This document shows positions 1 to 64,000 of a DNA stretch of 64,000 nucleotides, one piece after another. How positions within the stretch are numbered: the stretch's first letter is position 1; each line of letters opens with the position of its first letter. The position numbers were made by a program, and so were the translations under genes. This DNA is from a virus (Duplodnaviria > Heunggongvirae > Uroviricota > Caudoviricetes): the IMG/VR virus record IMGVR_UViG_2671180724_000008. The stretch is one strand, 5' to 3'. The notes beneath the pieces were generated by a model. That model had not been told where the DNA came from and searched no databases. It was given only the letters and a program-made list of their open reading frames with translations.

Positions 1-1473
1 TCTGAACACTTCTTCTTTGATCTGCCCTCTTTCAGCGAAATGTTGCAGGCATGGACCCGCAGCGGTGCGTTGCAGGAGCAGGTGGCAAACAAAATGCAGG
101 AGTGGTTTGAATCTGGTCTGCAACAGTGGGATATCTCCCGCGACGCACCTTACTTCGGTTTTGAAATTCCGAACGCGCCGGGTAAATATTTCTACGTCTG
201 GCTGGACGCACCGATTGGCTACATGGGTTCCTTCAAGAATCTGTGCGACAAGCGCGGCGACACTACCAGCTTTGATGAATACTGGAAGAAAGACTCCACC
301 GCCGAGCTGTACCACTTCATCGGTAAAGATATCGTTTACTTCCACAGCCTGTTCTGGCCTGCCATGCTGGAAGGCAGCAACTTCCGCAAGCCGACCAACC
401 TGTTTGTTCACGGCTATGTGACGGTGAACGGCGCGAAGATGTCCAAGTCTCGCGGCACCTTTATTAAAGCCAGCACCTGGTTGAATCATTTTGACGCTGA
501 CAGCCTGCGTTACTACTACACCGCCAAACTGTCTTCGCGCATTGATGATATCGATCTCAACCTGGAAGATTTCGTTCAGCGCGTGAATGCCGATATCGTG
601 AACAAAGTGGTTAACCTGGCCTCCCGTAATGCGGGCTTTATCAACAAACGTTTTGACGGCGTGCTGGCAAGCGAACTGGCTGACCCGCAACTGTACAAAA
701 CCTTTACTGATGCCGCTGAAGTGATTGGCGAAGCATGGGAAAGCCGCGAATTTGGTAAAGCTATCCGTGAAATCATGGCATTGGCTGACCTAGCTAACCG
801 CTATGTCGATGAACAGGCTCCGTGGGTGGTGGCGAAGCAGGAAGGACGCGATGCCGATCTGCAGGCGATTTGCTCTATGGGCATTAACCTGTTCCGCGTG
901 CTGATGACTTACCTGAAACCGGTACTGCCGAAACTGACAGAACGTGCGGAAGCATTCCTCAATACGGAACTGACTTGGGATGGCATCCAGCAACCGCTGC
1001 TGGGCCATAAAGTGAATCCGTTCAAAGCACTGTATAACCGTATCGACATGAAACAGGTGGAAGCATTGGTGGAAGCGTCTAAAGAAGAAGTGAAAGCTAC
1101 TGCCGCGCCAGTTACTGGCCCGCTGGCAGACGACCCGATTCAGGAAACCATCACCTTTGACGACTTTGCCAAAGTTGACCTGCGCGTGGCGCTGATCGAA
1201 AACGCAGAGTTTGTTGAAGGTTCTGACAAACTGCTGCGCCTGACGCTGGATCTCGGCGGTGAAAAACGCAATGTCTTCTCAGGCATCCGTTCCGCTTATC
1301 CAGACCCACAGGCACTGATTGGCCGTCACACCATTATGGTGGCTAACCTGGCTCCGCGTAAAATGCGTTTCGGTATCTCCGAAGGCATGGTGATGGCTGC
1401 TGGCCCCGGCGGGAAAGACATCTTCCTGTTAAGCCCGGATGCTGGTGCTAAACCTGGCCACCAGGTTAAGTAA
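1..1473 (+). CDS. metG: Methionyl-tRNA synthetase, C-terminal ~477 aa (5' end lies upstream of the window)
   Basis: Translation is recognisable as E. coli-type MetG (KMSKS motif present as KMSKSRGT; C-terminal tRNA-binding domain); the frame is open from base 1, so the gene is truncated by the window edge. Confidence 0.93.
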
Positions 1474-1493
1474 TTAAGCAACCATTCTTCACA

Positions 1494-1521
1494 ATGCCCG
1501 GCAATACGCTGGGCATTTTCA
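1494..1521 (+). terminator. Rho-independent terminator of metG
   Basis: GC hairpin atgccc...gggcat followed by a T-run, 20 bp after the metG stop. Confidence 0.6.
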
Positions 1522-1556
1522 TATAGACACAATCCCTTCTGACTTTAACAAACCCT

Positions 1557-1622
1557 AAAACAATTTGTTTTCTGCCTTTTGTTGATTGAGATAATAAGCC
1601 ACATAAGAAAACAAATTGTTTC
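1557..1622 (+). promoter_or_regulatory. Early promoter with paired inverted operator palindromes (aaaacaatttgttttc at 1557-1572 and gaaaacaaattgtttc at 1607-1622) flanking a gataat -10 element
   Basis: Near-perfect palindromes read directly; the same motif recurs at 4241, 4725, 5633/5681, 6165, 15280/15306, 45383 and 48314. Confidence 0.55.
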
Positions 1623-1634
1623 GGAGTGGTTGAA

Positions 1635-1934
1635 ATGTTGAACATTACCCAAGCCTACCAGGTGGCATTGATCAGTTCATCTCATACATCAGAGGAAGAT
1701 GCTCGCCGATTCATGATCGCAAGCAATGAGCTGGATTGGGTTTCGCAAATTGACGGCGGTTGTATTGTCCACGCCGGGTTACAGGATGATGTCTGGAAAG
1801 ACGACTTGCGTCGATATGGTATATCCGAAGGCGCGATTGCTAACATTCAGAAAGTACTTGATGTAGGCTTTGACTCTGTACATTTTGATTGTGGTGCGCC
1901 GGTCGTTGAAGGGCTTGAGTGCTGGAACTGGTAA
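1635..1934 (+). CDS. Hypothetical early protein
   Basis: ORF with ggag RBS 8 nt upstream of ATG 1635; operator promoter upstream; no recognisable motif. Confidence 0.55.
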   Translation: MLNITQAYQVALISSSHTSEEDARRFMIASNELDWVSQIDGGCIVHAGLQDDVWKDDLRRYGISEGAIANIQKVLDVGFDSVHFDCGAPVVEGLECWNW

Positions 1935-1979
1935 CAGATATTAAAGCACTGGTAGTTTGTTTTTAGGATTATCAAAGAA

Positions 1980-2714
1980 ATGAAAAAGTTGAAAAGTTTA
2001 GAAATCCCTGGGACTGGTTATAAATTCTTTATGGACAACGCGGAGTGTGCACCTAACGCGTTGGAAAAAATACAAAGTCTTATCAACAGCCTTACTGAAG
2101 AAGCGAAAGAACTGAAGAGCGAGGCGACAAAGGACAATACAGCTAAAATCCAATGCTTAAATCTCGTTTCTTATTGTTTATATCAAGTGTCCAAAACACT
2201 GATTAAAGGCAATATCTATTACGACGATGAAGACACCTCGACACCTGAAGAAAAAGATAGCGATGAAGAACTCTATGAAGATATCTCTACTAGTGCGGGT
2301 CACGCTGCCTTCGATGCTATGGGTAAATCGTCAGGCATCAGATCATTTGTTGAACAGAACAATTCGACAATAATGATTGAGTACTGTGAACAAACAAGCT
2401 CCAAGGCCATACATGTTCTTCACGATGTTGCTGCAGGGGTTCGCTGTGAGGCTGAAGCGGTCAGAAAAGATGTATTTGGTGCAGACAGTAATACCGTGAA
2501 AGCGTTCATCAACAGTGCTCTGCTAAATTCTTACTCAAACCTTATCGTCAATGCGGCACTATGCGCAAATTCTGGTGAAGAACACATTGTCATAACCGAA
2601 ACCAAATATGAGCATCAACAGTCACCAACCATAGAAGAGGTAACTGCATTGGCTATCAAACAGGCGAGTGAAATTAGTGATGAAATTCTCTCTCTGCTAA
2701 ACAAAACTAAGTAA
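1980..2714 (+). CDS. Hypothetical protein (low GC, acidic)
   Basis: 244-aa ORF, AT-rich codon usage distinct from neighbours; no recognisable motif. Confidence 0.55.
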   Translation: MKKLKSLEIPGTGYKFFMDNAECAPNALEKIQSLINSLTEEAKELKSEATKDNTAKIQCLNLVSYCLYQVSKTLIKGNIYYDDEDTSTPEEKDSDEELYEDISTSAGHAAFDAMGKSSGIRSFVEQNNSTIMIEYCEQTSSKAIHVLHDVAAGVRCEAEAVRKDVFGADSNTVKAFINSALLNSYSNLIVNAALCANSGEEHIVITETKYEHQQSPTIEEVTALAIKQASEISDEILSLLNKTK

Positions 2715-2819
2715 AACATTGATAATGGCGGTCACAATTTGATTCTTTTCTATAAGAATCCGTTGATCGCCACTACTCCCCTTCCATACCTGCAATCACA
2801 TCCTTAAATATCAATAGGT

Positions 2820-3620
2820 TATAGTTGTTTACACAAACAAGAAAACAACTGAATAACAGATCAACGAAACGTCAACGCTTTCACCCGATTTGGTCTAAAA
2901 AATTGACGTTTTCACACATCACTTCTTATACCCGTAATCCTACGCAGCAGACAGCTCCACAGCGTCCAATTTTCACCACAGACGACTCAACACACTACCA
3001 ACAAAAACACATGCTCAAAATCGCTCCCGTTGCGTTACACAACCATATAAACAACTTATTTTCAGGTATAACAAAACAACTAAATAACACATATGCCATT
3101 ACCCAAAACAACCAACCTCTTTATGGCAGGCTACCGAAAAGACCCACCTCTTCTTCCCAGGCTACCGGACAACCAACCTAACTTTCACAGGCAATCCGAA
3201 AACATTCACACGCGCGATACCCACGACACGCCATTACCCAAACAGCGAAGAAACACCTGAACCACTGAAACCCCAACGAAGTCTGTAACCGCAAGGATTC
3301 TCTCAATCCCAAAAGACACGAAACAGAACAATCACGGGAAACGCCATTACCCAATACACGAATAACTACAAAAGCCCTTCACACACTCAGACAAACAACT
3401 CAAACACAATAACGAAAGCAATCGCCCACCTGCCATTACTCCATATACGGAGAAGAACAATCACCAAAACGACGAGAACACCCCATAGAAGAACCACCGC
3501 AAAACGAACGAAACCACATACACCGACAGAGAAAACAACACACCTAATCCACCAACAGAAATAGTCGCCGTATAGAACGTTCTGGTAGGAGTGAGCATTA
3601 ACGCCTATAGAGAGGTTGAG
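2820..3620. repeat. Strand-asymmetric C+A-rich non-coding stretch with four iteron-like direct repeats GCCATTAC(C/T)C(A)A (3095, 3229, 3342, 3432)
   Basis: Top strand almost devoid of G/T over about 800 bp; repeats read directly; ORFs here are low-complexity compositional artefacts. Confidence 0.6.
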
Positions 3621-3773
3621 ACAGATAAAACACGAAGAAAACACAACATGCATAGCGAAGAAGCCAGGTATGTATAAGTGGGGAGGGAAGGAGGGGGGTC
3701 GCCTCCTTTTTCGTATTTATTCAACTCCTGATTTTATCCCCCGTAACACCCCTGCGGTCAGCCTTCGGTCCAT

Positions 3774-3912
3774 ACAGGGAAAAGGCTGCATCCCGCTACA
3801 GAAACGGCTGGGTTGCCTTCGGGGGACGGCTGGAGGTTTTCAGGGAAACGGTCGAGTTGCCTGTGTGGGTTTCGGGAAAAGGCTCGATGCCGGTTCAGGA
3901 ACGGTGGCGTAC
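3774..3912. repeat. Cluster of five direct repeats with core GGGAAA(A/C)GG (cagggaaaaggctgcatccc, cagaaacggctgggttgcc, cagggaaacggtcgagttgcc, cgggaaaaggctcgatgcc, caggaacggtggcgtacc)
   Basis: Read directly; 19-21 bp units spaced 25-35 bp apart in G-rich non-coding DNA. Confidence 0.6.
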
Positions 3913-4220
3913 CGGTATAGCGTGAGAGAGAGTTGCGGCTGCCCACCTGTAATGTGCGGGAAGAAGAGAGGCGCTCACGTGCAGGCGAACTTACTTCCCG
4001 CTGGATTCCCTCTGAATGCCCAGCTACAGCGTAATTGTGCCAGACAGCCAGCGGGTCACAATCGATTTTAGTAGGTTTTCGGGTAGAGGATTATTCTGCC
4101 CACCAGCCACTTTCGGCCACTAAATCAGAATAATGTAAAAAGTGTACTCGGTACTAAACCTGAAAACTCACTGCCAAAACCACATTCACCGGAATAAAAT
4201 CCTTTTTCGCCTATGTGTTA

Positions 4221-4257
4221 TTACGATAATAACACCAATAAGAAAACACGTTGTTTA
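4221..4257 (+). promoter_or_regulatory. Early promoter (-10 gataat) with operator agaaaacacgttgttta
   Basis: Motif family member immediately upstream of CDS 4269. Confidence 0.5.
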
Positions 4258-4268
4258 AGGATTGCTTT

Positions 4269-4598
4269 ATGTTTGCACATATCGACATCAACCAAATCAA
4301 GAAATTAACTCAAAAAGAGTTTGATCAGTTTTATGAGTTAGAAGGTTGGTCTTCCACTCTGATCAATTCGCGGTGGGTGCTTGAGCTGATGACTCGTGAT
4401 GACGCACCTGCTTTGATGATTTGCGACATGGGTGAAGATGCTGACTTTATGGATATGAGCGAATTTTGTGTGGACACATACAACCGCAGCCAGAAGTACT
4501 ACTTCACATGCGATAGCGAGAATGACGTGATTTCTAAGGTCTATCTTCACCTTGTCCAGCATTGGGACGTTCAGGAGTTTCTTGAAGTATTCGCGTAA
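4269..4598 (+). CDS. Hypothetical early protein
   Basis: ORF; ATG 4269 chosen over the upstream TTG that lies inside the operator. Confidence 0.6.
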   Translation: MFAHIDINQIKKLTQKEFDQFYELEGWSSTLINSRWVLELMTRDDAPALMICDMGEDADFMDMSEFCVDTYNRSQKYYFTCDSENDVISKVYLHLVQHWDVQEFLEVFA

Positions 4599-4706
4599 TC
4601 CCAACCAAAGCCAGCAATGCTGGCTTAACTTCATCTGTAGCCGCAGGGAAGAACCTGCATATCGCTCATGCGCCTGATCAATATGCTTTGTAGCCGTTTT
4701 CTTACT

Positions 4707-4743
4707 GGTATTATTTACGCCATTGAGAAAACAAGTTGTTTAC
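4707..4743 (+). promoter_or_regulatory. Early promoter (-10 tattat) with operator gagaaaacaagttgtttac
   Basis: Motif family member upstream of CDS 4753. Confidence 0.5.
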
Positions 4744-4752
4744 GGAGTTGTG

Positions 4753-5064
4753 ATGAAAAAATCATTGGTTCTTGGTCTGGACAAAGACCAGAAGAGAAAA
4801 GAGAAGCCTGCGCTGGTTGCTCAATTAACTTTGCTGGACATCGTTGCCAATGGAACCTCTATTCGTCTGTTCCGTGAAACAGCGGTGTCTTTCGATAAAA
4901 ACACCTTTACTCGTTATGTAATGAATGTTCGTCGCCAGCGTGGAAAAGGCTGGGTGGCATTTCAAAGAATGTGGCCGGAACATCAGCTCGAACTGGCTTT
5001 GATGGAAGTTAACCGCGTGGCCCAGCAAGAGATTCAGAGAGCATCAGTGATGGCAATAGCCTGA
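4753..5064 (+). CDS. Hypothetical early protein (basic)
   Basis: ORF with acggag RBS 5 nt upstream of ATG 4753. Confidence 0.6.
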   Translation: MKKSLVLGLDKDQKRKEKPALVAQLTLLDIVANGTSIRLFRETAVSFDKNTFTRYVMNVRRQRGKGWVAFQRMWPEHQLELALMEVNRVAQQEIQRASVMAIA

Positions 5065-5099
5065 TAATGTGCAAGTGGTAATTAGTCGACAGTACGACA

Positions 5100-5126
5100 G
5101 CCCCGCCATCCTTACGGGGCTTTTTT
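5100..5126 (+). terminator. Rho-independent terminator
   Basis: gccccg...cggggc hairpin plus tttttt. Confidence 0.65.
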
Positions 5127-5190
5127 GTATTGTAAGTACATACTTACGGCTATAAAATAGAAAAATAACCAAGACACTACGGAGAGTGAA

Positions 5191-5586
5191 ATGACCGTTA
5201 AACGCGAAAAACTGACAGTTGATGTTTACTATGCCTCTGAAACCGCCGAAGGTAAGAATGTGGCAAAAATCACCGTTGTTACGTACAACACCGAAACTGG
5301 TGCCGAAGTACAGGCCAGTACGATCGTGCGTAAAGGTGATGCCTCCGGCGGCGAGTACGCGACTCAATACCAGTCCATTCTCGATGCAACTGACCCGCTG
5401 CTGCTGAAAATCGAGAACTACTTCCGCCAGGTTGATGAAGAGGTGTTTGAAACCATGATGAGTATGGTTAATTCCGTATTCACCTCCAGCCTGAACACCA
5501 GCACCACCTGGATTGGCCAGTATGGTCTGCGCATTACCTCCGGCATTCCTGCTGACACCTTAATCCCTGAAAGCGTATTCGCTTAA
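5191..5586 (+). CDS. Hypothetical protein
   Basis: 131-aa ORF between two terminators; TAAGTA-type palindrome gtaagtacatacttac at 5132-5147 upstream. Confidence 0.6.
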   Translation: MTVKREKLTVDVYYASETAEGKNVAKITVVTYNTETGAEVQASTIVRKGDASGGEYATQYQSILDATDPLLLKIENYFRQVDEEVFETMMSMVNSVFTSSLNTSTTWIGQYGLRITSGIPADTLIPESVFA

Positions 5587-5596
5587 TCCTCTTTAA

Positions 5597-5622
5597 ATGG
5601 CGCGTAAACCGCGCCATTTTCT
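5597..5622 (+). terminator. Rho-independent terminator
   Basis: atggcgcg...cgcgccat hairpin plus T-run. Confidence 0.6.
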
Positions 5623-5632
5623 TATGCCCGAT

Positions 5633-5697
5633 AACAATTTGTTTTCTGCCTTATCTGCACTGCGATAATTACAACAACAAGAAAACAACATGTTTAC
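5633..5697 (+). promoter_or_regulatory. Early promoter with paired operators (aacaatttgttttc 5633-5646; gaaaacaacatgtttac 5681-5697) flanking -10 gataat
   Basis: Same architecture as 1557-1622. Confidence 0.55.
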
Positions 5698-5714
5698 GCA
5701 GTGAGGATATGCTC

Positions 5715-5996
5715 ATGACTGATTTCACCATTACCACCAAAGCACAAAATGTATTCCTCGAATCATGGCTGGACTTGCCGGAAACAGAACAGCAAGAAAT
5801 GGATCATGTGGAATATGACGAGCAGGTAAGCACGCGATTCTTCCACTTTGAGGGATGCGTTTACGACATTGCCGACTTCATGCGAGATGACCGCTTCCCT
5901 GAATGGCACGCAAGCTATCCACTAAACGCCTTTGCCATGCTGATGATCCGTGTGGATGATTCAGGGGATACCATCGACATCGGTCTGCTCCACTGA
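5715..5996 (+). CDS. Hypothetical early protein
   Basis: ORF; gtgagga RBS 7 nt upstream of ATG 5715. Confidence 0.6.
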   Translation: MTDFTITTKAQNVFLESWLDLPETEQQEMDHVEYDEQVSTRFFHFEGCVYDIADFMRDDRFPEWHASYPLNAFAMLMIRVDDSGDTIDIGLLH

Positions 5997-6126
5997 AGAA
6001 TAAGGTCACCAATGCTGGTGGCCTTAAATGACCATCCTGCTTCCCTCAGGCTAAAAACACCAACCTCTTACCTCCAGGCAACCGACAAACCCACCTGTTC
6101 CCGTCCGGCTACCGCAACTTTCCACT

Positions 6127-6180
6127 TTGACGCCTTATTCGTACAACGATAATTAACACAAACAAGAAAACAATTTGTTA
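6127..6180 (+). promoter_or_regulatory. Sigma70-like promoter (ttgacg -35, about 16-17 bp spacer, AT-rich -10) with operator agaaaacaatttgtta
   Basis: Read directly; preceded by CAGGC(T)A...CCG...CCAACC repeats at 6040-6110. Confidence 0.55.
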
Positions 6181-6200
6181 TTTACGATAAGGAATTAATC

Positions 6201-6683
6201 ATGAATTTTATCGCTACTGTAAACGCACCCGCACATGGCAATATCGCTGTAACGTTCTCTGACATTGAAAAACGAGTACTTGGTGCATGGCGCGACAATG
6301 AGACGGTAGAACTGTCAGCACAAGAAAAATGCATTATTGCACGCGACATCATTGGCAATCGTCGTTACTCGCGGGTATTTGAGAAAGCGTATGTGGTAAA
6401 TTCTGGATTCGGAACGTTCGTCTTTCCGGTGCGCTCCGGGCGATTCTGCCAGTCCAAGCTGATTGAGTTCGCTACGCAGATTTCTTTCTGGATTAAAACT
6501 CAATCGTCGTTCAAATTTTCCGACGATGAAGCAGTATCGCAGGGGATGCGGATCGCCAACAATGCGATTAAATGCAAAAACATTACGTATACCGCTGGCG
6601 TTGACACATGGAAACTGTTTTGCGCTAACTTTATGCTGAATGTATACGCAAGCAACCGCATCCACATCCTTGATGGCGTGTAA
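6201..6683 (+). CDS. Hypothetical protein
   Basis: 160-aa ORF; no recognisable motif. Confidence 0.6.
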   Translation: MNFIATVNAPAHGNIAVTFSDIEKRVLGAWRDNETVELSAQEKCIIARDIIGNRRYSRVFEKAYVVNSGFGTFVFPVRSGRFCQSKLIEFATQISFWIKTQSSFKFSDDEAVSQGMRIANNAIKCKNITYTAGVDTWKLFCANFMLNVYASNRIHILDGV

Positions 6684-6691
6684 CTGAGAAG

Positions 6692-6715
6692 AGGGCCAGA
6701 AACGGCCCTTTATCT
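6692..6715 (+). terminator. Rho-independent terminator
   Basis: agggcc...ggccct hairpin plus tttatct. Confidence 0.5.
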
Positions 6716-6731
6716 ATAGCCACCAGCTGCC

Positions 6732-6819
6732 GCAGGGAAATTTTCAGAAACGGCGAGGAAAGCATTCATGAGCCGACGGGAAACGGCCAGGATTTTTTCG
6801 GGAAACGGCTGCATTCGCC
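6732..6819. repeat. Second cluster of GGGAAA(A/C)GG repeats (cagggaaattttcagaaacggcgagg, cgggaaacggccagg, cgggaaacggctgcattcgcc)
   Basis: Same core as the 3774-3912 cluster, in non-coding DNA. Confidence 0.55.
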
Positions 6820-7269
6820 TTTATGTAGAAAAAACATCGGGAAGCTGGTGGAATCCAACCAGCGGTTGTCGGACAGGTGAGCGGGGAAAATTATGATGAC
6901 TTTCGTCGCCTGAGACATCCAGATTTCTTTCGTAGCATAATCACATACGTGATTAAGTGGTGTGATTATGTGAAAAATCACGCGCACATAATACGCGAGC
7001 GGATACGGAACAAAACAAAATGCCGATCCGCGCCGACAAATAAACGCGGATCATAAAGCAAGACTAAAAGCCAATGATTAACCATACTCTATAGCGCAAT
7101 ATAACGCGTTTTAAGCGCGTTAATGTGTTAAGTAATGGGTATGTACTGGTAAGGATATAAAAGCGCGTCTATGGCGTTATTTTGGCGCTTATTTTTATGT
7201 TGTTGGAGTGAGTTAAAGACAATAAAAAACGCGCTAATGATGGCGCGTTATGGTGGGAGTATTGGAAAC

Positions 7270-7294
7270 GAAAAAAGCGCCCATAGTGGGCGCT
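7270..7294 (-). terminator. Terminator of the minus-strand block (probably bidirectional)
   Basis: gcgccc atagt gggcgc hairpin flanked by A-run on plus and T-run on minus; same hairpin recurs inverted at 7777-7795. Confidence 0.6.
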
Positions 7295-7299
7295 CGATT

Positions 7300-7530
7300 T
7301 TATTTGTGTAAACTGATTTTAAATCCCATTTCTACAAACGCTTTTAACATTAAAAATATATCAGCGTCGTTCACGTCTGCTTTTTTTCGCTCCTGGTCGC
7401 TCAATAAGTCAATTTTGCGCGTCGTTTCATCTATAAGCTCGACTGCGCGCCCAGCGTAACCAGCGATCCCAGCGATGCGATTAACATAATATTCATTATG
7501 GACGTTAACGCCAGCGATAAGAACAAACAT
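7300..7530 (-). CDS. Hypothetical small protein
   Basis: 76-aa ORF in AT-rich minus-strand block. Confidence 0.45.
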   Translation of the reverse strand: MFVLIAGVNVHNEYYVNRIAGIAGYAGRAVELIDETTRKIDLLSDQERKKADVNDADIFLMLKAFVEMGFKISLHK

Positions 7531-7549
7531 GATTAAGCTCCTTAAAAAA

Positions 7550-7798
7550 TTAAATAGAATTTTGAAGTTTTCCGATTAATGCGCTTAAACGTAAGTATTC
7601 ACGTTTGCGCTTGCAATCTCGCTTGCTGTTAAGCAAATCAGAAAACGTAAAATTTAATTGGTCGCGTTGCGCGATCAAATCATCGATTAATTCCAGTTTA
7701 TAAGCGCGATACTTTGCGCGATATTCCGCGCGGATCTTGTCATAGCTGACCATCTTTAAAGCTCCTTTAAAGCGCCCACTATGGGCGCTTGATTCCAT
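7550..7798 (-). CDS. Hypothetical small basic protein
   Basis: 82-aa ORF, Arg/Lys-rich C-terminal half. Confidence 0.45.
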   Translation of the reverse strand: MESSAHSGRFKGALKMVSYDKIRAEYRAKYRAYKLELIDDLIAQRDQLNFTFSDLLNSKRDCKRKREYLRLSALIGKLQNSI

Positions 7799-7801
7799 TA
7801 A

Positions 7802-8452
7802 TTACGCTTTGAAAGCATCAGCTAAATAATTGTAGAAATCATTTTTAATGAAGCGATATTGCTGAGTACCAGCTTTCGCGCTCCCAGCTCCTTTGACTTT
7901 TTCAACAAGTCCAAGACGTTCGCAAAGATTGATCAACTGGTTGGCTTGAGTATAGCCAGCGTCCAATTTAATTTCACACGCTTTTTTAGCTTCATTCATT
8001 AAATCGAAAACAGCGCCATTGGTGAACGTGTCGATCTCGTCGTTAATCATATCGATTAAAGCAAATACACGAGATCCTGACATATCAGCGATGGAATAAA
8101 CGCATTTACCAGATTTAATTGATTTAACCAGATAAACCAGTTTTTCCAGAGAATAACTATTAGTCATTGCATCACGGAAAAATACTTCTGGCGCTTGTTT
8201 GCTTGCTTTAATCGCATAGTAGAAAACAGAGCATAATTTTTCGTCTTCTACTGCGTTTACGACGTTGTTGATGAAGTAAGCAAGTTTAGTGGTCGCAGCT
8301 TGCATATTTGCTTTGTCTGCTTTAGTGTGCGTACCATTTTTATAATGTTCGTTATATGTTTGAGTTGCCAGATCTGCTTTTTCGCGCAGTTCATCGGATA
8401 CAATGGAAGCAGCTTCAATGATGGATTTTTTAGAAATGATAATGTTAGCCAT
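7802..8452 (-). CDS. Hypothetical protein, possible winged-helix C-terminus
   Basis: 216-aa ORF; AT-rich; C-terminal segment LINLCERLGLVEKVKG resembles a wHTH recognition element (weak). Confidence 0.5.
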   Translation of the reverse strand: MANIIISKKSIIEAASIVSDELREKADLATQTYNEHYKNGTHTKADKANMQAATTKLAYFINNVVNAVEDEKLCSVFYYAIKASKQAPEVFFRDAMTNSYSLEKLVYLVKSIKSGKCVYSIADMSGSRVFALIDMINDEIDTFTNGAVFDLMNEAKKACEIKLDAGYTQANQLINLCERLGLVEKVKGAGSAKAGTQQYRFIKNDFYNYLADAFKA

Positions 8453-8689
8453 GATAATTTTTCCTTATGTAAATTTAAAATTTATTGTCGTTAGCGTCTT
8501 CGCTTTCGACGAGTTCAATTATCGATACGCGAAAAAAGATTGCAAGTGTTTTTTTAAAATTTTTTGCAGGGATGAAAGTCCTAGAAATAAAAGCGAGATC
8601 GTCGAAGGTGTTCCCTAAATAAATAATCGATTGCGGCTTTAGACCTTATATATATTTAGGTTATTTGATTTGTAGATATAAAGAAGTGA

Positions 8690-8722
8690 TGTGAAAAATA
8701 ATAACCGGACTTAGCCGGTTAT
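8690..8722 (-). terminator. Terminator for the 8736-9044 gene
   Basis: aataaccgg...ccggttatt hairpin followed by T-run on the minus strand. Confidence 0.55.
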
Positions 8723-8735
8723 TAACCTTATAGAT

Positions 8736-9044
8736 TTATTGAACAGACTCTACAGCCTTACGATTGGTGTCAAATAGCGCATCAACGAACTGTGCCGATG
8801 ACTCGCTAGATTCGCAATCCAACATTGCCCTTTCTTCATTTGCCACTTTCTTACACAGTTCCACATTCTCACCTATCGCTTTTCCTGCTTTTACGGCTGC
8901 CGAAAATTGATACATGCAAACTGATACATTCTGAGACGTTGAGCACACGTCATTCATCAGCGACTGAATGACAGGCTTATAGTCCATTGCATTTGCCGCA
9001 ACTGAGCAAAGTAAAAATAATGGTGGTAACAATATCGATTTCAT
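8736..9044 (-). CDS. Secreted small protein (N-terminal signal peptide)
   Basis: Hydrophobic leader ending in AANA; several Cys residues. Confidence 0.55.
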   Translation of the reverse strand: MKSILLPPLFLLCSVAANAMDYKPVIQSLMNDVCSTSQNVSVCMYQFSAAVKAGKAIGENVELCKKVANEERAMLDCESSESSAQFVDALFDTNRKAVESVQ

Positions 9045-9047
9045 AAC

Positions 9048-9650
9048 TCAAAAAGGCAAAATTCGTTCAACCCAATCGAACAAAACAACTATTTTTCTAC
9101 CGTTCTCGACACGTAGTGTAACCTGACAAGCATCTGCGCCTGCTGACACCCCCTCAATTTCACGGCCATCCGCCATGTACACCCTTATAGATTTGTTTGC
9201 TTTGTAGGCTTGGTTGCAAATTGCAAAAAAATCGCGGCGTGATGGCCGATTATCGACATAATCAGGGTGAACTGTTAGTCGACCTTTGAAATCGTGAGCG
9301 ATACTGTCAACCACACCTGATTCAATTGTACTAATGCGTTCAAGTGGGAGCCTTATACGATTTTCTTTGTCAAAAGGGGCTGGGCAAAGGTCAACTTTGT
9401 TACGAGATGGCATGAGGCCATAAACGTACATGCAAAACGCCTGGCCATCTTCGAGAGTGACCCTTACAGGAATTTGTTCTCTGCGCCAGAACATCAGTAG
9501 TTTTTCAACGTTAGTGTAATCTCGCGGCCAGAGTTCAGCTTGGATACCGTAGGTAATATCTTTGGTTGTCATGTCATCACAGAGTTGTTGGCAGAATGTC
9601 GATGTCACCAGAATTGCTGGTGAACACCCTGAACGCTTTTGTGTCTCCAT
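9048..9650 (-). CDS. Hypothetical protein (start uncertain; alternative ATG at 9572)
   Basis: 200-aa ORF; overlaps the upstream lipoprotein ORF by 74 nt if the 9650 start is used. Confidence 0.5.
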   Translation of the reverse strand: METQKRSGCSPAILVTSTFCQQLCDDMTTKDITYGIQAELWPRDYTNVEKLLMFWRREQIPVRVTLEDGQAFCMYVYGLMPSRNKVDLCPAPFDKENRIRLPLERISTIESGVVDSIAHDFKGRLTVHPDYVDNRPSRRDFFAICNQAYKANKSIRVYMADGREIEGVSAGADACQVTLRVENGRKIVVLFDWVERILPF

Positions 9651-9999
9651 TCTTCAGAGTCGTTTCTCGCTCTTGACGAGCGGGGTTTAGAGCACATAAA
9701 CCTGCACCTTCAAGAGATGCACCCACAATTAATTCTCCGGCATTTAAATGGAAAGTCGCTTTTTCGCCTGTAGCCAGTTTTGCGACAGTTTCGCCGTTGA
9801 TGAAAATGGAAGCATCACATCCAGCTCCTACAAAACCTGTGTCTCTCATTACCACCAACGTAGCTGGCGCTGCGCTTTGATACTTGAACACTTTGGCCTG
9901 CGGTGCTGGTTTGGCGTCATGGATTGATATTGGGCGTGATTGGCACGCGGTAAGCATCAACACTGGTAACGTTAGTAGAGGGAGAAGCGAGTATTTCAT
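9577..9999 (-). CDS. Lipoprotein
   Basis: Signal peptide with lipobox LTAC when started at MKYSLLPLL (9999). Confidence 0.55.
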   Translation of the reverse strand: MKYSLLPLLTLPVLMLTACQSRPISIHDAKPAPQAKVFKYQSAAPATLVVMRDTGFVGAGCDASIFINGETVAKLATGEKATFHLNAGELIVGASLEGAGLCALNPARQERETTLKNGDTKAFRVFTSNSGDIDILPTTL

Positions 10000-10067
10000 G
10001 ATAGTTTTAGAACAGAAAGTGAACAGTATGGGAGACTTCATCTTTGTCTCCCTAATTGATAGCGTGA

Positions 10068-10346
10068 TTATTTTAATCTGCTTAATAGCGTTTCGAGATC
10101 TTCCTTTGTCATATTAGAGTTCTCATAGATACGCATGATTTTCTCACGAGTCTTAGCGGAAGCCCCGACAGAAGATATAACCTTGTCAAAGTCGGCCATT
10201 GTCAATTGTTCCAGAATGGTATTTATGACTTCAGCCTTAGACATTTTGATATTTTTTTCTTTTAGTTTCACTTGAAACTTTCCAAGTTTGTCATTGGCCT
10301 TATCAGACAATGCTACCTGACAATAAGTTGTTTTCTTTTCGCTCAT
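10068..10346 (-). CDS. Hypothetical small protein
   Basis: 92-aa Lys-rich ORF directly upstream (in transcription order) of the 8736-9999 genes. Confidence 0.5.
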   Translation of the reverse strand: MSEKKTTYCQVALSDKANDKLGKFQVKLKEKNIKMSKAEVINTILEQLTMADFDKVISSVGASAKTREKIMRIYENSNMTKEDLETLLSRLK

Positions 10347-10348
10347 AA

Positions 10349-11908
10349 CTAATCTCGTTTCAGAACTCCAAAATCGAATGCTCCATCAATAGGCAATACA
10401 CCTTCTGCAAAGCCAGGTGTGGTGTCGATGATGTGTTTTCGCTCATAAGAGTGAGACAACAGGTATTTGTTGCTAATGTCAATGAAATCAGTGATAAAAC
10501 ACACGTTTGCCTGATTTTTTTTGGCTCGTAAGCCACGACCGACACGCTGCCTCATTTCAACTTCTGCTTTCCCACCACCAGCAAGAATGACCGCACCAAC
10601 GCTTGGCACATCAACACCGACATCCAGAATAGTCGAGCCTATTAAAACATCTATTTCTCCAGACGCTAAACTGTTCAGCTTTGCTTGCCTTGTCGCCTGG
10701 TTAGATTCCCCATAGATGAAGTCAACTCTAAGGCCGGACTCTTTCATCATTTCCATCAGGATTTGCCCGTGGCGTTTAAGACGAACCAGAGTCATACAAT
10801 TGAGAGAATGTTGCTTATAGAGCAATGCTTCGCGAACAATGGCCTCGTTACGTCCCAAATTATACACGATCCCCAACTGATAAGCCTTTTGGTAGGCGGT
10901 GCTCATACCAACTCTAAAATTGAGGTGTTTGTTGGCAAGTTCGGCCTTGATTCTGGCCTCGTCTGGCTTGTAGGCAACTTTATGATAAAGGAAGTACGGC
11001 TTTGCCAGAATGCCTCGATCAATCAGGTACTTTTCTGTGACTTTAATTTCAATTCGCCCGGCCACCGCCATCAGGCGCATGTTGGCTTCCGTCGAATCCT
11101 TCATGAACGGCGTGGCTGTAAGCGCCAGACGATAGTCTGCGTTCACACATAATCTGGCGATGTCATAGAAATTTGAGCCTGAAGACTCATGCGCCTCTTC
11201 CAGAATAAGAAGAGAGACACTTGAAAGGAAGCGTTTCACCAACTCCCGACGTTTGAGGTGGTAGCTTTTCTTATCTGGTGTTGCATCGCGTGGTGGTTCT
11301 TCGAGGAAACTTGCAAGAGTTTGAACTGTAGCGACGTTGATATGTCGTGATACCTGGAACTCACCCGAGCCAATGACTCCAACCTTTTGGTCTTTTAACC
11401 ACGGTTCGCCATTTTCGGCGCGGTAGTCGATGGATCTCTGGAAGTTTTCGGCCATTTGAAACATCAGAACAGAGCGGGTTGTTAAAAATAATGTCATTCG
11501 ACCGATACGTGCAGCTGCTTTGCAGGCAACGTTAGATTTCCCGCCACCAGTAGCGATCTGCGCAATCATCATTCCCTCTCGAACCAGTGTTTCCACAGTC
11601 TGATCCTGATACGCATAATCAGGATTGTATGGGAATGGGTTAACCGCCGGATTTGGTTTACCAAGCGCCGGGGCTTTGTCTTTGCGGATATGAACACATT
11701 TGATGCCCGCCTTGTTCAAGTTCGCCGCTACAGGCTTGGCAAAGCCAGCAGGGAACGAGTTTTTACTCCAGTTGAACATCGTGCTTGTGCCCTTCCAGTC
11801 GCCAGTCTCGACTTCGTAGCTCAACATTTGCTGCACCAGTTGCTTTACCTTGTCATCTGCGCCAGAAATAAGCGCATTTACTGCGTTAGATACAATCCGA
11901 ACAGTCAT
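10349..11908 (-). CDS. Superfamily-2 DEAD/DEAH-type DNA helicase
   Basis: Walker A ATGGGKS, DEAH-like LILEEAHE, LTATP motif III, C-terminal helicase domain with arginine-finger motif QRVGRGLR. Confidence 0.8.
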   Translation of the reverse strand: MTVRIVSNAVNALISGADDKVKQLVQQMLSYEVETGDWKGTSTMFNWSKNSFPAGFAKPVAANLNKAGIKCVHIRKDKAPALGKPNPAVNPFPYNPDYAYQDQTVETLVREGMMIAQIATGGGKSNVACKAAARIGRMTLFLTTRSVLMFQMAENFQRSIDYRAENGEPWLKDQKVGVIGSGEFQVSRHINVATVQTLASFLEEPPRDATPDKKSYHLKRRELVKRFLSSVSLLILEEAHESSGSNFYDIARLCVNADYRLALTATPFMKDSTEANMRLMAVAGRIEIKVTEKYLIDRGILAKPYFLYHKVAYKPDEARIKAELANKHLNFRVGMSTAYQKAYQLGIVYNLGRNEAIVREALLYKQHSLNCMTLVRLKRHGQILMEMMKESGLRVDFIYGESNQATRQAKLNSLASGEIDVLIGSTILDVGVDVPSVGAVILAGGGKAEVEMRQRVGRGLRAKKNQANVCFITDFIDISNKYLLSHSYERKHIIDTTPGFAEGVLPIDGAFDFGVLKRD

Positions 11909-11954
11909 AAACCTCTTTCCTTAGTGCCTTTTGTATGTTATTTGGCTATTATAA

Positions 11955-11972
11955 TAAGTAAGTGATTACTTA
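11955..11972. promoter_or_regulatory. TAAGTA-N6-TACTTA palindrome in divergent promoter region
   Basis: taagtaagtgattactta between the minus-strand helicase start and the plus-strand ParB-like gene. Confidence 0.5.
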
Positions 11973-11990
11973 GTGGATTGTAGCAATAAA

Positions 11991-12671
11991 ATGGATGTAA
12001 AAATCACGATTTTGCAGGTTGATGTTGCCAACCTTCGCCCGAATACCTGGAACACCAATTCGGTTGGTGCGCAGAATTTTGAAAAACTGAAAGGTTCTAT
12101 CGAAAAATTGGGCTTTTTTAAGCCAATTTTGGCTCGTGAACTTGAAGATGGATTTTTTGAAATCCTCGGCGGCGAACATCGCTGGCGTGCTGCTATTGAG
12201 CAAGGAATTTCAACGGTTCCGGTGCTTTCTGTGGGCAAAATTAGCGATGTCGTAGCTAAACAGATGTCACTGGTGGACAACGAGCGATACGGTGAAGACG
12301 ACCAAATCGCATTGCAACGCTTCATTGAAGAAATTCAGTCAGAACTTGACTATCAACTGTCTGAAATCGCCCCGTATGACGACGAAATCTCGATGGTTTT
12401 AGCAAAAGAGGCGGCAATCGACCTTGAAGCACTGGAGGCGTTGTCTCGTGGTAGTGATGAGCCTGTCGATACCGACAAACGAGAGAAAACCGAACGTGTG
12501 GGTGCGGAACATCAGACCATGCGCTTCAAAGTAACTTTCGATGCGTCAGATCGTGTTGCAGAAACCATAAAAAACATCATCAAAGAGCAGGCTATTAACA
12601 CCGGTAATGAAATGGAGAACGCTGGTGAGGCTCTGGTGTGGCTGGTCGACTACTACAAGGAGCGTATGTAA
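11991..12671 (+). CDS. ParB-like nuclease domain protein 1
   Basis: ParB N-terminal domain signature ILGGEHRWRAA; acidic C-terminus; alternative GTG start at 11973. Confidence 0.7.
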   Translation: MDVKITILQVDVANLRPNTWNTNSVGAQNFEKLKGSIEKLGFFKPILARELEDGFFEILGGEHRWRAAIEQGISTVPVLSVGKISDVVAKQMSLVDNERYGEDDQIALQRFIEEIQSELDYQLSEIAPYDDEISMVLAKEAAIDLEALEALSRGSDEPVDTDKREKTERVGAEHQTMRFKVTFDASDRVAETIKNIIKEQAINTGNEMENAGEALVWLVDYYKERM

Positions 12672-13339
12672 TGACCAAAAAGTTTGAAATCGTATATCGC
12701 GACCCGGCAGATCTTATTCCCTATGAGATGAATGCCAAAAAGCATGATGAACAGCAGATCCGAGATCTAGCCGCAGCCATTAAAAAGCGCGGATTTGACC
12801 AGCCAATTACGGTCGATAAGAACGACGTAATTATTACTGGCCACGGCCGCCGTGAGGCTGCAATTTTTGCTGGACTTGAGCGCGTACCGGTTATTGTTCG
12901 CGATGATCTCAGTGATGACGAGGTTCGTGCGAAGCGCCTTGAAGATAACCGACTTGCCAGCATTGATTACGATGCAATTAAGCTACAGAAAGAGCTTGAG
13001 TCGCTTGTTCTGGACGATATCGAGGTTTTCGGCTTTGAAGAGCGTGAGTTGAATGTTCTCGTTGGCAGTATGACAGAAGAAATGGACACCGACTCGCTAG
13101 TTATCGATCTTGGCGAAGAAACTAAACGACAGAAGGATGAACACACCGAGATCAGTCGTGAAGTTGCAGCGGAAGAAGTACGTGTTGTCGACGTATTGGG
13201 CTTTAAAACGCTCCCTGCTGGCTCTGCCATTGTTGTTGGTGATTTGCTTGCCCACATGGAAGAAATGACGGGAGAAAGCGGGGTAGACGCATTTGTGGCA
13301 TATGCGGAGAAGATCTCTTCCGGGGAGATGGCTGCATGA
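12671..13339 (+). CDS. ParB-like nuclease domain protein 2
   Basis: ITGHGRREAA motif; aaggag RBS; ATG overlaps upstream stop (taATG). Confidence 0.7.
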   Translation: MTKKFEIVYRDPADLIPYEMNAKKHDEQQIRDLAAAIKKRGFDQPITVDKNDVIITGHGRREAAIFAGLERVPVIVRDDLSDDEVRAKRLEDNRLASIDYDAIKLQKELESLVLDDIEVFGFEERELNVLVGSMTEEMDTDSLVIDLGEETKRQKDEHTEISREVAAEEVRVVDVLGFKTLPAGSAIVVGDLLAHMEEMTGESGVDAFVAYAEKISSGEMAA

Positions 13340-14001
13340 GCAAATACATCATCAACGTATCGTTTCAGACACGCGTAAATAAAACCACGCGCACGTTGGA
13401 AATCGCTGAGTCGTTCGGGCTTGGCCTGGACGAAAAAGAGTGGACGCTTTACGACAATCTGGAGCTGGAAGTGAAGCAGGGCGATGTGGTGTACATCACC
13501 GGCCAATCCGGTTCCGGCAAATCCGTTGTGCTGCGCGAGTTGCAACGACAGATGAAGGATGAAGGGCTGTCTGTAGCCTCCATCGATGATTTTACCTTCG
13601 ATAATGAGGTTAACGTCATCGATCAGTTGGGCAAAACGACCAGTGATGCGCTTGGGTTGTTATCTATGGCTGGTCTGAACGATGCATATCTGTTTGTTCG
13701 CAAGCCTTCTGAAATGTCAGACGGCCAGAAATATCGTCTCAAGATTGCCAAACTGATTGAGTCAGGCGCTAAAGTGTGGGCTGCTGACGAGTTCGGCGCT
13801 GTTCTCGACCGTGTAACCGCTCAGGTTGTGGCGTCTAACCTCCAGCGTGCCGCTCGAAAGGTTGGTGCGACGGTAATGGTGGCGACGACTCACGAAGACC
13901 TGAAGAACGCGCTGCGCCCGGATATGCAGATCACCAAGCACTACAAAGAACGCGTGAAGGTGGAATATCACAATGGTAGTCACGATGAGGTCCATTCATG
14001 A
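13336..14001 (+). CDS. Small ABC-type/P-loop ATPase
   Basis: Walker A GQSGSGKS, signature-like SDGQKYRLKIA, Walker B VWAADEFG; ATGA overlap with upstream gene. Confidence 0.65.
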   Translation: MSKYIINVSFQTRVNKTTRTLEIAESFGLGLDEKEWTLYDNLELEVKQGDVVYITGQSGSGKSVVLRELQRQMKDEGLSVASIDDFTFDNEVNVIDQLGKTTSDALGLLSMAGLNDAYLFVRKPSEMSDGQKYRLKIAKLIESGAKVWAADEFGAVLDRVTAQVVASNLQRAARKVGATVMVATTHEDLKNALRPDMQITKHYKERVKVEYHNGSHDEVHS

Positions 14002-14888
14002 CGGACATCATCATTAAACGCTACCGCCCTGAAGAGTTTCCGCGTCATCTGGACTTTCTGGAGCGAATGACTGTTACAAAGGGAACTGTAGAGGACTGGC
14101 ACGCTCTTAAGTCGCTTCACTACAAAACAGACGGCAAACCTTTCGCGCCAACTTACTATCGCTGCGAACTTGATGACCGTCTGGTGGGCGTCGTGGTTAT
14201 GGCTTACCCGAAACTACTGTTGGCACCTCGCCACCGCATGTTTCCTAAGTTGAAACCAACCACTAATACCACCGTGGCTAACCAGTACTGGGGTCGGTAC
14301 GTGAATAACAACTTTGCGGTGATCAGTCGCTCAGTTGTGGATACTCAGTATCGTGGCGTAGGCGTCTCTTATCGAATGATTAACCTGGTTAGCAGGATGC
14401 ATGACCGGCCAATCATTGAGATCCAGTCCTCGATGAGCAAATACAATCCCTTCGCCATGAAAGCAGGGTTTAAGTTCATCCGCCCTGAGCGACCGAAGAG
14501 CTATGAAAGTGCACTGCGTGTATTCCAGCGCCATTTCCGTTCCGACCCGGGTGATAACGAGGCGATCGTCAAAGAGTTGTTCGCAATGAGCGAGTCTCGT
14601 CGTCGCCGTGCACTGCGTGATCTGGTGGCGGACTACCACAAGAACAGTTCCCTGGCAAAAGCTGGGCGGAATCGTGGCACGACGATTCAGGACATTGCCG
14701 ACAGTCTGGTGGACGAGGCCAGCATTGTGAAGTTGCTCAAGGACATTCACAACCTGAGCTTTACGTCTCCGTTGTATGGGGTGTATCGAAACCCTGACTT
14801 TGGTCGTCGACTGCCTGACACGCTGCCACTGCTGGCATTCGACAAACAACCTTTGGATAAACCGTTAGAAATTGCTTTACCGGCATAA
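13998..14888 (+). CDS. GNAT-like (acetyltransferase-fold) protein with basic C-terminal extension
   Basis: YRGVGVSYRMINLV resembles the GNAT acetyl-CoA-binding motif; ATGA overlap with upstream ATPase. Confidence 0.45.
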   Translation: MTDIIIKRYRPEEFPRHLDFLERMTVTKGTVEDWHALKSLHYKTDGKPFAPTYYRCELDDRLVGVVVMAYPKLLLAPRHRMFPKLKPTTNTTVANQYWGRYVNNNFAVISRSVVDTQYRGVGVSYRMINLVSRMHDRPIIEIQSSMSKYNPFAMKAGFKFIRPERPKSYESALRVFQRHFRSDPGDNEAIVKELFAMSESRRRRALRDLVADYHKNSSLAKAGRNRGTTIQDIADSLVDEASIVKLLKDIHNLSFTSPLYGVYRNPDFGRRLPDTLPLLAFDKQPLDKPLEIALPA

Positions 14889-14897
14889 GGATTTGCC

Positions 14898-15164
14898 ATG
14901 ACGTTAACCGATAAACAAAAGGACATCATCAAAACGCTCAATCTCGGTTATGAGCGAGGTCATCTACTTGATCTGGACGAATTGCTTGAAGTTTTGCCGT
15001 ACAAGACAACCAAGCAAAGTATCCAGTTCTCAATTCGCGCTCTGATAAAAAAGGGGCTTGTGGAGAAAGGGCATACGCGCCAACGCAGTGACAATCGCTA
15101 TCACCGCCGAACTCTTGGGTTAACCACTTTAGGTCGAGCCAAAGCGAAGTTACTGGTGATGTAA
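14898..15164 (+). CDS. Small winged-helix DNA-binding protein
   Basis: 88 aa; ALIKKGLVEK-type wHTH segment; basic C-terminus. Confidence 0.5.
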   Translation: MTLTDKQKDIIKTLNLGYERGHLLDLDELLEVLPYKTTKQSIQFSIRALIKKGLVEKGHTRQRSDNRYHRRTLGLTTLGRAKAKLLVM

Positions 15165-15188
15165 TCGGTCTGGGAGCTTATTTAAAGA

Positions 15189-15243
15189 CCTGCTTCTGTA
15201 TATATAAATAATAAGTAACTTATTAAATATATACGGAAGCAGG
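15189..15243. repeat. 55-bp composite palindrome, copy 1 (17-bp GC-anchored arms cctgcttcYgtatatat around an AT-rich core containing aataagtaacttatt)
   Basis: Read directly; second copy at 47394-47448 in inverted orientation judged by flank match gtcttt(t)aaa. Confidence 0.85.
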
Positions 15244-15279
15244 CTTAATAAGACATGCCCAGACCTAATTAAACAACCC

Positions 15280-15322
15280 AGAAAACAAGTTGGTTAGAAA
15301 ATGCAGTAAACAAGTTGTTTTA
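15280..15322 (+). promoter_or_regulatory. Two operator motifs (agaaaacaagttggtta; gtaaacaagttgtttta) upstream of the terminase operon
   Basis: Members of the GAAAACAA..TTGTTT family. Confidence 0.5.
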
Positions 15323-15360
15323 GAGCGCATGGACGCGCTCTGTGTGTTTTAGAGGGATCT

Positions 15361-15993
15361 ATGACGGTCGAAAAAGACGAGGTAAAAACTCGCCTGACAC
15401 CAGCGGAGTGGGCCGAAGCTGAAGCCAAATGGACGTCAGGCGAATATACACTCTCAAAGCTGGAGGAAGAGTACGGCATTCGTCGTGAAACACTCTCCAG
15501 ACATTTCAAAAAGCGAGGATTAGAGAAAGGCGCGGACTCTGTTGGGAAGATGGTTCGTGAGTCTCTTAAATCTGACGCAGAGCTTCGCGCTAAAGCCCGT
15601 GCGGAAAAGATAGAAGAACGTCGTACACGTTATGACGGCTGGGCGTATGCGTTGGGGCAGATGGTGATGGTCGAAGTCACTACGGCCAAACGTGAGGGTA
15701 AGCCTTTAGGGGCGATTGAGGATTCTCTCAAGAGCTTACAGAGAGCCAGTAATACCCTTGCAAAATGCTTTGAAGTTTCGTCCAAAGCATTGGGCATGGA
15801 TCATGCGGAAAATGACGAGGAAGAAATTCCGAACCTGGTATTTGGTGAGCTTACGCCTTCCCAGGTGGCGAAATTACGTCAGGAAGACGACGAGCCTGAA
15901 ATCATCGATGACGAATTGCTTGAGACGTTGGAAGAAGAAGCTCTAAGCGAATTTGATGCGACAGATGATGGAAGTGAAGGGGAGGACGAATAA
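15361..15993 (+). CDS. Terminase small subunit (putative)
   Basis: Position directly upstream of large terminase; basic N-terminal half, highly acidic C-terminus. Confidence 0.6.
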   Translation: MTVEKDEVKTRLTPAEWAEAEAKWTSGEYTLSKLEEEYGIRRETLSRHFKKRGLEKGADSVGKMVRESLKSDAELRAKARAEKIEERRTRYDGWAYALGQMVMVEVTTAKREGKPLGAIEDSLKSLQRASNTLAKCFEVSSKALGMDHAENDEEEIPNLVFGELTPSQVAKLRQEDDEPEIIDDELLETLEEEALSEFDATDDGSEGEDE

Positions 15994-17249
15994 TGGCAAT
16001 CCCGTCCTCGCTCAGTCTTGTGCAACTGCATTCTGGACAGATGAAAGTCTTCCAGTCTCCGCATCGATTTAAAGTTGTTTGTGCTGGTCGACGCTGGGGA
16101 AAATCCCGGTTGTCGATCTCCACTATTATTCGTGCGGCGGCAAAGGAAAAAAAGCAAAGGGTCTGGTATGTCGCTCCTACTTACCAGATGGCTCGCCAGA
16201 TTTTGTGGGACGATCTACAGGAAGTTCTGCCTCGTAAGTGGGTTAGGAAAAAGAACGACACCACGATGACAATCGTGTTGAAGAACGGTTCGGAGATCGC
16301 CCTCAAAGGTGCTGATAAGCCTGACACTCTGCGCGGCGTAGCGTTGCATTTTGTAGTGCTTGATGAATTTCAGGATATGAAGGCTGACACCTGGTACAAG
16401 GTGTTACGACCTACTCTTTCATCGACACGCGGCGGTGCACTTATCATTGGTACGCCAAAAGGTTTCTCGGAATTTCACAAACTGTGGACTATAGGCCAGA
16501 ACGTAGAGCTGCAAAGAAAGGGACAGTGGAAGAGCTGGCAGTTTGTAACTGCCGATTCTCCGTTTGTGCCTACGGCGGAAATTGAAGCTGCTAAGAACGA
16601 TATGGACCCGAAATCGTTCGCTCAGGAGTACCTGGCGAGCTTTGAGAACATGTCCGGGCGCGTTTACTACCCGTTCGATCGTAACGTGCATGTAAAACCG
16701 CTTCAGTTCAACCCTCGGTTGCCTATATGGGTAGGGCAGGACTTCAACATTGACCCGATGTCTTCAGTAATTTTGCAACCTCAGCCAAATGGTGAGCTAT
16801 GGGCAATTGATGAATTGGTGCTCTTTTCCTCTAACACGGCAGAGGTTTGTGATGAGCTTGAGAGACGCTTCTGGCGCTGGAAATCACAGATAACGGTATT
16901 TCCAGATCCGGCAGGTGCTTATCGCCAACATGCTCGCGGGGAGTCTGACGTCGACATATTCAAAGAGAAGGGATTCTTACGTGTCGATTATTCGAAAAAG
17001 CACCCGCCAATTGCGGATCGTGTTAATGCTGTTAACCGAATGCTGATGACCGCATCTGGAGATATCCGGTTGTATATCGATCCGAAGTGCAAGCATTTGA
17101 TTGATTCACTGGAAAAAGTCATCTACAAGCCTGGAACACGAGATATGGATAAGACAGGTGGCATTGAGCATAGTGCAGACGCATTGGGCTATCCAGTACA
17201 TCGTAGGTATCCAGTCAAAAACCGTGTTATTCTTGGTGGTTCTCGATAG
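15993..17249 (+). CDS. Terminase large subunit
   Basis: Walker A CAGRRWGKS, Walker B VVLDEF, C-terminal nuclease-type acidic residues; ATGG overlap with TerS stop. Confidence 0.85.
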   Translation: MAIPSSLSLVQLHSGQMKVFQSPHRFKVVCAGRRWGKSRLSISTIIRAAAKEKKQRVWYVAPTYQMARQILWDDLQEVLPRKWVRKKNDTTMTIVLKNGSEIALKGADKPDTLRGVALHFVVLDEFQDMKADTWYKVLRPTLSSTRGGALIIGTPKGFSEFHKLWTIGQNVELQRKGQWKSWQFVTADSPFVPTAEIEAAKNDMDPKSFAQEYLASFENMSGRVYYPFDRNVHVKPLQFNPRLPIWVGQDFNIDPMSSVILQPQPNGELWAIDELVLFSSNTAEVCDELERRFWRWKSQITVFPDPAGAYRQHARGESDVDIFKEKGFLRVDYSKKHPPIADRVNAVNRMLMTASGDIRLYIDPKCKHLIDSLEKVIYKPGTRDMDKTGGIEHSADALGYPVHRRYPVKNRVILGGSR

Positions 17250-17275
17250 GTAAGTAATTATCTAAGGTTATTCAA

Positions 17276-18850
17276 ATGGAATTGAACGACAAACAAATTA
17301 AGGATCTGGTGGCGCGACGCCACCCGGAATACGAAAAGAAAAAAGAACATTGGGACTTCCTCGCCAGCACTTACGCTGGCGGGCGTGGTTGGTTTACAGA
17401 CAATATCTTTCGTTACTTTAAAGAGGGAGATCAGGAGTTTAAGGAGCGAGTTGAGCGTGCTTATCGCTTCAACCACACTCGTGAGGTGGTAAACCTCATC
17501 AACAAATATCTCTTTAAAGAAGACATTCATAGAAATATCGAAGAGGCACCAGAGCAGATCCGCAATTTCTGGAAACGTGCGACTCGCCAGAATGCCTCTA
17601 TTGACTCATTTATGGCCGCTATTGATTTGCAGTCGTCTATTTACGGTCGCATATGGGTTGTTGTCGATAGCACGATGAGTGGTGATGTTGAGTCAGTAGC
17701 TGACGAGAAAAAGAAAGATGCTCGCGCCTACGCCTACTGGATTTCACCTCAGCAAATGCTGGATGTGGCATGGGACGACGACGGGAATATGTTGTGGGCG
17801 TTAATTGTGGAAGTCGCTCGTGATGACGCAGATCCTTTTACTTCTACAGGTCAGGAATACCAACGTTATCGTCTGTGGACACAAAACGAGTGGTATCTGT
17901 TCCGTGAGGAAGTGAAGAAGGGCGCTGGTGGAGCAGGTCGCCGTCAGGCAAAAGTTATTTTAGAGGATAGCGGTGAGCATAATCTCGGCGTAGTTCCTGT
18001 GTTTCCTGTTGATTGTATTGGAGAAAGTGAATCACCGTATTTCAGCCCATCGTTGATCGATGATATCGCTTATCTTGATCGTGCGGTTGCAAACTATCTG
18101 TCAAACCTTGATGCCATTATTCAGGATCAGACATTTAGCCAGTTGGCTATACCGGTACAGTCGCTTTTACCTGGTGATGAAAACCACACTAAAGTGCTTG
18201 AAATGGGCACAAAGCGAGTCTTCACCTACGATTCTGAAGGTGGAAACCAGCCGTTTTATTTGTCACCAGACCCGAAACAAGCTCAGATGATCATCACTAC
18301 GATTAAGACGGTGATTAACGAAATCTACCATTCAGTTGGTGTCGCTGGTGAGCGAACGAAGCAGGACAACGCACAGGGAATTGATAACTCATCTGGTGCC
18401 GCAAAAATGTATGACTTCCAGCGTGTAAATAGCTTGCTTGTCACAAAAGCAGAGCGTCTGGAAAGGGCTGAACGCCAAATCATGCTACTGGTTGCGAAAT
18501 GGATGGGGGTAGATCTGGACGAAGACCACTCTTTAATTGCGTATCCAGAAAGTTTCGATATTCGTGGCCTTACAGATGAATTTTCTGTTGCCGAGAAACT
18601 GTCATTACTTCAGGCACCGGACTCTGTACGTCGTCACCAGATGGAAATGCTTATTGAGAAGATTTTCCCGAACATTACTGAGGCGATGAAAAAGGAATTT
18701 GATAAAGATCTCTTGAATTTTCCGCCAAAAAATGATCTAAATACCCTTGAAAATAAGTCAGTACTTACTTATGATCGTGGTGCAGCCCAAGAAAGCGGGC
18801 AAGATCAACCCCGAGGGAATGGGGACTCATCTACTCAAGAGAACGAGTGA
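17276..18850 (+). CDS. Portal protein
   Basis: 524 aa, immediately after terminase; size and position typical. Confidence 0.75.
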   Translation: MELNDKQIKDLVARRHPEYEKKKEHWDFLASTYAGGRGWFTDNIFRYFKEGDQEFKERVERAYRFNHTREVVNLINKYLFKEDIHRNIEEAPEQIRNFWKRATRQNASIDSFMAAIDLQSSIYGRIWVVVDSTMSGDVESVADEKKKDARAYAYWISPQQMLDVAWDDDGNMLWALIVEVARDDADPFTSTGQEYQRYRLWTQNEWYLFREEVKKGAGGAGRRQAKVILEDSGEHNLGVVPVFPVDCIGESESPYFSPSLIDDIAYLDRAVANYLSNLDAIIQDQTFSQLAIPVQSLLPGDENHTKVLEMGTKRVFTYDSEGGNQPFYLSPDPKQAQMIITTIKTVINEIYHSVGVAGERTKQDNAQGIDNSSGAAKMYDFQRVNSLLVTKAERLERAERQIMLLVAKWMGVDLDEDHSLIAYPESFDIRGLTDEFSVAEKLSLLQAPDSVRRHQMEMLIEKIFPNITEAMKKEFDKDLLNFPPKNDLNTLENKSVLTYDRGAAQESGQDQPRGNGDSSTQENE

Positions 18851-18871
18851 TAAGTAACAAAGGGAATTTTT

Positions 18872-19759
18872 ATGAAACTGTGGCAAATGCTTTTGGCCCG
18901 TCGTGGTCTGATGGATGTTGCTGAAGCGCATGAGCGTGGGGGCGCTGGCGGTGTAGCTGCTGATAATGAGCAGAGTACACAAGATCCTGACAAGCAGGGT
19001 GAACAAAAAGAGCAGCCGAAGGGTGATGACGAATACGCTGGCATGACTCATGAAGAGTTACTGGCCGAACTTCGCAAAACCAAGAAAGCTGGTGCTGAAC
19101 TGCTGAAAGAGAACATGAAGCGCAAAGAGAAAGAGCGCACATTGGCCGATCAGCTTGCTCAGTACGGTGAAATCGACCCGGCGCGTGCTCGCCAGCTTTT
19201 AGAAGCTGAACAGGCCGCAGAAAACGCACGTCGTGAGGCGGAGCAAGCTGAACTGGAGCGTCGTGGTGAGTTCGATGCTGTTAAAAAACAGATGATCGAA
19301 GCACACCAGGCAGAGCTGGCACAGCGTGACGAACGTTATGCAGCACTGGAAAGTGAAAACGCATCACTGAAATCTCAATTAGTCGAGATGACCGTGGGCG
19401 CTTCCTTCAGTAACTCTCTCTTCCTACGTGACAAAGTTCTGATGACTCCGGCAAAAGCCCGCGTGATCTACGGTTCTCATTTTGAAGTGGGTGAAGACGG
19501 TAGCGTAGTGGGTTATGACAAACCGGCAGGTCATAAAGAACGAGCTGTTCTGGTTGACGGTGAAGGTAAGCCGTTGCCGTTTGAATCCGCGATTGAACGC
19601 ATTGTGCGGGCAGATCCGGAAGCTGACGCATTGATGCGTAGCGAAGCCAAGCAGGGTGTAGGCTCACATTCCAAATCGACCTACACAATATCCCAACCGA
19701 AGAACAAGTCGACTATGGATAAGTTGGCCTCCGGTCTGGGGAAAATTGGACTTAAGTAA
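18872..19759 (+). CDS. Scaffolding protein
   Basis: Ala/Glu/Arg-rich coiled-coil protein between portal and capsid. Confidence 0.6.
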   Translation: MKLWQMLLARRGLMDVAEAHERGGAGGVAADNEQSTQDPDKQGEQKEQPKGDDEYAGMTHEELLAELRKTKKAGAELLKENMKRKEKERTLADQLAQYGEIDPARARQLLEAEQAAENARREAEQAELERRGEFDAVKKQMIEAHQAELAQRDERYAALESENASLKSQLVEMTVGASFSNSLFLRDKVLMTPAKARVIYGSHFEVGEDGSVVGYDKPAGHKERAVLVDGEGKPLPFESAIERIVRADPEADALMRSEAKQGVGSHSKSTYTISQPKNKSTMDKLASGLGKIGLK

Positions 19760-19784
19760 CATCTAAATCAAAGGGAATTGATAG

Positions 19785-20660
19785 ATGCCATTACTGCGTG
19801 AAGAAGCTGAAAAGCTGTCTAACAACGAACTTGAACAGGGCGTGATTGAAACCATCATCGATCGCGATGACCTGTTTGCCATCCTGCCTTTTATGAAAAT
19901 TACTTCAAAGGCATATCTGTACAACCGTGAAAAAACGCTGAGTGAAGCTACCTTCATCGACGTTAACGACACCATCCCGGAAGGTGCAGCAACCTTCGAA
20001 GAATGCGTTGCGAAACTGCGTATTCTGGCTGGTGACGTAGACGTTGATAAATTCCTGGCAACCACTATGGCCGACACCAATAACCAGTTGGCTATTCAGG
20101 TTCGTCAGAAAGTTAAAGGTCTGGCTCGTGCGTTCCGTCGCAATCTGATTTTGGGTGACTCCAGCACCAACAACAAAGCGTTTGACGGCATTCCACGCCT
20201 GATGCACGCAGATCAGAAGATCGATATCGCCGGTGCATCTATGACTTTCTCTATGTTCGACGAACTGGTCGATGCGGTGAAAGATCTTGGTGCTGACTGC
20301 ATCATGATGCGTTCAGAGCACCTTCGTGCTTACCGTGCGCTGCTGCGTACAGTAAACGTAGGTCCGTCTGAAATCATGATGGAGAACTTCGGTCGTCCGA
20401 TGCTGTGTCATAACGGCGTTCCGTTCATCATCAACGACTTCATCCCGACTGATTCTGGCAAAGCAAGCATCTACTGCTTGCATCTGTCAGAAGAGAACGG
20501 CGTTACTGGTCTGTATGGCGGCGATAACGCAGGTATCGTTGTTGAAAACATTGGTACTGTACAGAACAAAGACGCAGTACGTACCCGTGTGAAGTGGTAC
20601 TGCTCTCTGGCGAATAAGCACGATAAGGCTATCGCTGCACTGACCAATGTAAAAATTTAA
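19785..20660 (+). CDS. Major capsid protein
   Basis: 291 aa, follows scaffold; followed by a strong terminator. Confidence 0.7.
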   Translation: MPLLREEAEKLSNNELEQGVIETIIDRDDLFAILPFMKITSKAYLYNREKTLSEATFIDVNDTIPEGAATFEECVAKLRILAGDVDVDKFLATTMADTNNQLAIQVRQKVKGLARAFRRNLILGDSSTNNKAFDGIPRLMHADQKIDIAGASMTFSMFDELVDAVKDLGADCIMMRSEHLRAYRALLRTVNVGPSEIMMENFGRPMLCHNGVPFIINDFIPTDSGKASIYCLHLSEENGVTGLYGGDNAGIVVENIGTVQNKDAVRTRVKWYCSLANKHDKAIAALTNVKI

Positions 20661-20694
20661 TCAGTATAGTAGATAAGTAGTTATCTATGTTAAA

Positions 20695-20721
20695 GGGTGG
20701 GCTATACGCCCACCCTTTTTG
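20695..20721 (+). terminator. Rho-independent terminator after capsid gene
   Basis: agggtgggc tatac gcccaccct hairpin plus tttt. Confidence 0.75.
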
Positions 20722-20733
20722 TAGGAGCGAGAA

Positions 20734-21654
20734 ATGCCAGAACAAAAGATGAAGATTACGGAAGAGGCATTTTCGGATTTTACGGGGCATATGTGCCGTG
20801 CCGGATTTACCAATTCTATCTCCGATGAACCTTTAACCGAGCGGCAACAAAGTCAGCTATCTGCTTGTTTGCAGGCGGTTCCCCTCTCCCAATCCGTAAA
20901 CATAACCCCGGCTTCACCGTCAGTTTTGGTTGGGAAAACTGTTCAACTTAGTGCAGGTATTAGTATGGGTAAGAGTGCCAGTTCATTCACCTGGAAGTCA
21001 GCCAATGACCAAATTGCAACCGTTAACGGCACTGGATTAGTAACTGGCGTAGCACCAGGCAAAGTAAAAATTACTGCAACTGATCAGGAAACCCAGCTTT
21101 CCGCTTCAGTGGAAGTCACCGTAAATCCGGTAGCCGTTCAATCCGTAACGGTAACGCCAGAATCAACGTCTGTTGAGAAAGGGAAATCAGTCAGTCTGAA
21201 AGCGAATGTTCAGCCGTCAAATGCGACGAATAAGGCTGTTACCTGGTCTTCCAAAAATGAAGATAAGGCAACGGTAGACCAGAGCGGGAACGTTACTGGT
21301 GTAGAAGTTGGCACTGCGACGATTGAGATCGTTTCCCAAGATGGCAGCAAAAAGGCAACTGCAACGGTGGAAGTAACTGCGCCTGTTGTGGCTGTTACCG
21401 GCGTCGAAATCGACCCAAATAGCACAACCGTTGAGGCAAACAAAACTGTTCAGCTGACAGCAAATGTCGAGCCGGCAGGAGCCACAAATAAAACCGTTAC
21501 TTGGGAATCCAAAAATACCGAGTTTGCAACGGTTGACAGCGAAACCGGTGTTGTAACTGGTGTTGCGGCTGGTACTGCCACAATCGAGGTTACTACCCAA
21601 GATGGTAGCCACAAAGCGACAGCAACTGTAGAAGTTACTGCCGCACAGGAATAA
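20734..21654 (+). CDS. Ig-like (Big_2-type) domain protein, probable capsid decoration or head fibre
   Basis: Three repeats of the VTGV..G.ATIE(V/I)...DGS.KATATVEVT pattern. Confidence 0.7.
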   Translation: MPEQKMKITEEAFSDFTGHMCRAGFTNSISDEPLTERQQSQLSACLQAVPLSQSVNITPASPSVLVGKTVQLSAGISMGKSASSFTWKSANDQIATVNGTGLVTGVAPGKVKITATDQETQLSASVEVTVNPVAVQSVTVTPESTSVEKGKSVSLKANVQPSNATNKAVTWSSKNEDKATVDQSGNVTGVEVGTATIEIVSQDGSKKATATVEVTAPVVAVTGVEIDPNSTTVEANKTVQLTANVEPAGATNKTVTWESKNTEFATVDSETGVVTGVAAGTATIEVTTQDGSHKATATVEVTAAQE

Positions 21655-21698
21655 CCGATATTGGGCGGCTTTCGCCGCCCAAGTGGAGAGAAAGCGTT

Positions 21699-22133
21699 AT
21701 GAAACCAGCAAAAATTGTTTTATTAGAACCGCAATTTTCCGGTTATTCGGGAATGCTGTGTGGCGTTCAGTTCGAGAACGGGGTATCCGTAGCGGAGTTG
21801 CCTTTTATCGATCAGCAGAGGATTTGTGCTTCAATGCGAGCGTCAACAGTAGAGGGCAAAAATGTTTCTCCGTCTGCCGCATACAGTGATCGTGGTGAAT
21901 TGACAGCAGACCTGATTACCGAGCCAGCAGCGCCTGACATTGTGCCAATGAAACGTGGGACACCAGATGAACCGGCCAAACAGATCCAGACTTTCACACG
22001 AGAAGAGCTGGAGTCAATTGCAGACAACGAAGGTATTGCCGGTCTACGAGTTATTGGTAATCAGGTTGGTGTCAAAGCGAAAGGAATTGTCGAAATGATT
22101 GACGGCATCCTGAAAGCACAAGGCGGTGAGTAA
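21699..22133 (+). CDS. Hypothetical head-associated protein
   Basis: ORF in head-completion position. Confidence 0.5.
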   Translation: MKPAKIVLLEPQFSGYSGMLCGVQFENGVSVAELPFIDQQRICASMRASTVEGKNVSPSAAYSDRGELTADLITEPAAPDIVPMKRGTPDEPAKQIQTFTREELESIADNEGIAGLRVIGNQVGVKAKGIVEMIDGILKAQGGE

Positions 22134-22966
22134 TGGCGCAGATCGACTCGTATCGTAGCGGTGAAGCTGTTTCTCTTTCATTTGCCTTCAACGTGCTGGA
22201 TATCGAATCTGCCACCTACACAGTAAAGGACAGCACCGGGGCTATTCTCGTTGATGGCGAGCCGCTAGAAATTACCAGCGGTCAAATGTCGATTCCGGTT
22301 GTCGTGTCGGCTGAATATAACCAGCTCTCTGAGAAAGAGCGAGATCTGCGGTACGTCATTGTGAAGGCTGTTGCATCGGGTCTGACGCATGAAGAGCGGC
22401 AAATGTATGTTCTGCTGAATAGTTTTGAACTGTCGATACCAGAACAGTCGTTTGCAACTGTCGCTGATGCTCAAATGCAGGCGATCGATATGCTGAATGG
22501 GGACACTTTGCTGTCGGATGGTGAAGGCTTAATGCGCAAGCGTCTCATTGAGGCTACCAGACGAATTAAAACTTTACCGTTCTCAATCCGCAAAATTCTA
22601 CGTATCGACTTTGACCGATACGATCGCCCTCAAAATATGCTGAATGTGTATGACATTCCGTGGGGAGCAGATGGAGCGTACCGGCATGATTTAGTCGATT
22701 GGGAAAAGATGACGCAGGAGAAGTTTGAAGAGTTCCCTGACTACTTCAAAGAAGCGTTGATGCTTGCCGTTGTCAACGAAGCGTGTGAGATCGCAAATGG
22801 CAATGATGTAGCCGCAGCACGAGAGGATGGCATTTTGTCAGAGTCCATCGGTGAAACAACCAACATGTACCGTACCGGTAAAGCTGCAAACGTGCATGTG
22901 GCTCGTAGTACCTGGCGCTTGCTGGTCAGTTACATCAACAACCGTATGATTGTTCGCCGTGCGTAA
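22133..22966 (+). CDS. Hypothetical structural protein (head-tail connector region)
   Basis: 277-aa ORF; ATGG overlap with upstream gene. Confidence 0.5.
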   Translation: MAQIDSYRSGEAVSLSFAFNVLDIESATYTVKDSTGAILVDGEPLEITSGQMSIPVVVSAEYNQLSEKERDLRYVIVKAVASGLTHEERQMYVLLNSFELSIPEQSFATVADAQMQAIDMLNGDTLLSDGEGLMRKRLIEATRRIKTLPFSIRKILRIDFDRYDRPQNMLNVYDIPWGADGAYRHDLVDWEKMTQEKFEEFPDYFKEALMLAVVNEACEIANGNDVAAAREDGILSESIGETTNMYRTGKAANVHVARSTWRLLVSYINNRMIVRRA

Positions 22967-23045
22967 CGCCAGTCGCATTATTTACTTTTGGTCGAAAGGT
23001 TTTTTGGCCAGTAATGAGAGCGACCGACAACAACAGGGAGAGAGC

Positions 23046-23390
23046 ATGAATATTTCATGGCAAACAGAAATTGCGATCTACCGCTTTGGCGCAAAGAACG
23101 TTTACGGTGAGGCGCAATTACAATTCGTCAGGAAGACGAATGTCGGCGTGGTTAAGTTCGAACAGAGTAATGAGAAATCGTCAGTTCGTGCTGATAGCTC
23201 TGGTAGTCGTGGTAAGGCGAGTCTGGAGCTGTTTGATGCTGTGTTAGTTGTCCCTTTAGAAGCGGCTGTACAACTTGATGATGTACTGATCCTTGAAGGT
23301 CAAAAATTAAAGGTGTCCAGTGTTCATCGCCGCTGGGGGCTACGAGGAAGACCTGGGCATCTTGAAGTAGGGGCGAATATATGGGTCTGA
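23046..23390 (+). CDS. Head-tail connector/closure protein (putative)
   Basis: Start moved to ATG 23046 with gggagag RBS; position between head and tail genes. Confidence 0.5.
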   Translation: MNISWQTEIAIYRFGAKNVYGEAQLQFVRKTNVGVVKFEQSNEKSSVRADSSGSRGKASLELFDAVLVVPLEAAVQLDDVLILEGQKLKVSSVHRRWGLRGRPGHLEVGANIWV

Positions 23391-23854
23391 AATACGATGC
23401 GCATCAGTTCAAACGTGCGGGGAATAGACTCAACAACAGCCAGAAAGCATTTAAGCGATATCTTATTCGGGACATGGAAAAGCTGGCGCGTTTGGTTGAG
23501 CGCCTCAGCCGTGCAATGGCCCCGCTGGAAACCGGATCTCTGGAGACAGCCATCTTTGCCAGGGTGATTAAAGAAGGTTATTCAGGGCTGCGTATTGAGC
23601 TTTCTGTGTCTGGAGCAAAACCACGTCAGGGGCATCCGGGCGTAGAAGTAGGTGACTATGCTAAGTACATGGAGCTGGGTAAATACCGACTCGGTTATCT
23701 TTCTCGAATGAAGAACGTGACAAACCCACCAATTGCCGGTGTTAAACCCCGTGTTGGGCCACACTTTCTGGAAAGAGCGGTGGAAATTAGCGAGAAGCAG
23801 TTCTCAGAAGCGATTCTTGAGGCTGCCAGAAAAGCCGGATTTACGAGAGGTTAA
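23381..23854 (+). CDS. Neck/tail-completion protein (putative)
   Basis: 157-aa ORF; position. Confidence 0.5.
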   Translation: MGLKYDAHQFKRAGNRLNNSQKAFKRYLIRDMEKLARLVERLSRAMAPLETGSLETAIFARVIKEGYSGLRIELSVSGAKPRQGHPGVEVGDYAKYMELGKYRLGYLSRMKNVTNPPIAGVKPRVGPHFLERAVEISEKQFSEAILEAARKAGFTRG

Positions 23855-23855
23855 T

Positions 23856-24239
23856 GTGTTTATTGAAGCGTTTGCAAGTTTGATGCAGAAGGCAAAGATT
23901 GGCACGGTCGGGACTGACATTTTCTGTCACTACTTGCCTGCCAATGTGAAATCTGGCGTCCTGCTTATTAACCCAAATACCGGTATCAGCATCGATCATG
24001 AGCTACAGGGCTTTTATCACGAATCATTCACAATCATTGTGCGTGGTTCGTCAATTACTACGACGGTTGAGAAAGCCAATAAAATCATTGAGATGTTTCC
24101 AGTAGAGGAAACGGAATCTGGTGGTGTTTATTTTCGACTGGTACGACCGATTGCGATGCCAATCATTTATCCCAAAAATGATGGAGCATTAATAGAAGCA
24201 GGCATTCCTGTTGAATTTGCTGGCTATTTATTGAATTAA
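23856..24239 (+). CDS. Tail completion/terminator protein (putative; GTG start)
   Basis: GTG 23856 with gagagg RBS 5 nt upstream, directly after the upstream stop; the ATG at 23733 would overlap 122 nt. Confidence 0.45.
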   Translation: MFIEAFASLMQKAKIGTVGTDIFCHYLPANVKSGVLLINPNTGISIDHELQGFYHESFTIIVRGSSITTTVEKANKIIEMFPVEETESGGVYFRLVRPIAMPIIYPKNDGALIEAGIPVEFAGYLLN

Positions 24240-24313
24240 GTTAATCGGTAAGTATATACTTACTATTAGCGCAATGAATGCGTAGAATTAACGGAAAAAG
24301 GAGTTTTCCATCA

Positions 24314-25060
24314 ATGTCTAATACCCATGTAAAAAACATCAAACTTGGTGCCTGTAAGGTGTCGTTTGGTGGTGTGGATTTGGGTTACACCAAAGGTGGT
24401 GTTCAGGTTGAAGTAGCCACTGAAACGCTGAAAGTCACTGTCGACCAGCACGGGCAGACAATTATGTCCGAGCTGGTGCAGGGTCGTAACATTACCATTA
24501 CTGCGCCGCTGGCCGAGTCTGTGTTGAAAAATATGGTCGATCTGATGCCGGGGTCTACTCTGAACGAAGACGACAACGCTGTGACCATCACTTCCGCACA
24601 GGGTGTCAACCTGATCGACGTAGCCAAAGAGCTGGTTCTGACTCCGCAGGACACTACCGACTACGTTCTGACCATCCCGAAAGCTGCGACCGCAGGTAAC
24701 TTCACCATGACTTACCAGTCTGATGATGTTCGTGTGTTCTCTGTTCAGTTCAGTGCGTACCCTGATGACGAAGGCGTTCTGGGAAGAATGAGCGGCCCTA
24801 AACCGGTAAAAACCGTGTCGATCAAACCGGAATCTCCAACCGTAAAAGCTGGAGAAACTGTGCAACTGACAGCCGAAATCACTCCAGCTGATGCCGCAGA
24901 CAAAACCGGTGTTTGGGAATCCGAAGACCAGGAAAAGGCCACGGTAGATCAAACGGGTCTTGTGCGCGGTGTGGCGCAGGGTACTGCAAACATCTCCTTC
25001 ACCAGCAATAGCGGTTCTAAGAAGGCTACTAAGTCAGTAACGATTAACTCCGCAGATTAA
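24314..25060 (+). CDS. Major tail protein with C-terminal Ig-like domain
   Basis: aaaaaggag RBS; C-terminal Big_2-like segment as in lambda gpV; position before chaperone genes. Confidence 0.7.
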   Translation: MSNTHVKNIKLGACKVSFGGVDLGYTKGGVQVEVATETLKVTVDQHGQTIMSELVQGRNITITAPLAESVLKNMVDLMPGSTLNEDDNAVTITSAQGVNLIDVAKELVLTPQDTTDYVLTIPKAATAGNFTMTYQSDDVRVFSVQFSAYPDDEGVLGRMSGPKPVKTVSIKPESPTVKAGETVQLTAEITPADAADKTGVWESEDQEKATVDQTGLVRGVAQGTANISFTSNSGSKKATKSVTINSAD

Positions 25061-25073
25061 TCAGTAACTAAGC

Positions 25074-25099
25074 AGAGGCTCAGGATGAGCCTCTCTTTT
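25074..25099 (+). terminator. Rho-independent terminator/attenuator after major tail gene
   Basis: gaggctca...tgagcctc hairpin plus tctttt. Confidence 0.6.
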
Positions 25100-25115
25100 A
25101 AAAGGATTTAAACCA

Positions 25116-25433
25116 ATGACCAAATTACTCGATCTCGATTCCATTCTGCCTCCGAAGAAAAGCATCAAATTTGGCGGTCAGGAATATCCCATCGTTGAAA
25201 TGACGGTAGGTTTGTTCGTTTCCATCAAGCAGATGGAAGGCAAAGATCTCATGAACATGTCTCCTGTTGAGCAAGTGACAGCTTATGCAGATCTGGTTCG
25301 TAAGGTTATCCCTTCAGTGCCTGATGAAGTTCTTGAAAAACTGACTGTTCCGCAACTCCAGCAGATCTTCACCTTCGCTATGGAAGTGATTGATGAAGAA
25401 AACGAAAAAGCGGCTGGCGAAGGGGCAAAGTAA
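25116..25433 (+). CDS. Tail assembly chaperone (gpG-like)
   Basis: 105-aa acidic protein directly upstream of tape measure. Confidence 0.7.
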   Translation: MTKLLDLDSILPPKKSIKFGGQEYPIVEMTVGLFVSIKQMEGKDLMNMSPVEQVTAYADLVRKVIPSVPDEVLEKLTVPQLQQIFTFAMEVIDEENEKAAGEGAK

Positions 25434-25783
25434 TTTCCCGCGATGAATCCGGGACAAGGACCGTCTCAATAGATCTCGGATTCTATTTCAGTCGTGTAGT
25501 TGCTCACTACGCCGTGTCGCCATTAGAGCTACTGAACGTTCCTCTCACGATGTTCTGGATGCTCAGTCGCAATATAGACCGTCTGCGTGCGGAAGAGGAT
25601 GTCCGCAACTTACAAGTCGCTCGTGCGTCCCAGGCGGATGGCGAGGCTGTGAAGGCGTTCATGGAGGGTTTGCAACTCAGGATTGGAAGACCAGTCGTAA
25701 CAGATAAAGTCTACGATCCAAGCCAGGATAAGGCAGACCCTGACGCCAAAGAGCAACTGATGCAAATATTTGGCAGAGGATGA
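25397..25783 (+). CDS. Tail assembly chaperone T-frame segment (expected as G-T fusion via -1 frameshift)
   Basis: The -1 frame is open from 25397, overlapping the last 34 nt of the G frame; A-rich run gaaaaag at 25404-25410; overlaps tape measure start. Confidence 0.5.
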   Translation, partial: RKRKSGWRRGKVISRDESGTRTVSIDLGFYFSRVVAHYAVSPLELLNVPLTMFWMLSRNIDRLRAEEDVRNLQVARASQADGEAVKAFMEGLQLRIGRPVVTDKVYDPSQDKADPDAKEQLMQIFGRG

Positions 25784-28700
25784 CAAGGGAATGTCACAAA
25801 ACGTAGAGTTTATCCTGTCGCTGGAAGACAAACAGTTTACAGCGTCAATCGATCGTGCGGGGAAACTGCTTACTCGATTTGGTGAGCAGGTAACAAAGCC
25901 TGCTCAAAAAATCCAAACCTTTGAACGCTCTTTGGGTTCGGTCGCCCGTATCATTGGCGTTCTGGAAAGCAAGCTCGATTCTACGGCAGATAAACTACAG
26001 GATGTAGCTGCCGGTTTTGAGCTTGCTTCAGATGCTACGCGTAAAATGCGTGGCAACATCACCAGCCTCAATTCTGGTCTTAAAGCCCTGATTGAGCGCG
26101 TCGATACGACAACTTCTTCAGTAGATAAACTCACCGCGTCATTACGTAAAGTGCAATCAGAGCTAAATGATTTCTCTGATTGGGCGACCTATGCAAGCAA
26201 AAGCGCAAGCCGCTTTGGTACGGAGGTCAAAGAAGCCTCTGCGTCCGTGAGTGGCATGAATACGCGCCTTAATACCACGACGAAGCGACTCAGTAATTGG
26301 GGTGTCACAACGAGTCAGGCTGCCGAGGGACTGAAAAAGGTTCGTGAGCAGATGGACGAAGTTATCGGACGTCAGCAACTGATTAGCAAGCCGGTACGCG
26401 TTCGTACATCTGGAAGTGGCGATGGTGGTAGCGGGCGGCGTAGCGGCGCTTCTGGCCATAGCGGTAAAAGTAACGAAGGAGGTATGTTCTCTGGCCTTCG
26501 TGGCAACATTTTCCTGCTTGGCGAGATCGGAGATGCAGCCAGAACGGTTACTGACATCATGTTTGGGTGGCAGAAGCCTATTGTTGAAGCTGCGGCCGAA
26601 ATGGAACGTATGCGGGTGATGCTTCGAGGGTTGAATAAGGAGAAGTCCAACCCTGGCCAGGCTGCCGCTGATGATATGAAGTACATCGTAGACATGGCGC
26701 AAAATGCGCCGTTCGCGATGCAGGCGTTAACAGATTCCTTCGTGAAGTTTCGTTCTGCTGGCTTAGATCCAACCGATGGTTCTCTGAAGGCGCTGGTGGA
26801 CTCCGTTGCTCGTTTTGGTGGTGATAGTGAGCTGTTGAAACGTGCGGCTGTGGCCGTTCAGCAGATGTCCGGTAAGGGCGTTGTGTCAATGGAAGAGCTA
26901 CGTCAGCAATTAGGTGAAGCCGTTCCTAACGCGATGCAGGCAATGGCAGACGCCGCAGGCATCACTATGGGGGAACTGACTAAAGCCGTTGCCAGCGGTA
27001 CGGTTGAGGCAAAACAGGCGTTGTCTCTGATGTTTGTTGGTCTGCGTGCGGAGAATGAGAACGCAGCGAAAGACATGATGCAAACCTACACAGGTGCGCT
27101 GGCGCAACTTCAGACGTCATTCACGTTATTTGCTGATCGGGTTGGTCAGGCCGGATATCTGGATTCTCTATCGAAGGGGATGAAAGAACTGGCTTCAATC
27201 ATGAATAGCGCCGAAGGGATTTCGTTTGCCAATTCTTTAGGCTCGGGGTTAACGACGGCAATTGATGGGTTGCGTCAGCTTGCTCAATGGTTAGCAAAGA
27301 ACCAAGAGCTGGTAATTAATCTCGGTAAGGTCGTGGCCGCGATGGTTGCGTTCAAACTGATGCGAGCAGGGATCATGGGGGTAGTTGGCGCAGGCAGCCA
27401 GATGGTTAGCACCTTTGCCACGATGGCGACCGCCATACAGACTCCATTTAACCTCGGCGCTACAGCAGTAACCCGATTCAATCGTGCGGCACGTATGGGG
27501 CTGGCTCCGATCCCCTCTCTTATTTTCGCCATCCGTGGGGCGATTACGGGGCTTAAAGGCGCTTTTGCTGGATTAACGGCGTTCATTGCAGCAAACCCTA
27601 TAGGGGCAGCATTTACAGTTGCCACTGTAGCTGTTGCTGGCCTAATCACGTACATGACCATGCTCCGCAGCGAAACTTCAAAGGTCGTTGACGAGATTAG
27701 GAAAATACCAGAGGCGATGACGGCGGCCAAACGTGCACAAATGGCCGACCGCGCAGAAAAGCTCGAAAAGCAGATTCTTGCTGATCAACGAGCATTAAAA
27801 ACTGGTGAGGGTGTTAATTACGTATCTAACTCTGCCGGTGTTATTACTCACAAAGAGTCGAAGGCTGACATCGAAGCACGCCTGAAAAAAAATCAGGAAG
27901 AGTATCAAAAGATAACCGGCACGATAGCTCTTGGTGACGGCGCTGTAGCAAAGCGTTTGGCTAAAGAGGCTGCCGAATCTCAGATTGAGAAAATTCGAGC
28001 GGAAAACCAGATTTTCGCGGCAACATTCGTGAAAGCCCGGCAGGAGGCTCTGGATAAGATCCAGAAAATCAATGATGACGGTTCACTTTCAGATGACGAA
28101 AAGAACAAGCTATTGGCACCGTTACGTGAAACGGTAAACAAAAGCTATCTGGAGCCTGCGCAAAAACTGGTTGATTCACTTTCTTCTCGTAAGAATGCGA
28201 CCGAGAAGCAAATCGCGACTCTTAATGATCAGCTTGAAAAAGCCAAAAAGGATGGCAATACCGAGCAAATCCAGAAACTGCAAGGCAGTATTCGTGGTTA
28301 TCAGGAGCATTTGGAAGCCGTTGCTCAGGAACTTACTCAGGCAGAGTTCGAGAGAGATAACGCGGCCAAAACTGGTAAGGGCGTAATGTCAAACCAGGGG
28401 ACTGTTCTTGGGTTAGGTACAACTGATAAAGCTGCTCAGAAGGCGTTGGCGCAATATATGCGAAACCAGATGGATTCTGCGACTTATCAGCGTACTTTGC
28501 CTGACGGCACTCCGATGATGGACTTCGAAGGTAAGCCGATTATTGGGCCTAAACAACTCAAGACGCAGCTTAATTTGCAGAAAGCATCCAGCGCCAGCTC
28601 TCTGGAGAAAATGAGCGATGAAGAGCGTGCCGCAGCCATTGCTGCACTAACTAAAGCTCGTGAACAGGATGCAGCAGCTGCCGAGAAAGCAGCCCAACGA

Positions 28701-30362
28701 TCAGCTAACGCCTCGCAGCGTACGGCCAAGAAGGAACAGGCAGCGCAACAGAAACTGGCAGCCGGATACCAGAAGGCTCTGGACAAAGCCGATCAGCTTA
28801 TGGGGCAAATGGGTGAAAGCTCTAAGGCTACGGTATCGTTTGATCAGTCTCTTCGCGATACAACGAAATCGCTGACAGATTTGGCTAATGCGGTTCCTAA
28901 CGAGTTCATCACTCAAGAGATGATCGACAAGGCGAAAAAACGTCTTGAAGACCTCAAAAATGCGACACCTGAATATCGTGAGATGTTTAATCGCCGCAAT
29001 GTTGAGCAGATGATCTCCACTTGGGCACCGGAGGCGGATTCCATTATTAGTGCTGGCTATACGCCGTCTCGCGAAGAGAAAGTTGCTGATTTCGAAGACA
29101 CCTACAACCGCAATCTCAAAGCGTTGATAGAACTTCGTGATAAGGCGTCTGATCCTAAAGTTGTGGCGCTTTATACAAAGAAAATCAATCAACTGATTGC
29201 TGCTGGCAATACCGCGCTTATTAAAGAGACGGGGACTGCGACGCAGAAGTTGGCACTGGAATACGAAAACTTGGCAGAGCAGATCGAAAGCACCTGGACT
29301 GATTTGTTTAGTGGCTTAACTGATGTCCTGACTGATTTCGTTATTAACGGGAAGATGAGCTTCTCCAGCCTATCTCAGTCCATTTTGAAAGATATCACCA
29401 ATATGGTCGTGAAGTCGCAAATCACGCTGCCTCTAATGAACATGTTGGGGATGGGAACCACCGCAGCTGGTAGTTCACAGAGTGGCAATTTGCTCACTGG
29501 AGTTGCTTCTGCCGTTGCCAATCAAGGTGTACGAATGGGCAACACTGTTAATGGCGACAAGTCGGTAGGAGAAGCCACGAAGGAGACGTCCAGTTCGGTA
29601 ACTGGATTGGGGCAAACAACACAGCAGACCACCAGCGCAATTGGCACAGCAACAAATGCGATTGGTAGCTGGGTATCGGGGCTATTTGATAGCACCGAAG
29701 CCAAAGATGCTGAGACAAAAGCAGTGAAGGACTCCATCTTCTCGATGCAGAACCTCAGCTCTGTTACCGGCGCTCTGTCTGCCGCGTTTGCAATGCTTGG
29801 AGCTAATGCTTCCGGCTCTGGTAATAAGTGGTTGAATTTCGGCGCGACAGTTGCATCTGGTTTGGTTTCAGTATGGGCTGGTGGTGGATTCGATGGATTG
29901 ATGTCCGGTTCTTCTGGCTCAACTTCCGGGTTCAACAATCTGACCAGTTCTGCTGCCGATGGCACGAATGGTATTCCTGCAATTCCGAAGTTTGCAAATG
30001 GTGGCATATTCGGAAAAGACGGCGTGATCCCGCTCCGGGCATACCAGAAAGGCGGTATCGCCAACTCACCTCAATTGGCGTTGTTTGGGGAAGGCGATAT
30101 GAATGAGGCGTATGTTCCATTGCCTGATGGTCGAACAATCCCTGTAACGCTCAGTACCGATGGTATGAGTGGAGGAGGAAATGTTCTTTCTCCGGTATCA
30201 ATTGAGATCAACGTCCATAGTGACGGTAGCACAACTGAATCCGGCGATACAGAAAGCATATGGAACAATGCCGCTCAACGGATGAAAGCAATCGCGCTTG
30301 AGACTATCGCTCAAGAGAAACGCCCTGGCGGATCACTCAACCCAAACACTCAACGTAACTAA
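25770..30362 (+). CDS. Tail tape measure protein
   Basis: 1530 aa, coiled-coil and Gly/Ala-rich hydrophobic segments, position. Confidence 0.9.
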   Translation: MAEDDKGMSQNVEFILSLEDKQFTASIDRAGKLLTRFGEQVTKPAQKIQTFERSLGSVARIIGVLESKLDSTADKLQDVAAGFELASDATRKMRGNITSLNSGLKALIERVDTTTSSVDKLTASLRKVQSELNDFSDWATYASKSASRFGTEVKEASASVSGMNTRLNTTTKRLSNWGVTTSQAAEGLKKVREQMDEVIGRQQLISKPVRVRTSGSGDGGSGRRSGASGHSGKSNEGGMFSGLRGNIFLLGEIGDAARTVTDIMFGWQKPIVEAAAEMERMRVMLRGLNKEKSNPGQAAADDMKYIVDMAQNAPFAMQALTDSFVKFRSAGLDPTDGSLKALVDSVARFGGDSELLKRAAVAVQQMSGKGVVSMEELRQQLGEAVPNAMQAMADAAGITMGELTKAVASGTVEAKQALSLMFVGLRAENENAAKDMMQTYTGALAQLQTSFTLFADRVGQAGYLDSLSKGMKELASIMNSAEGISFANSLGSGLTTAIDGLRQLAQWLAKNQELVINLGKVVAAMVAFKLMRAGIMGVVGAGSQMVSTFATMATAIQTPFNLGATAVTRFNRAARMGLAPIPSLIFAIRGAITGLKGAFAGLTAFIAANPIGAAFTVATVAVAGLITYMTMLRSETSKVVDEIRKIPEAMTAAKRAQMADRAEKLEKQILADQRALKTGEGVNYVSNSAGVITHKESKADIEARLKKNQEEYQKITGTIALGDGAVAKRLAKEAAESQIEKIRAENQIFAATFVKARQEALDKIQKINDDGSLSDDEKNKLLAPLRETVNKSYLEPAQKLVDSLSSRKNATEKQIATLNDQLEKAKKDGNTEQIQKLQGSIRGYQEHLEAVAQELTQAEFERDNAAKTGKGVMSNQGTVLGLGTTDKAAQKALAQYMRNQMDSATYQRTLPDGTPMMDFEGKPIIGPKQLKTQLNLQKASSASSLEKMSDEERAAAIAALTKAREQDAAAAEKAAQRSANASQRTAKKEQAAQQKLAAGYQKALDKADQLMGQMGESSKATVSFDQSLRDTTKSLTDLANAVPNEFITQEMIDKAKKRLEDLKNATPEYREMFNRRNVEQMISTWAPEADSIISAGYTPSREEKVADFEDTYNRNLKALIELRDKASDPKVVALYTKKINQLIAAGNTALIKETGTATQKLALEYENLAEQIESTWTDLFSGLTDVLTDFVINGKMSFSSLSQSILKDITNMVVKSQITLPLMNMLGMGTTAAGSSQSGNLLTGVASAVANQGVRMGNTVNGDKSVGEATKETSSSVTGLGQTTQQTTSAIGTATNAIGSWVSGLFDSTEAKDAETKAVKDSIFSMQNLSSVTGALSAAFAMLGANASGSGNKWLNFGATVASGLVSVWAGGGFDGLMSGSSGSTSGFNNLTSSAADGTNGIPAIPKFANGGIFGKDGVIPLRAYQKGGIANSPQLALFGEGDMNEAYVPLPDGRTIPVTLSTDGMSGGGNVLSPVSIEINVHSDGSTTESGDTESIWNNAAQRMKAIALETIAQEKRPGGSLNPNTQRN

Positions 30363-30404
30363 CTATCGACTGCCCCGACCGGGGCAGTCTCACAAGGATG
30401 TGAG

Positions 30405-30740
30405 ATGGAAAGACAAACGTTTAATTGGTATCCAGATTACGAATCTGAAAAAAGCGTAAAACCGAATGTAACGGTACTTAATTTTGGTGATGACTACGAG
30501 CAGCGACAGGCTCAAGGTCTTAATCGTATTAAAGAAGAATGGTCGTTAACCTTTACCAGATCATACAACGAAATTAATGCAATCGATGACTTCCTGACTG
30601 AGCGAGCAGGCGTTGAGTCGTTCTATTGGGTTAATCCAAGAGGAAAACGGATTGTAGTTGTATGTGACAGTCATACGGTCAAGCGATATCAGGGGTACGC
30701 AGTATTAACCGCTCCATTCAGACAAGTATTTGAGGCTTAA
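30405..30740 (+). CDS. Minor tail protein (lambda gpM-like)
   Basis: 111 aa, first gene after tape measure in an M-L-K-I-J order. Confidence 0.7.
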   Translation: MERQTFNWYPDYESEKSVKPNVTVLNFGDDYEQRQAQGLNRIKEEWSLTFTRSYNEINAIDDFLTERAGVESFYWVNPRGKRIVVVCDSHTVKRYQGYAVLTAPFRQVFEA

Positions 30741-30822
30741 GTATCTGGATAAGTAAGTACTAATTTACTATCATTGTGGCGCTGACAGGATGTTAGCGCC
30801 TACTTATTTCAAGGATGAAACA

Positions 30823-31521
30823 ATGGGAATTAAAGCTGATATTCAGAGCTTATCTCCCTCTGCACTCATTGAGTTGTTCGTACTGGATATGTCGAACACA
30901 ACTTCAGGGGGGAAGCTATTCTTCCACGCCGGAACAAACGAACTGATGCAACCGGTCGTCTGGCAAGGAGTGACATACGAGCCGTGGCCAATCAAAGCAT
31001 CAGGCTTTGACAAAACTGGCCAGGGAACGTTGCCACGTCCAAAAATTCAGGTATCGAACTTTGCCGGAACCGTCTCTGCGGAAGTTCAGGCAAACGACGA
31101 TCTTGTTGGCTGCCGCATTATTCGCAAGATGACGCTGGCTCGCTTCCTCGATGCCGTTAATTTTAAAGACGGCAACCCAACAGCAGATCCAAACCAACAT
31201 TTCCCGGATGAAATGTGGTTTATCGAACAGAAAACTCTCGAAACTCATCAGGTTGTCGAGTTTGAATTGTCCAGTGTGTTCGATTTGATGGGGGTGCAAC
31301 TGCCGTATCGTCAGATCATTAAAAACACCTGCCCGTGGAAATACCGAGGGCCAGAATGCGGCTATACCGGTCCATATTTCGACAAAAATAACCAGCAGAC
31401 GTCTATGTCTGGTGCGGATTACTGCACAAAACGTTATGACGCCTGTAATGCGCGTCGGAATTATTTTGCCGACGGTGTGATCCATTTTGGCGGATTTATT
31501 GGAGCTACGCGGTATGGGTAA
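30823..31521 (+). CDS. Minor tail protein (lambda gpL-like)
   Basis: C-terminal Cys cluster CPWKYRGPECGY...C...C as in gpL; aagga RBS. Confidence 0.75.
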   Translation: MGIKADIQSLSPSALIELFVLDMSNTTSGGKLFFHAGTNELMQPVVWQGVTYEPWPIKASGFDKTGQGTLPRPKIQVSNFAGTVSAEVQANDDLVGCRIIRKMTLARFLDAVNFKDGNPTADPNQHFPDEMWFIEQKTLETHQVVEFELSSVFDLMGVQLPYRQIIKNTCPWKYRGPECGYTGPYFDKNNQQTSMSGADYCTKRYDACNARRNYFADGVIHFGGFIGATRYG

Positions 31522-32311
31522 TAAAGCAATCCCTGAGCTTGGCTCTGACGTTATGCAGCAAATCTATCTCTGCGCCATAAATCGCTACCCTAATGAAGCG
31601 TGTGGCTTTCTGGTTAGAACTAATGGCGACAAATATCGCTTTATGGAAGCGCGGAATGTTTCGGAGAACCCGCAGAACACTTTTGTAATGCACGTTGACG
31701 ACATTATGGCGGCAGAGGATGCGGGTGATGTTATCGCAATCTGGCATTCACATACTGATGAATCAGCAGAAGCATCTGATGCCGATCGTGCAGGCTGCGA
31801 AGCGACGGAAGTTCCGTGGATGATTCTGGCTATTCGCAAGAATGTTGAGGGAGATGCCCCTTTCCATTTTAGCGAGATGAATGTGATCACTCCTGATGGT
31901 TTCGAAATGCCATACCTGGGCAGACCGTATGTATTTGGCGTATTCGATTGCTGGATGTTGTGTCGGGACTATTTGAAGCGTGAGTTTAACGTCGAACTAA
32001 ACCCGAACGCACACCTGCATATTCCATCATGGTACACCGGCGATAACGACATTCTCGACCAGAACTACCGAAACGAAGGATTGGTACGGCTTGCACCCGG
32101 AACAGAGCCTCAACGTGGGGACATCTTCTTTATCCAATACGGGAAAATGCCTGACCACTGCGCGGTTTATATCGGTGATGGAATGATTCTTCATCACCAG
32201 ATCGACCGCCTTAGTTGTCGTGCTTATTACGGCGGGATGTATCAGAAACATACGACGCATCACTTGCGTCACAAAGACTTGCTCAAGGGAGATGAGACGT
32301 GTCTGAGTTAG
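31514..32311 (+). CDS. Tail assembly protein (lambda gpK-like; JAB/MPN + NlpC/P60)
   Basis: JAMM motif HSHTDESAEASDAD and NlpC/P60-type Cys in FDCWMLCRDY. Confidence 0.85.
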   Translation: MGNKAIPELGSDVMQQIYLCAINRYPNEACGFLVRTNGDKYRFMEARNVSENPQNTFVMHVDDIMAAEDAGDVIAIWHSHTDESAEASDADRAGCEATEVPWMILAIRKNVEGDAPFHFSEMNVITPDGFEMPYLGRPYVFGVFDCWMLCRDYLKREFNVELNPNAHLHIPSWYTGDNDILDQNYRNEGLVRLAPGTEPQRGDIFFIQYGKMPDHCAVYIGDGMILHHQIDRLSCRAYYGGMYQKHTTHHLRHKDLLKGDETCLS

Positions 32312-32889
32312 TTCATGTGCAGCTTGGCGGCCCTATGGCCAAACATTTTGGCCGCCACTGGCATCTAAAGGTGCGCAATACAAAACAGGCTCTGGATTTA
32401 ATTGAGGCCAACAAGCCTGGGTTTAAAGCATGGATGAAGCGCAATATCAAAACCTATGACAGATACCACATCCAGATCACCAATAAACAGGGCCACAAGT
32501 GGTCTGTGGACGAGAGTGAATATCAGATGATGGGGCAGTCTGACAATATTGCAAAAATCCGCATTACCCCTGTTCCGCGAGGAAGTGGTGGATCTGCTTT
32601 TGGATGGTTTCAGACGGTTGTTGGAGCAGTATTAATGGTTGCCTCGATATGGGTGCCCGCTCTTGCGCCTCTCGGTTTGTCACTGATGATGGGCGGTATA
32701 GCGCAAATCATATCTCCGCAAGCCACTAACGAAAGTGTGAGGCAGGCGGATAACTCGAACTCTTATTACTTTGATGGACCTCAAAACACAACAAACCAGG
32801 GGAACCCTGTACAGCTTATCTATGGCGAGGAAATTTTAGTTGGCTCACAGGTCGTGAGTTCTTCTATCACCATCGACCAGCTTATGTAA
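32299..32889 (+). CDS. Tail assembly protein (lambda gpI-like)
   Basis: 196 aa, hydrophobic Gly-rich central segment, position before J. Confidence 0.7.
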   Translation: MSELVHVQLGGPMAKHFGRHWHLKVRNTKQALDLIEANKPGFKAWMKRNIKTYDRYHIQITNKQGHKWSVDESEYQMMGQSDNIAKIRITPVPRGSGGSAFGWFQTVVGAVLMVASIWVPALAPLGLSLMMGGIAQIISPQATNESVRQADNSNSYYFDGPQNTTNQGNPVQLIYGEEILVGSQVVSSSITIDQLM

Positions 32890-32900
32890 TCAAGGATTTT

Positions 32901-35900
32901 TTGGACATGGAACAGTTCAAGAAGAAAAAATTACCGCTTCTTATTGCCGGTGCTGGTGGCAAGAAAAGTAAAAGCTCCAGCCGTACACCGGTTGAAGCTG
33001 ATGATACTGTCAATTCTCGTGCTATGGCAGCCATCCTCGACCTTCTTGGCGAGGGGGTTATCGGTGGCCTGGTAAATGGCGCAAAGTCGATCTTCATCGA
33101 CGATTTACCGATCTTGAATGAAGATGGCTCTTCCAACTTCAGCGGTATTACATGGGATTTTCGTGACGGCTCACAAGACCAGACGCCAATGGCTGGTTTT
33201 GATTTTGTTGAAACGCCTAAGTCCGTAAATATTCAGCTTAAAAAAACACACGACGTTACGGTTTCAATCGATAACGATGAAGCTGATCGCGTTCGTGTCA
33301 TCATGAAATTCCCCTCTTTACGTAGCGTTGATAAAAGCTCTGGCGATACAAATGGCACTACGGTGAAGTACAAATTCCAGATCGCCAACGGAGACGCAAC
33401 ATTTTCTGATGTAGTGGCAGAAGGTGAGAAAAGCGTTGATATCACGCTAACGGCAAAGAAAACCGGCGTGTATTACCGTAGCTATGAGCTGAAACTGCCT
33501 AAGCCTGGTCGTGCATACAAGGTTAGGGTAATTCGTCTTACAGATGATAACAGTAGCCAGTACCTCTACAACGACACATGGGTTGATTCCATAGGTGAGA
33601 TTGTAGATACACCCATGAACTACCCTAATTCTGCACTTGTTGGCTTAAAGGTCAATTCAGAGCAGTTTGGTAGCACAATGCCTTCCCGTTCGTATTTGGT
33701 GCGCGGTATCAAAATTCGAGTACCGTCAAACTACAACGAATACACCAATACTTATGTCGGCGTATGGGACGGTACTTTTAAGCTGTTGTCTTCTTCAAAC
33801 CCTGCGTGGATTCTCTACGATTTGCTTACCAATACTCGGTATGGTCTTGGGCAATTTGTGTCGGAATCCATGATTGACCTCGGCCAGCTCTACCAGATTG
33901 GTCGATATTGTGACGAAGAGGTCGATGATGGCTTTGGGGGTAAAGAGAAACGCTTTGCAATCAATACGCAGATCACTAGTCGACAAGACGCATACCGATT
34001 AATTCAGGATATTGCCGGTGCATTCCGCGGCATGGTGTTTTGGGCTGGTGGCATGGTTAACATCATGCAGGATAGCCCATCAGATCCGGTAATGATGTTT
34101 ACCAACTCCAACGTCAAAGATGGGCTGTTTACCTATAAAGGTTCTGCGCGTAAAGATCGCCCATCCGTTGCGCTCGTAACCTACAACAACAAGGAGGACG
34201 GTTATAAGCAAAACATCGAGTACGTTGAAGATCAGGACGCAATGCGCCGTTATGGTGAGCGTAAAACAGAAGTCGTAGCATTTGGATGTACAAGCCGAGG
34301 CCAGGCTCACCGAGTTGGTTTGTGGCTTTTGTATACCGCCAGAATGGAGTCGGATGTAATTACATTTACTGCCGGCTTAGACGCCTCATTTCTGATGCCC
34401 GGTGAAACCGTTCTGATTCAGAACAAATATCGTGCAGGTAAACGTAACTCCGGTCGAATTGTGGAGTTTACCAAAAACAGCATCACTCTCGATGCGCCTG
34501 TGTCGTTAGCTAAAAGCGGCAGCTTTATTCGGATATTGAATCAGGAAGGCAAAATCGTTGAACGCGATGTTCTTGAAACTGGCGAAAACATAACAAAGGT
34601 TACGTTTTCAAAAGCCCTGTCGTCAGCGGAAACGCCTGTTTTGAACGGTGTCTGGACAATTACAGAACCAGATCTCGAACCTATGCGCGTTCGCATCGTT
34701 AACATCGCGCAGGGGGAAACGCCGGGTAGCTTTGACATCACCGCTGTTGAGAACAATCCGTCTAAATATGAGGCAATCGACAATGGTGCAACGCTTATCC
34801 CGCAGAATACGACGGTATTGGACCCGACTTACTCCAAGCCATCTAATTTGCAAATCACTGAAGGGACTTATCTCTCAAGCCCGGGAAACCTGTCAGTAAA
34901 ACTGACTGCAACATGGGAAGGGAAATCTCCAGAGTATTGGATCAGTTGGCGACGTTCTGATGAAAACAATGTATCGAACTGGCAATCGGCGCGTGTAACC
35001 GAAGAGCAATACGAAATCGTTAATGTCGCGGAGAATGGACGCTACGACTTCCAACTGTATGCGGTTTCATTCAACGGTAAAAAAACAGAAATTATCAGTA
35101 CCGTTTATCAGGTGCTGGGCACAATGACACCGCCGGATGCACCAACGTCATTAACGGCCGTTGGAGACTATCGTAATGTGATACTAAATTGGGTTAATCC
35201 AGATTCGGTAGACCTTGATCACATTAATGTTTACGCATCCCAGACCAACAATCTGGATACGGCGAAACTGATCGCGGAGTCTGCAAGCACCACCTTTACA
35301 CATGCTGGTCTTGGGGATAGTGAAACGTGGTATTACTGGGTTCGAGCATCGAACAAGCGCGGCATGTTAAGTCCTCCGAACTCAAACTTGGGTACAGAGG
35401 CGACAACTCGCGATGTACTGTCGTTCCTGGAAGGTAAGATTACATCGTCTGAGCTTGGTCAGGCTCTGCTTGAGGACATCCACAGCAAAGCCTCTCAAGA
35501 AGCAGTTGACGAGTTAAATGAGCATATCAACCAGAGCGTCGAATCTTTGGAGGGGGCGGTAAACGACGTTAAGGAAGATATAGCTGAATTAGATAAGCAG
35601 TTCAGCGATAACCTCGCGGATTTTGAAATAAAATTCAACGAGCGTAGCGATGCTTTGGAGAACGCACAAACCGAGCTTAAAGGTGAGGTTTCGGCAACGA
35701 TCGACAAGGTCAATGAAGCGTTTGAAAAAATTGGTGCTACTGATGCTGCAATTGTTGAAATCGAAAACACCGTATCTGAACACGATAAAGCTCTCGCTAA
35801 TACAGTCGAGGCAATAAAGGCTGCAAGAGATGAAGCAGCAGCTCTTATTGCTAAGGAAAGCGAGGCTCGTGTTGAAGGCGATGCTGCAAACGCTAAACAA

Positions 35901-37631
35901 CTGGAAGTGTTGCAGTCAACGGTAGAGGAAAGCTCCGCTGCCGTTGAAGAAATGAAAAAGACGGTTGCAGAGGTCGATCGTGCCAGTGCAGAACTGACTA
36001 CGAACATTGAGGCGTTAGCCAAAACAAATATTGACCTGGCTCTTCGTCAAGATGAAGACCAGCGCAAGCAGATGGTCAATAACGCGAAGATCGCAACAAC
36101 ACAGAAAACCTTTGCTGATGATATGTCTGCAATGGCCACGAAGGTTGAGGAAATTCGCGTAGAAATTGGCGAAGACATTAAGGCCAGTATTCTGGAAGAG
36201 TCCACCGCTCGTGCCGATGGCGATGAAGCGTTGGCAAAGCGTGTCACTCAGCTGCAATCTAAGTTTGAAGGAGATATCAGCGCGGCGATTAGTACAGAGC
36301 AGGAGGCTCGTACATCTGCCGATGAAGCTCTGACGACACAGATCACTCAGCTTGAGTCGAAAGTAAGCAACGATATCGTCGCAGCTATTAAGGAAGAGCA
36401 AGAAGCCCGAGCAACGGAAGATTCGGCTCTGGCAAGCCAGATCACCCAACTTCAGGCAAAGGTTGATGATGATATTTCTGCTGCAATACGTAGTGAGCAG
36501 GAGGCTCGAGCAAGCGGGGACTCTGCATTAGCCAAACAAATAAACCAGCTTCAGTCAAAGGTTGACGGTGATATATCCGCTGCCATCACTCAGGAGCAGG
36601 AGGCCAGGGCAAGTGCTGACCAGGCGCTCTCACGAGAAATTAACAGCCTGCGAGCACAGACCGGAACTGATATTGCCGCAGCGGTTGCTGTAGAGACAAA
36701 GGCAAGGACTGATGCCGATAGTGCATTGTCCACTCAGATTACGTCTCTTACAGCAAAAGCTAATGATCTCGAGGCATCTCTTGCCAGAGAAACAACGGCT
36801 CGTGCAGATGGTGATACCGCTTTAACAAAAGAGGTTTCAAGTTTAAAAGCACAGACTGCGAAAGATATTAGTGCGGCCGTTGCAGTTGAAACGCAGGCTC
36901 GAACTGATGCTGACTCGGCGTTGTCATCTCAGATCACCAAGCTGACCTCTCAATACAAAGAGGATATTAAAGCGGCTGTAGCAACCGAAACGAAAACGCG
37001 TACAGAGCAAGATGCGGCACTGGCGACTCAAATCACAAACTTAGAGTCTCAAACAGCAGCCAACATTTCTGCGGCGGTCACAACTGAAACGACAGCGAGA
37101 ACGCAGGCAGATAATGCTCTAAGTGGGCGAATCGATACTCTGAAAGCAGAGGTGGATGGAAATACCGCGACAATTCAACAGCAGGCAACGGCCATTGCTG
37201 ATACCAACAAAAAAGTCTCAACCGCGTGGACGTTGAAAATGGAGACTTCAACGAGCGGAGGGCAGAAGTATGTTGCCGGTATTGCGCTTGGTATCGACAC
37301 CACCGGTCTTTCTCAGTTTTTGGTGCAGGCGGACAGATTTGGTTTGGTCAACTCTGTTAACGGGAAGATCACCACGCCATTTGTTATCGAAAACAGTATC
37401 GCCTATATGAATGGTGCGTATATCAAGGATGGCACAATCACCAATGCAAAAGTAGGCGATCTGCAATCTACCAATTTTGTTAGCGGTAGATCTGGATGGC
37501 GGTTCGGCAAAAATGGAACGCTTGAGATCAACGGTAATAGCGGAGGTAATGGGCGACTGGTCATAAATGGTCAGCGGATTGACGTTTATGACGATAACAA
37601 CGTCCTACGAGTAAGAATTGGCCTTCTGTAA
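32901..37631 (+). CDS. Tail tip/host specificity protein (lambda gpJ-like) with C-terminal tandem coiled-coil repeats
   Basis: 1576 aa; after a ~850-aa N-terminal region, about 12 tandem copies of a ~31-aa unit (DISAAI..EQEAR..AD.AL..QIT.L..KV) span ~35500-37150. Confidence 0.85.
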   Translation: MDMEQFKKKKLPLLIAGAGGKKSKSSSRTPVEADDTVNSRAMAAILDLLGEGVIGGLVNGAKSIFIDDLPILNEDGSSNFSGITWDFRDGSQDQTPMAGFDFVETPKSVNIQLKKTHDVTVSIDNDEADRVRVIMKFPSLRSVDKSSGDTNGTTVKYKFQIANGDATFSDVVAEGEKSVDITLTAKKTGVYYRSYELKLPKPGRAYKVRVIRLTDDNSSQYLYNDTWVDSIGEIVDTPMNYPNSALVGLKVNSEQFGSTMPSRSYLVRGIKIRVPSNYNEYTNTYVGVWDGTFKLLSSSNPAWILYDLLTNTRYGLGQFVSESMIDLGQLYQIGRYCDEEVDDGFGGKEKRFAINTQITSRQDAYRLIQDIAGAFRGMVFWAGGMVNIMQDSPSDPVMMFTNSNVKDGLFTYKGSARKDRPSVALVTYNNKEDGYKQNIEYVEDQDAMRRYGERKTEVVAFGCTSRGQAHRVGLWLLYTARMESDVITFTAGLDASFLMPGETVLIQNKYRAGKRNSGRIVEFTKNSITLDAPVSLAKSGSFIRILNQEGKIVERDVLETGENITKVTFSKALSSAETPVLNGVWTITEPDLEPMRVRIVNIAQGETPGSFDITAVENNPSKYEAIDNGATLIPQNTTVLDPTYSKPSNLQITEGTYLSSPGNLSVKLTATWEGKSPEYWISWRRSDENNVSNWQSARVTEEQYEIVNVAENGRYDFQLYAVSFNGKKTEIISTVYQVLGTMTPPDAPTSLTAVGDYRNVILNWVNPDSVDLDHINVYASQTNNLDTAKLIAESASTTFTHAGLGDSETWYYWVRASNKRGMLSPPNSNLGTEATTRDVLSFLEGKITSSELGQALLEDIHSKASQEAVDELNEHINQSVESLEGAVNDVKEDIAELDKQFSDNLADFEIKFNERSDALENAQTELKGEVSATIDKVNEAFEKIGATDAAIVEIENTVSEHDKALANTVEAIKAARDEAAALIAKESEARVEGDAANAKQLEVLQSTVEESSAAVEEMKKTVAEVDRASAELTTNIEALAKTNIDLALRQDEDQRKQMVNNAKIATTQKTFADDMSAMATKVEEIRVEIGEDIKASILEESTARADGDEALAKRVTQLQSKFEGDISAAISTEQEARTSADEALTTQITQLESKVSNDIVAAIKEEQEARATEDSALASQITQLQAKVDDDISAAIRSEQEARASGDSALAKQINQLQSKVDGDISAAITQEQEARASADQALSREINSLRAQTGTDIAAAVAVETKARTDADSALSTQITSLTAKANDLEASLARETTARADGDTALTKEVSSLKAQTAKDISAAVAVETQARTDADSALSSQITKLTSQYKEDIKAAVATETKTRTEQDAALATQITNLESQTAANISAAVTTETTARTQADNALSGRIDTLKAEVDGNTATIQQQATAIADTNKKVSTAWTLKMETSTSGGQKYVAGIALGIDTTGLSQFLVQADRFGLVNSVNGKITTPFVIENSIAYMNGAYIKDGTITNAKVGDLQSTNFVSGRSGWRFGKNGTLEINGNSGGNGRLVINGQRIDVYDDNNVLRVRIGLL

Positions 37632-37723
37632 TGTAGAAAAAAATATTTACATCGGTAAAAATAAGTATGTACTTACTTAATGGCGGGCAAGGATAGCCCG
37701 CCAAATCAAGGAGCATATTCAAC

Positions 37724-40700
37724 ATGTGGTACAGGGAAGGTACTATCACATTTACACAGGGTAGCAATACTCTGGTTGGGGTTGGGACAGCCTGGAACGT
37801 AACAGCTAATGGTGTGTTGCCGGGGATGATCGTCATTGGCCCCGACAATAAGCTGTATGAGATCAAGCGCGTAACAAGCGATACGAATATTGTTCTCTCA
37901 GAACCTTATACCGGCGAAACTCAGTCTGAAGTTCCGTGCCGAATCATTACGACCTATGAAGGCGACTTAACACAGTTTAGCGCGCGCTTTACTGCGCTAA
38001 TGTCGCGTATGTCGGCTGATTCCAAGTCCATGCGCAGTTGGTTGACTGCTCTTGATGAGGTGACAATCGAGCGTGAAGACGGTACAGAAGTTACCGTTAA
38101 GCCGCTGATGCAGATCGTCAACGAGCACAACGAAAACGTTGAGTGGTATAAAAATAACACCGACGCGATTGACGCTGCTGGCGACAAAGCTCGTGAGGCG
38201 GCGGCCAGTGCTGCCGCAGCAGCAGAAAGCGCCAATACCGCTGGAGAAAAAGCCTCTCAAGCGTCTCAAAGTGCATCCGCTGCGGAATCCTCACAAAGTG
38301 CTGCAAGTGCGAGTGCAACTGCTGCGAAAAAATCTGAAACGAACGCAGAATCAGCATATGTCGCGGCAGCAGAATCAGCATCTGTAGCGTCGACTAAAGC
38401 ATCGGAGGCGGCCACATCTGCGTCCAGTGCCTCTGCATCTAAGGATGCGGCTAAAGCATCAGAGGCTAACGCTTCATCGAGTGCAAACGCGGCGGCATCA
38501 TTTGCAACAGAAGCTGAAAATTCGTCTAAGGCAGCAAAAGCGTCAGAGACAAACGCAAAAGCATCTGAAACGGCAGCCGGGCAGAGTGCATCGTCTGCAA
38601 ACAGTTCGAAATCTGCGGCAGAAGCGTCAGCAAGCGCAGCCTCAGCAAGTGCGGATAGTGCTTCATCAAGTGCAACTGCGGCAGGAAAATCTGCGGAAAG
38701 CGCGTCGTCATCAGCGGCAACAGCTACCGCAAAAGCGACTGAGGCGACGAATCAGGCTACAGCCGCTAAAAATTCAGCATCAGCAGCGAAAACCTCTGAA
38801 ACAAATGCAAAGTCTTCAGAAGACAATGCCGCTTCCTCTAAGACTGCGGCTGCTGAATCTGCAAGTTCTGCGTCAGCATCAGCCACCTCGGCGTCTGCTT
38901 CAAAGGATGAGGCGACCAAGCAGGCATCAGCTGCGAAGGGTAGTGCTTCAACGGCATCCACGAAAGCAACAGAGGCGGCAGGCAGTGCGACGGCTGCATC
39001 TCAGAGCAAAACTGCTGCTGAATCCGCTGCGACTCGTGCAGAAGCTGCCGCTGATCGTGCTGAAGAGATTGCCGGTGCAGTTGCGATGGAAGACGCAAGC
39101 CTTACAACTAAAGGTGTTGTGAAACTTAGCAGTGCTGTCGATAGCACCAGCGAATCACTGGCTGCAACTCCAAAGGCAGTTAAAGCTGCGAATGACAATG
39201 CGAATAGCCGATTGGCGAAGAACCAGAATGGTGCTGATATACCAGGTAAGGATACCTTCACGAAAAATATTGGCGCTGGGCGAGCATTTGGAGGCTCTGT
39301 AAGTACAACAGCAGGAAACTGGACTACGGCACAGTTTGTCGAATGGTTGGACTCTCAAGGGGCGTTTAATCATCCGTACTGGATGTGTAAAGGCTCATGG
39401 TCGTATGGCAACAACAAAATCATTACTGATACTGGTTGTGGCAATATTCATCTTGCCGGGGCAGTAATTGAGGTAATGGGGATAAAGTCAGCAATGACGA
39501 TCCGCGTTACCACACCAACAACATCTAGCGGTGGTGGTACTGCTAACGCTCAATTTACTTATATTAACCACGGGACAGATTATTCTCCAGGCTGGCGACG
39601 AGACTACAATACAAAATACAAACCTACGCCATCGGATATAGGTGCATTATCAACATCAGGAGGGACGGTTTCAGGTCCGTTGTCTGTTACTGGTGGATTA
39701 ACTGGTTCATTGAATGGCAATGCGAGTACCGCCACGAAATTGCAGACTGCAAGAACTATCGGCGGCGTGGCCTTCGATGGATCTGCGAACATAAATTTGC
39801 CTGGTGTAAACACGGCAGGTAATCAGAGCACTACTGGTAATGCCGCAACCGCTACAAAACTTCAAACGGCAAGAACGATTGGTGGCGTTTCATTTAACGG
39901 AACTGCCAACATCGACTTGCCCGGAGTTAACAAAGCTGGCAACCAAAGCACCACAGGTAATGCTGCTACAGCTACTAAATTGCAGACAGCAAGAACCATC
40001 GGTGGTGTAAGCTTCGATGGCACTGCGAATATTAATTTGCCTGGTGTTAATGCTGCCGGTAATCAGAACACTACCGGTAACGCGGCCACAGCGACCAAGT
40101 TGCAAACTGCTAGAACTATTAACGGGGTGTCGTTTAACGGCTCTGCGAATATTTCAATACCAACAATTACGTCCAGAGGACGCGTTACTGCGCTCACCGG
40201 TACAACACAAGGTGCTGCGACTGGATTGCAGATGTACGAGGCATATAACAATGGCTACCCTTCGACTTACGGGAATGTGCTTCATCTTAAGGGCGCAACG
40301 GCCGTTGGTGAAGGTGAGTTGTTCATAGGTTGGAGCGGTACAAGTGGTGCTCATGCGCCTGTACATGTACGTTCGCGACGAGATACGGATACATCCAGTT
40401 GGTCTGAATGGGCGCAAGTTTATACGTCCAAAGACTCTATTCCAGGTGTCAATGCCACCGGTAATCAGAACACTACTGGCAACGCAGCCTCTGCAACGAA
40501 GTTGCAGACAGCCAGAACAATTGGAGGTGTGTCGTTTAATGGTACCGCCAATATTAACTTGCCGGGTGTTAATATAGCGGGTAATCAGAATACGACTGGT
40601 AACGCAGCTTCAGCCACGAAGTTACAAACGGCTCGTACCATCGGTGGTGTTAGTTTTAACGGTACAGCCAATATTAACTTACCTGGTGTGAATACGACCG

Positions 40701-41251
40701 GTAATCAGAACACTACTGGTAATGCTGCAACCGCCACAAAATTGCAGACAGCAAGGAAAATTGCTGGTGTTGCGTTTGATGGCTCTGCCGATATAACTTT
40801 GACTGCGGCTAACCTTAATGCTTATACGAAAACAGAGGTAACAAACCTTCTAAGTTCCTATGTGAAGAGCAGTGCTCTTCCAAGCATGACTGTGCGAACT
40901 TCCTCTGTATCAGGTGGGGATATGGGCATGAGTTTGTCTGCGTTCATTAGCCACCTTAAATCAAATGGAGCGTTTAGCAAAAGTTATTGGATTGGCTTTG
41001 GCGATGCTATGGGATTCAATGCTGGTAGTATCAACAATATAACGGGATTTGGTGCTGTAGAATTAGCAGAATCTATAATCGAAGTTTTTAATCTACCTAA
41101 CGGTGATTATACAATTCGTTTAACAACATCACATAAAGCTGACTACGGTGGAGTTACAAACGCAATCCTCGTTTATCACTACCGTAGTAATAGAAGTCCG
41201 TCAGGTCAATGGCTGAAATTTGCCGGTACTGTTGGGGCAACAAGCAACTGA
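37724..41251 (+). CDS. Tail fibre protein
   Basis: 1175 aa; Ala/Ser-rich low-complexity segment (~38150-39100), then about 8 tandem ~35-aa repeats GNQ(N/S)TTGNAA(T/S)ATKLQTARTIGGV(S/A)F(N/D)G(T/S)ANI.LPGVN, distinct C-terminal domain. Confidence 0.85.
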   Translation: MWYREGTITFTQGSNTLVGVGTAWNVTANGVLPGMIVIGPDNKLYEIKRVTSDTNIVLSEPYTGETQSEVPCRIITTYEGDLTQFSARFTALMSRMSADSKSMRSWLTALDEVTIEREDGTEVTVKPLMQIVNEHNENVEWYKNNTDAIDAAGDKAREAAASAAAAAESANTAGEKASQASQSASAAESSQSAASASATAAKKSETNAESAYVAAAESASVASTKASEAATSASSASASKDAAKASEANASSSANAAASFATEAENSSKAAKASETNAKASETAAGQSASSANSSKSAAEASASAASASADSASSSATAAGKSAESASSSAATATAKATEATNQATAAKNSASAAKTSETNAKSSEDNAASSKTAAAESASSASASATSASASKDEATKQASAAKGSASTASTKATEAAGSATAASQSKTAAESAATRAEAAADRAEEIAGAVAMEDASLTTKGVVKLSSAVDSTSESLAATPKAVKAANDNANSRLAKNQNGADIPGKDTFTKNIGAGRAFGGSVSTTAGNWTTAQFVEWLDSQGAFNHPYWMCKGSWSYGNNKIITDTGCGNIHLAGAVIEVMGIKSAMTIRVTTPTTSSGGGTANAQFTYINHGTDYSPGWRRDYNTKYKPTPSDIGALSTSGGTVSGPLSVTGGLTGSLNGNASTATKLQTARTIGGVAFDGSANINLPGVNTAGNQSTTGNAATATKLQTARTIGGVSFNGTANIDLPGVNKAGNQSTTGNAATATKLQTARTIGGVSFDGTANINLPGVNAAGNQNTTGNAATATKLQTARTINGVSFNGSANISIPTITSRGRVTALTGTTQGAATGLQMYEAYNNGYPSTYGNVLHLKGATAVGEGELFIGWSGTSGAHAPVHVRSRRDTDTSSWSEWAQVYTSKDSIPGVNATGNQNTTGNAASATKLQTARTIGGVSFNGTANINLPGVNIAGNQNTTGNAASATKLQTARTIGGVSFNGTANINLPGVNTTGNQNTTGNAATATKLQTARKIAGVAFDGSADITLTAANLNAYTKTEVTNLLSSYVKSSALPSMTVRTSSVSGGDMGMSLSAFISHLKSNGAFSKSYWIGFGDAMGFNAGSINNITGFGAVELAESIIEVFNLPNGDYTIRLTTSHKADYGGVTNAILVYHYRSNRSPSGQWLKFAGTVGATSN

Positions 41252-41341
41252 TTTAGACATTATTTCTAATAAGGATAATTTATAAGATGGTTGTGAGGTC
41301 GATAAATATGGCCTCACAACCGCAGTTATAAGGATATATTT

Positions 41342-41596
41342 ATGAGCTATGGTGCACAGGTTTGGTCGCCATCAAGACAGGAGATGGTCGATGCGTTGGC
41401 CCCTGTTTATTACCTCGATTATTTTACTCCCTCTGGTTCTGGAAGTAGAACATATGATGTTGAGGCGGGATTGGGAATCGACTATTACATAATGGACGTA
41501 ACCAATGGGAAATACACAAGTCTTACGGTTTCTGGAAATACCATTTCATGGTCTGGAGCTAGTGGTAATTTAAACATATTGGTTTTTCAAAAATAA
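41342..41596 (+). CDS. Hypothetical protein (post-fibre, low GC)
   Basis: 84-aa ORF; AT-rich. Confidence 0.45.
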   Translation: MSYGAQVWSPSRQEMVDALAPVYYLDYFTPSGSGSRTYDVEAGLGIDYYIMDVTNGKYTSLTVSGNTISWSGASGNLNILVFQK

Positions 41597-42204
41597 TGTA
41601 CGGAAGCAAGATATATCGATCTGACGGGAAGGTCTGGATGTCTCCTTCTTTGTCTCCTATCGTTTTTCAGAGAAAGCAGGTTGTTTCTTTATCCGGCGGG
41701 ACAGAGTTTAACACCCAAATATCTCCAGATCGTTCACCGATGATTTTTGTTGCCTATTCGAAAGCTGTTTCATTAATAGCCAACAGAATAGTGCGTAACA
41801 ACCAGGTGATTTACAGTTTCGGAGGTCAGGGTAGCGACTCTAGTGCCACGATATACGTATTTTCGAAAGGTATAGCCAAAAAAGAAACTTGGGGCATGAG
41901 TTTTTTCAATGCACAAGGGGAGGAAATCTATAATACGGCAAATATCCCACTTTCATTTACCTTTCTTAATAATACGGAGTGGAACAGCTCTGGAGGGCAT
42001 GTTTTTGATTACCCACCAGCGATAATCCCAACGTATGCGAATGTGTTCGCTGTTCCAGTACCGGGCGGAGCCATGACAATGGTTTATGGATATGCGGCAT
42101 ATGGAAATACTGTTAGCTCGATATTCGTAAACCAACTTAATGGCGGCCATAGTTTTAGCGTAAATGGCAGAGTACCGGTAATAAATAGAAATCTGTATAA
42201 CTGA
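41596..42204 (+). CDS. Hypothetical protein (post-fibre, low GC)
   Basis: 202-aa ORF; ATGT overlap with upstream gene. Confidence 0.5.
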   Translation: MYGSKIYRSDGKVWMSPSLSPIVFQRKQVVSLSGGTEFNTQISPDRSPMIFVAYSKAVSLIANRIVRNNQVIYSFGGQGSDSSATIYVFSKGIAKKETWGMSFFNAQGEEIYNTANIPLSFTFLNNTEWNSSGGHVFDYPPAIIPTYANVFAVPVPGGAMTMVYGYAAYGNTVSSIFVNQLNGGHSFSVNGRVPVINRNLYN

Positions 42205-42211
42205 TGAGTAA

Positions 42212-42445
42212 ATGATGAAAAGATTATTTCTAACAATAGCTGTTGTTCTCTCTCTTACTGGCTGCCAGAAATTGCCGACACCTATATGTTATGGTGAGGC
42301 TATCATTGGTGGACAGGAGACTGTCATACCTATATATGCTGTTAAAAAAGTGAACGACTATACCTTATACAAAGCGGGTAGCATCTATAACTGGCGATGG
42401 GTTGGAGTAGGTGCTTTCTCATCAGTCCGTTGCAATGCTGAATGA
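42212..42445 (+). CDS. Small lipoprotein (candidate superinfection-exclusion protein)
   Basis: Signal peptide with lipobox LTGC; location immediately downstream of receptor-binding genes. Confidence 0.55.
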   Translation: MMKRLFLTIAVVLSLTGCQKLPTPICYGEAIIGGQETVIPIYAVKKVNDYTLYKAGSIYNWRWVGVGAFSSVRCNAE

Positions 42446-42514
42446 TAGGTAAGTACACACCTACAACAAAAGGGTGAAATGTGATATAAATCCGCCATCC
42501 CGATTTGACTTTTC

Positions 42515-42850
42515 ATGGAGGAAAACATGTCGAACGAGATGGCGGGCGTTACAACAGAGCAAGTTGAGCGTATTGCCGCGATCGTTGCTCGGGAGGTTGT
42601 TGGCAAATTAGGTAAAGAGCTACGTGAAGAAATTGGCCAGGAGGTCAATGATCAGCTGAAAACCTACTTTGGTGATATGACCCCGGCGCAACATAGTATT
42701 CAACACTCCAATCTGGACAAACTCCTTAACCGGTTAGATTCCATCTCAAGTGGGTTCTTTGGCGGCATTGTTTCTAAAATAACGTCGTTCATTATTACCG
42801 CACTGCTTTTGGGGTTAGCCGCGTATGGCGTAAAAAATGGACTGCAATAA
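42515..42850 (+). CDS. Tail-anchored membrane protein (possible holin or lysis regulator)
   Basis: Soluble N-terminal part and single C-terminal transmembrane helix; precedes the endolysin-like gene. Confidence 0.35.
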   Translation: MEENMSNEMAGVTTEQVERIAAIVAREVVGKLGKELREEIGQEVNDQLKTYFGDMTPAQHSIQHSNLDKLLNRLDSISSGFFGGIVSKITSFIITALLLGLAAYGVKNGLQ

Positions 42851-42863
42851 CAGGAGATCAAGG

Positions 42864-43556
42864 ATGAAGACTCCGAGAGGCATTCGTAATAATAACCCCG
42901 GTAATCTTGATAAAGGATCACCGTGGCAAGGTCTGGTTGTGAATCCAGACGAACCGCGCTTTTGCACGTTTAAAGACCCTGTTTGGGGGATTCGTGCGCT
43001 GGCGGTGACTCTAATTACCTACCACGACAAACGTCGCGCAAAAGACGGCTCAAGTATCGATACCATTCGTGAAGTTATTGAACGTTGGGCACCGCCGAAT
43101 GAAAACAACACTGACGCCTACATTAATGAGGTGTCTAAAGCCGTTGGTGTAACCGCAGACATGATCATCGATCTGCATGATTACGACATCCTTCGACCTT
43201 TGGTTGAGGCAATCATTCGCCACGAGAATGGTCGAGGTCCACTAAAAACGCTGAATACCTGGTATGCGGCAGAAGTTATTGAGGAAGGTCTGCGTCGAGC
43301 TGGCGTCGTTAAGCCGGTGAAAACCGTGAAGGCTGTTCCTGTAACTAAAGAAACAGCAGGCGCAACTGTCACAGCAGGTATTGGTCTGGCGCAGCTTGCC
43401 GATGTTATGCCGCAGGTTTCCGCTGCTATGGATAAGGCACAAGGTCATATCTCTAGCGGGGATACAGTACGCATCATCTTCGGTATTGCCACTATTGTTG
43501 TGGCAGGATTCATTGCCTGGTCGCAGGTAAGAAAACACCAGAAAGGGATGGTCTAA
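42864..43556 (+). CDS. Putative endolysin/peptidoglycan hydrolase with C-terminal hydrophobic segment
   Basis: N-terminal RNNNPGN-type motif (recalled from phage muramidase-like proteins, unverified); position immediately upstream of spanins; caggag RBS. Confidence 0.5.
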   Translation: MKTPRGIRNNNPGNLDKGSPWQGLVVNPDEPRFCTFKDPVWGIRALAVTLITYHDKRRAKDGSSIDTIREVIERWAPPNENNTDAYINEVSKAVGVTADMIIDLHDYDILRPLVEAIIRHENGRGPLKTLNTWYAAEVIEEGLRRAGVVKPVKTVKAVPVTKETAGATVTAGIGLAQLADVMPQVSAAMDKAQGHISSGDTVRIIFGIATIVVAGFIAWSQVRKHQKGMV

Positions 43557-43557
43557 T

Positions 43558-43809
43558 ATGCTAGGCAGCCTGATGACAAAGCTAAAAGTTGCTTTGATTA
43601 CGCTGGCTGCCGTTCTTTTCGTTCTGGTCGGCGCTTACACGATGGGCGGAAATGCGGCGCGACGAGCAATGGAAGAGAAGGCAAAACAGGAAGACAGGAA
43701 ACGACTTCAAAGCACATTGGACGTCAAAAATGAAACACTTGATGAGTTACGGAGCAAGGATGCTTCTACTGTTCATCATGAGTTGCACAATAAGTGGTTG
43801 CGTGATTAA
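43558..43809 (+). CDS. i-spanin (Rz-like)
   Basis: N-terminal transmembrane helix followed by charged coiled-coil periplasmic domain. Confidence 0.6.
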   Translation: MLGSLMTKLKVALITLAAVLFVLVGAYTMGGNAARRAMEEKAKQEDRKRLQSTLDVKNETLDELRSKDASTVHHELHNKWLRD

Positions 43810-43960
43810 GCCTCAACCCGCTGGTGTGCTTTTCTGCGATGCGGCTACACCGCTATACATCAGCCGTGATGATCTCATGACCGAAGAGACTGAAAGAGAG
43901 GTGCTTTTTCACAATATGATAGGGGAGCGATTGTGTGGATGGGGCAGAAAAGTACCCTAA
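43730..43960 (+). CDS. o-spanin (Rz1-like lipoprotein), overlapping Rz in the +1 frame
   Basis: Signal peptide with lipobox ISGC; gene starts inside the Rz-like gene in a different frame. Confidence 0.55.
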   Translation: MKHLMSYGARMLLLFIMSCTISGCVIKPQPAGVLFCDAATPLYISRDDLMTEETEREVLFHNMIGERLCGWGRKVP

Positions 43961-44137
43961 CAGAAGAGGAGTTTTCTAACATAAAATTTGCATATTATTA
44001 GAGCACAAGGTAGATTTGGCACATGGATGTCAAGTAAATCATCCCTTGCATTAATGCTGCGACGCATACTCGTAGCCTCTAAACCCTGACAAGGGTCGCC
44101 GCTATGACATTAAGTTAATACCGGCTAAGGTGGACAC

Positions 44138-44521
44138 ATGCTGAACGAAAAACGTTCTATACAAACAATTCGCGATTGCACGAGTGTTATCGCAACTCAT
44201 GTGCTGAATAAGCGCAAACTTGAGGTGCGTAAACTTAACAACGATGCGACTGCGCCAAAAGACACTCGCTTCATCGTAACTTTCAAAGACGATGTTGAGA
44301 ATGCTGGTGCCAGTGTAAAACCGTTGGCTGAAGCGATTTTCCTGAACGATCGTGTTCGTTTCATTGTGAAGCCAGCAAAACAATACCCTGAATTAGCACG
44401 GTTTAGTGACCAATTCTCTGAAATTATTGAGAGTGCAATTCGCCGCTTTCTTAATACTCATGGTAGCATTGTCAGCAATACAACTGCTGATGGTACTGCT
44501 CTAAGATGGCACCTACACTAG
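44138..44521 (+). CDS. Hypothetical protein
   Basis: 127-aa ORF after lysis cassette. Confidence 0.5.
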   Translation: MLNEKRSIQTIRDCTSVIATHVLNKRKLEVRKLNNDATAPKDTRFIVTFKDDVENAGASVKPLAEAIFLNDRVRFIVKPAKQYPELARFSDQFSEIIESAIRRFLNTHGSIVSNTTADGTALRWHLH

Positions 44522-45258
44522 AACGCACATACTCTAAAAATCTTTATGAGTTTCCTCACCGTGGGGAAACTCGCGTTTCACGTTTTGGCTACCTCATCAA
44601 CGAAGCATCGCTTTTCAAAATATCTGAAATAACCATTATCGAGCCTGATGATGATATCTGTCTGTATATCCTGATGGAGAAAGTTGGAGCACGAGATCAG
44701 GGTGAACTGATGGACTTCATTCTGGACAGAGGCGAAGATGGAATGTCTGATTCGGACATTATTCAAGCAATTCTGCGTTCCGACATGCTCGATCAGAGCA
44801 GAAACACGATAGCAGGCAGAATTGCATTGCGTGAATACACATTCATCGAGGATGGGGTAGAGATTGACTGCTATCAGATTGCAGGTGTTGAAACAGAAAG
44901 AGCAATAAGGCAAAGGGGACTGTGCAACCTCACGTATCGCTTCCTCCTTCATTGGTACGAACATCTTGTCTGTGATTACAATCAGACCATTCCTGGCGCA
45001 AAAATCTGGGCCGGTCCATTAATGCGAACAGGTGATGTAAGAATTTACAACGCAAAAACTGAGACGTTCGAGGATGTGTTAGGCGAATATGGGATGGGAA
45101 AAGAAACCGGCTTTTTGCCGTGGAACAGAGGATTGTTACTTGATCCAGAATTAAGCTCTTGGTTTCCAAATAAGGTGCAAGTTAACGTTGAGAAATTTAT
45201 CGTACTTATCATCTCCCGCAAAACAAGAACCCCAGTTGGTTTATATCTAAAAGATTAA
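44506..45258 (+). CDS. Hypothetical protein
   Basis: 250-aa ORF; no recognisable motif. Confidence 0.5.
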   Translation: MAPTLERTYSKNLYEFPHRGETRVSRFGYLINEASLFKISEITIIEPDDDICLYILMEKVGARDQGELMDFILDRGEDGMSDSDIIQAILRSDMLDQSRNTIAGRIALREYTFIEDGVEIDCYQIAGVETERAIRQRGLCNLTYRFLLHWYEHLVCDYNQTIPGAKIWAGPLMRTGDVRIYNAKTETFEDVLGEYGMGKETGFLPWNRGLLLDPELSSWFPNKVQVNVEKFIVLIISRKTRTPVGLYLKD

Positions 45259-45382
45259 CAATTAGGCGACTTCTGTCGCCTTTTTTGTTAACAGCCATTG
45301 ATTCTCGCCTAAAAATTCTAAGGCAGCACCTACCATTTAACCTTTACACAGCAGCCGTAGGCATTTAGGCTATATCACATAT

Positions 45383-45399
45383 AAGAAAACAAGTTGTTT
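45383..45399 (+). promoter_or_regulatory. Operator motif agaaaacaagttgtttc upstream of parA-like gene
   Basis: Member of the early operator family. Confidence 0.5.
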
Positions 45400-45434
45400 C
45401 AGACAATAATAATAGACGCAAAGGGAACTCTCCA

Positions 45435-46103
45435 ATGACCAAGATCTTTGTGGTTGGCGGCACAAAGGGCGGGCCTGGCAAATCCACTGTTGCCCAGCAA
45501 ATTGCCGTTTGCCTGAAAGTCAAAAAGAAGAAGAAGGTTTATATCACTGATATAGATATTCAGCGCACGACAACAAGCTGGTGTGAAGACCGTCGACAGA
45601 ACGAAGACCTTGAGCTGATTCCTTTTGCCTACGTTCAGGATGACATCATTAAGCACCTAAAATCGCTTCAGGGTAGAGCTGAGTTTGTAGTGGTAGATGC
45701 TGGTGGCTTTGACTCCGAAATTCAGCGACAAGCGATGCTGATGGCCGACGTTATCATTATCCCGCTGCGTCCTAAGCGTCGTGATTTGAAATCTCTGCGT
45801 GACATCGATCCTATTATCGACAATGTTCGTAATGTAAACGATAAAGTGAAGGTCCGCGCGGTCATGAACCAGTGCCCGGCTTTGCCATCACAAGTGTCTC
45901 GCATTCTGGCGGCTAAAGAGATTGTCGAGACGTTTGGCATCGAGTCTGCGCCAGTCAATCTATATAACCGCAACGTCTACGATGATGCGGAAGAGTCTGG
46001 TCGTTCTATCTTCGAAATGACCGGTAGCGAGCGCGACAAAAAGGCTGAAGCCGAGTTTGAAGAATTTGTAGATTATCTGTTGAGTCTGGAGGAAGAAGAA
46101 TAA
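45435..46103 (+). CDS. ParA/MinD-family partition ATPase
   Basis: Deviant Walker A GGTKGGPGKST; small ParA size typical of type Ib partition systems. Confidence 0.8.
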   Translation: MTKIFVVGGTKGGPGKSTVAQQIAVCLKVKKKKKVYITDIDIQRTTTSWCEDRRQNEDLELIPFAYVQDDIIKHLKSLQGRAEFVVVDAGGFDSEIQRQAMLMADVIIIPLRPKRRDLKSLRDIDPIIDNVRNVNDKVKVRAVMNQCPALPSQVSRILAAKEIVETFGIESAPVNLYNRNVYDDAEESGRSIFEMTGSERDKKAEAEFEEFVDYLLSLEEEE

Positions 46104-46462
46104 TGTCCATGAAAATGGGTGACCTAGCAAAGCGCAAAGAGCCTGATGCACCGGCTAAGAACACAACTCCTTTGCGCCAACCAGTCAGACCACAGGGACG
46201 CCCGACTCGTGGCAAAGAGAAAATTAAGAGCCGCACGATGTCACTGGAGGACGAATACTTCGAACTGCTGGAGATGATGAAGTTCATCCCTCGTTTCGAG
46301 AAATTCACCCGTTCAGACGTGATTCGCGCAGCCATTTTCCATCTGGCAGAGAAGTCACCGCAGGAAATCGAGGACATCGTGAAACTTAACGAGGCGATCA
46401 CAGCTGCCGATGTCACGATGCGTACCGATGAAATCAAACGAGAGTTGATGAAAAAAGGTTAA
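46103..46462 (+). CDS. Ribbon-helix-helix centromere-binding partner (ParG-like)
   Basis: Basic disordered N-terminus, C-terminal RHH-like segment; ATGT overlap with parA-like stop. Confidence 0.55.
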   Translation: MSMKMGDLAKRKEPDAPAKNTTPLRQPVRPQGRPTRGKEKIKSRTMSLEDEYFELLEMMKFIPRFEKFTRSDVIRAAIFHLAEKSPQEIEDIVKLNEAITAADVTMRTDEIKRELMKKG

Positions 46463-46466
46463 AAAT

Positions 46467-46500
46467 CATGCATTGGCGCAATGTACGCGCCAATGCATGA
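46467..46500. repeat. Perfect 14-bp inverted repeat tcatgcattggcgc / gcgccaatgcatga (7-nt loop) between convergent genes
   Basis: Read directly; A-run upstream makes it a plausible terminator for the minus-strand gene. Confidence 0.7.
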
Positions 46501-46514
46501 CTACAGTGTCAGCT

Positions 46515-47282
46515 TTATGCCGCGCTAACACTATGTTCAGTCCTAACCACCCCAACCTTCACAAAAGGGCTACCGTAGCTTGGTGGCTTCTTGATTAATT
46601 TGCCTACATACAGTTTTCTAATATGCTCATCGGCTATTCTGCCAACAAATTCATAACGTTTTGTGTCGGGGCCAAGAGCTATATCCCTTGTAAAGTACTG
46701 CTGAGAACCGGCTTTGACCCAGCATTCAATCCGATAAACTTCCATTATCAGCCCACCATATGTAGCGTAGGCATATTTGAGATTCTCGTCTCTTGGAACC
46801 TTTGCCCATACGCCACGCGTAGCTTCATATAATGCCAGAGCGGACATTCCTGACTTGTAGGTGCTGTTTAGCAGGAAGGCAAGACCGGCGTGCTCAGGAG
46901 CAATTTCAGTTTCCTCTTGCAGCACTAAGTGATGGTAGGCGTCCAGTGATATTCTGCCCATCATGGAACCACTTCCTCGTACCTTATTCGTAAGCTCTCC
47001 GACCCCCATAAGGTCGATGCATGTCGCCTCAACAAGTTTGGCTGTGGTTTCATCCATACCATGACGAAGTATATCTATGCCTAATTTTTTATTAGCCAAA
47101 AGTTCTTTGATCCGCATGGATTTGGGAGAGTCATCGGGATACTTGATGTGATCGAGACAACGAGTCGATTTGCCTTTTCCTATGTAAAACGGTCTTTTCA
47201 TCTTGTCTTCTGTATCATAGAGACAGTAAACATAGTATTTAGCCTTATCCAATGATCTCGCGTATACCGATAAATCGTCCAT
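46515..47282 (-). CDS. GIY-YIG nuclease family protein
   Basis: N-terminal YYVYCLYD...FYIGKGKSTR matches the GIY-YIG motif; only minus-strand gene within ~35 kb of plus-strand genes. Confidence 0.65.
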   Translation of the reverse strand: MDDLSVYARSLDKAKYYVYCLYDTEDKMKRPFYIGKGKSTRCLDHIKYPDDSPKSMRIKELLANKKLGIDILRHGMDETTAKLVEATCIDLMGVGELTNKVRGSGSMMGRISLDAYHHLVLQEETEIAPEHAGLAFLLNSTYKSGMSALALYEATRGVWAKVPRDENLKYAYATYGGLIMEVYRIECWVKAGSQQYFTRDIALGPDTKRYEFVGRIADEHIRKLYVGKLIKKPPSYGSPFVKVGVVRTEHSVSAA

Positions 47283-47393
47283 TATTGCATCTCTTAGCTA
47301 CTGACTAATGCGTTCTATTTTACACATAAGTTTTTAATCAATTTAACAGGCTCAAAGTGTAGAGCTTCTGGGCGTCTAAGACGACAAGTTATG

Positions 47394-47448
47394 CCTGCTT
47401 CCGTATATATAAATAATAAGTAACTTATTAAATATATACAGAAGCAGG
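47394..47448. repeat. 55-bp composite palindrome, copy 2
   Basis: cctgcttccgtatatataaataataagtaacttattaaatatatacagaagcagg followed by tcttttaaaag; matches copy 1 at 15189-15243. Confidence 0.85.
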
Positions 47449-47555
47449 TCTTTTAAAAGACACCACCAGAACAACTCCCTTCCGTTTCCACTTCCAAAAA
47501 CTGCCACCAGTCGCTATCATCCGCCCATTGTGATAAGTAAGTAACTACCTACCAG

Positions 47556-48305
47556 GTGAGCCACATGAGCCAAATCTTTTTCGACACCATCGACAACGAC
47601 CAGTACGACTTCATGACAGAGTGGAATACCGCTGTTATGGATAAGTGGGTTGCTGAAAACATTGGTTTGTCGCGTTGCAAAGACGAGGCTGAACTCTTCG
47701 ATACGAAGTGGTTTGATTACCGCGACATGCATCCTCTTATGGCCACCTGTCTGTTTACAGAGGCATACAAACGTCAGTACTCAAATATCATGCTGACGCA
47801 CGGTCGAGAACACTTTGAAACAGCTCCGTTCACCACCGGGTTAAAACGCCTGCCTTATCAGGAGTTGTCGACTGCCAATAAAACGTCGCTATGGAAAGCA
47901 CGCCAGTTTGCTGACCGCTATTGCTGCTCATACGACTACTTTATTTCCACCGTTCTTTCCGCAGCTGCACGACGACTGTGGGACAAGCTGCCGCGTCCGC
48001 AGCATTTGTGGCAGCCAGAACTGATTGAGATATTCGAAGATAAATTAGCCAGACGCGCAACAACCCGTCTGGATGACTCTCTGGTTAGCTTTAAGCATAT
48101 GGGAGACATGCAGTTCAACCCGATTCAGGAAAGCTATTTTGAGTGGATTCTGGAGCGTTTACGCGCCATCCCCCGCAGCAAGCGCATACGCGCAATTTTC
48201 TCCGCTATCTGGCTAATGGAAATCGTTCCAGAGCGCCTTATTTCCGCCCACTTTCCAGAAGAACTGGAAGAAGCACGGCGGTTTATTGATCCCCTATCTA
48301 ATTAA
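47556..48305 (+). CDS. Hypothetical protein
   Basis: 249-aa ORF at the head of the replication module. Confidence 0.5.
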   Translation: MSHMSQIFFDTIDNDQYDFMTEWNTAVMDKWVAENIGLSRCKDEAELFDTKWFDYRDMHPLMATCLFTEAYKRQYSNIMLTHGREHFETAPFTTGLKRLPYQELSTANKTSLWKARQFADRYCCSYDYFISTVLSAAARRLWDKLPRPQHLWQPELIEIFEDKLARRATTRLDDSLVSFKHMGDMQFNPIQESYFEWILERLRAIPRSKRIRAIFSAIWLMEIVPERLISAHFPEELEEARRFIDPLSN

Positions 48306-48313
48306 CTAATACT

Positions 48314-48330
48314 AGAAAACAATTTGTTTA
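48314..48330 (+). promoter_or_regulatory. Operator motif agaaaacaatttgttta upstream of helicase gene
   Basis: Member of the early operator family. Confidence 0.5.
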
Positions 48331-48348
48331 AAAAACAAAGGAAAGCAC

Positions 48349-49689
48349 ATGACCGAACTTTGCCATACAGGACGCGGGCTGTCCGAAGAGTTTGATGAAG
48401 ATTTCCAGAACAGACTGACGGCATATTTTTGTCGTGATCACGAGTTTCTTACTCGTGCGGGAGATCTGGTTGTGCCTAGCCAATTTGCCAATGCGGCCAA
48501 TGCCATATTGGTTAATATGGTTTCGGGCTATTACCGTATGTACAAGAGCGCGCCCTCTTCATCTGCAATTCTGGATATGCTTAAGCGTGCGAAACGCGAT
48601 AAGACTATCCGTGAGGAACTATTCGCCGATGTTGTTGCTGCGTTTAAGCGCATCCTTGCAGAAAAATTGTCCGATACCTCGTACATGGTTGACCAGGTAT
48701 CAACCTTCGCAAAAAGCGTAGCGTTTGATGATGCTCTGATTAAGGCTGCTGAACTGAAAGAGAAGGGCGACTTTCAGGGGGCGATGGCAATCATGGCCAA
48801 GGTTCAGCAGATTGGATCGAATGAAGCGACCGGAATCTATGACTACTACACCTCCGCAAGTGAGCGATTGAAAGCGCGTGAATATGAGGCTTCAGAGGAG
48901 TATGTACCAAACAGTATTACAACTGGACTCCCTCTTCTCGATAGGTTGCTGTACCAAAAAGGCTGGGCAAAGCGCGAAATGGTGCTCTTCATGGGGTTCG
49001 CTAAATCCGGTAAATCGACCGCAATGGGTGAGTTTTCCATAAACGCAACGCTTGCCGGCTACAATGTTCTGTATCTCTCGCTGGAGGTTCACACCAACAT
49101 TTTGTCCGACCGCTTTGATGCAAGATTGTCGGAGACGGAAATGTCCAAGCTGGTGGAACGGCGCGATGAAGTTCATCGTAAGTTGGCAGAGTTGGGAGCC
49201 ACGAAGGGGATTGGTAGTTTGTGGGTTGTTGAGCGTCCGTCAGGAAGTATGTCACCGGCCGATCTGGACCGTATGCTTAACAGTATGAAAGCCAATGGCA
49301 TGGTGCCTGACATGGTTGTTGTCGACTACGCAGATTTGATGCGTGCCAGTTATGACCTTCGTGATGATCGCGCCAATATTCGTAGTATCTACACCGATTT
49401 ACGTGCTCTTTATGACAAACATAACGTTGCTGGGATCACGGCATCGCAGACAAACCGTGAAGGTGGCGCGTCAGAAGTTGCCACAATGATGCACGCTGCC
49501 GACAACATCGAAAAAGTACGTATTGCTGACCTGGTAATAACGATCAACAAAACCGAAGAAGAAGAAGCGAAAGGAGAGGCTCGTCTCTACTTTGCTGGTT
49601 CGCGTAACCAGCAGGGAGGGATCAGCATTCGCGTTAAACAAAACCTCGAACAAATGCGCTTCATTGAGCGAATCTTAGACGTTACCTAA
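48349..49689 (+). CDS. DnaB-like replicative helicase (RecA-fold ATPase)
   Basis: Walker A GFAKSGKST, Walker B-like VVVDYADL, size 446 aa. Confidence 0.75.
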   Translation: MTELCHTGRGLSEEFDEDFQNRLTAYFCRDHEFLTRAGDLVVPSQFANAANAILVNMVSGYYRMYKSAPSSSAILDMLKRAKRDKTIREELFADVVAAFKRILAEKLSDTSYMVDQVSTFAKSVAFDDALIKAAELKEKGDFQGAMAIMAKVQQIGSNEATGIYDYYTSASERLKAREYEASEEYVPNSITTGLPLLDRLLYQKGWAKREMVLFMGFAKSGKSTAMGEFSINATLAGYNVLYLSLEVHTNILSDRFDARLSETEMSKLVERRDEVHRKLAELGATKGIGSLWVVERPSGSMSPADLDRMLNSMKANGMVPDMVVVDYADLMRASYDLRDDRANIRSIYTDLRALYDKHNVAGITASQTNREGGASEVATMMHAADNIEKVRIADLVITINKTEEEEAKGEARLYFAGSRNQQGGISIRVKQNLEQMRFIERILDVT

Positions 49690-49770
49690 AAAATAAGCGT
49701 GGAGAACACCTCCACGCTTGATTCATTGGTGAAACAACTTTTCTTTTGCCAAACCACAAAAGAAAAACAC

Positions 49771-50952
49771 ATGAGCCTTTATGTTATATCAACATTTAGG
49801 TTGGTCACAATATTGCCTGTTAAAAGTGGAATTATCGTGAGCGAGCTGAAAGAGCTAATTACCGAATTAGATTTTGAACAATGGTTGGACACTGAAGGTA
49901 TCGTTTATCGACGTGGAGGTGTGAGTGCTCGCGGTCGTGAAGTGAATATCAAGGAGTGTCCGGTATGCGGCAGCTCCAACTGGAAGGTATATTTCAATCT
50001 GACCAGTGGCGTCGGCAAATGCTTCGCTGGTGATCATCCCGAAGAGATTCAGTTCAATAAGCTGGTCTTCCTCAAGCACTACAGCGGTAAATCACGACGA
50101 CAGTTCGAGGAATATGTGCAGAACGCTCTTCTTTCCCAGGGGTGGGCACCAAAGAAAGAAGAGATAGTGCTTGCAAGCACAGTCGAGTTAGAGGGACCAC
50201 TTGCACTCCCTCGTCATTACGAGCTTCCTATAGATGGCCGTCTTCCAGACTATCTGGTTGAACGAAACATATCACCTGAAATGGCAAAGTATTTTGACCT
50301 ACGATACTGCGTCGAAGGCAAGCACGCTTATGTAGATCCGTATACAGATCAGGTAAAAGGACAGATATTCGATATGCGAGTACTGATACCGGTTTACGAT
50401 CTGGATGGGGTAATGAAGACATTTCAGGGACGAGACATTACCGGTACAGCAGACCGCCGCTACCTCTTTCCTATGCAGCTTCCAGCTTCAGGTAAGTTTC
50501 TCTACAACGGCCATAATGCGGTCGGCAAACAGACTGTAGTTGTCTGTGAGGGGGCGTTCGATGTTATGGGGGTTAAACGAGCTATTTTTGATGAAGAAAC
50601 ATTACGTGATTACGTGGAACCGATAGGAACGTTCGGGATGCATCTATCTGGTAACACCACTCAGGATGCAGAAGATCAGTTAGGCGCGTTCCTGACGCTC
50701 AAGGCGCGTGGGTTACGTAATGTGATCATGATGTGGGATAGTGAAAAGCAAGCTATACGCAACACTATGGCCGCAGCCAGGCGACTGACCAGTATCGGTC
50801 TTAATGTCAAAGTTGCGTGTTTGGGTGAGGAAGGACTCGACCCAGGCGGTGCAACGCCAGAACAAATTATCAAAGCCTATTATCGGGCAAAACCGTATAC
50901 CAAACAGTTGGAGTTGCAAAGCAAGGTTTTGGGCATTAAGGCTCTATCGTAA
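49771..50952 (+). CDS. DNA primase (zinc-finger + TOPRIM)
   Basis: CPVCGSSNWKV...C zinc-binding motif and TOPRIM-like VVVCEGAFD; start set at ATG 49771 because the 49699 start lies inside a hairpin. Confidence 0.75.
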   Translation: MSLYVISTFRLVTILPVKSGIIVSELKELITELDFEQWLDTEGIVYRRGGVSARGREVNIKECPVCGSSNWKVYFNLTSGVGKCFAGDHPEEIQFNKLVFLKHYSGKSRRQFEEYVQNALLSQGWAPKKEEIVLASTVELEGPLALPRHYELPIDGRLPDYLVERNISPEMAKYFDLRYCVEGKHAYVDPYTDQVKGQIFDMRVLIPVYDLDGVMKTFQGRDITGTADRRYLFPMQLPASGKFLYNGHNAVGKQTVVVCEGAFDVMGVKRAIFDEETLRDYVEPIGTFGMHLSGNTTQDAEDQLGAFLTLKARGLRNVIMMWDSEKQAIRNTMAAARRLTSIGLNVKVACLGEEGLDPGGATPEQIIKAYYRAKPYTKQLELQSKVLGIKALS

Positions 50953-51027
50953 CAAACGCCGTTAAAATAAGTAGATGATTACTTATCTTTCTGTAAGAAT
51001 ACTTTCATCTGTTAGCTAGGAGTTGGT

Positions 51028-51810
51028 ATGAAAGACGAAATTCAGAAATTAGCCTGCGACATCATTGATAAAACTGGTTTAGAAATCAGCGAGAGCAATC
51101 GACTAGACATCATTGAAAAAGCGGTAAAAACAGCAATGGATCATATCGCCACTCGTTTGGTTGAGATCCCGCTACCAGGGCTACCTTATCTGAAGGTTGA
51201 GTTACACGTATGGGGTGAACCTTCTTGTGCACGGCGTTCTGCATTAGTTGTTTTTATTAGCAAAGAAAACCCGCTCAGTCTTAAAGTGCAGGTTGGTGCA
51301 TGGATGGATGGAAAAGTGATCTACACAAATACCGTTTTTTGTGCGCCAAACGACAGTATTATTGAAGAGGCTATTCAGGAATCACTTCTAACTATGCATA
51401 GCTTAGTTTTGCTGGAAGACAAGCAAAACTACGAAGAGTACTTACGGTCGATAAAAGGTGAGAGAACATTGTCACTTAAAGCCGATTTTGTTACCCCGAC
51501 AAACCTGTTGGAAGTCTTGCTTAATAAAGGGGCTAATGATGCCGTAAATGTAATCAGAGAGAGTGAGTATGCGTCTCTTTGCGACATGTGCAAAAGCCAG
51601 TTGGATCTGGTGCATATCGTTATTGATGCTGGGAAGGCATGTGATGGCGTAATGGCGGAATTTGCTGGGAAGATGGTCAGGATTGCTAACGAATTACCGA
51701 TGATAGAGCAAGAGGCTAAATCATACGCCACCAATCATGTCACAGAGCTTCTTGTCCCCTATCGCTTAGAAAGCAATCAGCGCAAGATGGTTAGCTGGGG
51801 AAGTTGGTAA
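51028..51810 (+). CDS. Hypothetical protein
   Basis: 260-aa ORF. Confidence 0.5.
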   Translation: MKDEIQKLACDIIDKTGLEISESNRLDIIEKAVKTAMDHIATRLVEIPLPGLPYLKVELHVWGEPSCARRSALVVFISKENPLSLKVQVGAWMDGKVIYTNTVFCAPNDSIIEEAIQESLLTMHSLVLLEDKQNYEEYLRSIKGERTLSLKADFVTPTNLLEVLLNKGANDAVNVIRESEYASLCDMCKSQLDLVHIVIDAGKACDGVMAEFAGKMVRIANELPMIEQEAKSYATNHVTELLVPYRLESNQRKMVSWGSW

Positions 51811-51865
51811 TCTCTCCGCGCGTCGTTTTTTACGCAAATAACGATAGGTAAGTACAAGATTATTT

Positions 51866-52348
51866 ATGGCGGTAGTTGTGAAAGCTGATTTGTCAAAAAT
51901 CCCCTCTATTTCAGGAAATAATGGTTATTCACTTCGTTGTGAGGAAGTAAAGATAAACGGTGAGTCGGCATATTGCAGCTACTCCGTTTGCCAGCACACC
52001 ATTCTTGCCTTCAAAGAAAACCGTCTTCCTCGAACTTCATTCCAGTCGTGCGCAACCACTATCAAAGCAGGCAAATGCAAGGCGTTAAAAATGATGGTTG
52101 AAGAGATTCGTAAAGGAGAATCTCTGTATTTCGAAGATATGACCGCGCTCATTAAGGAGGTTGAAGAACGGAATAAACAAGCCAGAACTATAAAACGAAA
52201 ACGTGACAGTGTAACGATTAATAGCATGGTTAAGAAGAGCACCACATCACAAACAGCGATCACTGACGTGTATGCGGCGTTGCTTGAAGAAACAACAAAA
52301 GAAACACATGAGCAAATCGATCAACATATGGAGGCAAAACAACAATGA
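51866..52348 (+). CDS. Hypothetical protein (Cys-containing, basic)
   Basis: 160-aa ORF. Confidence 0.5.
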   Translation: MAVVVKADLSKIPSISGNNGYSLRCEEVKINGESAYCSYSVCQHTILAFKENRLPRTSFQSCATTIKAGKCKALKMMVEEIRKGESLYFEDMTALIKEVEERNKQARTIKRKRDSVTINSMVKKSTTSQTAITDVYAALLEETTKETHEQIDQHMEAKQQ

Positions 52349-53667
52349 AAAAGTTGATCGCACTTAAGCATAAGCTGGACGAAATGAAAGCTATGGGAAC
52401 CAATGCAAAAAAAGAGGCATTGGCCAACATGGATGACTTCGAGCAAAGCATGGTTTCATTGATGCTCAACCCTTTCATCCGTTTTGGGGTAAAGAAATAC
52501 AAAGTGGCAGAGCCGCTTAGTGAGTCCGTCCCAAGTGACGAAAAAGCCATTGATATACTGAATAAGCTGGCCTCTCGCGAGCTGACGGGGAACGCAGCAA
52601 TAGCTGCTGTTGAGTCTATCGTGGCGTCAATGTGCGCCGATGGGCAGGACGTGTTCCGTCGTTTCCTCTTAAAAGATCCGAAAGCTGGCGTTGGGATTAG
52701 CCTATGCAACAAGGTTTTTGAAAATCCCATTCCGAAATTCGAGGTGCAGCTGGCGTCACCGTATAAAGAAAAAGGCGACAAATACCCCTTCAAGCCAAAT
52801 CCTAAAGCAAAATGGCCGATGATTGGCAGCCTTAAGCTCGATGGTTTGCGAGTAATTTGCGAGGTTATTGTTGACGAGGAAGAGGTGAACTTCCTTTCTC
52901 GTACTGGTAATCCAATCACGTCTCTCGATCACCTAAAGCCAGCCATGCTCGAATTAGGCAAACTTTCAGGCCACAAACACATCTTCTTCGATGGTGAAGG
53001 AACAGCCGGTTCATTTAACAAGTCCGTATCTGCATTGCGCAAAAAGAACGTGCAGGCAATTGGCGCTATTTATCATGTTTTCGACTTCTTCCTACCGGAA
53101 TGGCGGGCACAGGCTAAATCCAAAGAGTATGCAAAGACAGGTATGAAGCTGAAAGAGCGCCTGGCTATTCTCGTGGCGTTGTTCAAAAACGATCGCAGTG
53201 AAGACTACGCGCAAGACATTCACCTACATCCGTTCTACATCATCCATAGCCACGAAGACTTCATCGAACGCTTCATGAAACGCCTGGACGATAACGAAGA
53301 AGGGGAGATGGGCAAAGATCCGAACTCTGTTTACGAGTTTAAACGTACCCGCAGCTGGTGGAAGTTAAAAGACGAAGATTCAGAAGATGGTGAAATTATC
53401 GACTTTGAGCCGGGCGACCCGGACTCTGGTTTTGCCAACACACTTGGAAAAATTGTTATTCGTCTTGAAAACGGCGTCATCGTTCGTGCGAGCGGCATTA
53501 AGCATAAATATCTGGACGAGATCTGGAACAACAAAGAGAAGTACCGTGGTCGTATTGTCGAGGTTCATTGTCACGAGAAAACACCGGACGGCAGCTTACG
53601 CCACCCACGACTGAAATGGCCGCGTTGCTTACGCGATACAGAAGATCGAATCGGAGATAAAGAATGA
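52345..53667 (+). CDS. ATP-dependent DNA ligase
   Basis: Adenylation motif GSLKLDGLR (KxDG), size 440 aa. Confidence 0.8.
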   Translation: MKKLIALKHKLDEMKAMGTNAKKEALANMDDFEQSMVSLMLNPFIRFGVKKYKVAEPLSESVPSDEKAIDILNKLASRELTGNAAIAAVESIVASMCADGQDVFRRFLLKDPKAGVGISLCNKVFENPIPKFEVQLASPYKEKGDKYPFKPNPKAKWPMIGSLKLDGLRVICEVIVDEEEVNFLSRTGNPITSLDHLKPAMLELGKLSGHKHIFFDGEGTAGSFNKSVSALRKKNVQAIGAIYHVFDFFLPEWRAQAKSKEYAKTGMKLKERLAILVALFKNDRSEDYAQDIHLHPFYIIHSHEDFIERFMKRLDDNEEGEMGKDPNSVYEFKRTRSWWKLKDEDSEDGEIIDFEPGDPDSGFANTLGKIVIRLENGVIVRASGIKHKYLDEIWNNKEKYRGRIVEVHCHEKTPDGSLRHPRLKWPRCLRDTEDRIGDKE

Positions 53668-53843
53668 TGCTCGGCTGGATGATTGCATTTTTAGCGGTTG
53701 GTTTTTTAATCGGTATTGTGGTGATGTCCAGTTGCATCAATGACTACATTAAAAGCGGTGTTATAGAACGACGCGGTCGTATTTATCGCATTGTAGAAAT
53801 AACCCACACAGTGAAGGAGATTAAGGATGATCGTATTAAGTAA
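53664..53843 (+). CDS. Small membrane protein (59 aa)
   Basis: Below the ORF-track cutoff; transmembrane helix plus RIYRIVEITH motif shared with the 54039 paralogue; ATGA overlap with ligase. Confidence 0.4.
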   Translation: MMLGWMIAFLAVGFLIGIVVMSSCINDYIKSGVIERRGRIYRIVEITHTVKEIKDDRIK

Positions 53844-54042
53844 GCGGGAGAAGGAAACGCTTCATGAAATCAGTAAGTGGCCGGAGTTCCCTGAGTACTG
53901 GAAGCCTAAAACGCGGGCTAAGTTAGAGCGGTTAGGGTTGGTTGCAAACGTTTCTGAAACGTGGTGTTCGGCCAACTACCAGTTAACTGATAAAGGGAAA
54001 GTATTGCTACAGCAATTAGTAGAATCAGGAGCGTTCAAATGA
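53827..54042 (+). CDS. Hypothetical small protein
   Basis: 71-aa ORF; ATGA overlap with next gene. Confidence 0.45.
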   Translation: MIVLSKREKETLHEISKWPEFPEYWKPKTRAKLERLGLVANVSETWCSANYQLTDKGKVLLQQLVESGAFK

Positions 54043-54191
54043 TTCCATACATCTCATTAGCTTTTATGGGTGGCTTCCTTATTGGCTTCGGCATCTGTCG
54101 TGATTTAATTAAGCAGGAACTTAAAACCAAAACACTGTGCATCGGAAAGCGTGTGTATCGGGTAGTTCATGAAACAAAGGTGAAAAAATGA
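54039..54191 (+). CDS. Small membrane protein (50 aa), paralogue of 53664-53843
   Basis: MIPYISLAFMGGFLIGF... single transmembrane helix; RVYRVVHETKV motif; ATGA overlaps on both sides. Confidence 0.4.
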   Translation: MIPYISLAFMGGFLIGFGICRDLIKQELKTKTLCIGKRVYRVVHETKVKK

Positions 54192-54478
54192 GCAATTTAA
54201 CTTCTTGGGAATGGTGGTTGGCCACCTATTTCTTAGCGGCCGGAGTCGCATTCGCCTTTTACGTAGGTCAGTTAGTCGTAAAACTGTTGCTGATTAAATT
54301 TGCTAGTCATAAACGTATCGATGATGGTCTGTGGCGTCTTGGCACCCTGGTGGAAACTCGCTACGGGCAACTTAAGGAGAACGAAACCATTACTATCCAA
54401 GCGAAACGATTCACTGCCACCATCACAAGAACACCTAGTCGTAGAGTGGCATTGATCAAAAAAGTCACAACCGAATAA
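54188..54478 (+). CDS. Small membrane protein (96 aa)
   Basis: N-terminal transmembrane helix; basic C-terminus. Confidence 0.5.
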   Translation: MSNLTSWEWWLATYFLAAGVAFAFYVGQLVVKLLLIKFASHKRIDDGLWRLGTLVETRYGQLKENETITIQAKRFTATITRTPSRRVALIKKVTTE

Positions 54479-54868
54479 AAACATATTGATAAGTATTTAC
54501 TTACTTATCTTTTGTGTATAAGATGACTTTGTTTTCGTTGAGACGCGACTGTTTGAACTTAAATACAAGTGCAAACGAAGAAGTCTATCTGGCAGTAGCC
54601 TAATAAGCCAAACACCAGCGAGGTCAGTTTCCAGCCTCGTTACCGAAATGGGACACACTGAGCGAGTGTGATTGCAGAACGCAGGAGGGAACATTCATGT
54701 TCCCTCCGATGAAGTAACAGAATGGGCGGTTGGTATATTTTCAACTCCATATGACTCCCGGATTCTTAGCCACTGACCGCCCATCCTGTTACGTCATTTT
54801 GTTCAATTATGTCGTTTATACTGGGTTAAAAAGCGGCGACGTAGCCCGGCTGGTATGGTTAGCCAGCA

Positions 54869-54990
54869 CACAACGTTGAGGCCATTACATTTTTATCAAT
54901 TCTAAGGTTCTATTCACAGAGATACCGGCGAGCGTTGATATGTAACATGTTGGGCAAACATTCAATCGGAGTAGTGGCCTCAACGTTGTG
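54869..54990. repeat. Long-range inverted repeat (20-bp arms cacaacgttgaggccattac / gtagtggcctcaacgttgtg, ~80-nt loop)
   Basis: Read directly; one of five large hairpins in the tRNA region. Confidence 0.6.
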
Positions 54991-55255
54991 AAGACGGGAT
55001 TGTTGTGTAGGTTTAACCACTGTTGCCATTGGTGCCTGTTTTCACAACAAATGATTCCATACATCACATTGTATAAATTACAAAGTAGGTGCTGTCCTCA
55101 GAAACATCATCTACTTAAAGATTTTGCCTTCTACTATTGAGCGAAGTCGAAAGCGTCTGGCACTAACGAAAAGTGCAAGTAGCGGTGCGTTTCCTGGCAG
55201 AAACTAAACCGTCGCGATTGGCACTGTTGAGTAATAAATACTGGCAGTGCTGAAT

Positions 55256-55331
55256 TGATGGTGTAGCTCAGCGGTAGAGCAGTTGGCTGTTAACCAACTG
55301 GTCGGTGGTTCGAATCCACCCACCATCGCCA
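55256..55331 (+). tRNA. tRNA-Asn (anticodon GTT), phage-type
   Basis: Manual cloverleaf fold: acceptor GATGGTG/CACCATC, anticodon loop CTGTTAA, T-loop GGTTCGAATCC, encoded CCA; differs from E. coli tRNA-Asn. Confidence 0.85.
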
Positions 55332-55336
55332 ATTTA

Positions 55337-55423
55337 GGGGAGTTAGTCCGTAGAGGTAGCGGTGTAGACTGTAAATCTACTGTCATTGCGACTCGGGTGG
55401 TTCGACTCCATCACTCCCCACCA
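55337..55423 (+). tRNA. tRNA-Tyr (anticodon GTA) with long variable arm
   Basis: Acceptor GGGGAGT/ACTCCCC, anticodon loop CTGTAAA, T-loop GGTTCGACTCC, encoded CCA. Confidence 0.8.
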
Positions 55424-55427
55424 AATT

Positions 55428-55503
55428 GCCGGTTTAGCTCAGTTGGTAGAGCGCCTGCCTTGTAAGCAGGATGTCAGCGGTTCGTGTCCGTTAACCGGCA
55501 CCA
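55428..55503 (+). tRNA. tRNA-Thr (anticodon TGT)
   Basis: Acceptor GCCGGTT/AACCGGC, anticodon loop CTTGTAA, T-loop GGTTCGTGTCC, encoded CCA. Confidence 0.8.
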
Positions 55504-55507
55504 ACAT

Positions 55508-55595
55508 AATATTGAGAACATTGGCGTAACGGGGTCATATCCCAATCTATGAATAAATGTTACGTTGCCGCGTGACAACCAGTGTTCTCAACATT
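55508..55595. repeat. Nested inverted repeat immediately 3' of tRNA-Thr (aatattgagaacattgg / ccagtgttctcaacatt with inner cgtaac/gttacg)
   Basis: Read directly; candidate processing element or small structured RNA. Confidence 0.55.
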
Positions 55596-56170
55596 GTGGT
55601 GAATGCACAGGCTGATGTGCCGCAACTACAGTAGTGCGCGCTTTGCGGGGCTTGCTACAACCCTGTGTCGGAGATCAGCGCCGACCATCACAATTTGGCT
55701 CTCTTGCAACAGCATAACGCTGAAATATGTCCAACCTGGTGCGGCCTGTTCACCCGCCGTTAGCTCCACGAAACGGAGCGCACAACAGATAAGAGAACTT
55801 CCCATATGGGGCTTGGCTTAAATGCATCGAGTTCTCTTATCGCTGTGTCACAGACAAATTTCCGACAGCCCTGTTTATCATCGGACGCAACCTAAAAGGT
55901 CGAGGCAAAGCCAGGTAATAGCGGAGGGAGTGACACAGCACACAACAGGTAAGAGCATTTGTAGAGTTCGACTCTCTACCGTGGGCTTTTTCCCGCGATG
56001 CGAGCCATAAATGCTCTTTCCGTTGTGGTGGATTCGCAGACTGATGCGATAGCTTTCTTGGATGTTAGGGAAATGCGGCCGCAAATCTTCCCTTTCGCGA
56101 GCGGTGATCGTCCGTAGTCCTAATTGGCTGCACCGTATGCCGGAGATTCAGTACCGGCCACCACAACGGC

Positions 56171-56257
56171 CGGAGAGTAGGGAGCATGGTGCTCAAGCGG
56201 TCTTGAAAACCGTCCCATTGTGCAAACGATGATGGTTCGATTCCATTACTCTCCGCC
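56171..56257 (+). tRNA. tRNA-Ser (anticodon TGA) with long variable arm
   Basis: Acceptor GGAGAGT/ACTCTCC, anticodon loop CTTGAAA, T-loop GGTTCGATTCC, encoded CCA. Confidence 0.8.
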
Positions 56258-56260
56258 AGA

Positions 56261-56336
56261 CACAGCGTTGAGCGGTTTGGCCTTTTAATCAACTCGATTA
56301 AGACTCCGCTAACATAAACCAGACCGCTCAACGCTG
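56261..56336. repeat. 19-bp-arm inverted repeat immediately 3' of tRNA-Ser (acagcgttgagcggtttgg / ccagaccgctcaacgctgt)
   Basis: Read directly; one mismatch, 38-nt loop. Confidence 0.6.
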
Positions 56337-56414
56337 TGATAGACAATTACGGCAGACGTTCTTAACCATAGCTTGCTAACATCCTAGCAACACTTTTTTT
56401 CAGCGCAAAATTCA

Positions 56415-56436
56415 AAGGGGCTTCGGCCCCTTTTTT
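56415..56436. terminator. Bidirectional rho-independent terminator
   Basis: ggggc ttcg gcccc hairpin with A-run upstream and tttttt downstream; sits between the tRNA region and the end of the minus-strand gene. Confidence 0.7.
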
Positions 56437-56453
56437 GAAAGCAATGGGCAAGT

Positions 56454-57788
56454 TCATGCCAAATTATCCAGATTTCTTTTCTTTTTTTCAATTATATTTC
56501 TCGCGCCAGAAAAAATTTTACTCAAAATAATTGATTTGCTTGCTCTATTATTAAGATGTAACAACGCGCTATAAAATACATAGTTATCTATTTTACTATT
56601 TAAAGTATTCCCAAGCTTCCCGTTATATGTGCTATTAATAGTATTAAAATATACATGTTCAGGACCTATATTACAAATACCCCTATCAACTCGCTTTAAA
56701 TAATGTTTAACTAAAGAAATAGCATCTTCCTTATCATTAATAACATAAAGTCCTGAGCGTTTACCTAGCTTGCTGTCCGAGAATAATTTATAACCAACAA
56801 GTTCATTTAACGTATTATCCACTTTTGTCAACTCTTTGTTGGCAATCTCCAAATAATACTCAATCTCTTTCTCCATATTACTTATTAAAGAGTTAAATTC
56901 TGCTCGTAACAAATCACCACCAGGTGATTTATAACTCCATAAAATTGAATTGGTAATACGTACTACGTCAGATACTTCTGGTTTCTCTGAATAGTTTTTG
57001 TATCTAGTGCAAATAATGCTGTGCTTTATATATTCTCTAACTAATGATCGATAATCCCTTTCGAAAAGGTTTTTGACATCTAGTCTTCCATTGCTTGTTG
57101 TTATTAAGGTGGTGTTTAAAACTGGGTCGCCTTCAAAAAAATTATATTTATTTAGTAATCGTTTTAGCTTGTGTGAATTATGTGATGTTTCGCCATAATA
57201 ATTTATCCCAAAAATAGCAATTATTAGCATAACATCAGGAGTGATGAAATGTCGTAATTGCTCGGCATAAACTTTTTTATCTTCGATTTTCGAAGATGGA
57301 GAGTAAAAACCTTTGTCTATATATTCTAATATTGAAACAATATTACTAACATAACGTATAAAAACTTGATTCATTACAACGGAATCATAAACCTGATGCA
57401 AATAATCTACTCTCAAGTTGTTTTTTATTTTTTCCCCTGTACTAGATGATAACTCTTCTTTTACCTGCCCAAGTAGCTTTTCGTGGTGCTCCAGCAATGT
57501 TTTAAACCATTGTTCAAATGATGATTTTCTTGCCTCAGTTAATGAATCTGATGTTATCTGGACAGCTTTCATAGCTGCTTTCGCACTTTTCTTTGCTTCA
57601 TAAGCGTTCCATGCTGAAGCACAAAAAGCTGCCGCCGTGATGCAACTGGTAAAAATAGAAATCCTATCTGCAACATTCAAGCTCCAGAACCAATCAGACG
57701 ATGAAATCAAAACCACAGATATTACGGGAACAATGAAAATCAAAACAGGCATGTATGTACTCGCTCTAATAGTTATTAGTCGAGGCAA
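56454..57788 (-). CDS. Low-GC 444-aa membrane-anchored protein of unknown function (candidate abortive-infection or defence cargo)
   Basis: Two N-terminal transmembrane segments then a large Lys/Asn/Tyr/Ile-rich soluble domain; strongly AT-rich codon usage unlike the rest of the element; own promoter and terminator. Confidence 0.6.
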   Translation of the reverse strand: MPRLITIRASTYMPVLIFIVPVISVVLISSSDWFWSLNVADRISIFTSCITAAAFCASAWNAYEAKKSAKAAMKAVQITSDSLTEARKSSFEQWFKTLLEHHEKLLGQVKEELSSSTGEKIKNNLRVDYLHQVYDSVVMNQVFIRYVSNIVSILEYIDKGFYSPSSKIEDKKVYAEQLRHFITPDVMLIIAIFGINYYGETSHNSHKLKRLLNKYNFFEGDPVLNTTLITTSNGRLDVKNLFERDYRSLVREYIKHSIICTRYKNYSEKPEVSDVVRITNSILWSYKSPGGDLLRAEFNSLISNMEKEIEYYLEIANKELTKVDNTLNELVGYKLFSDSKLGKRSGLYVINDKEDAISLVKHYLKRVDRGICNIGPEHVYFNTINSTYNGKLGNTLNSKIDNYVFYSALLHLNNRASKSIILSKIFSGARNIIEKKKRNLDNLA

Positions 57789-57845
57789 ATATTATATAAA
57801 TCTCGTTATGATTTACAGACATGTATACGTATTGCTAATTATCAC

Positions 57846-57883
57846 CAACAAATGATAGGTGTGTACATATCTATCATTTGTTG
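57846..57883. promoter_or_regulatory. Perfect 13-bp inverted repeat caacaaatgatag / ctatcatttgttg in the divergent promoter region
   Basis: Read directly; lies between the start of the minus-strand 444-aa gene and the plus-strand glutaredoxin gene. Confidence 0.55.
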
Positions 57884-57930
57884 TAAAATTAATGTATACG
57901 CTATGAATACACTAATAATATGAGGTAATC

Positions 57931-58176
57931 ATGACTATCGTTATCTACGGACGAGATAACTGTTCATACTGCAAACGTGCGGTCGAGCTGGCGAAGCAAC
58001 TAAAGGGACATGGCTACGGTGATTATGAGTACATCGACATCACTACTACCGGTATCGATAAGGAAAAACTTAGCGAAATTGTTGGTAAACCGGTAGAGAC
58101 TATACCCCAGGTACTGATCGATGGCCAGCCGATTGGCGGATACACAGAACTGGCTGCATACGTCAGCACCCTCTGA
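57931..58176 (+). CDS. Glutaredoxin (NrdH/Grx-like)
   Basis: 81 aa with CSYC active-site motif near the N-terminus and thioredoxin-fold length. Confidence 0.75.
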   Translation: MTIVIYGRDNCSYCKRAVELAKQLKGHGYGDYEYIDITTTGIDKEKLSEIVGKPVETIPQVLIDGQPIGGYTELAAYVSTL

Positions 58177-58180
58177 TTTT

Positions 58181-58206
58181 AACGGCTCACAGGAGCCGTT
58201 TTTATT
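58181..58206 (+). terminator. Rho-independent terminator after glutaredoxin gene
   Basis: aacggctc acag gagccgtt hairpin plus ttta. Confidence 0.6.
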
Positions 58207-58254
58207 CCCACCAAACTCACTCCCGTTTCCCTTAAAATTCAAAAAACAACGTCA

Positions 58255-58288
58255 AAATGATTCCATACCTACTATGTATGGAATCATT
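58255..58288. promoter_or_regulatory. 13-bp inverted repeat aatgattccatac / gtatggaatcatt (7-nt spacer) upstream of integrase
   Basis: Read directly; the half-site aaatgattccatac also occurs at 54031-54050 and 55046-55063. Confidence 0.55.
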
Positions 58289-58386
58289 CGTGAAAATGAG
58301 TTACTTTTACTCTTGATCCTATAAGAATCTATGCCTAATATACTGTTTACTTATACAGTGAATCGGCGTAACTCGGTGATTGTCAT

Positions 58387-59490
58387 ATGAAAAATAGCTT
58401 TGACAGAGCACGCGCTGCGGAGAACACCTCAAAAGAGGCGATTGAGTATCTCGAAAGAGCATCTCAAATGCAGGCCGTTATGATCTCGCAGGTTAGCAAT
58501 GACATGAGATTCTCGGACGCATTCATGTTATTCACTCGCTTATCTCTGCTTATAACCAGACGTCGGCCAGAGATCGCTGTTCATTGTATTTTGATACATG
58601 TTTTGCCGCACATTGCTGATGTAAAAGTAAGTGACATTAATAGGTTCATGGTGAACCAACTGGTAAACCCACTAATACTGGATGGCAAAATTGTTATGGG
58701 CCGCCGCGTTTTCTCTCTGATGAAGCAGTTCCTTAGCTGGTGCGCCTTCCAGGGGATGATAGACGTGTCACCGTTAAACGATATGTCACTAAACAAAGTT
58801 GCCGGTGGCGCAAAGCCCACACCTCGCGAGCGGAAGCTGACCGACGCAGAGGTATGGGTGTTCTGGAATATATGGGACTACTTCAATGTGTGCGCTGGTA
58901 CAAAATGGGCGGCCAGGCTGTGTCTTGTATCAGCAAGACGACCTGACGAAGTACTGCGGGCTAAAAAAAGTGAGTTCAATCTTAAGCGTGGGGTTTGGAA
59001 TCAAGGCAAGAGAAACAAGTCAGCACGTGAGCATTCGCTGCCTTTAAGCACATTAATGCGCACATGCATTGAAGAGTTGTTCGAATACGGTAAAGACAGC
59101 CAGTGGCTCGTGCCTTCGAATAAAAAAATCGGGAAAGACCTTCCTATGTCTAAAGTGGCAATAGCCCAGGCATTACGTCGTATTCTGGAACGACCAGAAC
59201 TGATGGAGCTTGAGCCATTTACACCCCGAGATTTGCGCCGTACTGCGCGTAGTTACTTCCCAGCATTAGGCATAAGCCAGGAGGTATCACGCAAAATCAT
59301 GAACCACAGTCTTGAGGGGATAGATCGGGTCTACGACCGGCACGATTATATGGACGAGATGCGAGACGCCTTAGAAAGTTTCTCGACGTACATCGCATCA
59401 ATCGTAGAGCAACCGGATTTAGACGAAATTGACCACAAATTCAAGGGAGATCGTCTATCAACAGAGCTTATTCGTGTAAATTTTTCATAG
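58387..59490 (+). CDS. Tyrosine integrase (site-specific recombinase)
   Basis: C-terminal catalytic pattern: Arg in RRPDEV, HSLEGIDRVYDRHDY region with His/Arg and terminal Tyr; 367 aa. Confidence 0.85.
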   Translation: MKNSFDRARAAENTSKEAIEYLERASQMQAVMISQVSNDMRFSDAFMLFTRLSLLITRRRPEIAVHCILIHVLPHIADVKVSDINRFMVNQLVNPLILDGKIVMGRRVFSLMKQFLSWCAFQGMIDVSPLNDMSLNKVAGGAKPTPRERKLTDAEVWVFWNIWDYFNVCAGTKWAARLCLVSARRPDEVLRAKKSEFNLKRGVWNQGKRNKSAREHSLPLSTLMRTCIEELFEYGKDSQWLVPSNKKIGKDLPMSKVAIAQALRRILERPELMELEPFTPRDLRRTARSYFPALGISQEVSRKIMNHSLEGIDRVYDRHDYMDEMRDALESFSTYIASIVEQPDLDEIDHKFKGDRLSTELIRVNFS

Positions 59491-59871
59491 AGACTTTATG
59501 GCCTCAACAACCTTTTGTGATGCGCCTTTCTCTTTACCGAATCGCTCGTTATATGCAGCAAGAACCTGTTTTTCGTCCTCGTTAAGAGGAGCGGTGCCTT
59601 CTTTGTATAAAAATGCTGCGAGTTCAGGTTGGCGTTCTTCCAGCACCATCATCATAAGACGACTTGGCTCAATACCCAGCGCCAGCGCCAGCGGACGAAC
59701 CTTATCGATAGGCAAAGGAATTTTGCCACTTTTAATTAAAGAAAGGTTGTTGGCATTTTTATAACCAATAAGTCTGGCTATTTGGGCCTGACTCATAGGT
59801 GAGGATTCAATCAGCCCTGCGATAAAAGCAGCATAGCGACTTTCTATAAATTCAATCTTGTTGTCAGACAT
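59485..59871 (-). CDS. XRE-family helix-turn-helix transcriptional regulator (CI/Cro-like repressor)
   Basis: HTH segment SQAQIARLIGYKNANNLSLIKSG; convergent with integrase, 6-nt overlap. Confidence 0.75.
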   Translation of the reverse strand: MSDNKIEFIESRYAAFIAGLIESSPMSQAQIARLIGYKNANNLSLIKSGKIPLPIDKVRPLALALGIEPSRLMMMVLEERQPELAAFLYKEGTAPLNEDEKQVLAAYNERFGKEKGASQKVVEAIKSL

Positions 59872-60122
59872 TGTTACAACCTTTGCGCGTTTAATTCTCT
59901 CTGGTAAGTGCTTACCGATATTACATCAAAGGTTAGGGTTGTAAAGCTATTATCATTTTTTTCGGCAGGCACTTGTAAGACCGAGCAAAGGTCCATGCAT
60001 GGAGAAAAACTAGCCCAAAATAGGTAAGAAAATTAACTTGCATCTGATATAGATGTATTCAGTATTGATACAAATTTTAGTAGTATTCCTTACCATAGTA
60101 TAAGTTAGAATGGATTGATTGA

Positions 60123-60335
60123 ATGAAAACCACTATTTCCAGCCTAATCGCTCTTGAGATCGGACACGTACAGAAATTAGCTGATGAGTGTGTAGCTGAC
60201 ATCCTCACCGATCTACCGAATGAGCAGATTCAGGTTGGTGTGAATGACACAACTGGCTTTATATTCGAACTTAACAACAAACGCTTCACGCTTCTCAATA
60301 CCGGCTCCGGGTCTTTAGCCGTCAGAATCTGTTAA
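60123..60335 (+). CDS. Hypothetical small protein
   Basis: 70-aa ORF divergent from the repressor gene. Confidence 0.4.
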   Translation: MKTTISSLIALEIGHVQKLADECVADILTDLPNEQIQVGVNDTTGFIFELNNKRFTLLNTGSGSLAVRIC

Positions 60336-60433
60336 CCCCTCTTCTCCCTGCGCGAATGGCTTAGTTCCCTGTTCGCGCAGTGCTACATTAAACACACTAG
60401 TAAATAATTTGTTTTCATAACAAAGGATTAGCC

Positions 60434-62542
60434 ATGTCTAAAAAACGTTCCATCAAAGAGGTTCAGGACTTCCGTGACAGTGTAAAACGAGTAGTCGCTC
60501 TCCTTTCAGGTAAAAACATCCCTGTTGCAGAACGAGGGGACGACGCTTATGTACGCTATAACGATGATGGAGAGCCAATTCTCGTAAACATCCCATCAAT
60601 CCCGGATAACGCAACACCGGCATTGATGAATGCTGTGCGCGGATTTCTCGATCATGAGGTTGCTCACATTTTGTTTACCGATATTCGTGTGTCCAACAAA
60701 ATGAGAGAAAAAGGACGCGTTCCTTCCTGGTCGCTATGGAATGCCTTAGAAGACGTGTTCATCGAGCGAAAAATGGGGCAGGTCTTTAACGGAACAAGAC
60801 GTAATCTGATGGCAACTCAGCGCCTTATAATCGAAAAAGTCTTTAAACCAAAGGCTTCAGAGGCTATTGCTTATTGTGGCAAAGATCAGCGCGCGCTTTT
60901 TCTAAACTTCTTTCTCTGTCCGGTTGTAAGAGCCTGGGATGGCCAAGCACCGTTCGTAGATTTCATGGATGAATACTGGCCTGTCATTGAGAAACCAATT
61001 TCATTATTAAAAGAACATGGTATCGATGTGGCCGTGCGTAACATGTCTTGCACCGAGGATTGTGTAAAGGTGGCTGCGACCATAGCTAAGATCCTCAAAG
61101 ACACTGAAAGTGAAAGCAAAGGTAAGGAGTCAGCTCCGGGAAAAACTTCCGATCCTTCAGACGCTGACCAGACGGATGCCTCTGGAGAAAACAATGAAGA
61201 CAACGAAGATCATGAGACACCCTCAGCGTTAGATAATCACAAATCTATCGAATCAGAATCACACAGTAAGCACAAACATGATAATAACGACAGTGATGAT
61301 TCAGATAATTCTGAATCATCAGAAACAATATTCGATGATACAGAAAATGATAAAGAGGTATCAGATTCTGATGCTTCTGATAACGCGGCGTCAGAATCAT
61401 TAACCGCTGGCCACGAAAAAAGAAAAACGACAGAAGACGGCTCTTCAGATATTCCAACTCCGTCAAAAATGAGTCTGGAAGAGGCTTTAGAGGAGCTGGA
61501 TAGCATAGAAGATGAAGTCGGAGGCATGACAGAAGATGCTCTATCCGAAACGATTAAAAGCGAGTTAACAGAAAGCTCGAAAAGCGAATACAGGCCATAC
61601 AATCGCTCATACGACTTCATCGGCTCGATTGATCAGGCAGAAGCCCATATCAAACGGCTTATTAAAACATTCTCCGATATTGATTTAGGAGGATATCCAA
61701 TCAGCCGCTATCGCATCGTTCCTGAAGGCAACCAGCTCTTCGACAAATATATTGAAAAGCATCTTTCGTCAGGTGTTTCGTCGACGCTGGCAAAAGACCT
61801 GGAGCGAGCAATAGCAAGCAGAAACAGAGTTCAGTTTATACCGGGCCAGCGTCGGGGGCGCATTCATGGTTCTAGTATCTACAGATTAGCAATGAATGAT
61901 GATCGCGTGTTTCGTAAAAAAGAAGAATCTAAAGCCGTTAACGCCTGTGTTCAACAAGTGATTGATTTATCAGGTTCAATGAGTGGCGAAACGATAAAAC
62001 TAGCTCTTGCAAGTGCATATACCATCGCCGATGCTCTTGATCGAATAAATGTTCCCAACATTATCACCGGCTTCACTACATTTGGCAGTCATCTGGCAGC
62101 GATAGAACTTAAGGCTATCAAGTATGAGTTCTCTCGCTTTGAATCTTTAATGCTACCTATCATCAAAAATTGGAATGAAAAAGCAAATTCTCGCGAAGTT
62201 CGCTCACGTATGGGGTGCGTAGGCTACACATTCCCACTTCTTAATAACGTGGATGGTGAAAGCATAGCCAGCCTTGCATCGTTATTTTCCGGTCGCATGG
62301 AGGACAGGAAGATCATGCTTGTTCTGAGCGATGGCGAGCCGCTGGCTGTTGGGAGAGGTTTTGACGCTCATTTGCGTTCGGTTGCGAAGCAAATTGAAAC
62401 GCAGACTGACATTGATTTGATGGCAATTGGCATCATGACTGACGCACCGGAGAGATTTTACGCAAATCATGCCCTGGTAACGAGCGTTGATAGTCTTGGT
62501 TCATCTGTAGTTACTGAACTATCTCGTATCATTTTGAAGTGA
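60434..62542 (+). CDS. von Willebrand factor A (vWA) domain protein with acidic Ser/Asp-rich linker (CobT-like)
   Basis: C-terminal MIDAS motif DLSGSMSGE; long acidic low-complexity linker around residues 230-330; 702 aa. Confidence 0.7.
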   Translation: MSKKRSIKEVQDFRDSVKRVVALLSGKNIPVAERGDDAYVRYNDDGEPILVNIPSIPDNATPALMNAVRGFLDHEVAHILFTDIRVSNKMREKGRVPSWSLWNALEDVFIERKMGQVFNGTRRNLMATQRLIIEKVFKPKASEAIAYCGKDQRALFLNFFLCPVVRAWDGQAPFVDFMDEYWPVIEKPISLLKEHGIDVAVRNMSCTEDCVKVAATIAKILKDTESESKGKESAPGKTSDPSDADQTDASGENNEDNEDHETPSALDNHKSIESESHSKHKHDNNDSDDSDNSESSETIFDDTENDKEVSDSDASDNAASESLTAGHEKRKTTEDGSSDIPTPSKMSLEEALEELDSIEDEVGGMTEDALSETIKSELTESSKSEYRPYNRSYDFIGSIDQAEAHIKRLIKTFSDIDLGGYPISRYRIVPEGNQLFDKYIEKHLSSGVSSTLAKDLERAIASRNRVQFIPGQRRGRIHGSSIYRLAMNDDRVFRKKEESKAVNACVQQVIDLSGSMSGETIKLALASAYTIADALDRINVPNIITGFTTFGSHLAAIELKAIKYEFSRFESLMLPIIKNWNEKANSREVRSRMGCVGYTFPLLNNVDGESIASLASLFSGRMEDRKIMLVLSDGEPLAVGRGFDAHLRSVAKQIETQTDIDLMAIGIMTDAPERFYANHALVTSVDSLGSSVVTELSRIILK

Positions 62543-62637
62543 TTAAAACAGCCTTAACGATAAGTAACTACTTATGATAGTTAATGATATATTTATATAA
62601 GAAGTTGAACGCTCATTAGAGAACAAAGGAAAAACGC

Positions 62638-63873
62638 ATGACTACTACTGCACTGCAAAATGAAAAAAATCCTTCTGATTACCTTGTTTGCAAGTGGTGC
62701 GGAAAATCATTTCACTATTTTAAGTCCCATGTAGCCTATGGTAATTGCGAGGGCATTCCTGAGTCGGTAAAAGATGCCGATCCTGACACCGTACTGAAAA
62801 TGTACACAACGCAGTTTCCAGATGAACCAACGCTATCGAAAAAGGCACTTGATGCAATTCAAGCTAAACGTGCCGAGCAAAAAAGCGAAATGGCCAAATC
62901 TTCTGGTGTGACCAGTAGCCCAGGCTACATAGGCACAGTTGAGTACAAGACAGATCTGGTCGCAGCTCACGAACTGCTAGACGTAACGGTGGAAGAACTC
63001 GGAACAAAACGTGGGACGCCGCTCATGGTTAGCGTCAACGTCAATACGCCGTTTCCAGAGTTCGTTCCTGAAGTGAAGAAGGGCTACGTATATGGCGACT
63101 TCGAACTGATCAAAGACATTTTCATGATGCTTGAACTTGGCATACCAGGCTATTTGTGGGGACATGCAGGAACAGGCAAATCGTCATTGCCTACACAGCT
63201 ATGTGCTTTGCTCAATCGTCCGTTGATCCGTGCCCAACATACAGCATCAATGGAAGAAGCTCATGTTACGGGTCAAATTCTGGCGCGTGATGGCTCTACG
63301 TATTTCGAGCCAGGCTTGCTTGCGCTCGCAATGAAGCATGGCTGGGTTTACCTCGCGGATGAATACGACTTTGCGTTTCCACAAATTCTTGGCGTGTATC
63401 AGCCAGTGCTGGAAGGTGAAGCGTTGGTCATCAAAGAGGCGACACCAGAATGGCGTCGCATTACTCCGCATAAACGGTTTGCTTTTATTGGCACTGGCAA
63501 CACGAACGGATCTGGTGATGAAACCGGCTTGTACCAGGGTACAAACATCCAGAACGCCGCGAACTTTTCGCGTTTTGGCATCGTTTCGAATGTGAAATAC
63601 ATGAGCAAAGAGGCAGAGATCAACATGTTGATAAATGCCGGCATTGTGGATGAGTACGCTGAAAAGATGGTTAAGTTTGCCGGTATCGTTCGCGATGGTT
63701 ACGAAGAACACAATATCAGCCAACCGATTGGGCCTCGTGAGCTTTTGTTGTCGGCCAAGATTGGAATGATGCGAGGCGACTTTGTGACAGGTATTGAGCG
63801 TTCTTTCATTAACAAACTCCCTTCAGCTTCTGCACAAGCGGCTCGTGAAGTTGTTCAAAAAATATTTGGTTGA
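62638..63873 (+). CDS. AAA+ ATPase (MoxR/CobS-like)
   Basis: Walker A GHAGTGKSS, Walker B VYLADEYD; N-terminal CxxC...C segment; directly downstream of the vWA gene. Confidence 0.75.
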   Translation: MTTTALQNEKNPSDYLVCKWCGKSFHYFKSHVAYGNCEGIPESVKDADPDTVLKMYTTQFPDEPTLSKKALDAIQAKRAEQKSEMAKSSGVTSSPGYIGTVEYKTDLVAAHELLDVTVEELGTKRGTPLMVSVNVNTPFPEFVPEVKKGYVYGDFELIKDIFMMLELGIPGYLWGHAGTGKSSLPTQLCALLNRPLIRAQHTASMEEAHVTGQILARDGSTYFEPGLLALAMKHGWVYLADEYDFAFPQILGVYQPVLEGEALVIKEATPEWRRITPHKRFAFIGTGNTNGSGDETGLYQGTNIQNAANFSRFGIVSNVKYMSKEAEINMLINAGIVDEYAEKMVKFAGIVRDGYEEHNISQPIGPRELLLSAKIGMMRGDFVTGIERSFINKLPSASAQAAREVVQKIFG

Positions 63874-63882
63874 TCGTGCGTA

Positions 63883-64000
63883 AAGGATGTTTCGGCTCTC
63901 TTATCGCTGCTTCTGAAACTGGTAAGGCTTGTCTGGTGTGTCCAGACAAGCCCGATTGTCACCAATCAGCAAAAGAAGTTGCGATTTCGATGCACGGGAA
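63883..64000 (+). CDS. Partial Cys-rich ORF running off the window (GTG start, uncertain)
   Basis: Open frame with C..C...C..C pattern to the last base; too short to classify. Confidence 0.25.

What the first reader, a model, noticed from the sequence alone, without database searches (positions are those of the whole stretch)
46467..47282. Minus-strand GIY-YIG nuclease gene inserted between the partition pair and the replication module
This is the only minus-strand gene in a ~35-kb stretch of plus-strand genes. Its N-terminus (YYVYCLYD...FYIGKGKSTRCLDH) matches the GIY-YIG catalytic motif; the ~150-aa C-terminal region is unassigned. It is followed by a perfect 14-bp inverted-repeat terminator (46467-46500) and preceded by copy 2 of the 55-bp palindrome. 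Free-standing GIY-YIG genes in phages are typically homing endonucleases, but GIY-YIG domains also occur as defence or exclusion effectors.
Basis: partly seen in the sequence, partly recalled or inferred. Interest (0 to 1): 0.6.

Follow-up and report, generated by a model that had tools for sequence, protein, structure and literature searches.

The report
Phage-plasmid gene for modified-DNA restriction nuclease
The lone backward-facing gene in this SSU5-like phage-plasmid is a divergent member of the known PD-T4-3/CMoRE family, nucleases that cut the modified DNA of T4-like phages, and it sits in a swappable cargo slot; it is not a homing endonuclease, so the finding is real but fairly ordinary.

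Summary
A 255-aa minus-strand ORF (46515-47282) has a GIY-YIG N-terminus. A perfect 14-bp hairpin (46466-46500) follows it, and a 55-bp palindrome (47394-47448) lies upstream.

The window is an SSU5-like E. coli phage-plasmid, 98% identical here to phage PhiR41_1. The protein matches PD-T4-3/CMoRE over its full length. CMoRE is a single-gene type IV restriction enzyme shown in 2026 to cut 5hmC/glucosyl-hmC DNA of T-even phages.
- PADLOC profile: E 1.6e-23.
- Profile-profile comparison: 99.8% probability across both domains.

The GIYxY-YIG tyrosines and the catalytic Arg, Glu and Asn are invariant in its clade. That clade is separate from the tested enzymes (23-33% identity). Its acidic autoinhibitory loop is shorter, and CMoRE's invariant Tyr127 is not conserved.

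The gene is accessory cargo, present in 106 of 247 E. coli genomes that carry the backbone. Relatives have the slot empty or filled with unrelated cassettes, two of which match candidate defence families.

The homing-endonuclease reading is not supported. The defence reading is. DefenseFinder surveys have already reported PD-T4-3 in SSU5-group phage-plasmids. Specificity of this clade is untested.

The parts
46515..47282 (-). [quoted passage not shown]
46971..47249 (-). [quoted passage not shown]
46548..46955 (-). C-terminal domain (about aa 110-245), homologous to the CMoRE modification-sensing domain
46466..46500 (-). Perfect 14-bp stem, 7-nt loop hairpin followed by UUUUU on the minus strand. 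Likely an intrinsic terminator of the nuclease gene, and it abuts the stop codon of the convergent parB-like gene.
   Evidence: dG -28.5 kcal/mol, z -7.2. The simple terminator scan did not list it. Its function is inferred.
47283..47363 (-). Cassette-borne upstream region: SD AAGAG 47291-47295, and a weak promoter-like TTAAAT (47341-47346) - 18 nt - TAAAAT (47317-47322)
   Evidence: Read from the sequence. It is not picked up by the consensus scan, so the promoter is inferred only.
46463..47393 (.). Variable cargo segment (cassette) of the slot between the parB-like stop codon and the backbone palindrome
   Evidence: Alignment with PhiR41_1 and Cyrano. Junction comparison across 7 relatives, including an empty site.
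47394..47448 (.). 55-bp imperfect palindrome. It is conserved backbone, forms the right boundary of the slot, and is followed by TCTTTT on the plus strand.
   Evidence: The second copy is at 15189-15243.
46103..46462 (+). 119-aa partner gene of ParA (parB-like, no Pfam hit). Its stop codon is the left boundary of the slot.

Best explanation
The gene encodes a divergent PD-T4-3/CMoRE-family enzyme. [quoted passage not shown]

**Proposed mechanism, by homology.** The C-terminal domain binds DNA that carries hypermodified bases. The most likely targets are the 5-hydroxymethyl- and glucosyl-hydroxymethyl-cytosine of T-even phages. The N-terminal GIY-YIG domain then cleaves that DNA. Unmodified host and phage-plasmid DNA is spared.

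**Genomic role.** The gene is a self-contained cassette, with its own upstream region and terminator, transcribed against the flanking operons. It sits in a recombination-exchangeable cargo slot between the partition genes and the replication module of an SSU5-like phage-plasmid. Expressed from the resident plasmid-prophage, it would protect the lysogen, and so the element, from superinfecting T4-like phages.

**Shown here:** family membership by sequence and fold, intact catalytic residues, accessory status, and the slot architecture.

**Inferred:** substrate specificity, expression in the lysogen, and the protective phenotype.
For: **Family membership.**
- PADLOC PD-T4-3 profile: E 1.6e-23, 81.6 bits, near full length.
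- phmmer to the CMoRE crystal structures 9U7U/9U75: E 2e-15, aa 12-230.
- 32% identity over 237 aa to APEC O1 CMoRE.
- Profile-profile comparison: 99.8% probability, E 1e-27, 214 columns covering both domains.
- Y17/Y19/Y33 (GIYxY-YIG), R41, E85 and N99 are invariant in 51 clade members.

**Function of the family, from papers.**
- It cleaves 5hmC/5ghmC DNA, gives about 1e5-fold protection against T2/T4/T6, and acts by direct defence rather than abortive infection (PMC12923530).
- A homologue 48% identical to PD-T4-3 from Capnocytophaga is also modification-dependent (PMC12366544).
- It is active in a native E. coli host (10.1101/2024.12.20.629700).

**Accessory cargo.**
- The cassette is in 106 of the 247 complete E. 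coli genomes that carry the backbone flank, and always on plasmids.
- The slot is empty in CP027369.
- In relatives it holds DUF2971/PDC-S31, KAP-NTPase/PDC-S49 or unknown genes.
- Each cassette has its own hairpin directly after the parB-like stop.

**Prior report.** DefenseFinder has reported PD-T4-3 in SSU5-group phage-plasmids of E. coli and Shigella (10.1101/2025.09.12.675607).
Against: No member of this clade has been tested.
- Identity to the characterised enzymes is only 23-33%.
- The acidic autoinhibitory alpha2-alpha3 loop is about 5 residues shorter and has only two adjacent acidic residues, against DDDD/DDDE in the crystallised enzymes.
- Tyr127, invariant in the CMoRE clade and located at the 5hmC contact, aligns with a variable position (V119) here.
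- The tetramer-interface residue L96 aligns with an invariant Cys here.
- No convincing sigma-70 promoter was found by the consensus scan.
- There is no expression or phenotype evidence.
- The global TM-score to the crystal structures is low, 0.37-0.40. This could reflect a different domain orientation, which I did not test.
Confidence: 0.72

Rival explanations
1. Same fold and mechanism (a modification-dependent GIY-YIG nuclease), but this clade recognises a different modified base or phage group than 5hmC/5ghmC. Candidates are modified adenines, arabinosyl-hmC or other hypermodifications. It may also control self-toxicity differently, because the acidic safety-catch loop is reduced.
For: - It is a separate clade at 23-33% identity.
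- CMoRE-invariant Y127 is not conserved.
- The alpha2-alpha3 loop is shortened.
- PD-T4-3Capno already shows plasticity: it also cuts Mu DNA carrying carbamoylmethyl-adenine (PMC12366544).
- PD-T4-3 does not hit all Tevenvirinae genera.
Against: - Core conserved residues of the C-terminal domain are shared between the two clades.
- The 5hmC contact at Y127 is made by the main chain, so side-chain loss need not change specificity.
- In the metagenomic selection screen, PD-T4-3 homologues were almost always associated with restricting T4 but not unmodified T4-GT7.
Confidence: 0.2
2. A free-standing GIY-YIG homing endonuclease. It would cut the empty parB-rep intergenic site of related phage-plasmids and spread its own gene by recombinational repair.
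For: - It is a free-standing GIY-YIG gene in a phage genome, opposite in orientation to its neighbours.
- An empty cognate site exists in a close relative.
- The gene is patchily distributed, in 43% of backbones.
Against: - The C-terminal domain is homologous to the CMoRE sensing domain. No NUMOD, IENR1, HTH or zinc-finger DNA-binding module is found.
- The I-TevI similarity is no better than that to UvrC or EndoII, so it is only the generic fold.
- Homologues at 73-76% identity are solitary chromosomal genes next to guaA or mutS in Salmonella and Providencia.
- The same slot carries at least five unrelated cassettes, each with its own hairpin. This fits exchange by flanking homology rather than nuclease-driven homing.
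Confidence: 0.03
3. A structure-specific or housekeeping nuclease (LEM-3/SLX1/UvrC-like) that serves the element's own replication, partition or recombination, as its position between par and rep genes might suggest.
For: - The best Pfam name is LEM-3-like GIY-YIG.
- It is adjacent to the par and rep modules and to a cruciform-capable palindrome.
Against: - The gene is absent from 57% of E. coli backbones, and the slot can be empty, so it is dispensable for maintenance.
- The Pfam match is to the nuclease subdomain only.
- The full-length homology is to a restriction enzyme.
Confidence: 0.03

Closest known systems
CMoRE / PD-T4-3 (E. coli O157:H7 and APEC O1; PDB 9U75, 9U7U, 9U7Z, 9U8D; Liu et al., Nat Commun 2026, PMC12923530; originally PD-T4-3 from E. 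coli ECOR68)
   Same: - Single-gene system of about 255 aa.
- N-terminal GIY-YIG domain with the extra tyrosine (GIYxY-YIG) and the catalytic Arg, Glu and Asn.
- Homologous C-terminal sensing domain.
- Matched by the PADLOC PD-T4-3 profile.
- These structures are the top structural match.
   Different: - Only 23-33% identity, in a separate clade.
- The alpha2-alpha3 acidic loop is about 5 aa shorter, with 2 rather than 4 consecutive acidic residues.
- Y127 is not conserved, and L96 aligns with Cys.
- It is carried on a phage-plasmid, whereas the tested genes were cloned from bacterial strains.
- Its activity is untested.
PD-T4-3Capno (Capnocytophaga homologue; Rodriguez-Rodriguez et al. 2025, PMC12366544)
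   Same: A divergent family member shown to be a modification-dependent nuclease. It shows that function is kept across wide divergence.
   Different: That protein is 48% identical to PD-T4-3, whereas the window protein is about 30%. It also cuts Mu DNA, so specificity within the family is plastic.
Other type IV restriction enzymes carried by prophages and mobile elements, such as McrA on prophage e14 and GmrSD (from my own knowledge, not tested here)
   Same: A temperate element carries a modification-dependent nuclease that excludes hmC-containing T-even phages and so benefits the lysogen.
   Different: They use unrelated nuclease folds (HNH, DUF262/DUF1524) and unrelated sensing domains.
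Defence hotspots of temperate phages and satellites, such as the P2/P4 hotspots (PMC13586616 listed; not read in detail)
   Same: A fixed intergenic position flanked by conserved core genes holds interchangeable defence cassettes.
   Different: Here the slot lies between the partition pair and the replication module of an SSU5-like phage-plasmid. It is bounded by the parB-like stop codon and a 55-bp palindrome. Only some of the alternative cargo is recognisably defensive.
GIY-YIG homing endonucleases (I-TevI, Seg proteins)
   Different: It has no sequence-specific DNA-binding C-terminal modules. Homologues are chromosomal solitary genes. The site holds many unrelated cassettes.

Membership tests
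PD-T4-3 / CMoRE type IV restriction endonucleases | Significant near-full-length match to the family profile | tested here: met
   PADLOC PDLC04031: E 1.6e-23, 81.6 bits, protein aa 11-231, profile 11-238 of 256. hhalign clade versus clade: 99.8% probability, E 1e-27.
PD-T4-3 / CMoRE type IV restriction endonucleases | Single-component, two-domain 'type I' architecture: N-terminal GIY-YIG plus C-terminal sensing domain, about 250-260 aa | tested here: met
   The protein is 255 aa. Both domains align to 9U7U/9U75. Chromosomal homologues are solitary genes.
PD-T4-3 / CMoRE type IV restriction endonucleases | 'GIYxY-YIG' motif with a third tyrosine | tested here: met
   Y17-V-Y19 ... F-Y33-I-G aligns to CMoRE Y17/Y19/Y31. 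All three tyrosines are invariant in 51 clade members.
PD-T4-3 / CMoRE type IV restriction endonucleases | Catalytic Arg and Glu (and metal-site Asn) of the GIY-YIG fold | tested here: met
   R41, E85 and N99 are invariant. They align to the invariant R39, E93 and N105 of the CMoRE clade.
PD-T4-3 / CMoRE type IV restriction endonucleases | Inserted negatively charged autoinhibitory loop between alpha2 and alpha3 (present in 'most' members according to the paper) | tested here: inconclusive
   The window has HIKYPDDSPKS, against HMRGEVAAVDDDELLNNK in CMoRE. It is 5 aa shorter with 2 adjacent acidic residues. The R41-L61 segment has median length 21 and 3 acidic residues in the window clade, against 24 and 5 in the CMoRE clade.
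PD-T4-3 / CMoRE type IV restriction endonucleases | Fold of both domains matches the crystal structures | tested here: met
   [not shown]
PD-T4-3 / CMoRE type IV restriction endonucleases | 5hmC-contact residue Tyr127 (main-chain O contact; invariant in the CMoRE clade) | tested here: not met
   Y127 is invariant in A4. It aligns to V119 of the window protein, a variable column in its clade. Because the contact is through the main chain, this does not exclude the same specificity.
PD-T4-3 / CMoRE type IV restriction endonucleases | Modification-dependent cleavage (5hmC/5ghmC) and protection against T-even phages | not testable with these tools
   This needs plaque assays and in vitro nuclease assays.
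PD-T4-3 / CMoRE type IV restriction endonucleases | Tetrameric assembly needed for function (V92/L96 interface) | not tested
   Only the alignment was inspected: V92 aligns to V84 (kept), and L96 aligns to C88, which is invariant in this clade. No multimer was modelled.
GIY-YIG homing endonucleases (I-TevI/Seg type) | C-terminal sequence-specific DNA-binding modules (NUMOD, IENR1, HTH, Zn finger) tethered to the catalytic domain | tested here: not met
   There is no Pfam hit other than PF22945 at E<=1. The C-terminal domain is homologous to the CMoRE sensing domain.
GIY-YIG homing endonucleases (I-TevI/Seg type) | Gene present/absent polymorphism at one cognate site, with homologues confined to phages or introns | tested here: not met
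   An empty site exists. However, the same site holds at least 5 unrelated cassettes. Homologues at 73-76% identity are solitary chromosomal genes.
LEM-3/ANKLE1-like GIY-YIG nucleases (Pfam PF22945 name) | PF22945 nuclease domain together with ankyrin and LEM domains | tested here: not met
   Only the nuclease subdomain matches (30.1 bits, aa 32-104). No ankyrin or LEM domain is present. The Pfam name describes the domain subfamily, not the protein.

The most novel reading that the evidence does not exclude
The window protein represents an uncharacterised sister clade of CMoRE. This clade has a reduced acidic safety-catch loop and an altered sensing site. It could recognise a different spectrum of hypermodified phage DNA, or discriminate self from non-self in a different way. 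The parB-rep slot of SSU5-like phage-plasmids, bounded by a hairpin and a palindrome, could be a previously undescribed defence hotspot. Its unannotated cassettes (the 352-aa gene in CP024271 and the 250+140-aa pair in AP023200) would then be new defence genes.
Probability: 0.25. Interest if true: 0.5.

Novelty: new member of a known kind. Interest (0 to 1): 0.27.

Why it matters
- **Annotation.** A widespread 'hypothetical' or 'LEM-3-like GIY-YIG' protein gets a concrete, testable function. The cassette that encodes it is in about 2% of complete E. coli genomes and 124 PLSDB plasmids, and the protein matches phrog_5356 ('unknown function') over its full length.
- **Phage therapy.** SSU5-like phage-plasmids are common in clinical E. 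coli and Shigella. They would equip their hosts with a restriction enzyme against T4-like phages, which matters for choosing therapeutic phages.
- **Gene discovery.** The exchangeable slot offers a short list of unannotated neighbouring cassettes as defence-gene candidates.
- **Enzymology.** The divergent clade could broaden the toolbox of hmC-specific nucleases used in epigenomics.
- **Overall.** None of this is conceptually new.

Tried and rejected
- **NCBIfam** gave no hit.
- **The consensus promoter/terminator scan** found neither a promoter for the gene nor the hairpin. I therefore read the promoter by eye and mark it as inferred.
- **A possible self-modification conflict.** PhiR41_1 annotates a 'DNA modification methylase' in the element. 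The corresponding window ORFs (11973-13339) only carry ParB_N domains, so there is no evidence the element modifies its own DNA.
- **The cassette fragment elsewhere.** The cassette query also hits a second place in many records. One example (CP107722) is a 156-bp remnant cut by IS26 in a mosaic plasmid and is not informative. I did not inspect the second places in the phage-plasmid records themselves.
- **Target-site duplications or mobility genes at the cassette ends.** I found none. The boundaries are the parB-like stop codon and the palindrome.
- **Alternative cargo.** The unknown-function cassettes in L006, L007 and SSU5 gave no PADLOC or Pfam hits.
- **The homing-endonuclease and housekeeping-nuclease readings** were considered and rejected, as set out under the rival explanations.
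- **Searches not run.** I did not run the 1.84-billion-protein representative search or AFDB fold searches, because family assignment was already unambiguous.

Full report
**1. Observation**

The ORF at 46515-47282 on the minus strand is real: 255 aa, ATG start, with an AAGAG Shine-Dalgarno 8 nt upstream.

A perfect inverted repeat lies 14 nt past its stop codon. The arms are 14 bp (46466-46479 and 46487-46500) and the loop is 7 nt. Folded as minus-strand RNA it gives -28.5 kcal/mol (z = -7.2) and is followed by UUUUU. On the plus strand no U-run follows it. I therefore read it as the intrinsic terminator of the minus-strand gene. It abuts the stop codon of the convergent parB-like gene, which ends at 46462.

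The 55-bp imperfect palindrome at 47394-47448 is confirmed. A second copy lies at 15189-15243, where 0 matches are expected by chance.

The claim that this is the only minus-strand gene in about 35 kb is borne out by independent annotation. In the 98%-identical phage PhiR41_1, every CDS over about 37.8 kb is on the plus strand except this one.

**2. What the element is**

The window is an SSU5-like phage-plasmid of E. coli.
- Its closest phage records are Escherichia phages PhiR41_1, CMS-2020a and Cyrano (about 98% identity), then Salmonella phage SSU5 (82%).
- 703 PLSDB plasmids, mostly non-mobilizable, match the par/rep flanks.
- Upstream of the gene are a ParA-type ATPase and its 119-aa partner.
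- Downstream are a 249-aa protein, a DnaB-like helicase, a primase and an ATP-dependent ligase.

**3. What the protein is**

Pfam sees only a LEM-3-like GIY-YIG nuclease domain (aa 32-104, 30.1 bits against a cutoff of 27). PHROGs places the whole protein in phrog_5356, 'unknown function' (E 2e-99). Four other lines of evidence identify the family.
- **Defence profile.** The PADLOC model for PD-T4-3 matches aa 11-231 at E 1.6e-23.
- **Solved structures by sequence.** The only PDB sequences matched are 9U7U/9U7Z/9U75/9U8D (E 2e-15, aa 12-230), so the match covers both domains.
[quoted passage not shown] - It binds and degrades 5hmC- and glucosyl-5hmC-DNA.
   - It protects about 1e5-fold against T2/T4/T6 without abortive infection.
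   - It cuts at CN11/N9G.
   - It has a 'GIYxY-YIG' motif, an acidic autoinhibitory loop and a novel C-terminal sensing domain.

The global TM-score is only 0.37-0.40. This could be a difference in domain orientation across the linker, which the paper describes as flexible. I did not test that.

**4. Catalytic competence and clade position**

In the 51-sequence alignment, Y17, Y19, Y33, G35, G37, R41, H45, E85 and N99 are invariant. They align to CMoRE Y17/Y19/Y31/R39/E93/N105. Profile-profile comparison of the window clade with 35 CMoRE-clade sequences gives 99.8% probability, E 1e-27, over 214 columns spanning both domains.

The two clades are nevertheless distinct. Identity is at least 48% within each clade and 23-33% between them. 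Three differences stand out.
- **Acidic loop.** The alpha2-alpha3 loop is about 5 residues shorter. It has two adjacent acidic residues (PDDS) instead of DDDD/DDDE.
- **Tyr127.** This residue is invariant in the CMoRE clade and its main-chain oxygen contacts the 5-hydroxyl of 5hmC. It aligns with a variable position (V119) here.
- **Tetramer interface.** Interface residue L96 aligns with an invariant Cys here.

Family membership is therefore secure. Identical specificity and regulation are not.

**5. Genomic status: cargo in an exchangeable slot**

Alignment with PhiR41_1 (same cassette) and Cyrano (different cassette) shows where identity breaks. It is lost exactly at the parB-like stop codon and resumes at the first base of the palindrome. 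The slot exists in at least seven states.

| Element | Slot content |
|---|---|
| Window, PhiR41_1 | Minus-strand CMoRE-like gene |
| Cyrano | Plus-strand DUF2971 gene, PADLOC candidate system PDC-S31 (E 3e-41); CP101923 is also annotated DUF2971 here |
| SSU5 | Three plus-strand genes, including another DUF2971/PDC-S31 |
| CP053233 | Fragmented KAP-family NTPase, PDC-S49 (E 1e-22) |
| CP024271 | Unknown 352-aa minus-strand gene |
| AP023200 | Unknown 250+140-aa gene pair |
| CP027369 | Empty: 30 nt separate the parB-like stop from the palindrome |

Each of the five filled cassettes whose junctions I compared begins with its own perfect hairpin directly after the parB-like stop.

Among 5,426 complete E. 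coli genomes, 247 carry the backbone flank and 106 (43%) carry this cassette. It is always on plasmids and never on chromosomes. In PLSDB, 124 records carry it.

I found no transposase, integrase or target-site duplication at the ends. Exchange by homologous recombination in the conserved flanks is the simplest inference.

**6. Against homing**

- The protein lacks the DNA-binding modules of GIY-YIG homing enzymes.
- Its C-terminal half is the CMoRE sensing domain.
- Its homologues at 73-76% identity are solitary chromosomal genes between housekeeping genes: near guaA/guaB in Salmonella and near mutS in Providencia.
- The site is occupied by many unrelated cassettes.

Even so, the positive evidence points to restriction rather than homing.

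**7. Mechanism proposed**

*Shown:* the family, the fold, the catalytic residues, and the self-contained cassette architecture.

*Inferred:* the gene is expressed from the resident plasmid-prophage. The protein binds hypermodified cytosine DNA of incoming T-even-type phages through its C-terminal domain. The GIY-YIG domain then cuts that DNA, and unmodified host and element DNA is spared. I found no evidence that the element modifies its own DNA. The 'methylase' annotated in PhiR41_1 is only a ParB_N-domain protein.

This makes the gene a lysogenic-conversion or superinfection-defence gene, comparable in logic to other type IV enzymes carried on prophages (my own knowledge).

**8. Novelty**

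PD-T4-3 was discovered in 2022 and mechanistically solved in 2026. DefenseFinder hits to PD-T4-3 in SSU5-group phage-plasmids of E. coli and Shigella have already been reported (10.1101/2025.09.12.675607).

Three things are not described in what I could read:
- the clade-level divergence of this protein;
- the reduced safety-catch loop;
- the defined parB-rep slot with its hairpin-headed cassettes.

These are incremental. My verdict is a new, untested member of a known kind, of modest interest.

Noticed in passing
window 46480-46486 vs L001 (PhiR41_1) 2653-2659: The 7-nt loop of the terminator hairpin is AATGTAC in the window and its exact reverse complement, GTACATT, in PhiR41_1. The 14-bp arms are identical. 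This is a loop flip between inverted repeats.
   Followed up: no
window 15189-15243 and 47394-47448; L004 1351-1405: The two copies of the 55-bp palindrome, and those in relatives, differ by swapped arm mismatches (CCG..CAG vs CTG..CGG). In the empty-slot plasmid the palindrome lies 30 nt after the parB-like stop and is followed by TCTTTT. It may therefore be the native terminator of the partition operon and a recombination boundary.
   Followed up: partly
window 45385-45399, 48313-48329, 15286-15316: A near-palindromic motif, AAACAAGTTGTTT, recurs upstream of parA, upstream of the DnaB-like helicase, and twice just after palindrome copy 1. It is a candidate shared operator for one regulator.
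   Followed up: no
L002 2632-3435; L003 2637-4549; L005 1380-3075; L006 1389-2447; L007 1380-2547: The same slot in relatives carries other cargo: DUF2971 proteins (PADLOC candidate PDC-S31), a fragmented KAP NTPase (PDC-S49), an unknown 352-aa gene, and an unknown 250+140-aa pair. The unknown ones are candidate new defence genes. In the five cassettes compared, each starts with its own perfect hairpin after the parB-like stop.
   Followed up: partly
window 44138-45258 (upstream of parA): This region is also variable. It is not matched at megablast level in PhiR41_1 in the same place, and Cyrano has a KacT acetyltransferase toxin/antitoxin pair there. It may be a second cargo slot on the other side of the partition genes.
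   Followed up: no
[not shown]
   Followed up: no
window 56454-57788 (-) and 58387-59490 (+): Another minus-strand gene (444 aa) has a borderline Pfam match to a putative AbiC abortive-infection domain: 21.7 bits against a cutoff of 22, with no PADLOC hit. It sits next to a tyrosine-recombinase gene.
   Followed up: partly
window 10349-11908 (-): A 519-aa DEAD/ResIII helicase matches PADLOC PbeA models (E 6.6e-23) over its helicase part. It may simply be a replication or recombination helicase.
   Followed up: no
window 40-1473 (+): This is the C-terminal part of a methionyl-tRNA synthetase gene that runs off the window start. It is also annotated in Cyrano and PhiR41_1, so it is a conserved feature of this phage-plasmid group.
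   Followed up: partly
window 11973-13339 (+): These are two adjacent ParB_N-domain proteins. One is annotated 'DNA modification methylase' in PhiR41_1, but no methyltransferase domain was found.
   Followed up: partly

What the first reader, a model, noticed from the sequence alone, without database searches (positions are those of the whole stretch)
53664..54478. Three tandem small membrane proteins with ATGA overlaps and a repeated N-terminal gene cassette
After the ligase gene, four short genes are chained by ATGA overlaps. Two (59 aa and 50 aa) are paralogues: one transmembrane helix plus an R(I/V)YR(I/V)VE(I/T) motif. A third (96 aa) also has an N-terminal transmembrane helix. The first codons of the 54039 gene (atgattccatac, MIPY) recur at 55046 and 58257 as apparent gene remnants; the last lies inside the inverted repeat upstream of the integrase. 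Small single-pass membrane proteins in multiple copies may be toxins, holin-like modulators or exclusion factors.
Basis: seen in the sequence. Interest (0 to 1): 0.55.

Follow-up and report, generated by a model that had tools for sequence, protein, structure and literature searches.

The report
Recombinase half-sites mistaken for gene remnants
The four small genes after the ligase are real, but the repeated "MIPY" sequence is one arm of the DNA site of the neighbouring integrase, and single copies of that arm are conserved at fixed places in a family of phage-plasmids that includes the plague plasmid pMT1.

Summary
The window is an SSU5/pHCM2/pMT1-type phage-plasmid, 97.6% identical to Escherichia phage Cyrano.

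**The genes.** The four ORFs at 53664-54478 are real genes under purifying selection (omega about 0.06-0.2).
- Three are single-pass membrane proteins. orf59 and orf50 are distant paralogues (hhalign 94%).
- The fourth, orf71, is a soluble winged-helix protein.
- Three of the four junctions are ATGA overlaps; the orf59/orf71 overlap is 17 nt.
- Their Cyrano orthologues are silent in plasmid-carrying cells, so they look like lytic-module genes. Their function is unknown.

**The repeat.** The "repeated N-terminal cassette" is not a gene remnant.
- ATGATTCCATAC is the arm of a perfect 13-7-13 palindrome (58256-58288) just upstream of a tyrosine recombinase gene.
- The arms change along with the recombinase in distant plasmids, and the 7-bp spacer varies freely.
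- Lone copies, extended to ATGATTCCATACATC, sit at the orf50 start, after a structured non-coding RNA (55051), and inside dnaE beyond the window.
- All lone copies point toward the palindrome. They hold these positions in about 90 related loci and are conserved even at synonymous codon positions.
- Why lone arms are kept is unresolved.

**Noticed in passing.** The non-coding RNA carries a tmRNA-like tag, ANEEVYLAVA.

The parts
52345..53667 (+). ATP-dependent DNA ligase. It is the last large gene of the replication module, and its stop overlaps the orf59 start (ATGA).
   Evidence: Pfam DNA_ligase_A_M E 4e-13. Annotated as DNA ligase in Cyrano and SSU5.
53664..53843 (+). orf59: small single-pass membrane protein (TM about residues 7-25, basic C-tail with RGRIYRIVEIT). 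Orthologue of SSU5_045, phrog_4381.
   Evidence: Family of 36 clusters, all from SSU5-like elements. pN 0.12-0.19 against pS 0.52-0.71. Kyte-Doolittle 2.60.
53827..54042 (+). orf71: soluble small winged-helix protein, probably DNA-binding. Orthologue of SSU5_046, phrog_4054. It overlaps orf59 by 17 nt, and its stop lies inside lone site 1.
   Evidence: AF2 pLDDT 78, topology H-H-E-E-H. Foldseek PDB top hits are MarR/PadR winged-helix domains (prob 0.9-0.99, TMq 0.66-0.71, E 0.04-0.5). pN 0.07-0.24 against pS 0.63-0.93.
54039..54191 (+). orf50: small single-pass membrane protein and distant paralogue of orf59 (TM about residues 2-20, C-tail IGKRVYRVVHET). Orthologue of SSU5_047, phrog_6302.
   Evidence: hhalign against the orf59 family Prob 94%. 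omega 0.09-0.19.
54188..54478 (+). orf96: single-pass membrane protein with a C-terminal cytoplasmic domain. Orthologue of SSU5_048 (mis-named 'C-type natriuretic protein'), phrog_4507.
   Evidence: Only 19 representatives in 1.84 billion clusters. AF2 is low confidence: helix 3-59 plus a beta hairpin. omega 0.06-0.12.
54039..54053 (+). Lone site 1: ATGATTCCATACATC, coinciding with the orf71 stop and orf50 codons 1-5 (MIPYI).
   Evidence: In 33 of 34 distinct variants from related loci, 29 carry the 15-mer unchanged and 4 differ at one base, while the flanks vary; the 34th entry is an unrelated 1-mismatch hit the script picked up.
54520..55050 (+). Conserved structured non-coding RNA between orf96 and tRNA-Asn. 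It carries a tmRNA-like tag module at 54571-54606 (GCA AAC GAA GAA GTC TAT CTG GCA GTA GCC TAA TAA = ANEEVYLAVA**). A putative promoter (TTTACT..TATAAG) lies at about 54496-54524.
   Evidence: Alignment of 8 lineages. RNAalifold gives 131 pairs, 13 with compensatory double changes. The only Rfam hit is weak, to beta_tmRNA (E 0.085). ARAGORN finds nothing by default and calls a permuted tmRNA with this tag only at -ps70.
55051..55065 (+). Lone site 2: ATGATTCCATACATC in non-coding DNA, at the 3' side of the non-coding RNA and about 190 bp before tRNA-Asn.
   Evidence: Present with at most one changed base in 28 distinct variants. The downstream frame is not conserved.
58256..58288 (.). Perfect palindrome AATGATTCCATAC-CTACTAT-GTATGGAATCATT. 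Proposed core recombination site of the adjacent tyrosine recombinase.
   Evidence: The arms are invariant and the 7-bp spacer varies in 51 distinct variants. Integrases of 59% and 47% identity have their own palindromes with changed arms.
58313..58341 (+). Putative integrase promoter TTGATC-17-TAATAT, between the palindrome and the int start.
   Evidence: Read from the sequence. The consensus scan did not list it, so this is inference only.
58387..59490 (+). Tyrosine recombinase ('integrase'), 367 aa. It has the catalytic and central domains but no arm-binding N-domain.
   Evidence: PF00589 E 5e-10 and Phage_int_M. phrog_1. R, RxxR, H and Y positions are invariant in the alignment. The Cyrano orthologue is expressed in lysogens.
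58993..59004 (-). Degraded integrase-internal copy (TTGATTCCAAAC on the minus strand; codons V-W-N-Q). It is an intact TGATTCCATACATC in the pHCM2/pMT1, Klebsiella and Citrobacter lineages.
   Evidence: Largely explained by conserved W-N-Q codons, so its status as a site is uncertain.
59485..59871 (-). XRE-family HTH regulator convergent with int (called 'putative repressor' in Cyrano).
   Evidence: phrog_8 E 7e-12. Weak HTH_19 hit. Always next to int in phage-plasmids but absent next to the Erwinia and Pantoea homologues.

Best explanation
**The genes.** The interval holds four translationally coupled genes at the end of the replication module of an SSU5/pHCM2/pMT1-type phage-plasmid. They are orf59 (membrane), orf71 (small winged-helix protein), orf50 (membrane, distant paralogue of orf59) and orf96 (membrane). 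The three membrane proteins are predicted N-out/C-in, with short basic cytoplasmic tails.

They are most likely made during lytic growth. I infer weakly that they act at the inner face of the membrane, for example as anchors or modulators linked to the replication module.

**The repeat.** The repeated 'MIPY' DNA is not a gene remnant. ATGATTCCATAC is the recognition arm of the element's tyrosine recombinase. The full site is the 13-7-13 palindrome at 58256-58288, directly upstream of int. It most likely serves Cre/lox- or Xer/dif-like plasmid multimer resolution.

**The lone copies.** Single copies of the arm, extended to ATGATTCCATACATC, are kept by selection on the DNA itself at three places:
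- the orf50 start codon;
- after a structured non-coding RNA, at 55051;
- about 250 nt into dnaE, about 6 kb right of the palindrome and outside the window.

All are oriented toward the palindrome. I infer that they are auxiliary binding sites for recombinase monomers, with a regulatory or architectural role.

**What is shown and what is inferred.**
- Shown: gene reality, paralogy, the site architecture, its conservation, and the changed arms next to divergent recombinases.
- Inferred: that Int binds the sites, that the palindrome resolves multimers, and what the lone sites and the small proteins do.
For: **Genes**
- pN is far below pS for all four ORFs, and the hydropathy and charge pattern fits N-out/C-in.
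- Each ORF falls in a PHROG family.
- The orf50, orf59 and orf71 families are confined to contigs of about 100-112 kb.
- The orf50 and orf59 family profiles match at hhalign Prob 94%.
- orf71 has a winged-helix fold.
- CYRAN_37-39 sit at the read floor in lysogens, while int and the XRE gene are expressed.

**Site**
- Four exact 12-mers occur in the window, against 0 in shuffles.
- In the whole Cyrano and SSU5 genomes the motif occurs only in this zone of about 13 kb.
- The order site1+, site2+, [palindrome + -], (int-internal -), dnaE - holds in wherever these positions are covered in 80 IMG/VR loci and 10 plasmid lineages.
- The arms are invariant while the spacer varies: CTACTAT, CTATTAA, TTAATAG, TTGGTAG, CTATAAA, CTTACAG.
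- Integrase homologues of 59% and 47% identity each have a 7-bp-spacer palindrome directly upstream, with arms GTGATTCCATAC and TGACTCCAGAC. The Erwinia and Pantoea ones sit in non-phage megaplasmids and have no XRE neighbour.
- In dnaE, with sequences collected independently of the site, GATGTATGGAATCAT is present in 45 of 47 distinct sequences. There is no synonymous change at TGT, GAA or TCA, although neighbouring codons vary freely. The preceding hypervariable codon is always NGA.
- Int has PF00589 plus a central domain and no arm-binding domain, which fits a simple-site recombinase.
Against: - No experiment links Int to the palindrome or to the lone sites.
- SSU5 itself lacks int, the XRE gene and the palindrome, yet keeps sites 1 and 6 intact and site 2 with one mismatch. 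Its close relatives do carry int, so the loss is probably recent.
- The lone sites share an extra ATC, and a loose ATTAG a few bases on, that the palindrome arms lack. They may therefore be read by something else or by a complex.
- In the divergent Klebsiella group (L018) the orf50 homologue keeps I-P-Y with synonymous changes while the DNA site is degraded. MIPY is therefore also constrained as protein.
- The int-internal copy is largely explained by conserved V-W-N-Q codons.
- Lone half-sites kilobases from a core site have no established role in tyrosine-recombinase systems.
- The function of the small proteins rests only on context and expression.
Confidence: 0.62

Rival explanations
1. 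One reading: the copies at about 55050 and 58257 are remnants of duplicated copies of the orf50-type gene, a decayed cassette array of small membrane toxins or exclusion factors.
For: orf59 and orf50 are true paralogues, so duplication has occurred in this locus. The copies begin with ATG and could encode MIPY.
Against: - Identity ends after 15-23 nt.
- The frames after site 2 stop after 5-6 codons in other lineages.
- The 58257 copy is half of a perfect palindrome.
- An inverted copy lies inside dnaE.
- The 15-mer is far better conserved than the rest of orf50, including at synonymous positions.
- A decaying remnant would do the opposite.
Confidence: 0.03
2. The 15-mers are operators of another DNA-binding protein of the element, such as the winged-helix orf71 whose gene ends inside site 1, or the XRE regulator next to int. 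That protein would co-regulate orf50-orf96, the non-coding RNA and tRNA unit, int and dnaE, and the palindrome would be a dimeric operator of the int promoter.
For: - orf71 has a winged-helix fold.
- The lone sites carry extra conserved bases (ATC, then about ATTAG) that are absent from the palindrome arms.
- The palindrome lies about 25 bp upstream of a good -35/-10 pair for int.
- SSU5 keeps the lone sites without int or the XRE gene but does keep orf71.
Against: - The palindrome travels with the integrase alone in Erwinia and Pantoea megaplasmids, which have no XRE neighbour and are not phage-plasmids. Its arms there are changed.
- Arms of 12-13 bp around a freely variable 7-bp spacer are the standard anatomy of a tyrosine-recombinase core site.
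- A plasmid lacking orf71 (L014) keeps all sites, although that deletion may be recent.
Confidence: 0.15
3. The lone arms are working secondary recombination sites, like shufflon sfx sites (one conserved 12-bp arm plus a 7-bp core). Int would use them for inversions between opposed sites, or for capture and exchange of the cargo that lies between site 2 and the palindrome.
For: - sfx sites have a 12-bp conserved arm, a 7-bp core and a variable second arm (PMC11852207).
- The lone sites face each other across the palindrome.
- The site 2-to-palindrome interval varies from 1.2 to 6.1 kb.
- That interval holds different cargo in different lineages: tRNAs, an Abi-like gene and grx here; the caf1 capsule operon in pMT1; toxin and immunity genes in Klebsiella; a resistance island in Enterobacter.
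- Resistance-gene insertions in SSU5-like elements cluster in one locus near PhoH and the ligase (PMC9600943).
- Sites 1 and 6 share 19 nt in the E. coli clade.
Against: - No inverted or deleted arrangement between sites appears in about 90 loci.
- Only 3 of the 7 'core' positions are conserved, and partner sites usually differ there.
- Inversion between site 1 or 2 and site 6 would destroy dnaE.
- Homology between lineages does not break at site 2, because tRNA-Asn follows it everywhere.
- The 25 bp left of the palindrome are related across cargo types, so breakpoints are not exactly at the arm.
Confidence: 0.1
4. The copies act at the RNA level. All genes here are on the + strand, so dnaE mRNA carries the antisense of the orf50 start region and of the non-coding RNA's 3' flank, and the palindrome forms a hairpin. 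The pairing would couple dnaE and orf50 expression.
For: There are 15-20 nt of perfect complementarity covering the orf50 start codon. In the E. coli clade, site 1 and site 6 share four further bases (ATCTCAT).
Against: - Flank identity beyond the 15-mer is absent in the SSU5 and Klebsiella clades.
- The partners lie 5-10 kb apart.
- The palindrome sits upstream of the int promoter rather than within an obvious transcript.
- The same motif forms recombinase-linked palindromes in plasmids that have none of these genes.
Confidence: 0.05

Closest known systems
Cre/loxP of phage-plasmid P1 and Xer/dif-type simple tyrosine-recombinase resolution systems
   Same: - The recombinase gene sits next to a site made of inverted 12-13-bp arms around a 6-8-bp spacer.
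- The recombinase has no arm-binding N-domain.
- The element is a low-copy plasmid-prophage that needs multimer resolution.
- The arms track the recombinase lineage while the spacer is free to vary.
   Different: - The spacer is 7 bp, against 8 in loxP.
- There is no detectable sequence match to any solved recombinase.
- Conserved lone arms lie kilobases away, inside genes and oriented toward the core site. This is not a known feature of Cre/lox or Xer/dif.
- Recombination has not been tested.
R64 shufflon (Rci recombinase and asymmetric sfx sites)
   Same: The sites have one conserved 12-bp arm, a 7-bp central region and an unconserved second arm. Several sites lie in both orientations near the recombinase gene (PMC11852207).
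   Different: - Here a fully symmetric site also exists.
- The 7-bp region of the lone sites is mostly not conserved.
- The sites are kilobases apart, inside essential genes.
- No inversion variants were seen.
- No alternative protein C-termini are generated.
Tn4430 TnpI internal resolution site and integron attI (core site plus accessory direct repeats of the same recombinase motif); from my own knowledge
   Same: The same recognition motif is used both in the inverted core pair and as extra single copies that bind the recombinase without being cleaved.
   Different: In those systems the accessory motifs lie within about 100 bp of the core and on one side. Here they are 0.7-6 kb away, on both sides, in mirror orientation.
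PHROG families 4381, 4054, 6302 and 4507 (SSU5_045-048; pMT1 and pHCM2 hypothetical proteins)
   Same: The four ORFs are full-length members (E 1e-36 to 1e-58).
   Different: None. These families have no assigned function, and the RefSeq name 'C-type natriuretic protein' for the orf96 family is spurious.
Hok/Gef-type and other small single-pass phage membrane proteins (toxins, holins, T4 Imm/Sp-like exclusion proteins)
   Same: Size (50-96 aa), one N-terminal transmembrane helix, and a short charged tail with an RxYR-like stretch.
   Different: - No profile match in Pfam or PADLOC.
- The predicted tail is cytoplasmic.
- There is no antisense RNA or lysis-gene context.
- The genes are not expressed in lysogens.

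Membership tests
Tyrosine recombinase (Phage_integrase, PF00589) | Catalytic domain profile match above the Pfam threshold | tested here: met
   PF00589 39.9 bits against a cut-off of 27.1; phrog_1 E 8.5e-47.
Tyrosine recombinase (Phage_integrase, PF00589) | Conserved catalytic R ... (H/R)xxR ... H/W ... Y residues | tested here: met
   R184/R185, R281-D-L-R284, H307 and Y316 are invariant across homologues of 46-100% identity. Assignment to catalytic roles is by motif position only.
Simple-site resolution system (Cre/lox-like, Xer/dif-like) | Inverted arms of 11-14 bp around a 6-8 bp spacer, next to the recombinase gene | tested here: met
   13-7-13 at 58256-58288, about 100 bp upstream of int. 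Same layout in all related loci.
Simple-site resolution system (Cre/lox-like, Xer/dif-like) | Arms co-vary with the recombinase across lineages | tested here: met
   ATGATTCCATAC where Int is at least 82% identical; GTGATTCCATAC at 59%; TGACTCCAGAC at 47% (Erwinia, Pantoea).
Simple-site resolution system (Cre/lox-like, Xer/dif-like) | The recombinase resolves plasmid dimers at the site | not testable with these tools
   Needs an in vivo or in vitro recombination assay.
Shufflon (Rci/sfx) | All sites share a conserved 7-bp core as well as one arm | tested here: not met
   Only ATC of the 7 positions is conserved at the lone sites, and the palindrome spacer is different again.
Shufflon (Rci/sfx) | Segments between opposed sites are found inverted in different isolates | tested here: not met
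   Order and orientation are identical in 80 IMG/VR loci and 10 plasmid lineages.
Hok/Gef or other named small membrane toxin, holin or defence protein (orf59, orf50, orf96) | Profile match to the family | tested here: not met
   No Pfam hit at or near threshold. No PADLOC hit. PHROG families are of unknown function.
Winged-helix (MarR/PadR-like) DNA-binding fold (orf71) | Helix-turn-helix plus beta-hairpin wing topology matching solved wHTH domains | tested here: met
   AF2 topology H-H-E-E-H, pLDDT 78. Foldseek top 50 are dominated by MarR/PadR/SlyA, TMq up to 0.71, though E-values are only 0.04-0.5. Pfam HTH_45 E 0.17. This is fold resemblance, not family membership.
tmRNA (SsrA) - for the non-coding RNA noticed at 54520-55050 | Tag reading frame starting at a GCA resume codon and ending in hydrophobic residues plus a stop | tested here: met
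   The tags are ANEEVYLAVA**, ANEDTYLAVA*, ANDNQYLAVA* and ANDDVVLMAA*, and the frame is conserved across lineages.
tmRNA (SsrA) - for the non-coding RNA noticed at 54520-55050 | tRNA-like domain (acceptor stem with G:U, T-arm, CCA end) | tested here: not met
   ARAGORN default is negative in the window and 10 loci. Rfam gives only 14 bits to beta_tmRNA. No T-arm is seen in the SSU5-group alignment. A permuted call appears only at -ps70, among false positives.

The most novel reading that the evidence does not exclude
The SSU5/pHCM2/pMT1 phage-plasmids may carry a polar array. Lone recombinase arms on both sides, some written into protein-coding sequence (the orf50 N-terminus and a loop of DnaE), point at a Cre/lox-like core site. 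Together with Int they would form a functional device with no described counterpart. It could be a fork or transcription trap centred on the resolution site. It could be Int-dependent repression of the lytic replication genes in the plasmid state. Or it could be a directional guide for rearrangements at the cargo hotspot that holds the Y. pestis F1 capsule operon and resistance islands. Site 2 would mark the 3' end of a previously unrecognised tmRNA-like RNA.
Probability: 0.2. Interest if true: 0.75.

Novelty: new variant of a known kind. Interest (0 to 1): 0.5.

Why it matters
**Scale.** This plasmid-prophage family is very common in Enterobacterales. The search found 858 PLSDB records with this locus. 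It includes Y. pestis pMT1 and S. Typhi pHCM2.

**What the work adds.**
- It assigns a candidate recombination site to the family's conserved 'integrase', probably the missing multimer-resolution system.
- It shows that the site's arm is re-used as single copies under DNA-level selection, even inside dnaE and at a start codon. That pattern is not described for tyrosine recombinases.
- The variable segment next to the site holds the caf1 capsule operon in pMT1 and antibiotic-resistance islands in Enterobacter. How Int and its sites act there bears on how these elements acquire cargo.

**For annotation.** It warns against reading short repeated ATG-led motifs as gene remnants.

**The small proteins.** The membrane proteins themselves remain ordinary conserved hypotheticals.

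Tried and rejected
- **Homology for the small proteins.** Pfam, NCBIfam, PADLOC and PHROG searches gave no functional family.
- **orf96 and the paralogues.** I could not link orf96 to the orf59/orf50 pair. The AF2 model of orf96 was too poor (pLDDT 65) to search with.
- **Promoter or terminator reading of the 15-mer.** There is no good -35/-10 around sites 1 or 2. The grx terminator is separate, at 58181-58200.
- **Second arm at the lone sites.** A hidden second arm at a 6-8 bp spacing was looked for; 0-2 of 12 positions match (read).
- **Integron, DnaA-box, Ter, IHF and parS readings.** Compared by eye from memory. None match, and none were formally tested.
- **Cargo breakpoints at the left arm.** I tested whether cargo breakpoints abut the left arm exactly. 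The 25 bp to its left share a loose CAGAWTT-A-rich pattern across cargo types, so the break lies further out and the idea was dropped.
- **Int-internal copy as a selected site.** It is mostly explained by the V-W-N-Q codons and is degraded in this window.
- **Literature.** Searches for the arm sequence, for tmRNA with pHCM2 or SSU5, and for the pMT1 integrase with inverted repeats found nothing relevant.
- **Non-coding RNA against E. coli ssrA.** Nucleotide similarity is limited to the tag and is no better than shuffles.


Full report
**What the window is.** The region 53600-54600 is 97.6% identical to Escherichia phage Cyrano (the pLF82 phage-plasmid) and 76% identical to Salmonella phage SSU5. 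Gene order matches both: helicase, primase, two hypotheticals, ligase, four small ORFs, tRNAs, variable genes, integrase, XRE regulator, cobT/cobS, dnaE. A distant search with 53600-55300 finds 858 plasmid records in Klebsiella, Escherichia, Enterobacter, Yersinia pestis (pMT1), Salmonella (pHCM2-like), Citrobacter and Cronobacter.

**Checking the observation.**
- ATGA overlaps join ligase/orf59, orf71/orf50 and orf50/orf96. The orf59/orf71 overlap is 17 nt.
- All four belong to PHROG families of unknown function. Nei-Gojobori counts between four lineages give pN 0.07-0.25 against pS 0.52-0.93, so they are real genes.
- orf59, orf50 and orf96 each have one strongly hydrophobic segment and a net positive C-side (+3, +7, +7), which predicts an N-out/C-in topology. 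orf71 is soluble.
- orf59 and orf50 align at 33% identity (E 1e-5). Their family profiles match over the full length (hhalign Prob 94%, E 1e-7), so they are distant paralogues.
- The shared motif is R(I/V)YR(I/V)V. orf96 is not detectably related to the other two.
- Each family is confined to SSU5-like contigs. orf96 has only 19 representatives among 1.84 billion clusters.

**orf71.** AlphaFold2 with a 12-sequence alignment gives a helix-helix-hairpin-helix fold (pLDDT 78). The best PDB matches are MarR/PadR/SlyA winged-helix domains, with probability up to 0.99 and TMq up to 0.71, but E-values of only 0.04-0.5. It is probably a small DNA-binding protein.

**Expression.** In the LF82 RNA-seq table (PMC9928086, S1 Table), CYRAN_37, 38 and 39 correspond to orf71, orf50 and orf96. 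In overnight LB cultures they sit at or near the floor (log2 2.3-3.0), like the ligase. In the same data the integrase is at 5.6, the XRE 'repressor' at 6.4-6.8, and a neighbouring moron at 13.4. The small genes therefore behave like lytic-module genes, not like lysogeny-expressed exclusion or toxin genes.

**The repeated 'MIPY' DNA.** ATGATTCCATAC occurs four times exactly in the window, at 54039+, 55051+, 58257+ and 58276-, against none in 100 shuffles. The last two copies form a perfect palindrome, AATGATTCCATAC-CTACTAT-GTATGGAATCATT, at 58256-58288. This lies about 100 bp upstream of the integrase start, with a TTGATC-17-TAATAT promoter-like pair in between.

In the complete Cyrano and SSU5 genomes the motif occurs nowhere else, except for one further inverted copy about 250 nt into dnaE. 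That copy lies beyond the end of this window.

**Conserved architecture.** I scanned ten plasmid lineages: E. coli, Y. pestis pMT1, three Klebsiella, Citrobacter, pHCM2-like Salmonella, Enterobacter, a second E. coli type, and SSU5. I also scanned 80 IMG/VR loci retrieved with the integrase. They show one layout:

| Element | Position | Strand |
|---|---|---|
| Site 1 | orf50 start | + |
| Site 2 | about 1.0-1.3 kb downstream of site 1 | + |
| Palindrome | upstream of int | + and - arms |
| Int-internal copy | +735 from the palindrome | - |
| dnaE copy | +6.0-6.3 kb from the palindrome | - |

Every lone copy points at the palindrome. The distance from site 2 to the palindrome varies from 1.2 to 6.1 kb. 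That interval holds lineage-specific cargo:
- here, tRNAs, a 444-aa Abi-like ORF and grx;
- in pMT1, the caf1 F1-capsule operon, with site 2 lost;
- in Klebsiella, phoH, Gp49, a YafO toxin and a colicin-immunity gene;
- in Enterobacter, a class 1 integron resistance island.

This matches the published remark that resistance insertions in SSU5-like elements cluster in one locus near PhoH and the ligase (PMC9600943).

**The palindrome is the recombinase's site.**
- Across 51 distinct variants the arms never change, while the 7-bp spacer does: CTACTAT, CTATTAA and its flip TTAATAG, TTGGTAG, CTATAAA, CTTACAG, TCCTTAG.
- An integrase of 59% identity in another Klebsiella phage-plasmid group has TGTGATTCCATAC-CTATAGA-GTATGGAATCACA directly upstream.
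- Integrases of 47% identity in Erwinia and Pantoea megaplasmids have ATGACTCCAGAC-7-GTCTGGAGTCAT directly upstream. Those plasmids have no phage genes and no XRE neighbour.
- The protein has the PF00589 catalytic domain and a central domain but no arm-binding N-domain. The expected R, RxxR, H and Y positions are invariant.

This is the anatomy of a simple-site tyrosine recombinase such as Cre/loxP or XerCD/dif. For a low-copy plasmid-prophage, multimer resolution is the obvious role. That role is inferred, not shown.

**The lone copies are selected as DNA.**
- *Conservation of the 15-mer.* At sites 1, 2 and 6, ATGATTCCATACATC is almost invariant across 28-34 distinct variants, while the flanks diverge.
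- *Site 2.* It is non-coding, and the frame after it stops after 5-6 codons in other lineages.
- *The dnaE copy.* I collected sequences through an independent anchor, the TALIKNE motif 13 codons downstream. In 79 loci (47 distinct sequences), 45 of 47 carry GATGTATGGAATCAT. The codons TGT, GAA and TCA never change synonymously. Most neighbouring codons with invariant amino acids do change; only about 6 of about 75 degenerate codons are fixed. The two preceding codons are hypervariable in amino acid, but the second is always NGA (R or G), as the 15-mer demands.
- *orf50.* MIPYI is invariant while the transmembrane segment that follows is the most variable part of the protein.

Two cautions apply. 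In the divergent L018 group the orf50 homologue starts TTGATCCCATATCTT. I-P-Y is kept through synonymous changes while the DNA site decays, so the N-terminus is also constrained as protein. The int-internal copy is largely accounted for by conserved V-W-N-Q codons. It is degraded in this window and absent from the Erwinia and Pantoea genes.

**What the lone copies do is unresolved.**
- They have no second arm, and only ATC of the would-be spacer is conserved.
- No inversion or deletion between them appears in about 90 loci. This argues against a shufflon-like system, whose sfx sites otherwise look similar: a 12-bp conserved arm, a 7-bp core and a variable arm (PMC11852207).
- Homology between lineages does not break at site 2 or exactly at the left arm.
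- SSU5 lacks int, the XRE gene and the palindrome but keeps sites 1, 2 and 6. Its close relatives have int, so this looks like a recent deletion.
- My preferred reading is auxiliary Int-monomer binding sites with a regulatory or architectural role.
- A different reader protein, with orf71 as an obvious candidate, cannot be excluded.
- No paper in the library contains the arm sequence in this context.

**A separate observation.** The 780 bp between orf96 and tRNA-Asn are more conserved than the flanking genes. They fold into a consensus structure of 131 pairs, 13 with compensatory double changes.

Near the 5' end lies a conserved frame, GCA AAC GAA GAA GTC TAT CTG GCA GTA GCC TAA TAA, which reads ANEEVYLAVA**. 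The other lineages give ANEDTYLAVA, ANDNQYLAVA and ANDDVVLMAA. This strongly recalls the enterobacterial SsrA tag ANDENYALAA, which I cite from my own knowledge.

No tRNA-like domain was found:
- ARAGORN is negative by default.
- Rfam gives only a 14-bit hit to beta_tmRNA.
- A permuted call with this tag appears only at a relaxed threshold, among false positives.

Site 2 sits at the 3' side of this RNA. I flag this as a lead, not a finding.

**Verdict.** The 'gene remnant' interpretation is wrong. The toxin, holin or exclusion idea is unsupported. The small proteins are ordinary conserved hypotheticals of a known phage-plasmid family. The conserved, oriented lone recombinase arms are new as far as I could check, and they are worth an experiment.

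Noticed in passing
window 54520-55050 (+), tag frame 54571-54606: A conserved structured non-coding RNA of about 520 nt with its own promoter-like TTTACT..TATAAG. It carries a tmRNA-like tag frame (ANEEVYLAVA**; ANEDTYLAVA, ANDNQYLAVA and ANDDVVLMAA in relatives) but no recognisable tRNA-like domain. It is not in Rfam, ARAGORN is negative by default, and no literature was found.
   Followed up: partly
window 55066-58255, between site 2 and the palindrome: A variable cargo hotspot of the family. Here it holds four tRNAs (Asn, Tyr, Thr, Ser), a 444-aa ORF and grx. The caf1 F1-capsule operon sits here in Y. pestis pMT1 (L010), toxin and immunity genes in Klebsiella, and a class 1 integron resistance island in Enterobacter (L016).
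   Followed up: partly
window 56454-57788 (-): A 444-aa ORF with N-terminal hydrophobic segments (phrog_18168). It has a weak match to Pfam putAbiC (abortive infection; E 3e-4, 21.7 bits against a cut-off of 22) and no PADLOC hit. It may be a defence cargo gene.
   Followed up: no
window 57846-57883: A palindrome, CAACAAATGATAG-12-CTATCATTTGTTG, in the divergent promoter region between the 444-aa ORF and grx. It shares the 12-mer ACAACAAATGAT with the left flank of site 2 (55044-55055). Not found in the 11 other loci checked; seen only in this window's cargo.
   Followed up: partly
window 56261-56280 / 56319-56338: A 20-bp-stem hairpin (CACAGCGTTGAGCGGTTTGG...) just after tRNA-Ser. It resembles the long stem of the non-coding RNA at 54869-54888 / 54971-54990 (CACAACGTTGAGGCC...). 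It may be a repeated RNA module.
   Followed up: no
L018 3075-3290 (Klebsiella plasmid NZ_CP097685): In this divergent phage-plasmid the orf71 homologue is split by a +1 frameshift after 14 codons. This is either a pseudogene or a sequencing error. Its stop overlaps the orf50 homologue's TTG start as TTGA. The non-coding region there is about 1 kb and contains three tRNA-like pieces that ARAGORN calls only at a relaxed threshold.
   Followed up: no
L014 (K. pneumoniae NZ_CP050344) and L012 (K. grimontii): L014 has no annotated ligase, orf59 or orf71 but keeps orf50 and orf96 and all the sites. L012 has an unrelated 138-aa gene in place of orf96. The four small genes are therefore individually dispensable for plasmid maintenance.
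   Followed up: no
palindrome variants in L021-L100: Some loci with the same flanks carry the spacer in flipped form (CTATTAA versus TTAATAG). One dnaE site carries a 9-bp tandem duplication (ATACATCTC) right at the 15-mer, which hints at activity at these sites.
   Followed up: no

What the first reader, a model, noticed from the sequence alone, without database searches (positions are those of the whole stretch)
54869..56336. Phage tRNA cluster (Asn, Tyr, Thr, Ser) embedded in a field of long hairpins with related stems
Four tRNAs with encoded CCA ends and non-host sequences are packed at 55256-55503 and 56171-56257. They are flanked and separated by five large inverted repeats: 54869-54990, 55508-55595, 55788-55841, 55951-56018 and 56261-56336. 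Two start within 5 nt of a tRNA 3' end, and three stems share a GTTGAG core. These could be processing sites, small stable RNAs, or degenerate att-like copies. An extra T-arm-like hairpin (55961-55979) lacks an acceptor stem and was not called as a tRNA.
Basis: seen in the sequence. Interest (0 to 1): 0.55.

Follow-up and report, generated by a model that had tools for sequence, protein, structure and literature searches.

The report
Phage tRNA-punctuated array of scaffold RNAs
The four phage tRNAs are real, and the hairpins around them are copies of a widespread, unannotated phage RNA module: a conserved 20-bp leader hairpin joined to a tRNA-derived scaffold, each carrying an insert that can be swapped out.

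Summary
ARAGORN calls the four tRNAs (Asn, Tyr, Thr, Ser), all with encoded CCA. The five hairpins fold far better than shuffles (z -4.5 to -9.8).

The hairpins are not isolated features. Each is the "H" part of a repeated unit. H has a conserved base (CACAAC/GUUGUG), a stem of about 20 bp and a variable top. Its 3' arm runs into an "M" module closed by GUUGUGGUG/CACCACAAC, with D-arm-like and T-arm-like hairpins and a second variable insert. M derives from tRNA: intermediates keep canonical D and T arms, and in some phages a real tRNA-Arg sits in the M position.

Both scaffolds covary. Profiles trained only on lambdoid prophages find the window's units (E 1e-10 to 3e-5).

The family occurs in P1-, D6-, SSU5- and lambdoid-type phages; N4-type phages carry similar hairpins after their tRNAs. 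The H/M junction is in 628 of 5426 complete E. coli genomes, never annotated. No Rfam family reaches threshold; STnc100 is the nearest relative.

Most likely this is one transcript cut by tRNA-processing enzymes into stable small RNAs. Processing and function are inferred, not shown. A tmRNA-like tag frame lies just upstream.

The parts
54530..54660 (+). Upstream 'U' module with a tmRNA-like tag reading frame (GCA AAC GAA GAA GTC TAT CTG GCA GTA GCC TAA TAA = ANEEVYLAVA**, 54571-54606), followed by small hairpins. It is part of the same non-coding stretch; its relation to the array is unresolved.
   Evidence: Sequence. Weak Rfam tmRNA_permuted and beta_tmRNA matches that align only the tag region. 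ARAGORN calls it only at a lowered threshold. Ten peptide variants of constant length and pattern occur in relatives.
54709..54797 (+). H-type hairpin 'H9' (GTAACAGAATGGGCGG... / ...CCGCCCATCCTGTTAC), 22-nt arms.
   Evidence: searches (I1; z -5.2), aligned with the family.
54869..54990 (+). H hairpin A (CACAACGTTGAGGCCATTAC / GTAGTGGCCTCAACGTTGTG), 82-nt top.
   Evidence: (z -5.9).
54985..55048 (+). Small module M0, closed by GTTGTGAAGACGGG / CCTGTTTTCACAAC; it shares GTTGTG with hairpin A.
   Evidence: I16; z -3.4. A similarly placed mini-module of different sequence follows hairpin H0 in P1 and D6.
55257..55503 (+). tRNA-Asn(GUU) 55257-55331, tRNA-Tyr(GUA) 55337-55423 and tRNA-Thr(UGU) 55428-55503, all with encoded CCA.
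55502..55601 (+). H hairpin B. Its 5' arm starts in the CCA of tRNA-Thr. Its top holds a decayed T-arm-like hairpin (GGGGTCATATCCC).
   Evidence: I4; z -4.7. The profile trained on lambdoid contigs hits 55580-55620 at E 1.9e-8.
55593..55694 (+). tRNA-derived scaffold M1. Acceptor-like stem ATTGTGGTG / CATCACAAT, D-like hairpin GCAC-AGGCTGAT-GTGC, 47-nt insert (var2), T-like hairpin TCGG-AGATCAGCG-CCGA. Predicted RNase P site between 55594 and 55595.
   Evidence: compensatory changes relative to the consensus; M 3' profile E 9.8e-6.
55763..55779 (+). Short hairpin GCTCC-ACGAAAC-GGAGC in the 86-nt spacer before hairpin C. In relative L020 the same hairpin is followed by ACACAAC and then tRNA-Ser.
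   Evidence: Sequence.
55781..55847 (+). H hairpin C (CACAACAGATAAGAGAACT / AGTTCTCTTATCGCTGTG).
   Evidence: z -4.5. Profile hit 55781-55800 at E 0.024.
55843..55938 (+). Module Mc, closed by CTGTGTCAC / GTGACACAG. Its inner sequence (AAAGGTCGAGGCAAAG..GGTAAT) recurs in contig L158. It has no D-like or T-like hairpins.
   Evidence: (z -0.3, so not supported by folding energy alone).
55941..56027 (+). H hairpin D, with the arms of the commonest family type (CACAACAGGTAAGAGCATT / AATGCTCTTTCCGTTGTG). Its top holds a T-loop-like hairpin at 55961-55979.
   Evidence: (z -6.1). Profile hits at E 2.7e-5 (5' arm) and 1e-10 (3' arm plus M 5' end).
56022..56167 (+). tRNA-derived scaffold M2. GTTGTGGTG / CACCACAAC, D-like hairpin TCGC-AGACTGAT-GCGA, about 109-nt insert, T-like hairpin GCCGG-AGATTCAGTA-CCGGC. 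Predicted RNase P site between 56023 and 56024. It ends 4 nt before tRNA-Ser.
   Evidence: I15; z -2.4; E 3.3e-5.
56172..56258 (+). tRNA-Ser(UGA) with encoded CCA, a long variable arm and an unusual long-stem, 4-nt-loop D arm.
56261..56338 (+). H hairpin E (CACAGCGTTGAGCGGTTTGG / CCAGACCGCTCAACGCTGTG), starting 3 nt after the tRNA-Ser CCA.
   Evidence: I3; z -9.8; 0 of 56 paired columns vary against 9 of 46 unpaired.
56417..56436 (.). GC-rich stem-loop GGGGC-TTCG-GCCCC followed by a T run. Probable two-way terminator ending the array, facing the minus-strand gene at 56454-57788.
   Evidence: Sequence, ORF list. The consensus scan did not list it.

Best explanation
The region 54.5-56.4 kb is one non-coding array on the + strand. 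It lies at the 3' end of the helicase/ligase operon of an SSU5-like phage-plasmid.

Structure. Four real tRNAs are interleaved with repeats of a two-part RNA module.
- Part H is a spacer hairpin. Its base (CACAAC/GUUGUG) abuts or overlaps the last bases of the upstream tRNA(-like) and the first bases of the downstream one. It has a conserved stem of about 20 bp, and its top is a replaceable insert.
- Part M is a tRNA-derived scaffold with an acceptor-like stem, a D-like hairpin and a T-like hairpin. Its anticodon-arm region is replaced by a second replaceable insert.

Proposed mechanism (inferred). The array is transcribed as one RNA. The host tRNA-maturation enzymes cut it at the tRNA and tRNA-like punctuation marks: RNase P at the 5' end of each tRNA or M (that is, at the foot of each H), and RNase E, RNase III or exonucleases at the 3' ends. 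This yields mature tRNAs plus stable small RNAs (H hairpins and M scaffolds). Their inserts would carry the function, either base-pairing seeds or mimics of cellular RNAs. The conserved scaffold segments also serve as short homology arms through which inserts and whole units are exchanged between phages.

Shown: the structures, their conservation and covariation, the tRNA ancestry of M, the exact abutment to tRNA ends, the insert replacement, and the distribution.

Inferred: co-transcription, the cleavage sites, RNA stability, and what the inserts do.
For: Structure is real and selected on the + strand.
- Fold z-scores are -4.5 to -9.8.
- Within orthologous hairpins, 34 of 518 paired columns vary against 67 of 310 unpaired (counted).
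- Stem changes that switch between Watson-Crick and G-U number 22, against 4 that give A-C (my count of the pair tables). That bias is expected only if the + strand folds.
- The H consensus has 18 pairs, 13 with compensatory changes.
- In M, 9 of 17 pairs change on both sides against 2.9 in shuffles (0 of 500 reach it), and shifted-register controls are far lower.

M derives from tRNA.
- The M of contig L222 has a canonical D arm (TAGCTCAGATGGTTAGAGC) and T arm (GCCGGTTCAAATCCGGC) and ends CACCACA-A-CCA. ARAGORN calls it a tRNA with an intron.
- L170 has a canonical T arm in its M module.
- L187 has a tRNA-Thr whose anticodon arm is replaced by about 75 nt.
- In L131, L175 and L182 a real tRNA-Arg(UCU) occupies the M position, and its first three bases are the last three of the H 3' arm.

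H abuts tRNA ends. It starts in or within 3 nt of the CCA of Thr and Ser here, of Thr and Ser in P1 and D6, and of Asn in L134. N4-type phages carry comparable hairpins that begin just after the CCA ends.

Membership without circularity. Profiles trained only on lambdoid contigs hit B-M1 and D-M2 at E 1e-10 to 3e-5, with no other hit below E 0.3 in the 64 kb.

Modular exchange.
- There are 21 array architectures among 69 loci, and indels are whole H+M units bounded by CACAAC.
- Inserts are replaced between otherwise 93-99% identical flanks.
- The scan gave 85 distinct H sequences in 98 loci, and the inserts fall into about 75 unrelated groups.

Expression of relatives. The M-type relative STnc100 (a P1/D6 module scores 33-40 bits) is a detected RNA. 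Its published PCR primers show the M scaffold ends (PMC12370729). STnc100 and PasD are reported as prophage sRNAs, PasD among those recovered with Hfq (bioRxiv 10.64898/2026.05.13.724894).

Location fits high transcription. In lambdoid prophages the unit lies directly after the tR'-like terminator, between Q and the holin gene. In P1 it lies in the C1-controlled ban operon leader.
Against: - No RNA-end data exist for this element or any close relative, so every cleavage site is a prediction.
- The window's M1 and M2 get no hit from Rfam's tRNA or STnc100 models even at E 10.
- M1 and Mc fold no better than shuffles (z -0.4 and -0.3).
- Only 2 of 40 distinct M modules encode CCA, and their T-like loop has 9 nt rather than 7. 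Recognition by RNase P or the CCA-adding enzyme is therefore uncertain.
- The foot of H and the acceptor-like stem of M share the GUUGUG bases and cannot both be fully formed at once.
- Hairpins A, C and D follow no real tRNA, and E precedes no M. The unit is not perfectly regular.
- The near-invariance of the H arms, including a conserved bulged A, a U-U mismatch and a U-G pair, hints at a specific binding partner that this model does not name.
- Nothing shows what the inserts do.
Confidence: 0.55

Rival explanations
1. The hairpins are simply RNase III sites or protective stem-loops that separate and stabilise the tRNA precursors, as in T7 early RNAs and rRNA operons. The tops and the M modules would be functionless spacer.
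For: Stems are consistently about 20-23 bp, two helical turns, whatever the loop size. Several start right after a CCA. RNase III is reported to take part in T4 tRNA-cluster processing (my recollection of Pragai and Apirion 1981, not checked here). This reading is compatible with the best explanation for the 3' side of the tRNAs.
Against: Most family members in lambdoid prophages have no tRNA nearby. The M scaffold itself covaries. The arms are conserved in sequence, including non-Watson-Crick features that a generic double-stranded RNA site does not need.
Confidence: 0.2
2. The conserved arms act only at the DNA level, as short homology blocks that promote shuffling of modules between phages (like the PeSL cassettes of T4-type phages). 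The hairpin potential would be a by-product.
For: Arrays are highly mosaic. Indels are bounded by CACAAC, and inserts are swapped between near-identical flanks. The same arms flank unrelated inserts.
Against: Stem changes favour G-U (22) over A-C (4), which a duplex-DNA role does not predict. Compensatory changes keep pairing in diverged paralogs whose arms share no sequence. Paired columns are about three times less variable than unpaired ones. Homology blocks need not be inverted repeats.
Confidence: 0.1
3. The field is a graveyard of decaying tRNA genes and their spacers, with no present function.
For: T-arm remnants and pseudo 3' ends are common, for example TAACCGGCACTA before hairpin B in P1. 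Units are dispensable: phage Cyrano goes from Thr straight to Ser. M1 and Mc have unremarkable folding energy.
Against: The scaffold is conserved with covariation across P1-, SSU5-, D6- and lambdoid-type phages, and the junction is present in 628 of 5426 E. coli genomes. Decay would not keep arms nearly invariant while the inserts turn over.
Confidence: 0.08
4. The hairpins are attC-like or att-like single-strand recombination sites used by the tyrosine recombinase encoded 2 kb downstream. The tRNAs would then be gene cassettes.
For: The ends read ...AAC / GTT... and the lengths (60-122 nt) are in the attC range. The arrays look cassette-like. A tyrosine recombinase gene lies at 58387-59490.
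Against: Stems A and E are perfect, with no unpaired central spacer or extrahelical bases. The recombinase matches only a generic integrase domain, far below cut-off, and no integron-integrase family. P1, N4-type and lambdoid phages carry the same kind of hairpins without this gene next to them. The base motif ACACAAC does not fit RYYYAAC.
Confidence: 0.02

Closest known systems
STnc100 (Rfam RF02076) and PasD prophage small RNAs
   Same: STnc100 has the same scaffold logic as M. Its closing stem is ca-UGGUG...CACCA-ug, followed by AAU, a 5' hairpin, a variable middle and a 3' hairpin CCGG..CCGG next to the closing strand (model consensus; primers in PMC12370729). It is encoded in lambdoid and Stx prophages near Q, stx and the lysis genes. 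The M module upstream of tciA in P1 and D6 scores 33-40 bits on the model.
   Different: No window module reaches even E 10 on RF02076. None of 12 lambdoid loci carrying the unit reaches the gathering score. The papers I read do not describe tRNA ancestry, a preceding H hairpin, insert swapping, or tandem arrays with real tRNAs.
tRNA-like domains of tmRNA and bacterial Y RNA (YrlA)
   Same: An acceptor-like stem plus T-arm-like and D-loop-like elements, with the anticodon arm replaced by other RNA. A long stem accompanies the tRNA-like domain (as I recall for YrlA).
   Different: Rfam's YrlA model gave nothing in the window at E 10 and only E 0.12 over the real tRNAs in P1. In YrlA the long stem is formed by the RNA's own two ends; here the hairpin lies beside the tRNA-like domain. 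No CCA is encoded in most M modules.
Engineered tRNA scaffolds and polycistronic tRNA-guide RNA arrays; mitochondrial tRNA punctuation (from my own knowledge)
   Same: Cargo RNA is inserted in place of the anticodon arm to gain stability and processing. tRNAs serve as cut marks that release the RNAs lying between them.
   Different: Those are man-made or organellar. Here it would be a natural phage system, and processing is not demonstrated.
Stable RNAs C and D of the phage T4 tRNA cluster (from my own knowledge)
   Same: Small stable non-tRNA RNAs co-transcribed with phage tRNAs and matured by host tRNA-processing enzymes.
   Different: No sequence comparison was made here. The T4 RNAs are not known to me as a modular, insert-swapping family.
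PeSL recombination cassettes of T4-type phages (from my own knowledge)
   Same: Short conserved stem-loop-containing repeats at module boundaries that go with modular shuffling.
   Different: PeSLs are promoter-plus-stem-loop DNA motifs that flank protein genes. The H/M scaffold shows RNA-level selection and tRNA ancestry.

Membership tests
tRNA (Rfam RF00005 / ARAGORN) | Cloverleaf scoring above the curated threshold, with anticodon and acceptor end. | tested here: met
   Asn 75.5, Thr 71.1 and Tyr 41.6 bits against a gathering score of 29. ARAGORN calls all four. Ser is called by ARAGORN only; in Rfam its best match is tRNA-Sec at 46.8 against 47.
tRNA (applied to the M modules and the hairpin tops) | Same thresholds. 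| tested here: not met
   No tRNA hit on M0, M1, Mc, M2 or any hairpin top at E up to 10. ARAGORN with introns allowed finds none in the window. tRNA ancestry rests on the intermediates L222, L170, L187 and L131.
H leader/spacer hairpin family (defined here) | Base helix CACAAC/GUUGUG or a covarying variant, a stem of about 18-23 bp, and a variable top. | tested here: met
   A, C, D, E and H9 align with 25 relatives; the consensus has 18 pairs, 13 compensatory. B aligns with its P1 orthologue. An independent profile hits D at E 2.7e-5 and C at E 0.024. A and E belong to the GTTGAG subtype, which the lambdoid-trained profile does not detect.
H leader/spacer hairpin family | Abuts the 3' end of an upstream tRNA(-like) and/or the 5' end of a downstream tRNA(-like). 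| tested here: met
   B overlaps the Thr CCA and runs into M1. D runs into M2, C into Mc, and A into M0. E starts 3 nt after Ser. A, C and D have no real tRNA upstream.
M tRNA-derived scaffold family (defined here) | Closing stem GUUGUGGUG/CACCACAAC, D-like hairpin, insert, then T-like hairpin. | tested here: met
   M1 and M2 align over all three helices with compensatory changes. Independent profiles give E 1.9e-8 and 1e-10 (5' junction) and 9.8e-6 and 3.3e-5 (3' end). M0 and Mc have only the closing stem, so they are partial members.
STnc100 (RF02076) | Gathering score of 47 bits. | tested here: not met
   No hit in the window at E up to 10. The related P1, D6 and Ro157c2YLVW modules score 33.4-39.6 bits.
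RNase III substrate | About two turns of double-stranded RNA; cleavage giving 2-nt 3' overhangs. | not testable with these tools
   Stem length fits (20-23 bp). Cleavage cannot be tested by computation.
Integron attC site | RYYYAAC...GTTRRRY cores, unpaired central spacer and extrahelical bases, and an IntI-type integrase. | tested here: not met
   ACACAAC does not fit the core. Stems A and E are perfect. The neighbouring recombinase shows no integron-integrase match.
MITE / transposon remnant | Terminal inverted repeats around a common internal sequence, target-site duplication, and dispersed copies. | tested here: not met
   The insides are unrelated. Copies occur only in this array within the 64 kb. 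Indels are bounded by the family's own CACAAC motif rather than by duplicated target sequence.
tmRNA (applied to the upstream U module) | A tRNA-like domain chargeable with Ala plus a tag reading frame; detection by ARAGORN or Rfam at threshold. | tested here: inconclusive
   The tag-like frame is conserved as a peptide. ARAGORN finds nothing at default settings and calls a permuted tmRNA only at a threshold of 80%. Rfam gives 14-24 bits against 47-84 and aligns the tag region only. No tRNA-like domain was identified.
YrlA / bacterial Y RNA (RF02553) | Gathering score of 69 bits. | tested here: not met
   No hit in the window at E 10. In P1 it scores 25.6 bits over the real tRNAs.

The most novel reading that the evidence does not exclude
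Temperate enterobacterial phages keep a recombination-shuffled library of RNA "cargo" displayed on two fixed frames: a leader hairpin and a tRNA-derived scaffold. The host's tRNA-processing enzymes would release these RNAs.

Some cargoes mimic cellular RNAs. Examples seen are a 16S rRNA helix-11-like segment, T-loop hairpins, and next to them a tmRNA-like tag frame. On this reading the array is a phage toolkit of RNA decoys or regulators that evolves by swapping cassettes in conflicts between phage and host or between phages. That would be a natural counterpart of engineered tRNA-scaffold and tRNA-punctuated arrays.
Probability: 0.25. Interest if true: 0.85.

Novelty: new variant of a known kind. 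Interest (0 to 1): 0.72.

Why it matters
- It would turn a patch of "intergenic hairpins" into a defined RNA family. The commonest junction alone is present in more than a tenth of complete E. coli genomes, and in the well-studied phage P1. No annotation pipeline currently reports it.
- It gives a concrete, testable model for how phages make many small RNAs from one transcript by borrowing tRNA processing.
- It explains why these regions are so mosaic.
- It suggests that the P1 genes plp and upl, annotated on the opposite strand, are not real genes.
- It links the prophage small RNAs STnc100 and PasD to a tRNA origin.
- If the inserts prove to be decoys or regulators, the arrays are a new arena of phage-host conflict. 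They would also be a natural template for RNA-scaffold engineering.

Tried and rejected
- Rfam at gathering and at E up to 10 on the window, on P1, D6, N4-type and Ro157 loci, and on 19 lambdoid-type loci. Only tRNAs, unrelated sRNAs and sub-threshold STnc100 and tmRNA hits appeared.
- Coding potential. The 72-codon + strand ORF at 55603-55821 is cut by a stop at codon 31 in P1 (read). The P1 plp and upl ORFs lie antisense to covarying hairpins. I rejected protein coding.
- Covariance models built from insert-less scaffolds (R1, R2). They handle the long inserts badly and included window sequences, so the searches were circular. I replaced them with profiles trained on independent loci.
- Inserts as captured rRNA or tRNA pieces. 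Only the 16S helix-11-like group and short 13-14-nt matches were found, so this was rejected as a general origin.
- Search for a tRNA-like domain partnering the tmRNA-like tag. None was found.
- E. coli K-12 DLP12, Q-to-holin region. No unit is there.
- Literature searches for P1 ban-operon RNAs, phage tRNA-cluster hairpins, tRNA-like prophage sRNAs, and the scaffold sequences themselves found no description. The P1 genome paper is not held.
- attC and MITE readings were rejected (see the membership tests).
Full report
**1. What the window is**

The stretch 54800-56437 is 98.5% identical to plasmid p009_B of E. coli strain 9. There it follows a DnaB-like helicase, several small ORFs and a DNA ligase. 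It precedes a minus-strand ORF, a glutaredoxin gene and a tyrosine recombinase gene. That gene set, and the matches to phages such as CMS-2020a and Cyrano, fit an SSU5/pHCM2-like phage-plasmid (my reading from memory, not tested).

No ORF of note lies between 54478 and 56454. The stretch ends at a GC-rich stem-loop with a T run at 56417-56436. Part of the region (55398-55795) is about 90% identical to phage P1. In P1 it lies in the C1-repressed ban operon leader: promoter, dicF-like region, tRNA-Asn, tRNA-Thr, then sequence annotated on the other strand as plp and upl, then tciABC, tRNA-Ile and ban.

**2. Checking the observation**

ARAGORN finds four tRNAs, all with encoded CCA. Rfam's tRNA model passes three. 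The Ser(UGA) gene scores best on the tRNA-Sec model, at 46.8 bits against a cut-off of 47, because of its long-stem, short-loop D arm.

They fold far better than dinucleotide shuffles (z -4.5 to -9.8, 0 of 200 shuffles). Hairpins of this kind occur nowhere else in the 64 kb.

One is a sixth hairpin at 54709-54797. The other is a second set of stems with the opposite polarity (GTTGTG...CACAAC) at 54985-55048, 55593-55694, 55843-55938 and 56022-56167. These alternate with the hairpins and share the GTTGTG bases with the hairpin before them.

**3. The hairpins are selected RNA structures**

- In orthologous copies from 69 related loci, paired columns vary about three times less than unpaired ones (34 of 518 against 67 of 310).
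- Stem substitutions switch between Watson-Crick and G-U pairs 22 times, but give A-C only 4 times (both counted). Both outcomes are equally likely for duplex DNA. The bias therefore points to folding of the + strand, the strand of the tRNAs.
- Paralogous hairpins share only the base of the stem. The outer stem differs completely yet stays complementary. An alignment of 30 diverse arm pairs gives 18 consensus pairs, 13 with compensatory changes.

**4. The real repeating unit**

It returned 98 new loci with 85 distinct sequences, most in contigs of about 20-60 kb and most without any tRNA nearby. In these loci:

- the arms are almost invariant (CACAACAGGTAAGAGCATTG ... CAGTGCTCTTTCCGTTGTG);
- the 40-55 nt between them is unrelated from locus to locus;
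- the 3' arm runs directly into a second conserved frame: GTGGTG-AAT-GCGC-AGGCTGAT-GCGC, then 20-150 variable nucleotides, then CCGG-AGATCAGCA-CCGG-CCACCACAAC.

I call the hairpin H and the second frame M.

The three helices of M covary. Nine of 17 pairs change on both sides against 2.9 in shuffles (0 of 500 reach the observed value), and shifted-register controls are much lower.

The window's B-M1 and D-M2 are members. Profiles trained only on the lambdoid-type loci hit them at E 1e-10 to 3e-5, and no other place in the window scores below E 0.3. M0 and Mc share only the closing stem.

**5. M is derived from tRNA, and H sits exactly between tRNA ends**

Intermediates link M to tRNA.

- In L222 the M position holds a canonical D arm and T arm, the acceptor pair TGTGGTG/CACCACA, a discriminator A and CCA. 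ARAGORN calls it a tRNA with an intron.
- L170 has a canonical T arm in its M module.
- L187 has a tRNA-Thr whose anticodon arm is replaced by about 75 nt.
- In L131, L175 and L182 a real tRNA-Arg(UCU) occupies the M position, and its bases 1-3 are the last three bases of the H 3' arm.

On the other side, H starts in or just after the CCA of the preceding tRNA. This holds for Thr and Ser here, Thr and Ser in P1 and D6, and Asn in L134. N4-type phages carry 24-27-nt-arm hairpins that begin just after the CCA of tRNA-Thr and of a pseudo-tRNA.

So H is a fully structured spacer whose base helix adjoins the 3' end of one tRNA(-like) unit and the 5' end of the next. The recurrent CACCACAAC motif is an acceptor 3' strand plus discriminator plus the start of H. 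Most M modules do not encode CCA (2 of 40).

**6. Modular exchange**

Among 69 P1-, D6- and SSU5-type loci there are 21 different orders of tRNAs and H/M units. Indels are whole units bounded by CACAAC.

Inserts are replaced between nearly identical flanks:
- L131 against L175: flanks 99% and 93% identical, insert at background level;
- the window against L020: flanks 96% and 95% identical, the M1 insert unrelated.

The inserts fall into about 75 unrelated groups for H and at least 9 for M. Some look like cellular RNAs:
- T-loop hairpins that covary, as in hairpin D;
- a 16S rRNA helix-11-like segment, with compensatory differences from E. coli 16S, in five M modules.

Capture of rRNA or tRNA is not the general source of inserts.

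**7. Distribution and annotation**

- The junction between the H 3' arm and the M 5' end occurs in 628 of 5426 complete E. coli genomes. It is almost always chromosomal and never under an annotated feature.
- Among species-representative genomes it is found mainly in Enterobacterales: Klebsiella, Raoultella, Kosakonia, Pluralibacter, Pseudocitrobacter and Rouxiella. There are also two isolated hits outside that order, in Martelella and a Geobacteraceae metagenome bin, which I did not follow up.
- In one lambdoid prophage the unit lies between the Q antiterminator gene and the holin gene, right after a tR'-like terminator.
- In another prophage, which looks e14-like from its gene names, it follows the cI-like repressor gene.
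- No Rfam family reaches its threshold on 12 such loci.

The nearest known family is STnc100. The M module upstream of tciA in P1 and D6 scores 33-40 bits against a cut-off of 47, and the model consensus shows the same closing stem and flanking hairpins. STnc100 has been detected as an RNA and lies 75 nt downstream of stx2 (PMC12370729). A 2026 preprint groups it with PasD, a prophage small RNA recovered with Hfq (10.64898/2026.05.13.724894). Neither paper describes tRNA ancestry, the leader hairpin or insert swapping, and text searches for the scaffold sequences found nothing.

**8. How it most likely works**

The best-supported reading is a single transcript punctuated by tRNAs and tRNA-like modules.

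- RNase P would cut at each tRNA or M 5' end, at the foot of each H. The predicted sites are 55594/55595 and 56023/56024, each preceded by U at position -1.
- 3' processing would follow the acceptor strands, possibly helped by RNase III acting on the two-turn stems.
- The products would be tRNAs plus stable H and M RNAs whose inserts carry the function.

The structures, ancestry, abutment and exchange are shown. Transcription, cleavage, stability and function are inferred.

Several points are not explained: the conserved bulged A, U-U mismatch and U-G pair in the commonest H arms; the overlap between the foot of H and the M acceptor stem; and the role of the inserts.

Rival readings are scored in the report sections: plain RNase III or protective hairpins, DNA-only recombination blocks, a tRNA graveyard, and attC-like sites. 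The attC idea fails on stem features, on the recombinase family and on distribution.

**9. Verdict**

The finding opens onto a larger, apparently undescribed RNA family. I class it as a new variant of known kinds (tRNA-like RNAs, prophage small RNAs). There is a substantial chance that the cargo-on-scaffold arrangement is a new kind of phage system.

Noticed in passing
window 54571-54606 (module 54530-54660); also L002 (P1) about 2047-2079, D6, and contigs L145, L180, L193: A tmRNA-like tag reading frame lies upstream of the array: ANEEVYLAVA** here, ANDDLMMVAA* in P1, and ANEEMYLAVA*, ANDEQFLAVA*, ANDNQYLAVA* and ANDDVVLMAA* elsewhere. All ten variants have 10 codons, start AN[D/E] and end in hydrophobic/Ala residues, like the E. 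coli SsrA tag ANDENYALAA as I recall it. All but one are preceded by an AAAU-like context and have the stop codon in a hairpin. Rfam tmRNA models align only this tag region. ARAGORN calls a permuted tmRNA only at a lowered threshold. No tRNA-like partner domain was found. The lambdoid version is in 136 of 5426 E. coli genomes and is unannotated.
   Followed up: partly
L002 (phage P1) 2575-3144, record 69472-70041: The P1 genes plp and upl are annotated on the strand opposite to covarying H hairpins and an M module, in a region that is mosaic between relatives. They are probably not real protein genes.
   Followed up: partly
window 56172-56258: tRNA-Ser(UGA) has a 5-6-bp D stem with a 4-nt loop. 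It scores as tRNA-Sec-like (46.8 against 47 bits) rather than on the general tRNA model. The D6 record notes that tRNAscan-SE gave it no isotype.
   Followed up: partly
L131, L175, L182 (lambdoid-type contigs), tRNA-Arg(UCU) directly after an H hairpin: By my reading of the ARAGORN sequence, this phage tRNA-Arg has acceptor pairs G1-C72, U2-G71 and G3-U70. G3-U70 is the main identity mark of tRNA-Ala, so the tRNA might be charged with alanine.
   Followed up: no
contigs L155, L162, L159, L207, L160 (M inserts): The variable insert is a 16S rRNA helix-11-like segment (AGCTAGATGGTGAGGTAATGGCTCACCATGGCGACGA). It is 86-90% identical over 29 nt to E. coli rrsB nt 254-282, with compensatory stem changes.
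   Followed up: partly
window 54569-54581 and 56220-56232: A 13-nt near-repeat links the start of the tag frame (GTGCAAACGAAGA) and the variable arm of tRNA-Ser (GTGCAAACGATGA). P1 and D6 show a similar resemblance. This may be chance or shared ancestry.
   Followed up: no
L187 (viral contig), about 130 nt upstream of its H hairpin: A tRNA-Thr gene has its anticodon arm replaced by about 75 nt of unrelated sequence, while the D arm, T arm, acceptor and CCA stay intact. This is a snapshot of a tRNA turning into a scaffold.
   Followed up: partly
window 57846-57883 and 58256-58288: Two near-perfect palindromes (19-nt and 16-nt arms, 0-1 nt between them) lie between the minus-strand ORF 56454-57788 and the recombinase gene. 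They could be operator or recombination sites.
   Followed up: no
L002 (P1) 3183-3302; L003 (D6) 3266-3386; L126 3459-3578: A sub-threshold STnc100-like module (33-40 bits) sits directly upstream of the TerB-like gene tciA. The Pas sRNA preprint reports TerB genes near PasA and PasC in lambdoid prophages, so the pairing of scaffold RNA with a TerB gene may be conserved.
   Followed up: no
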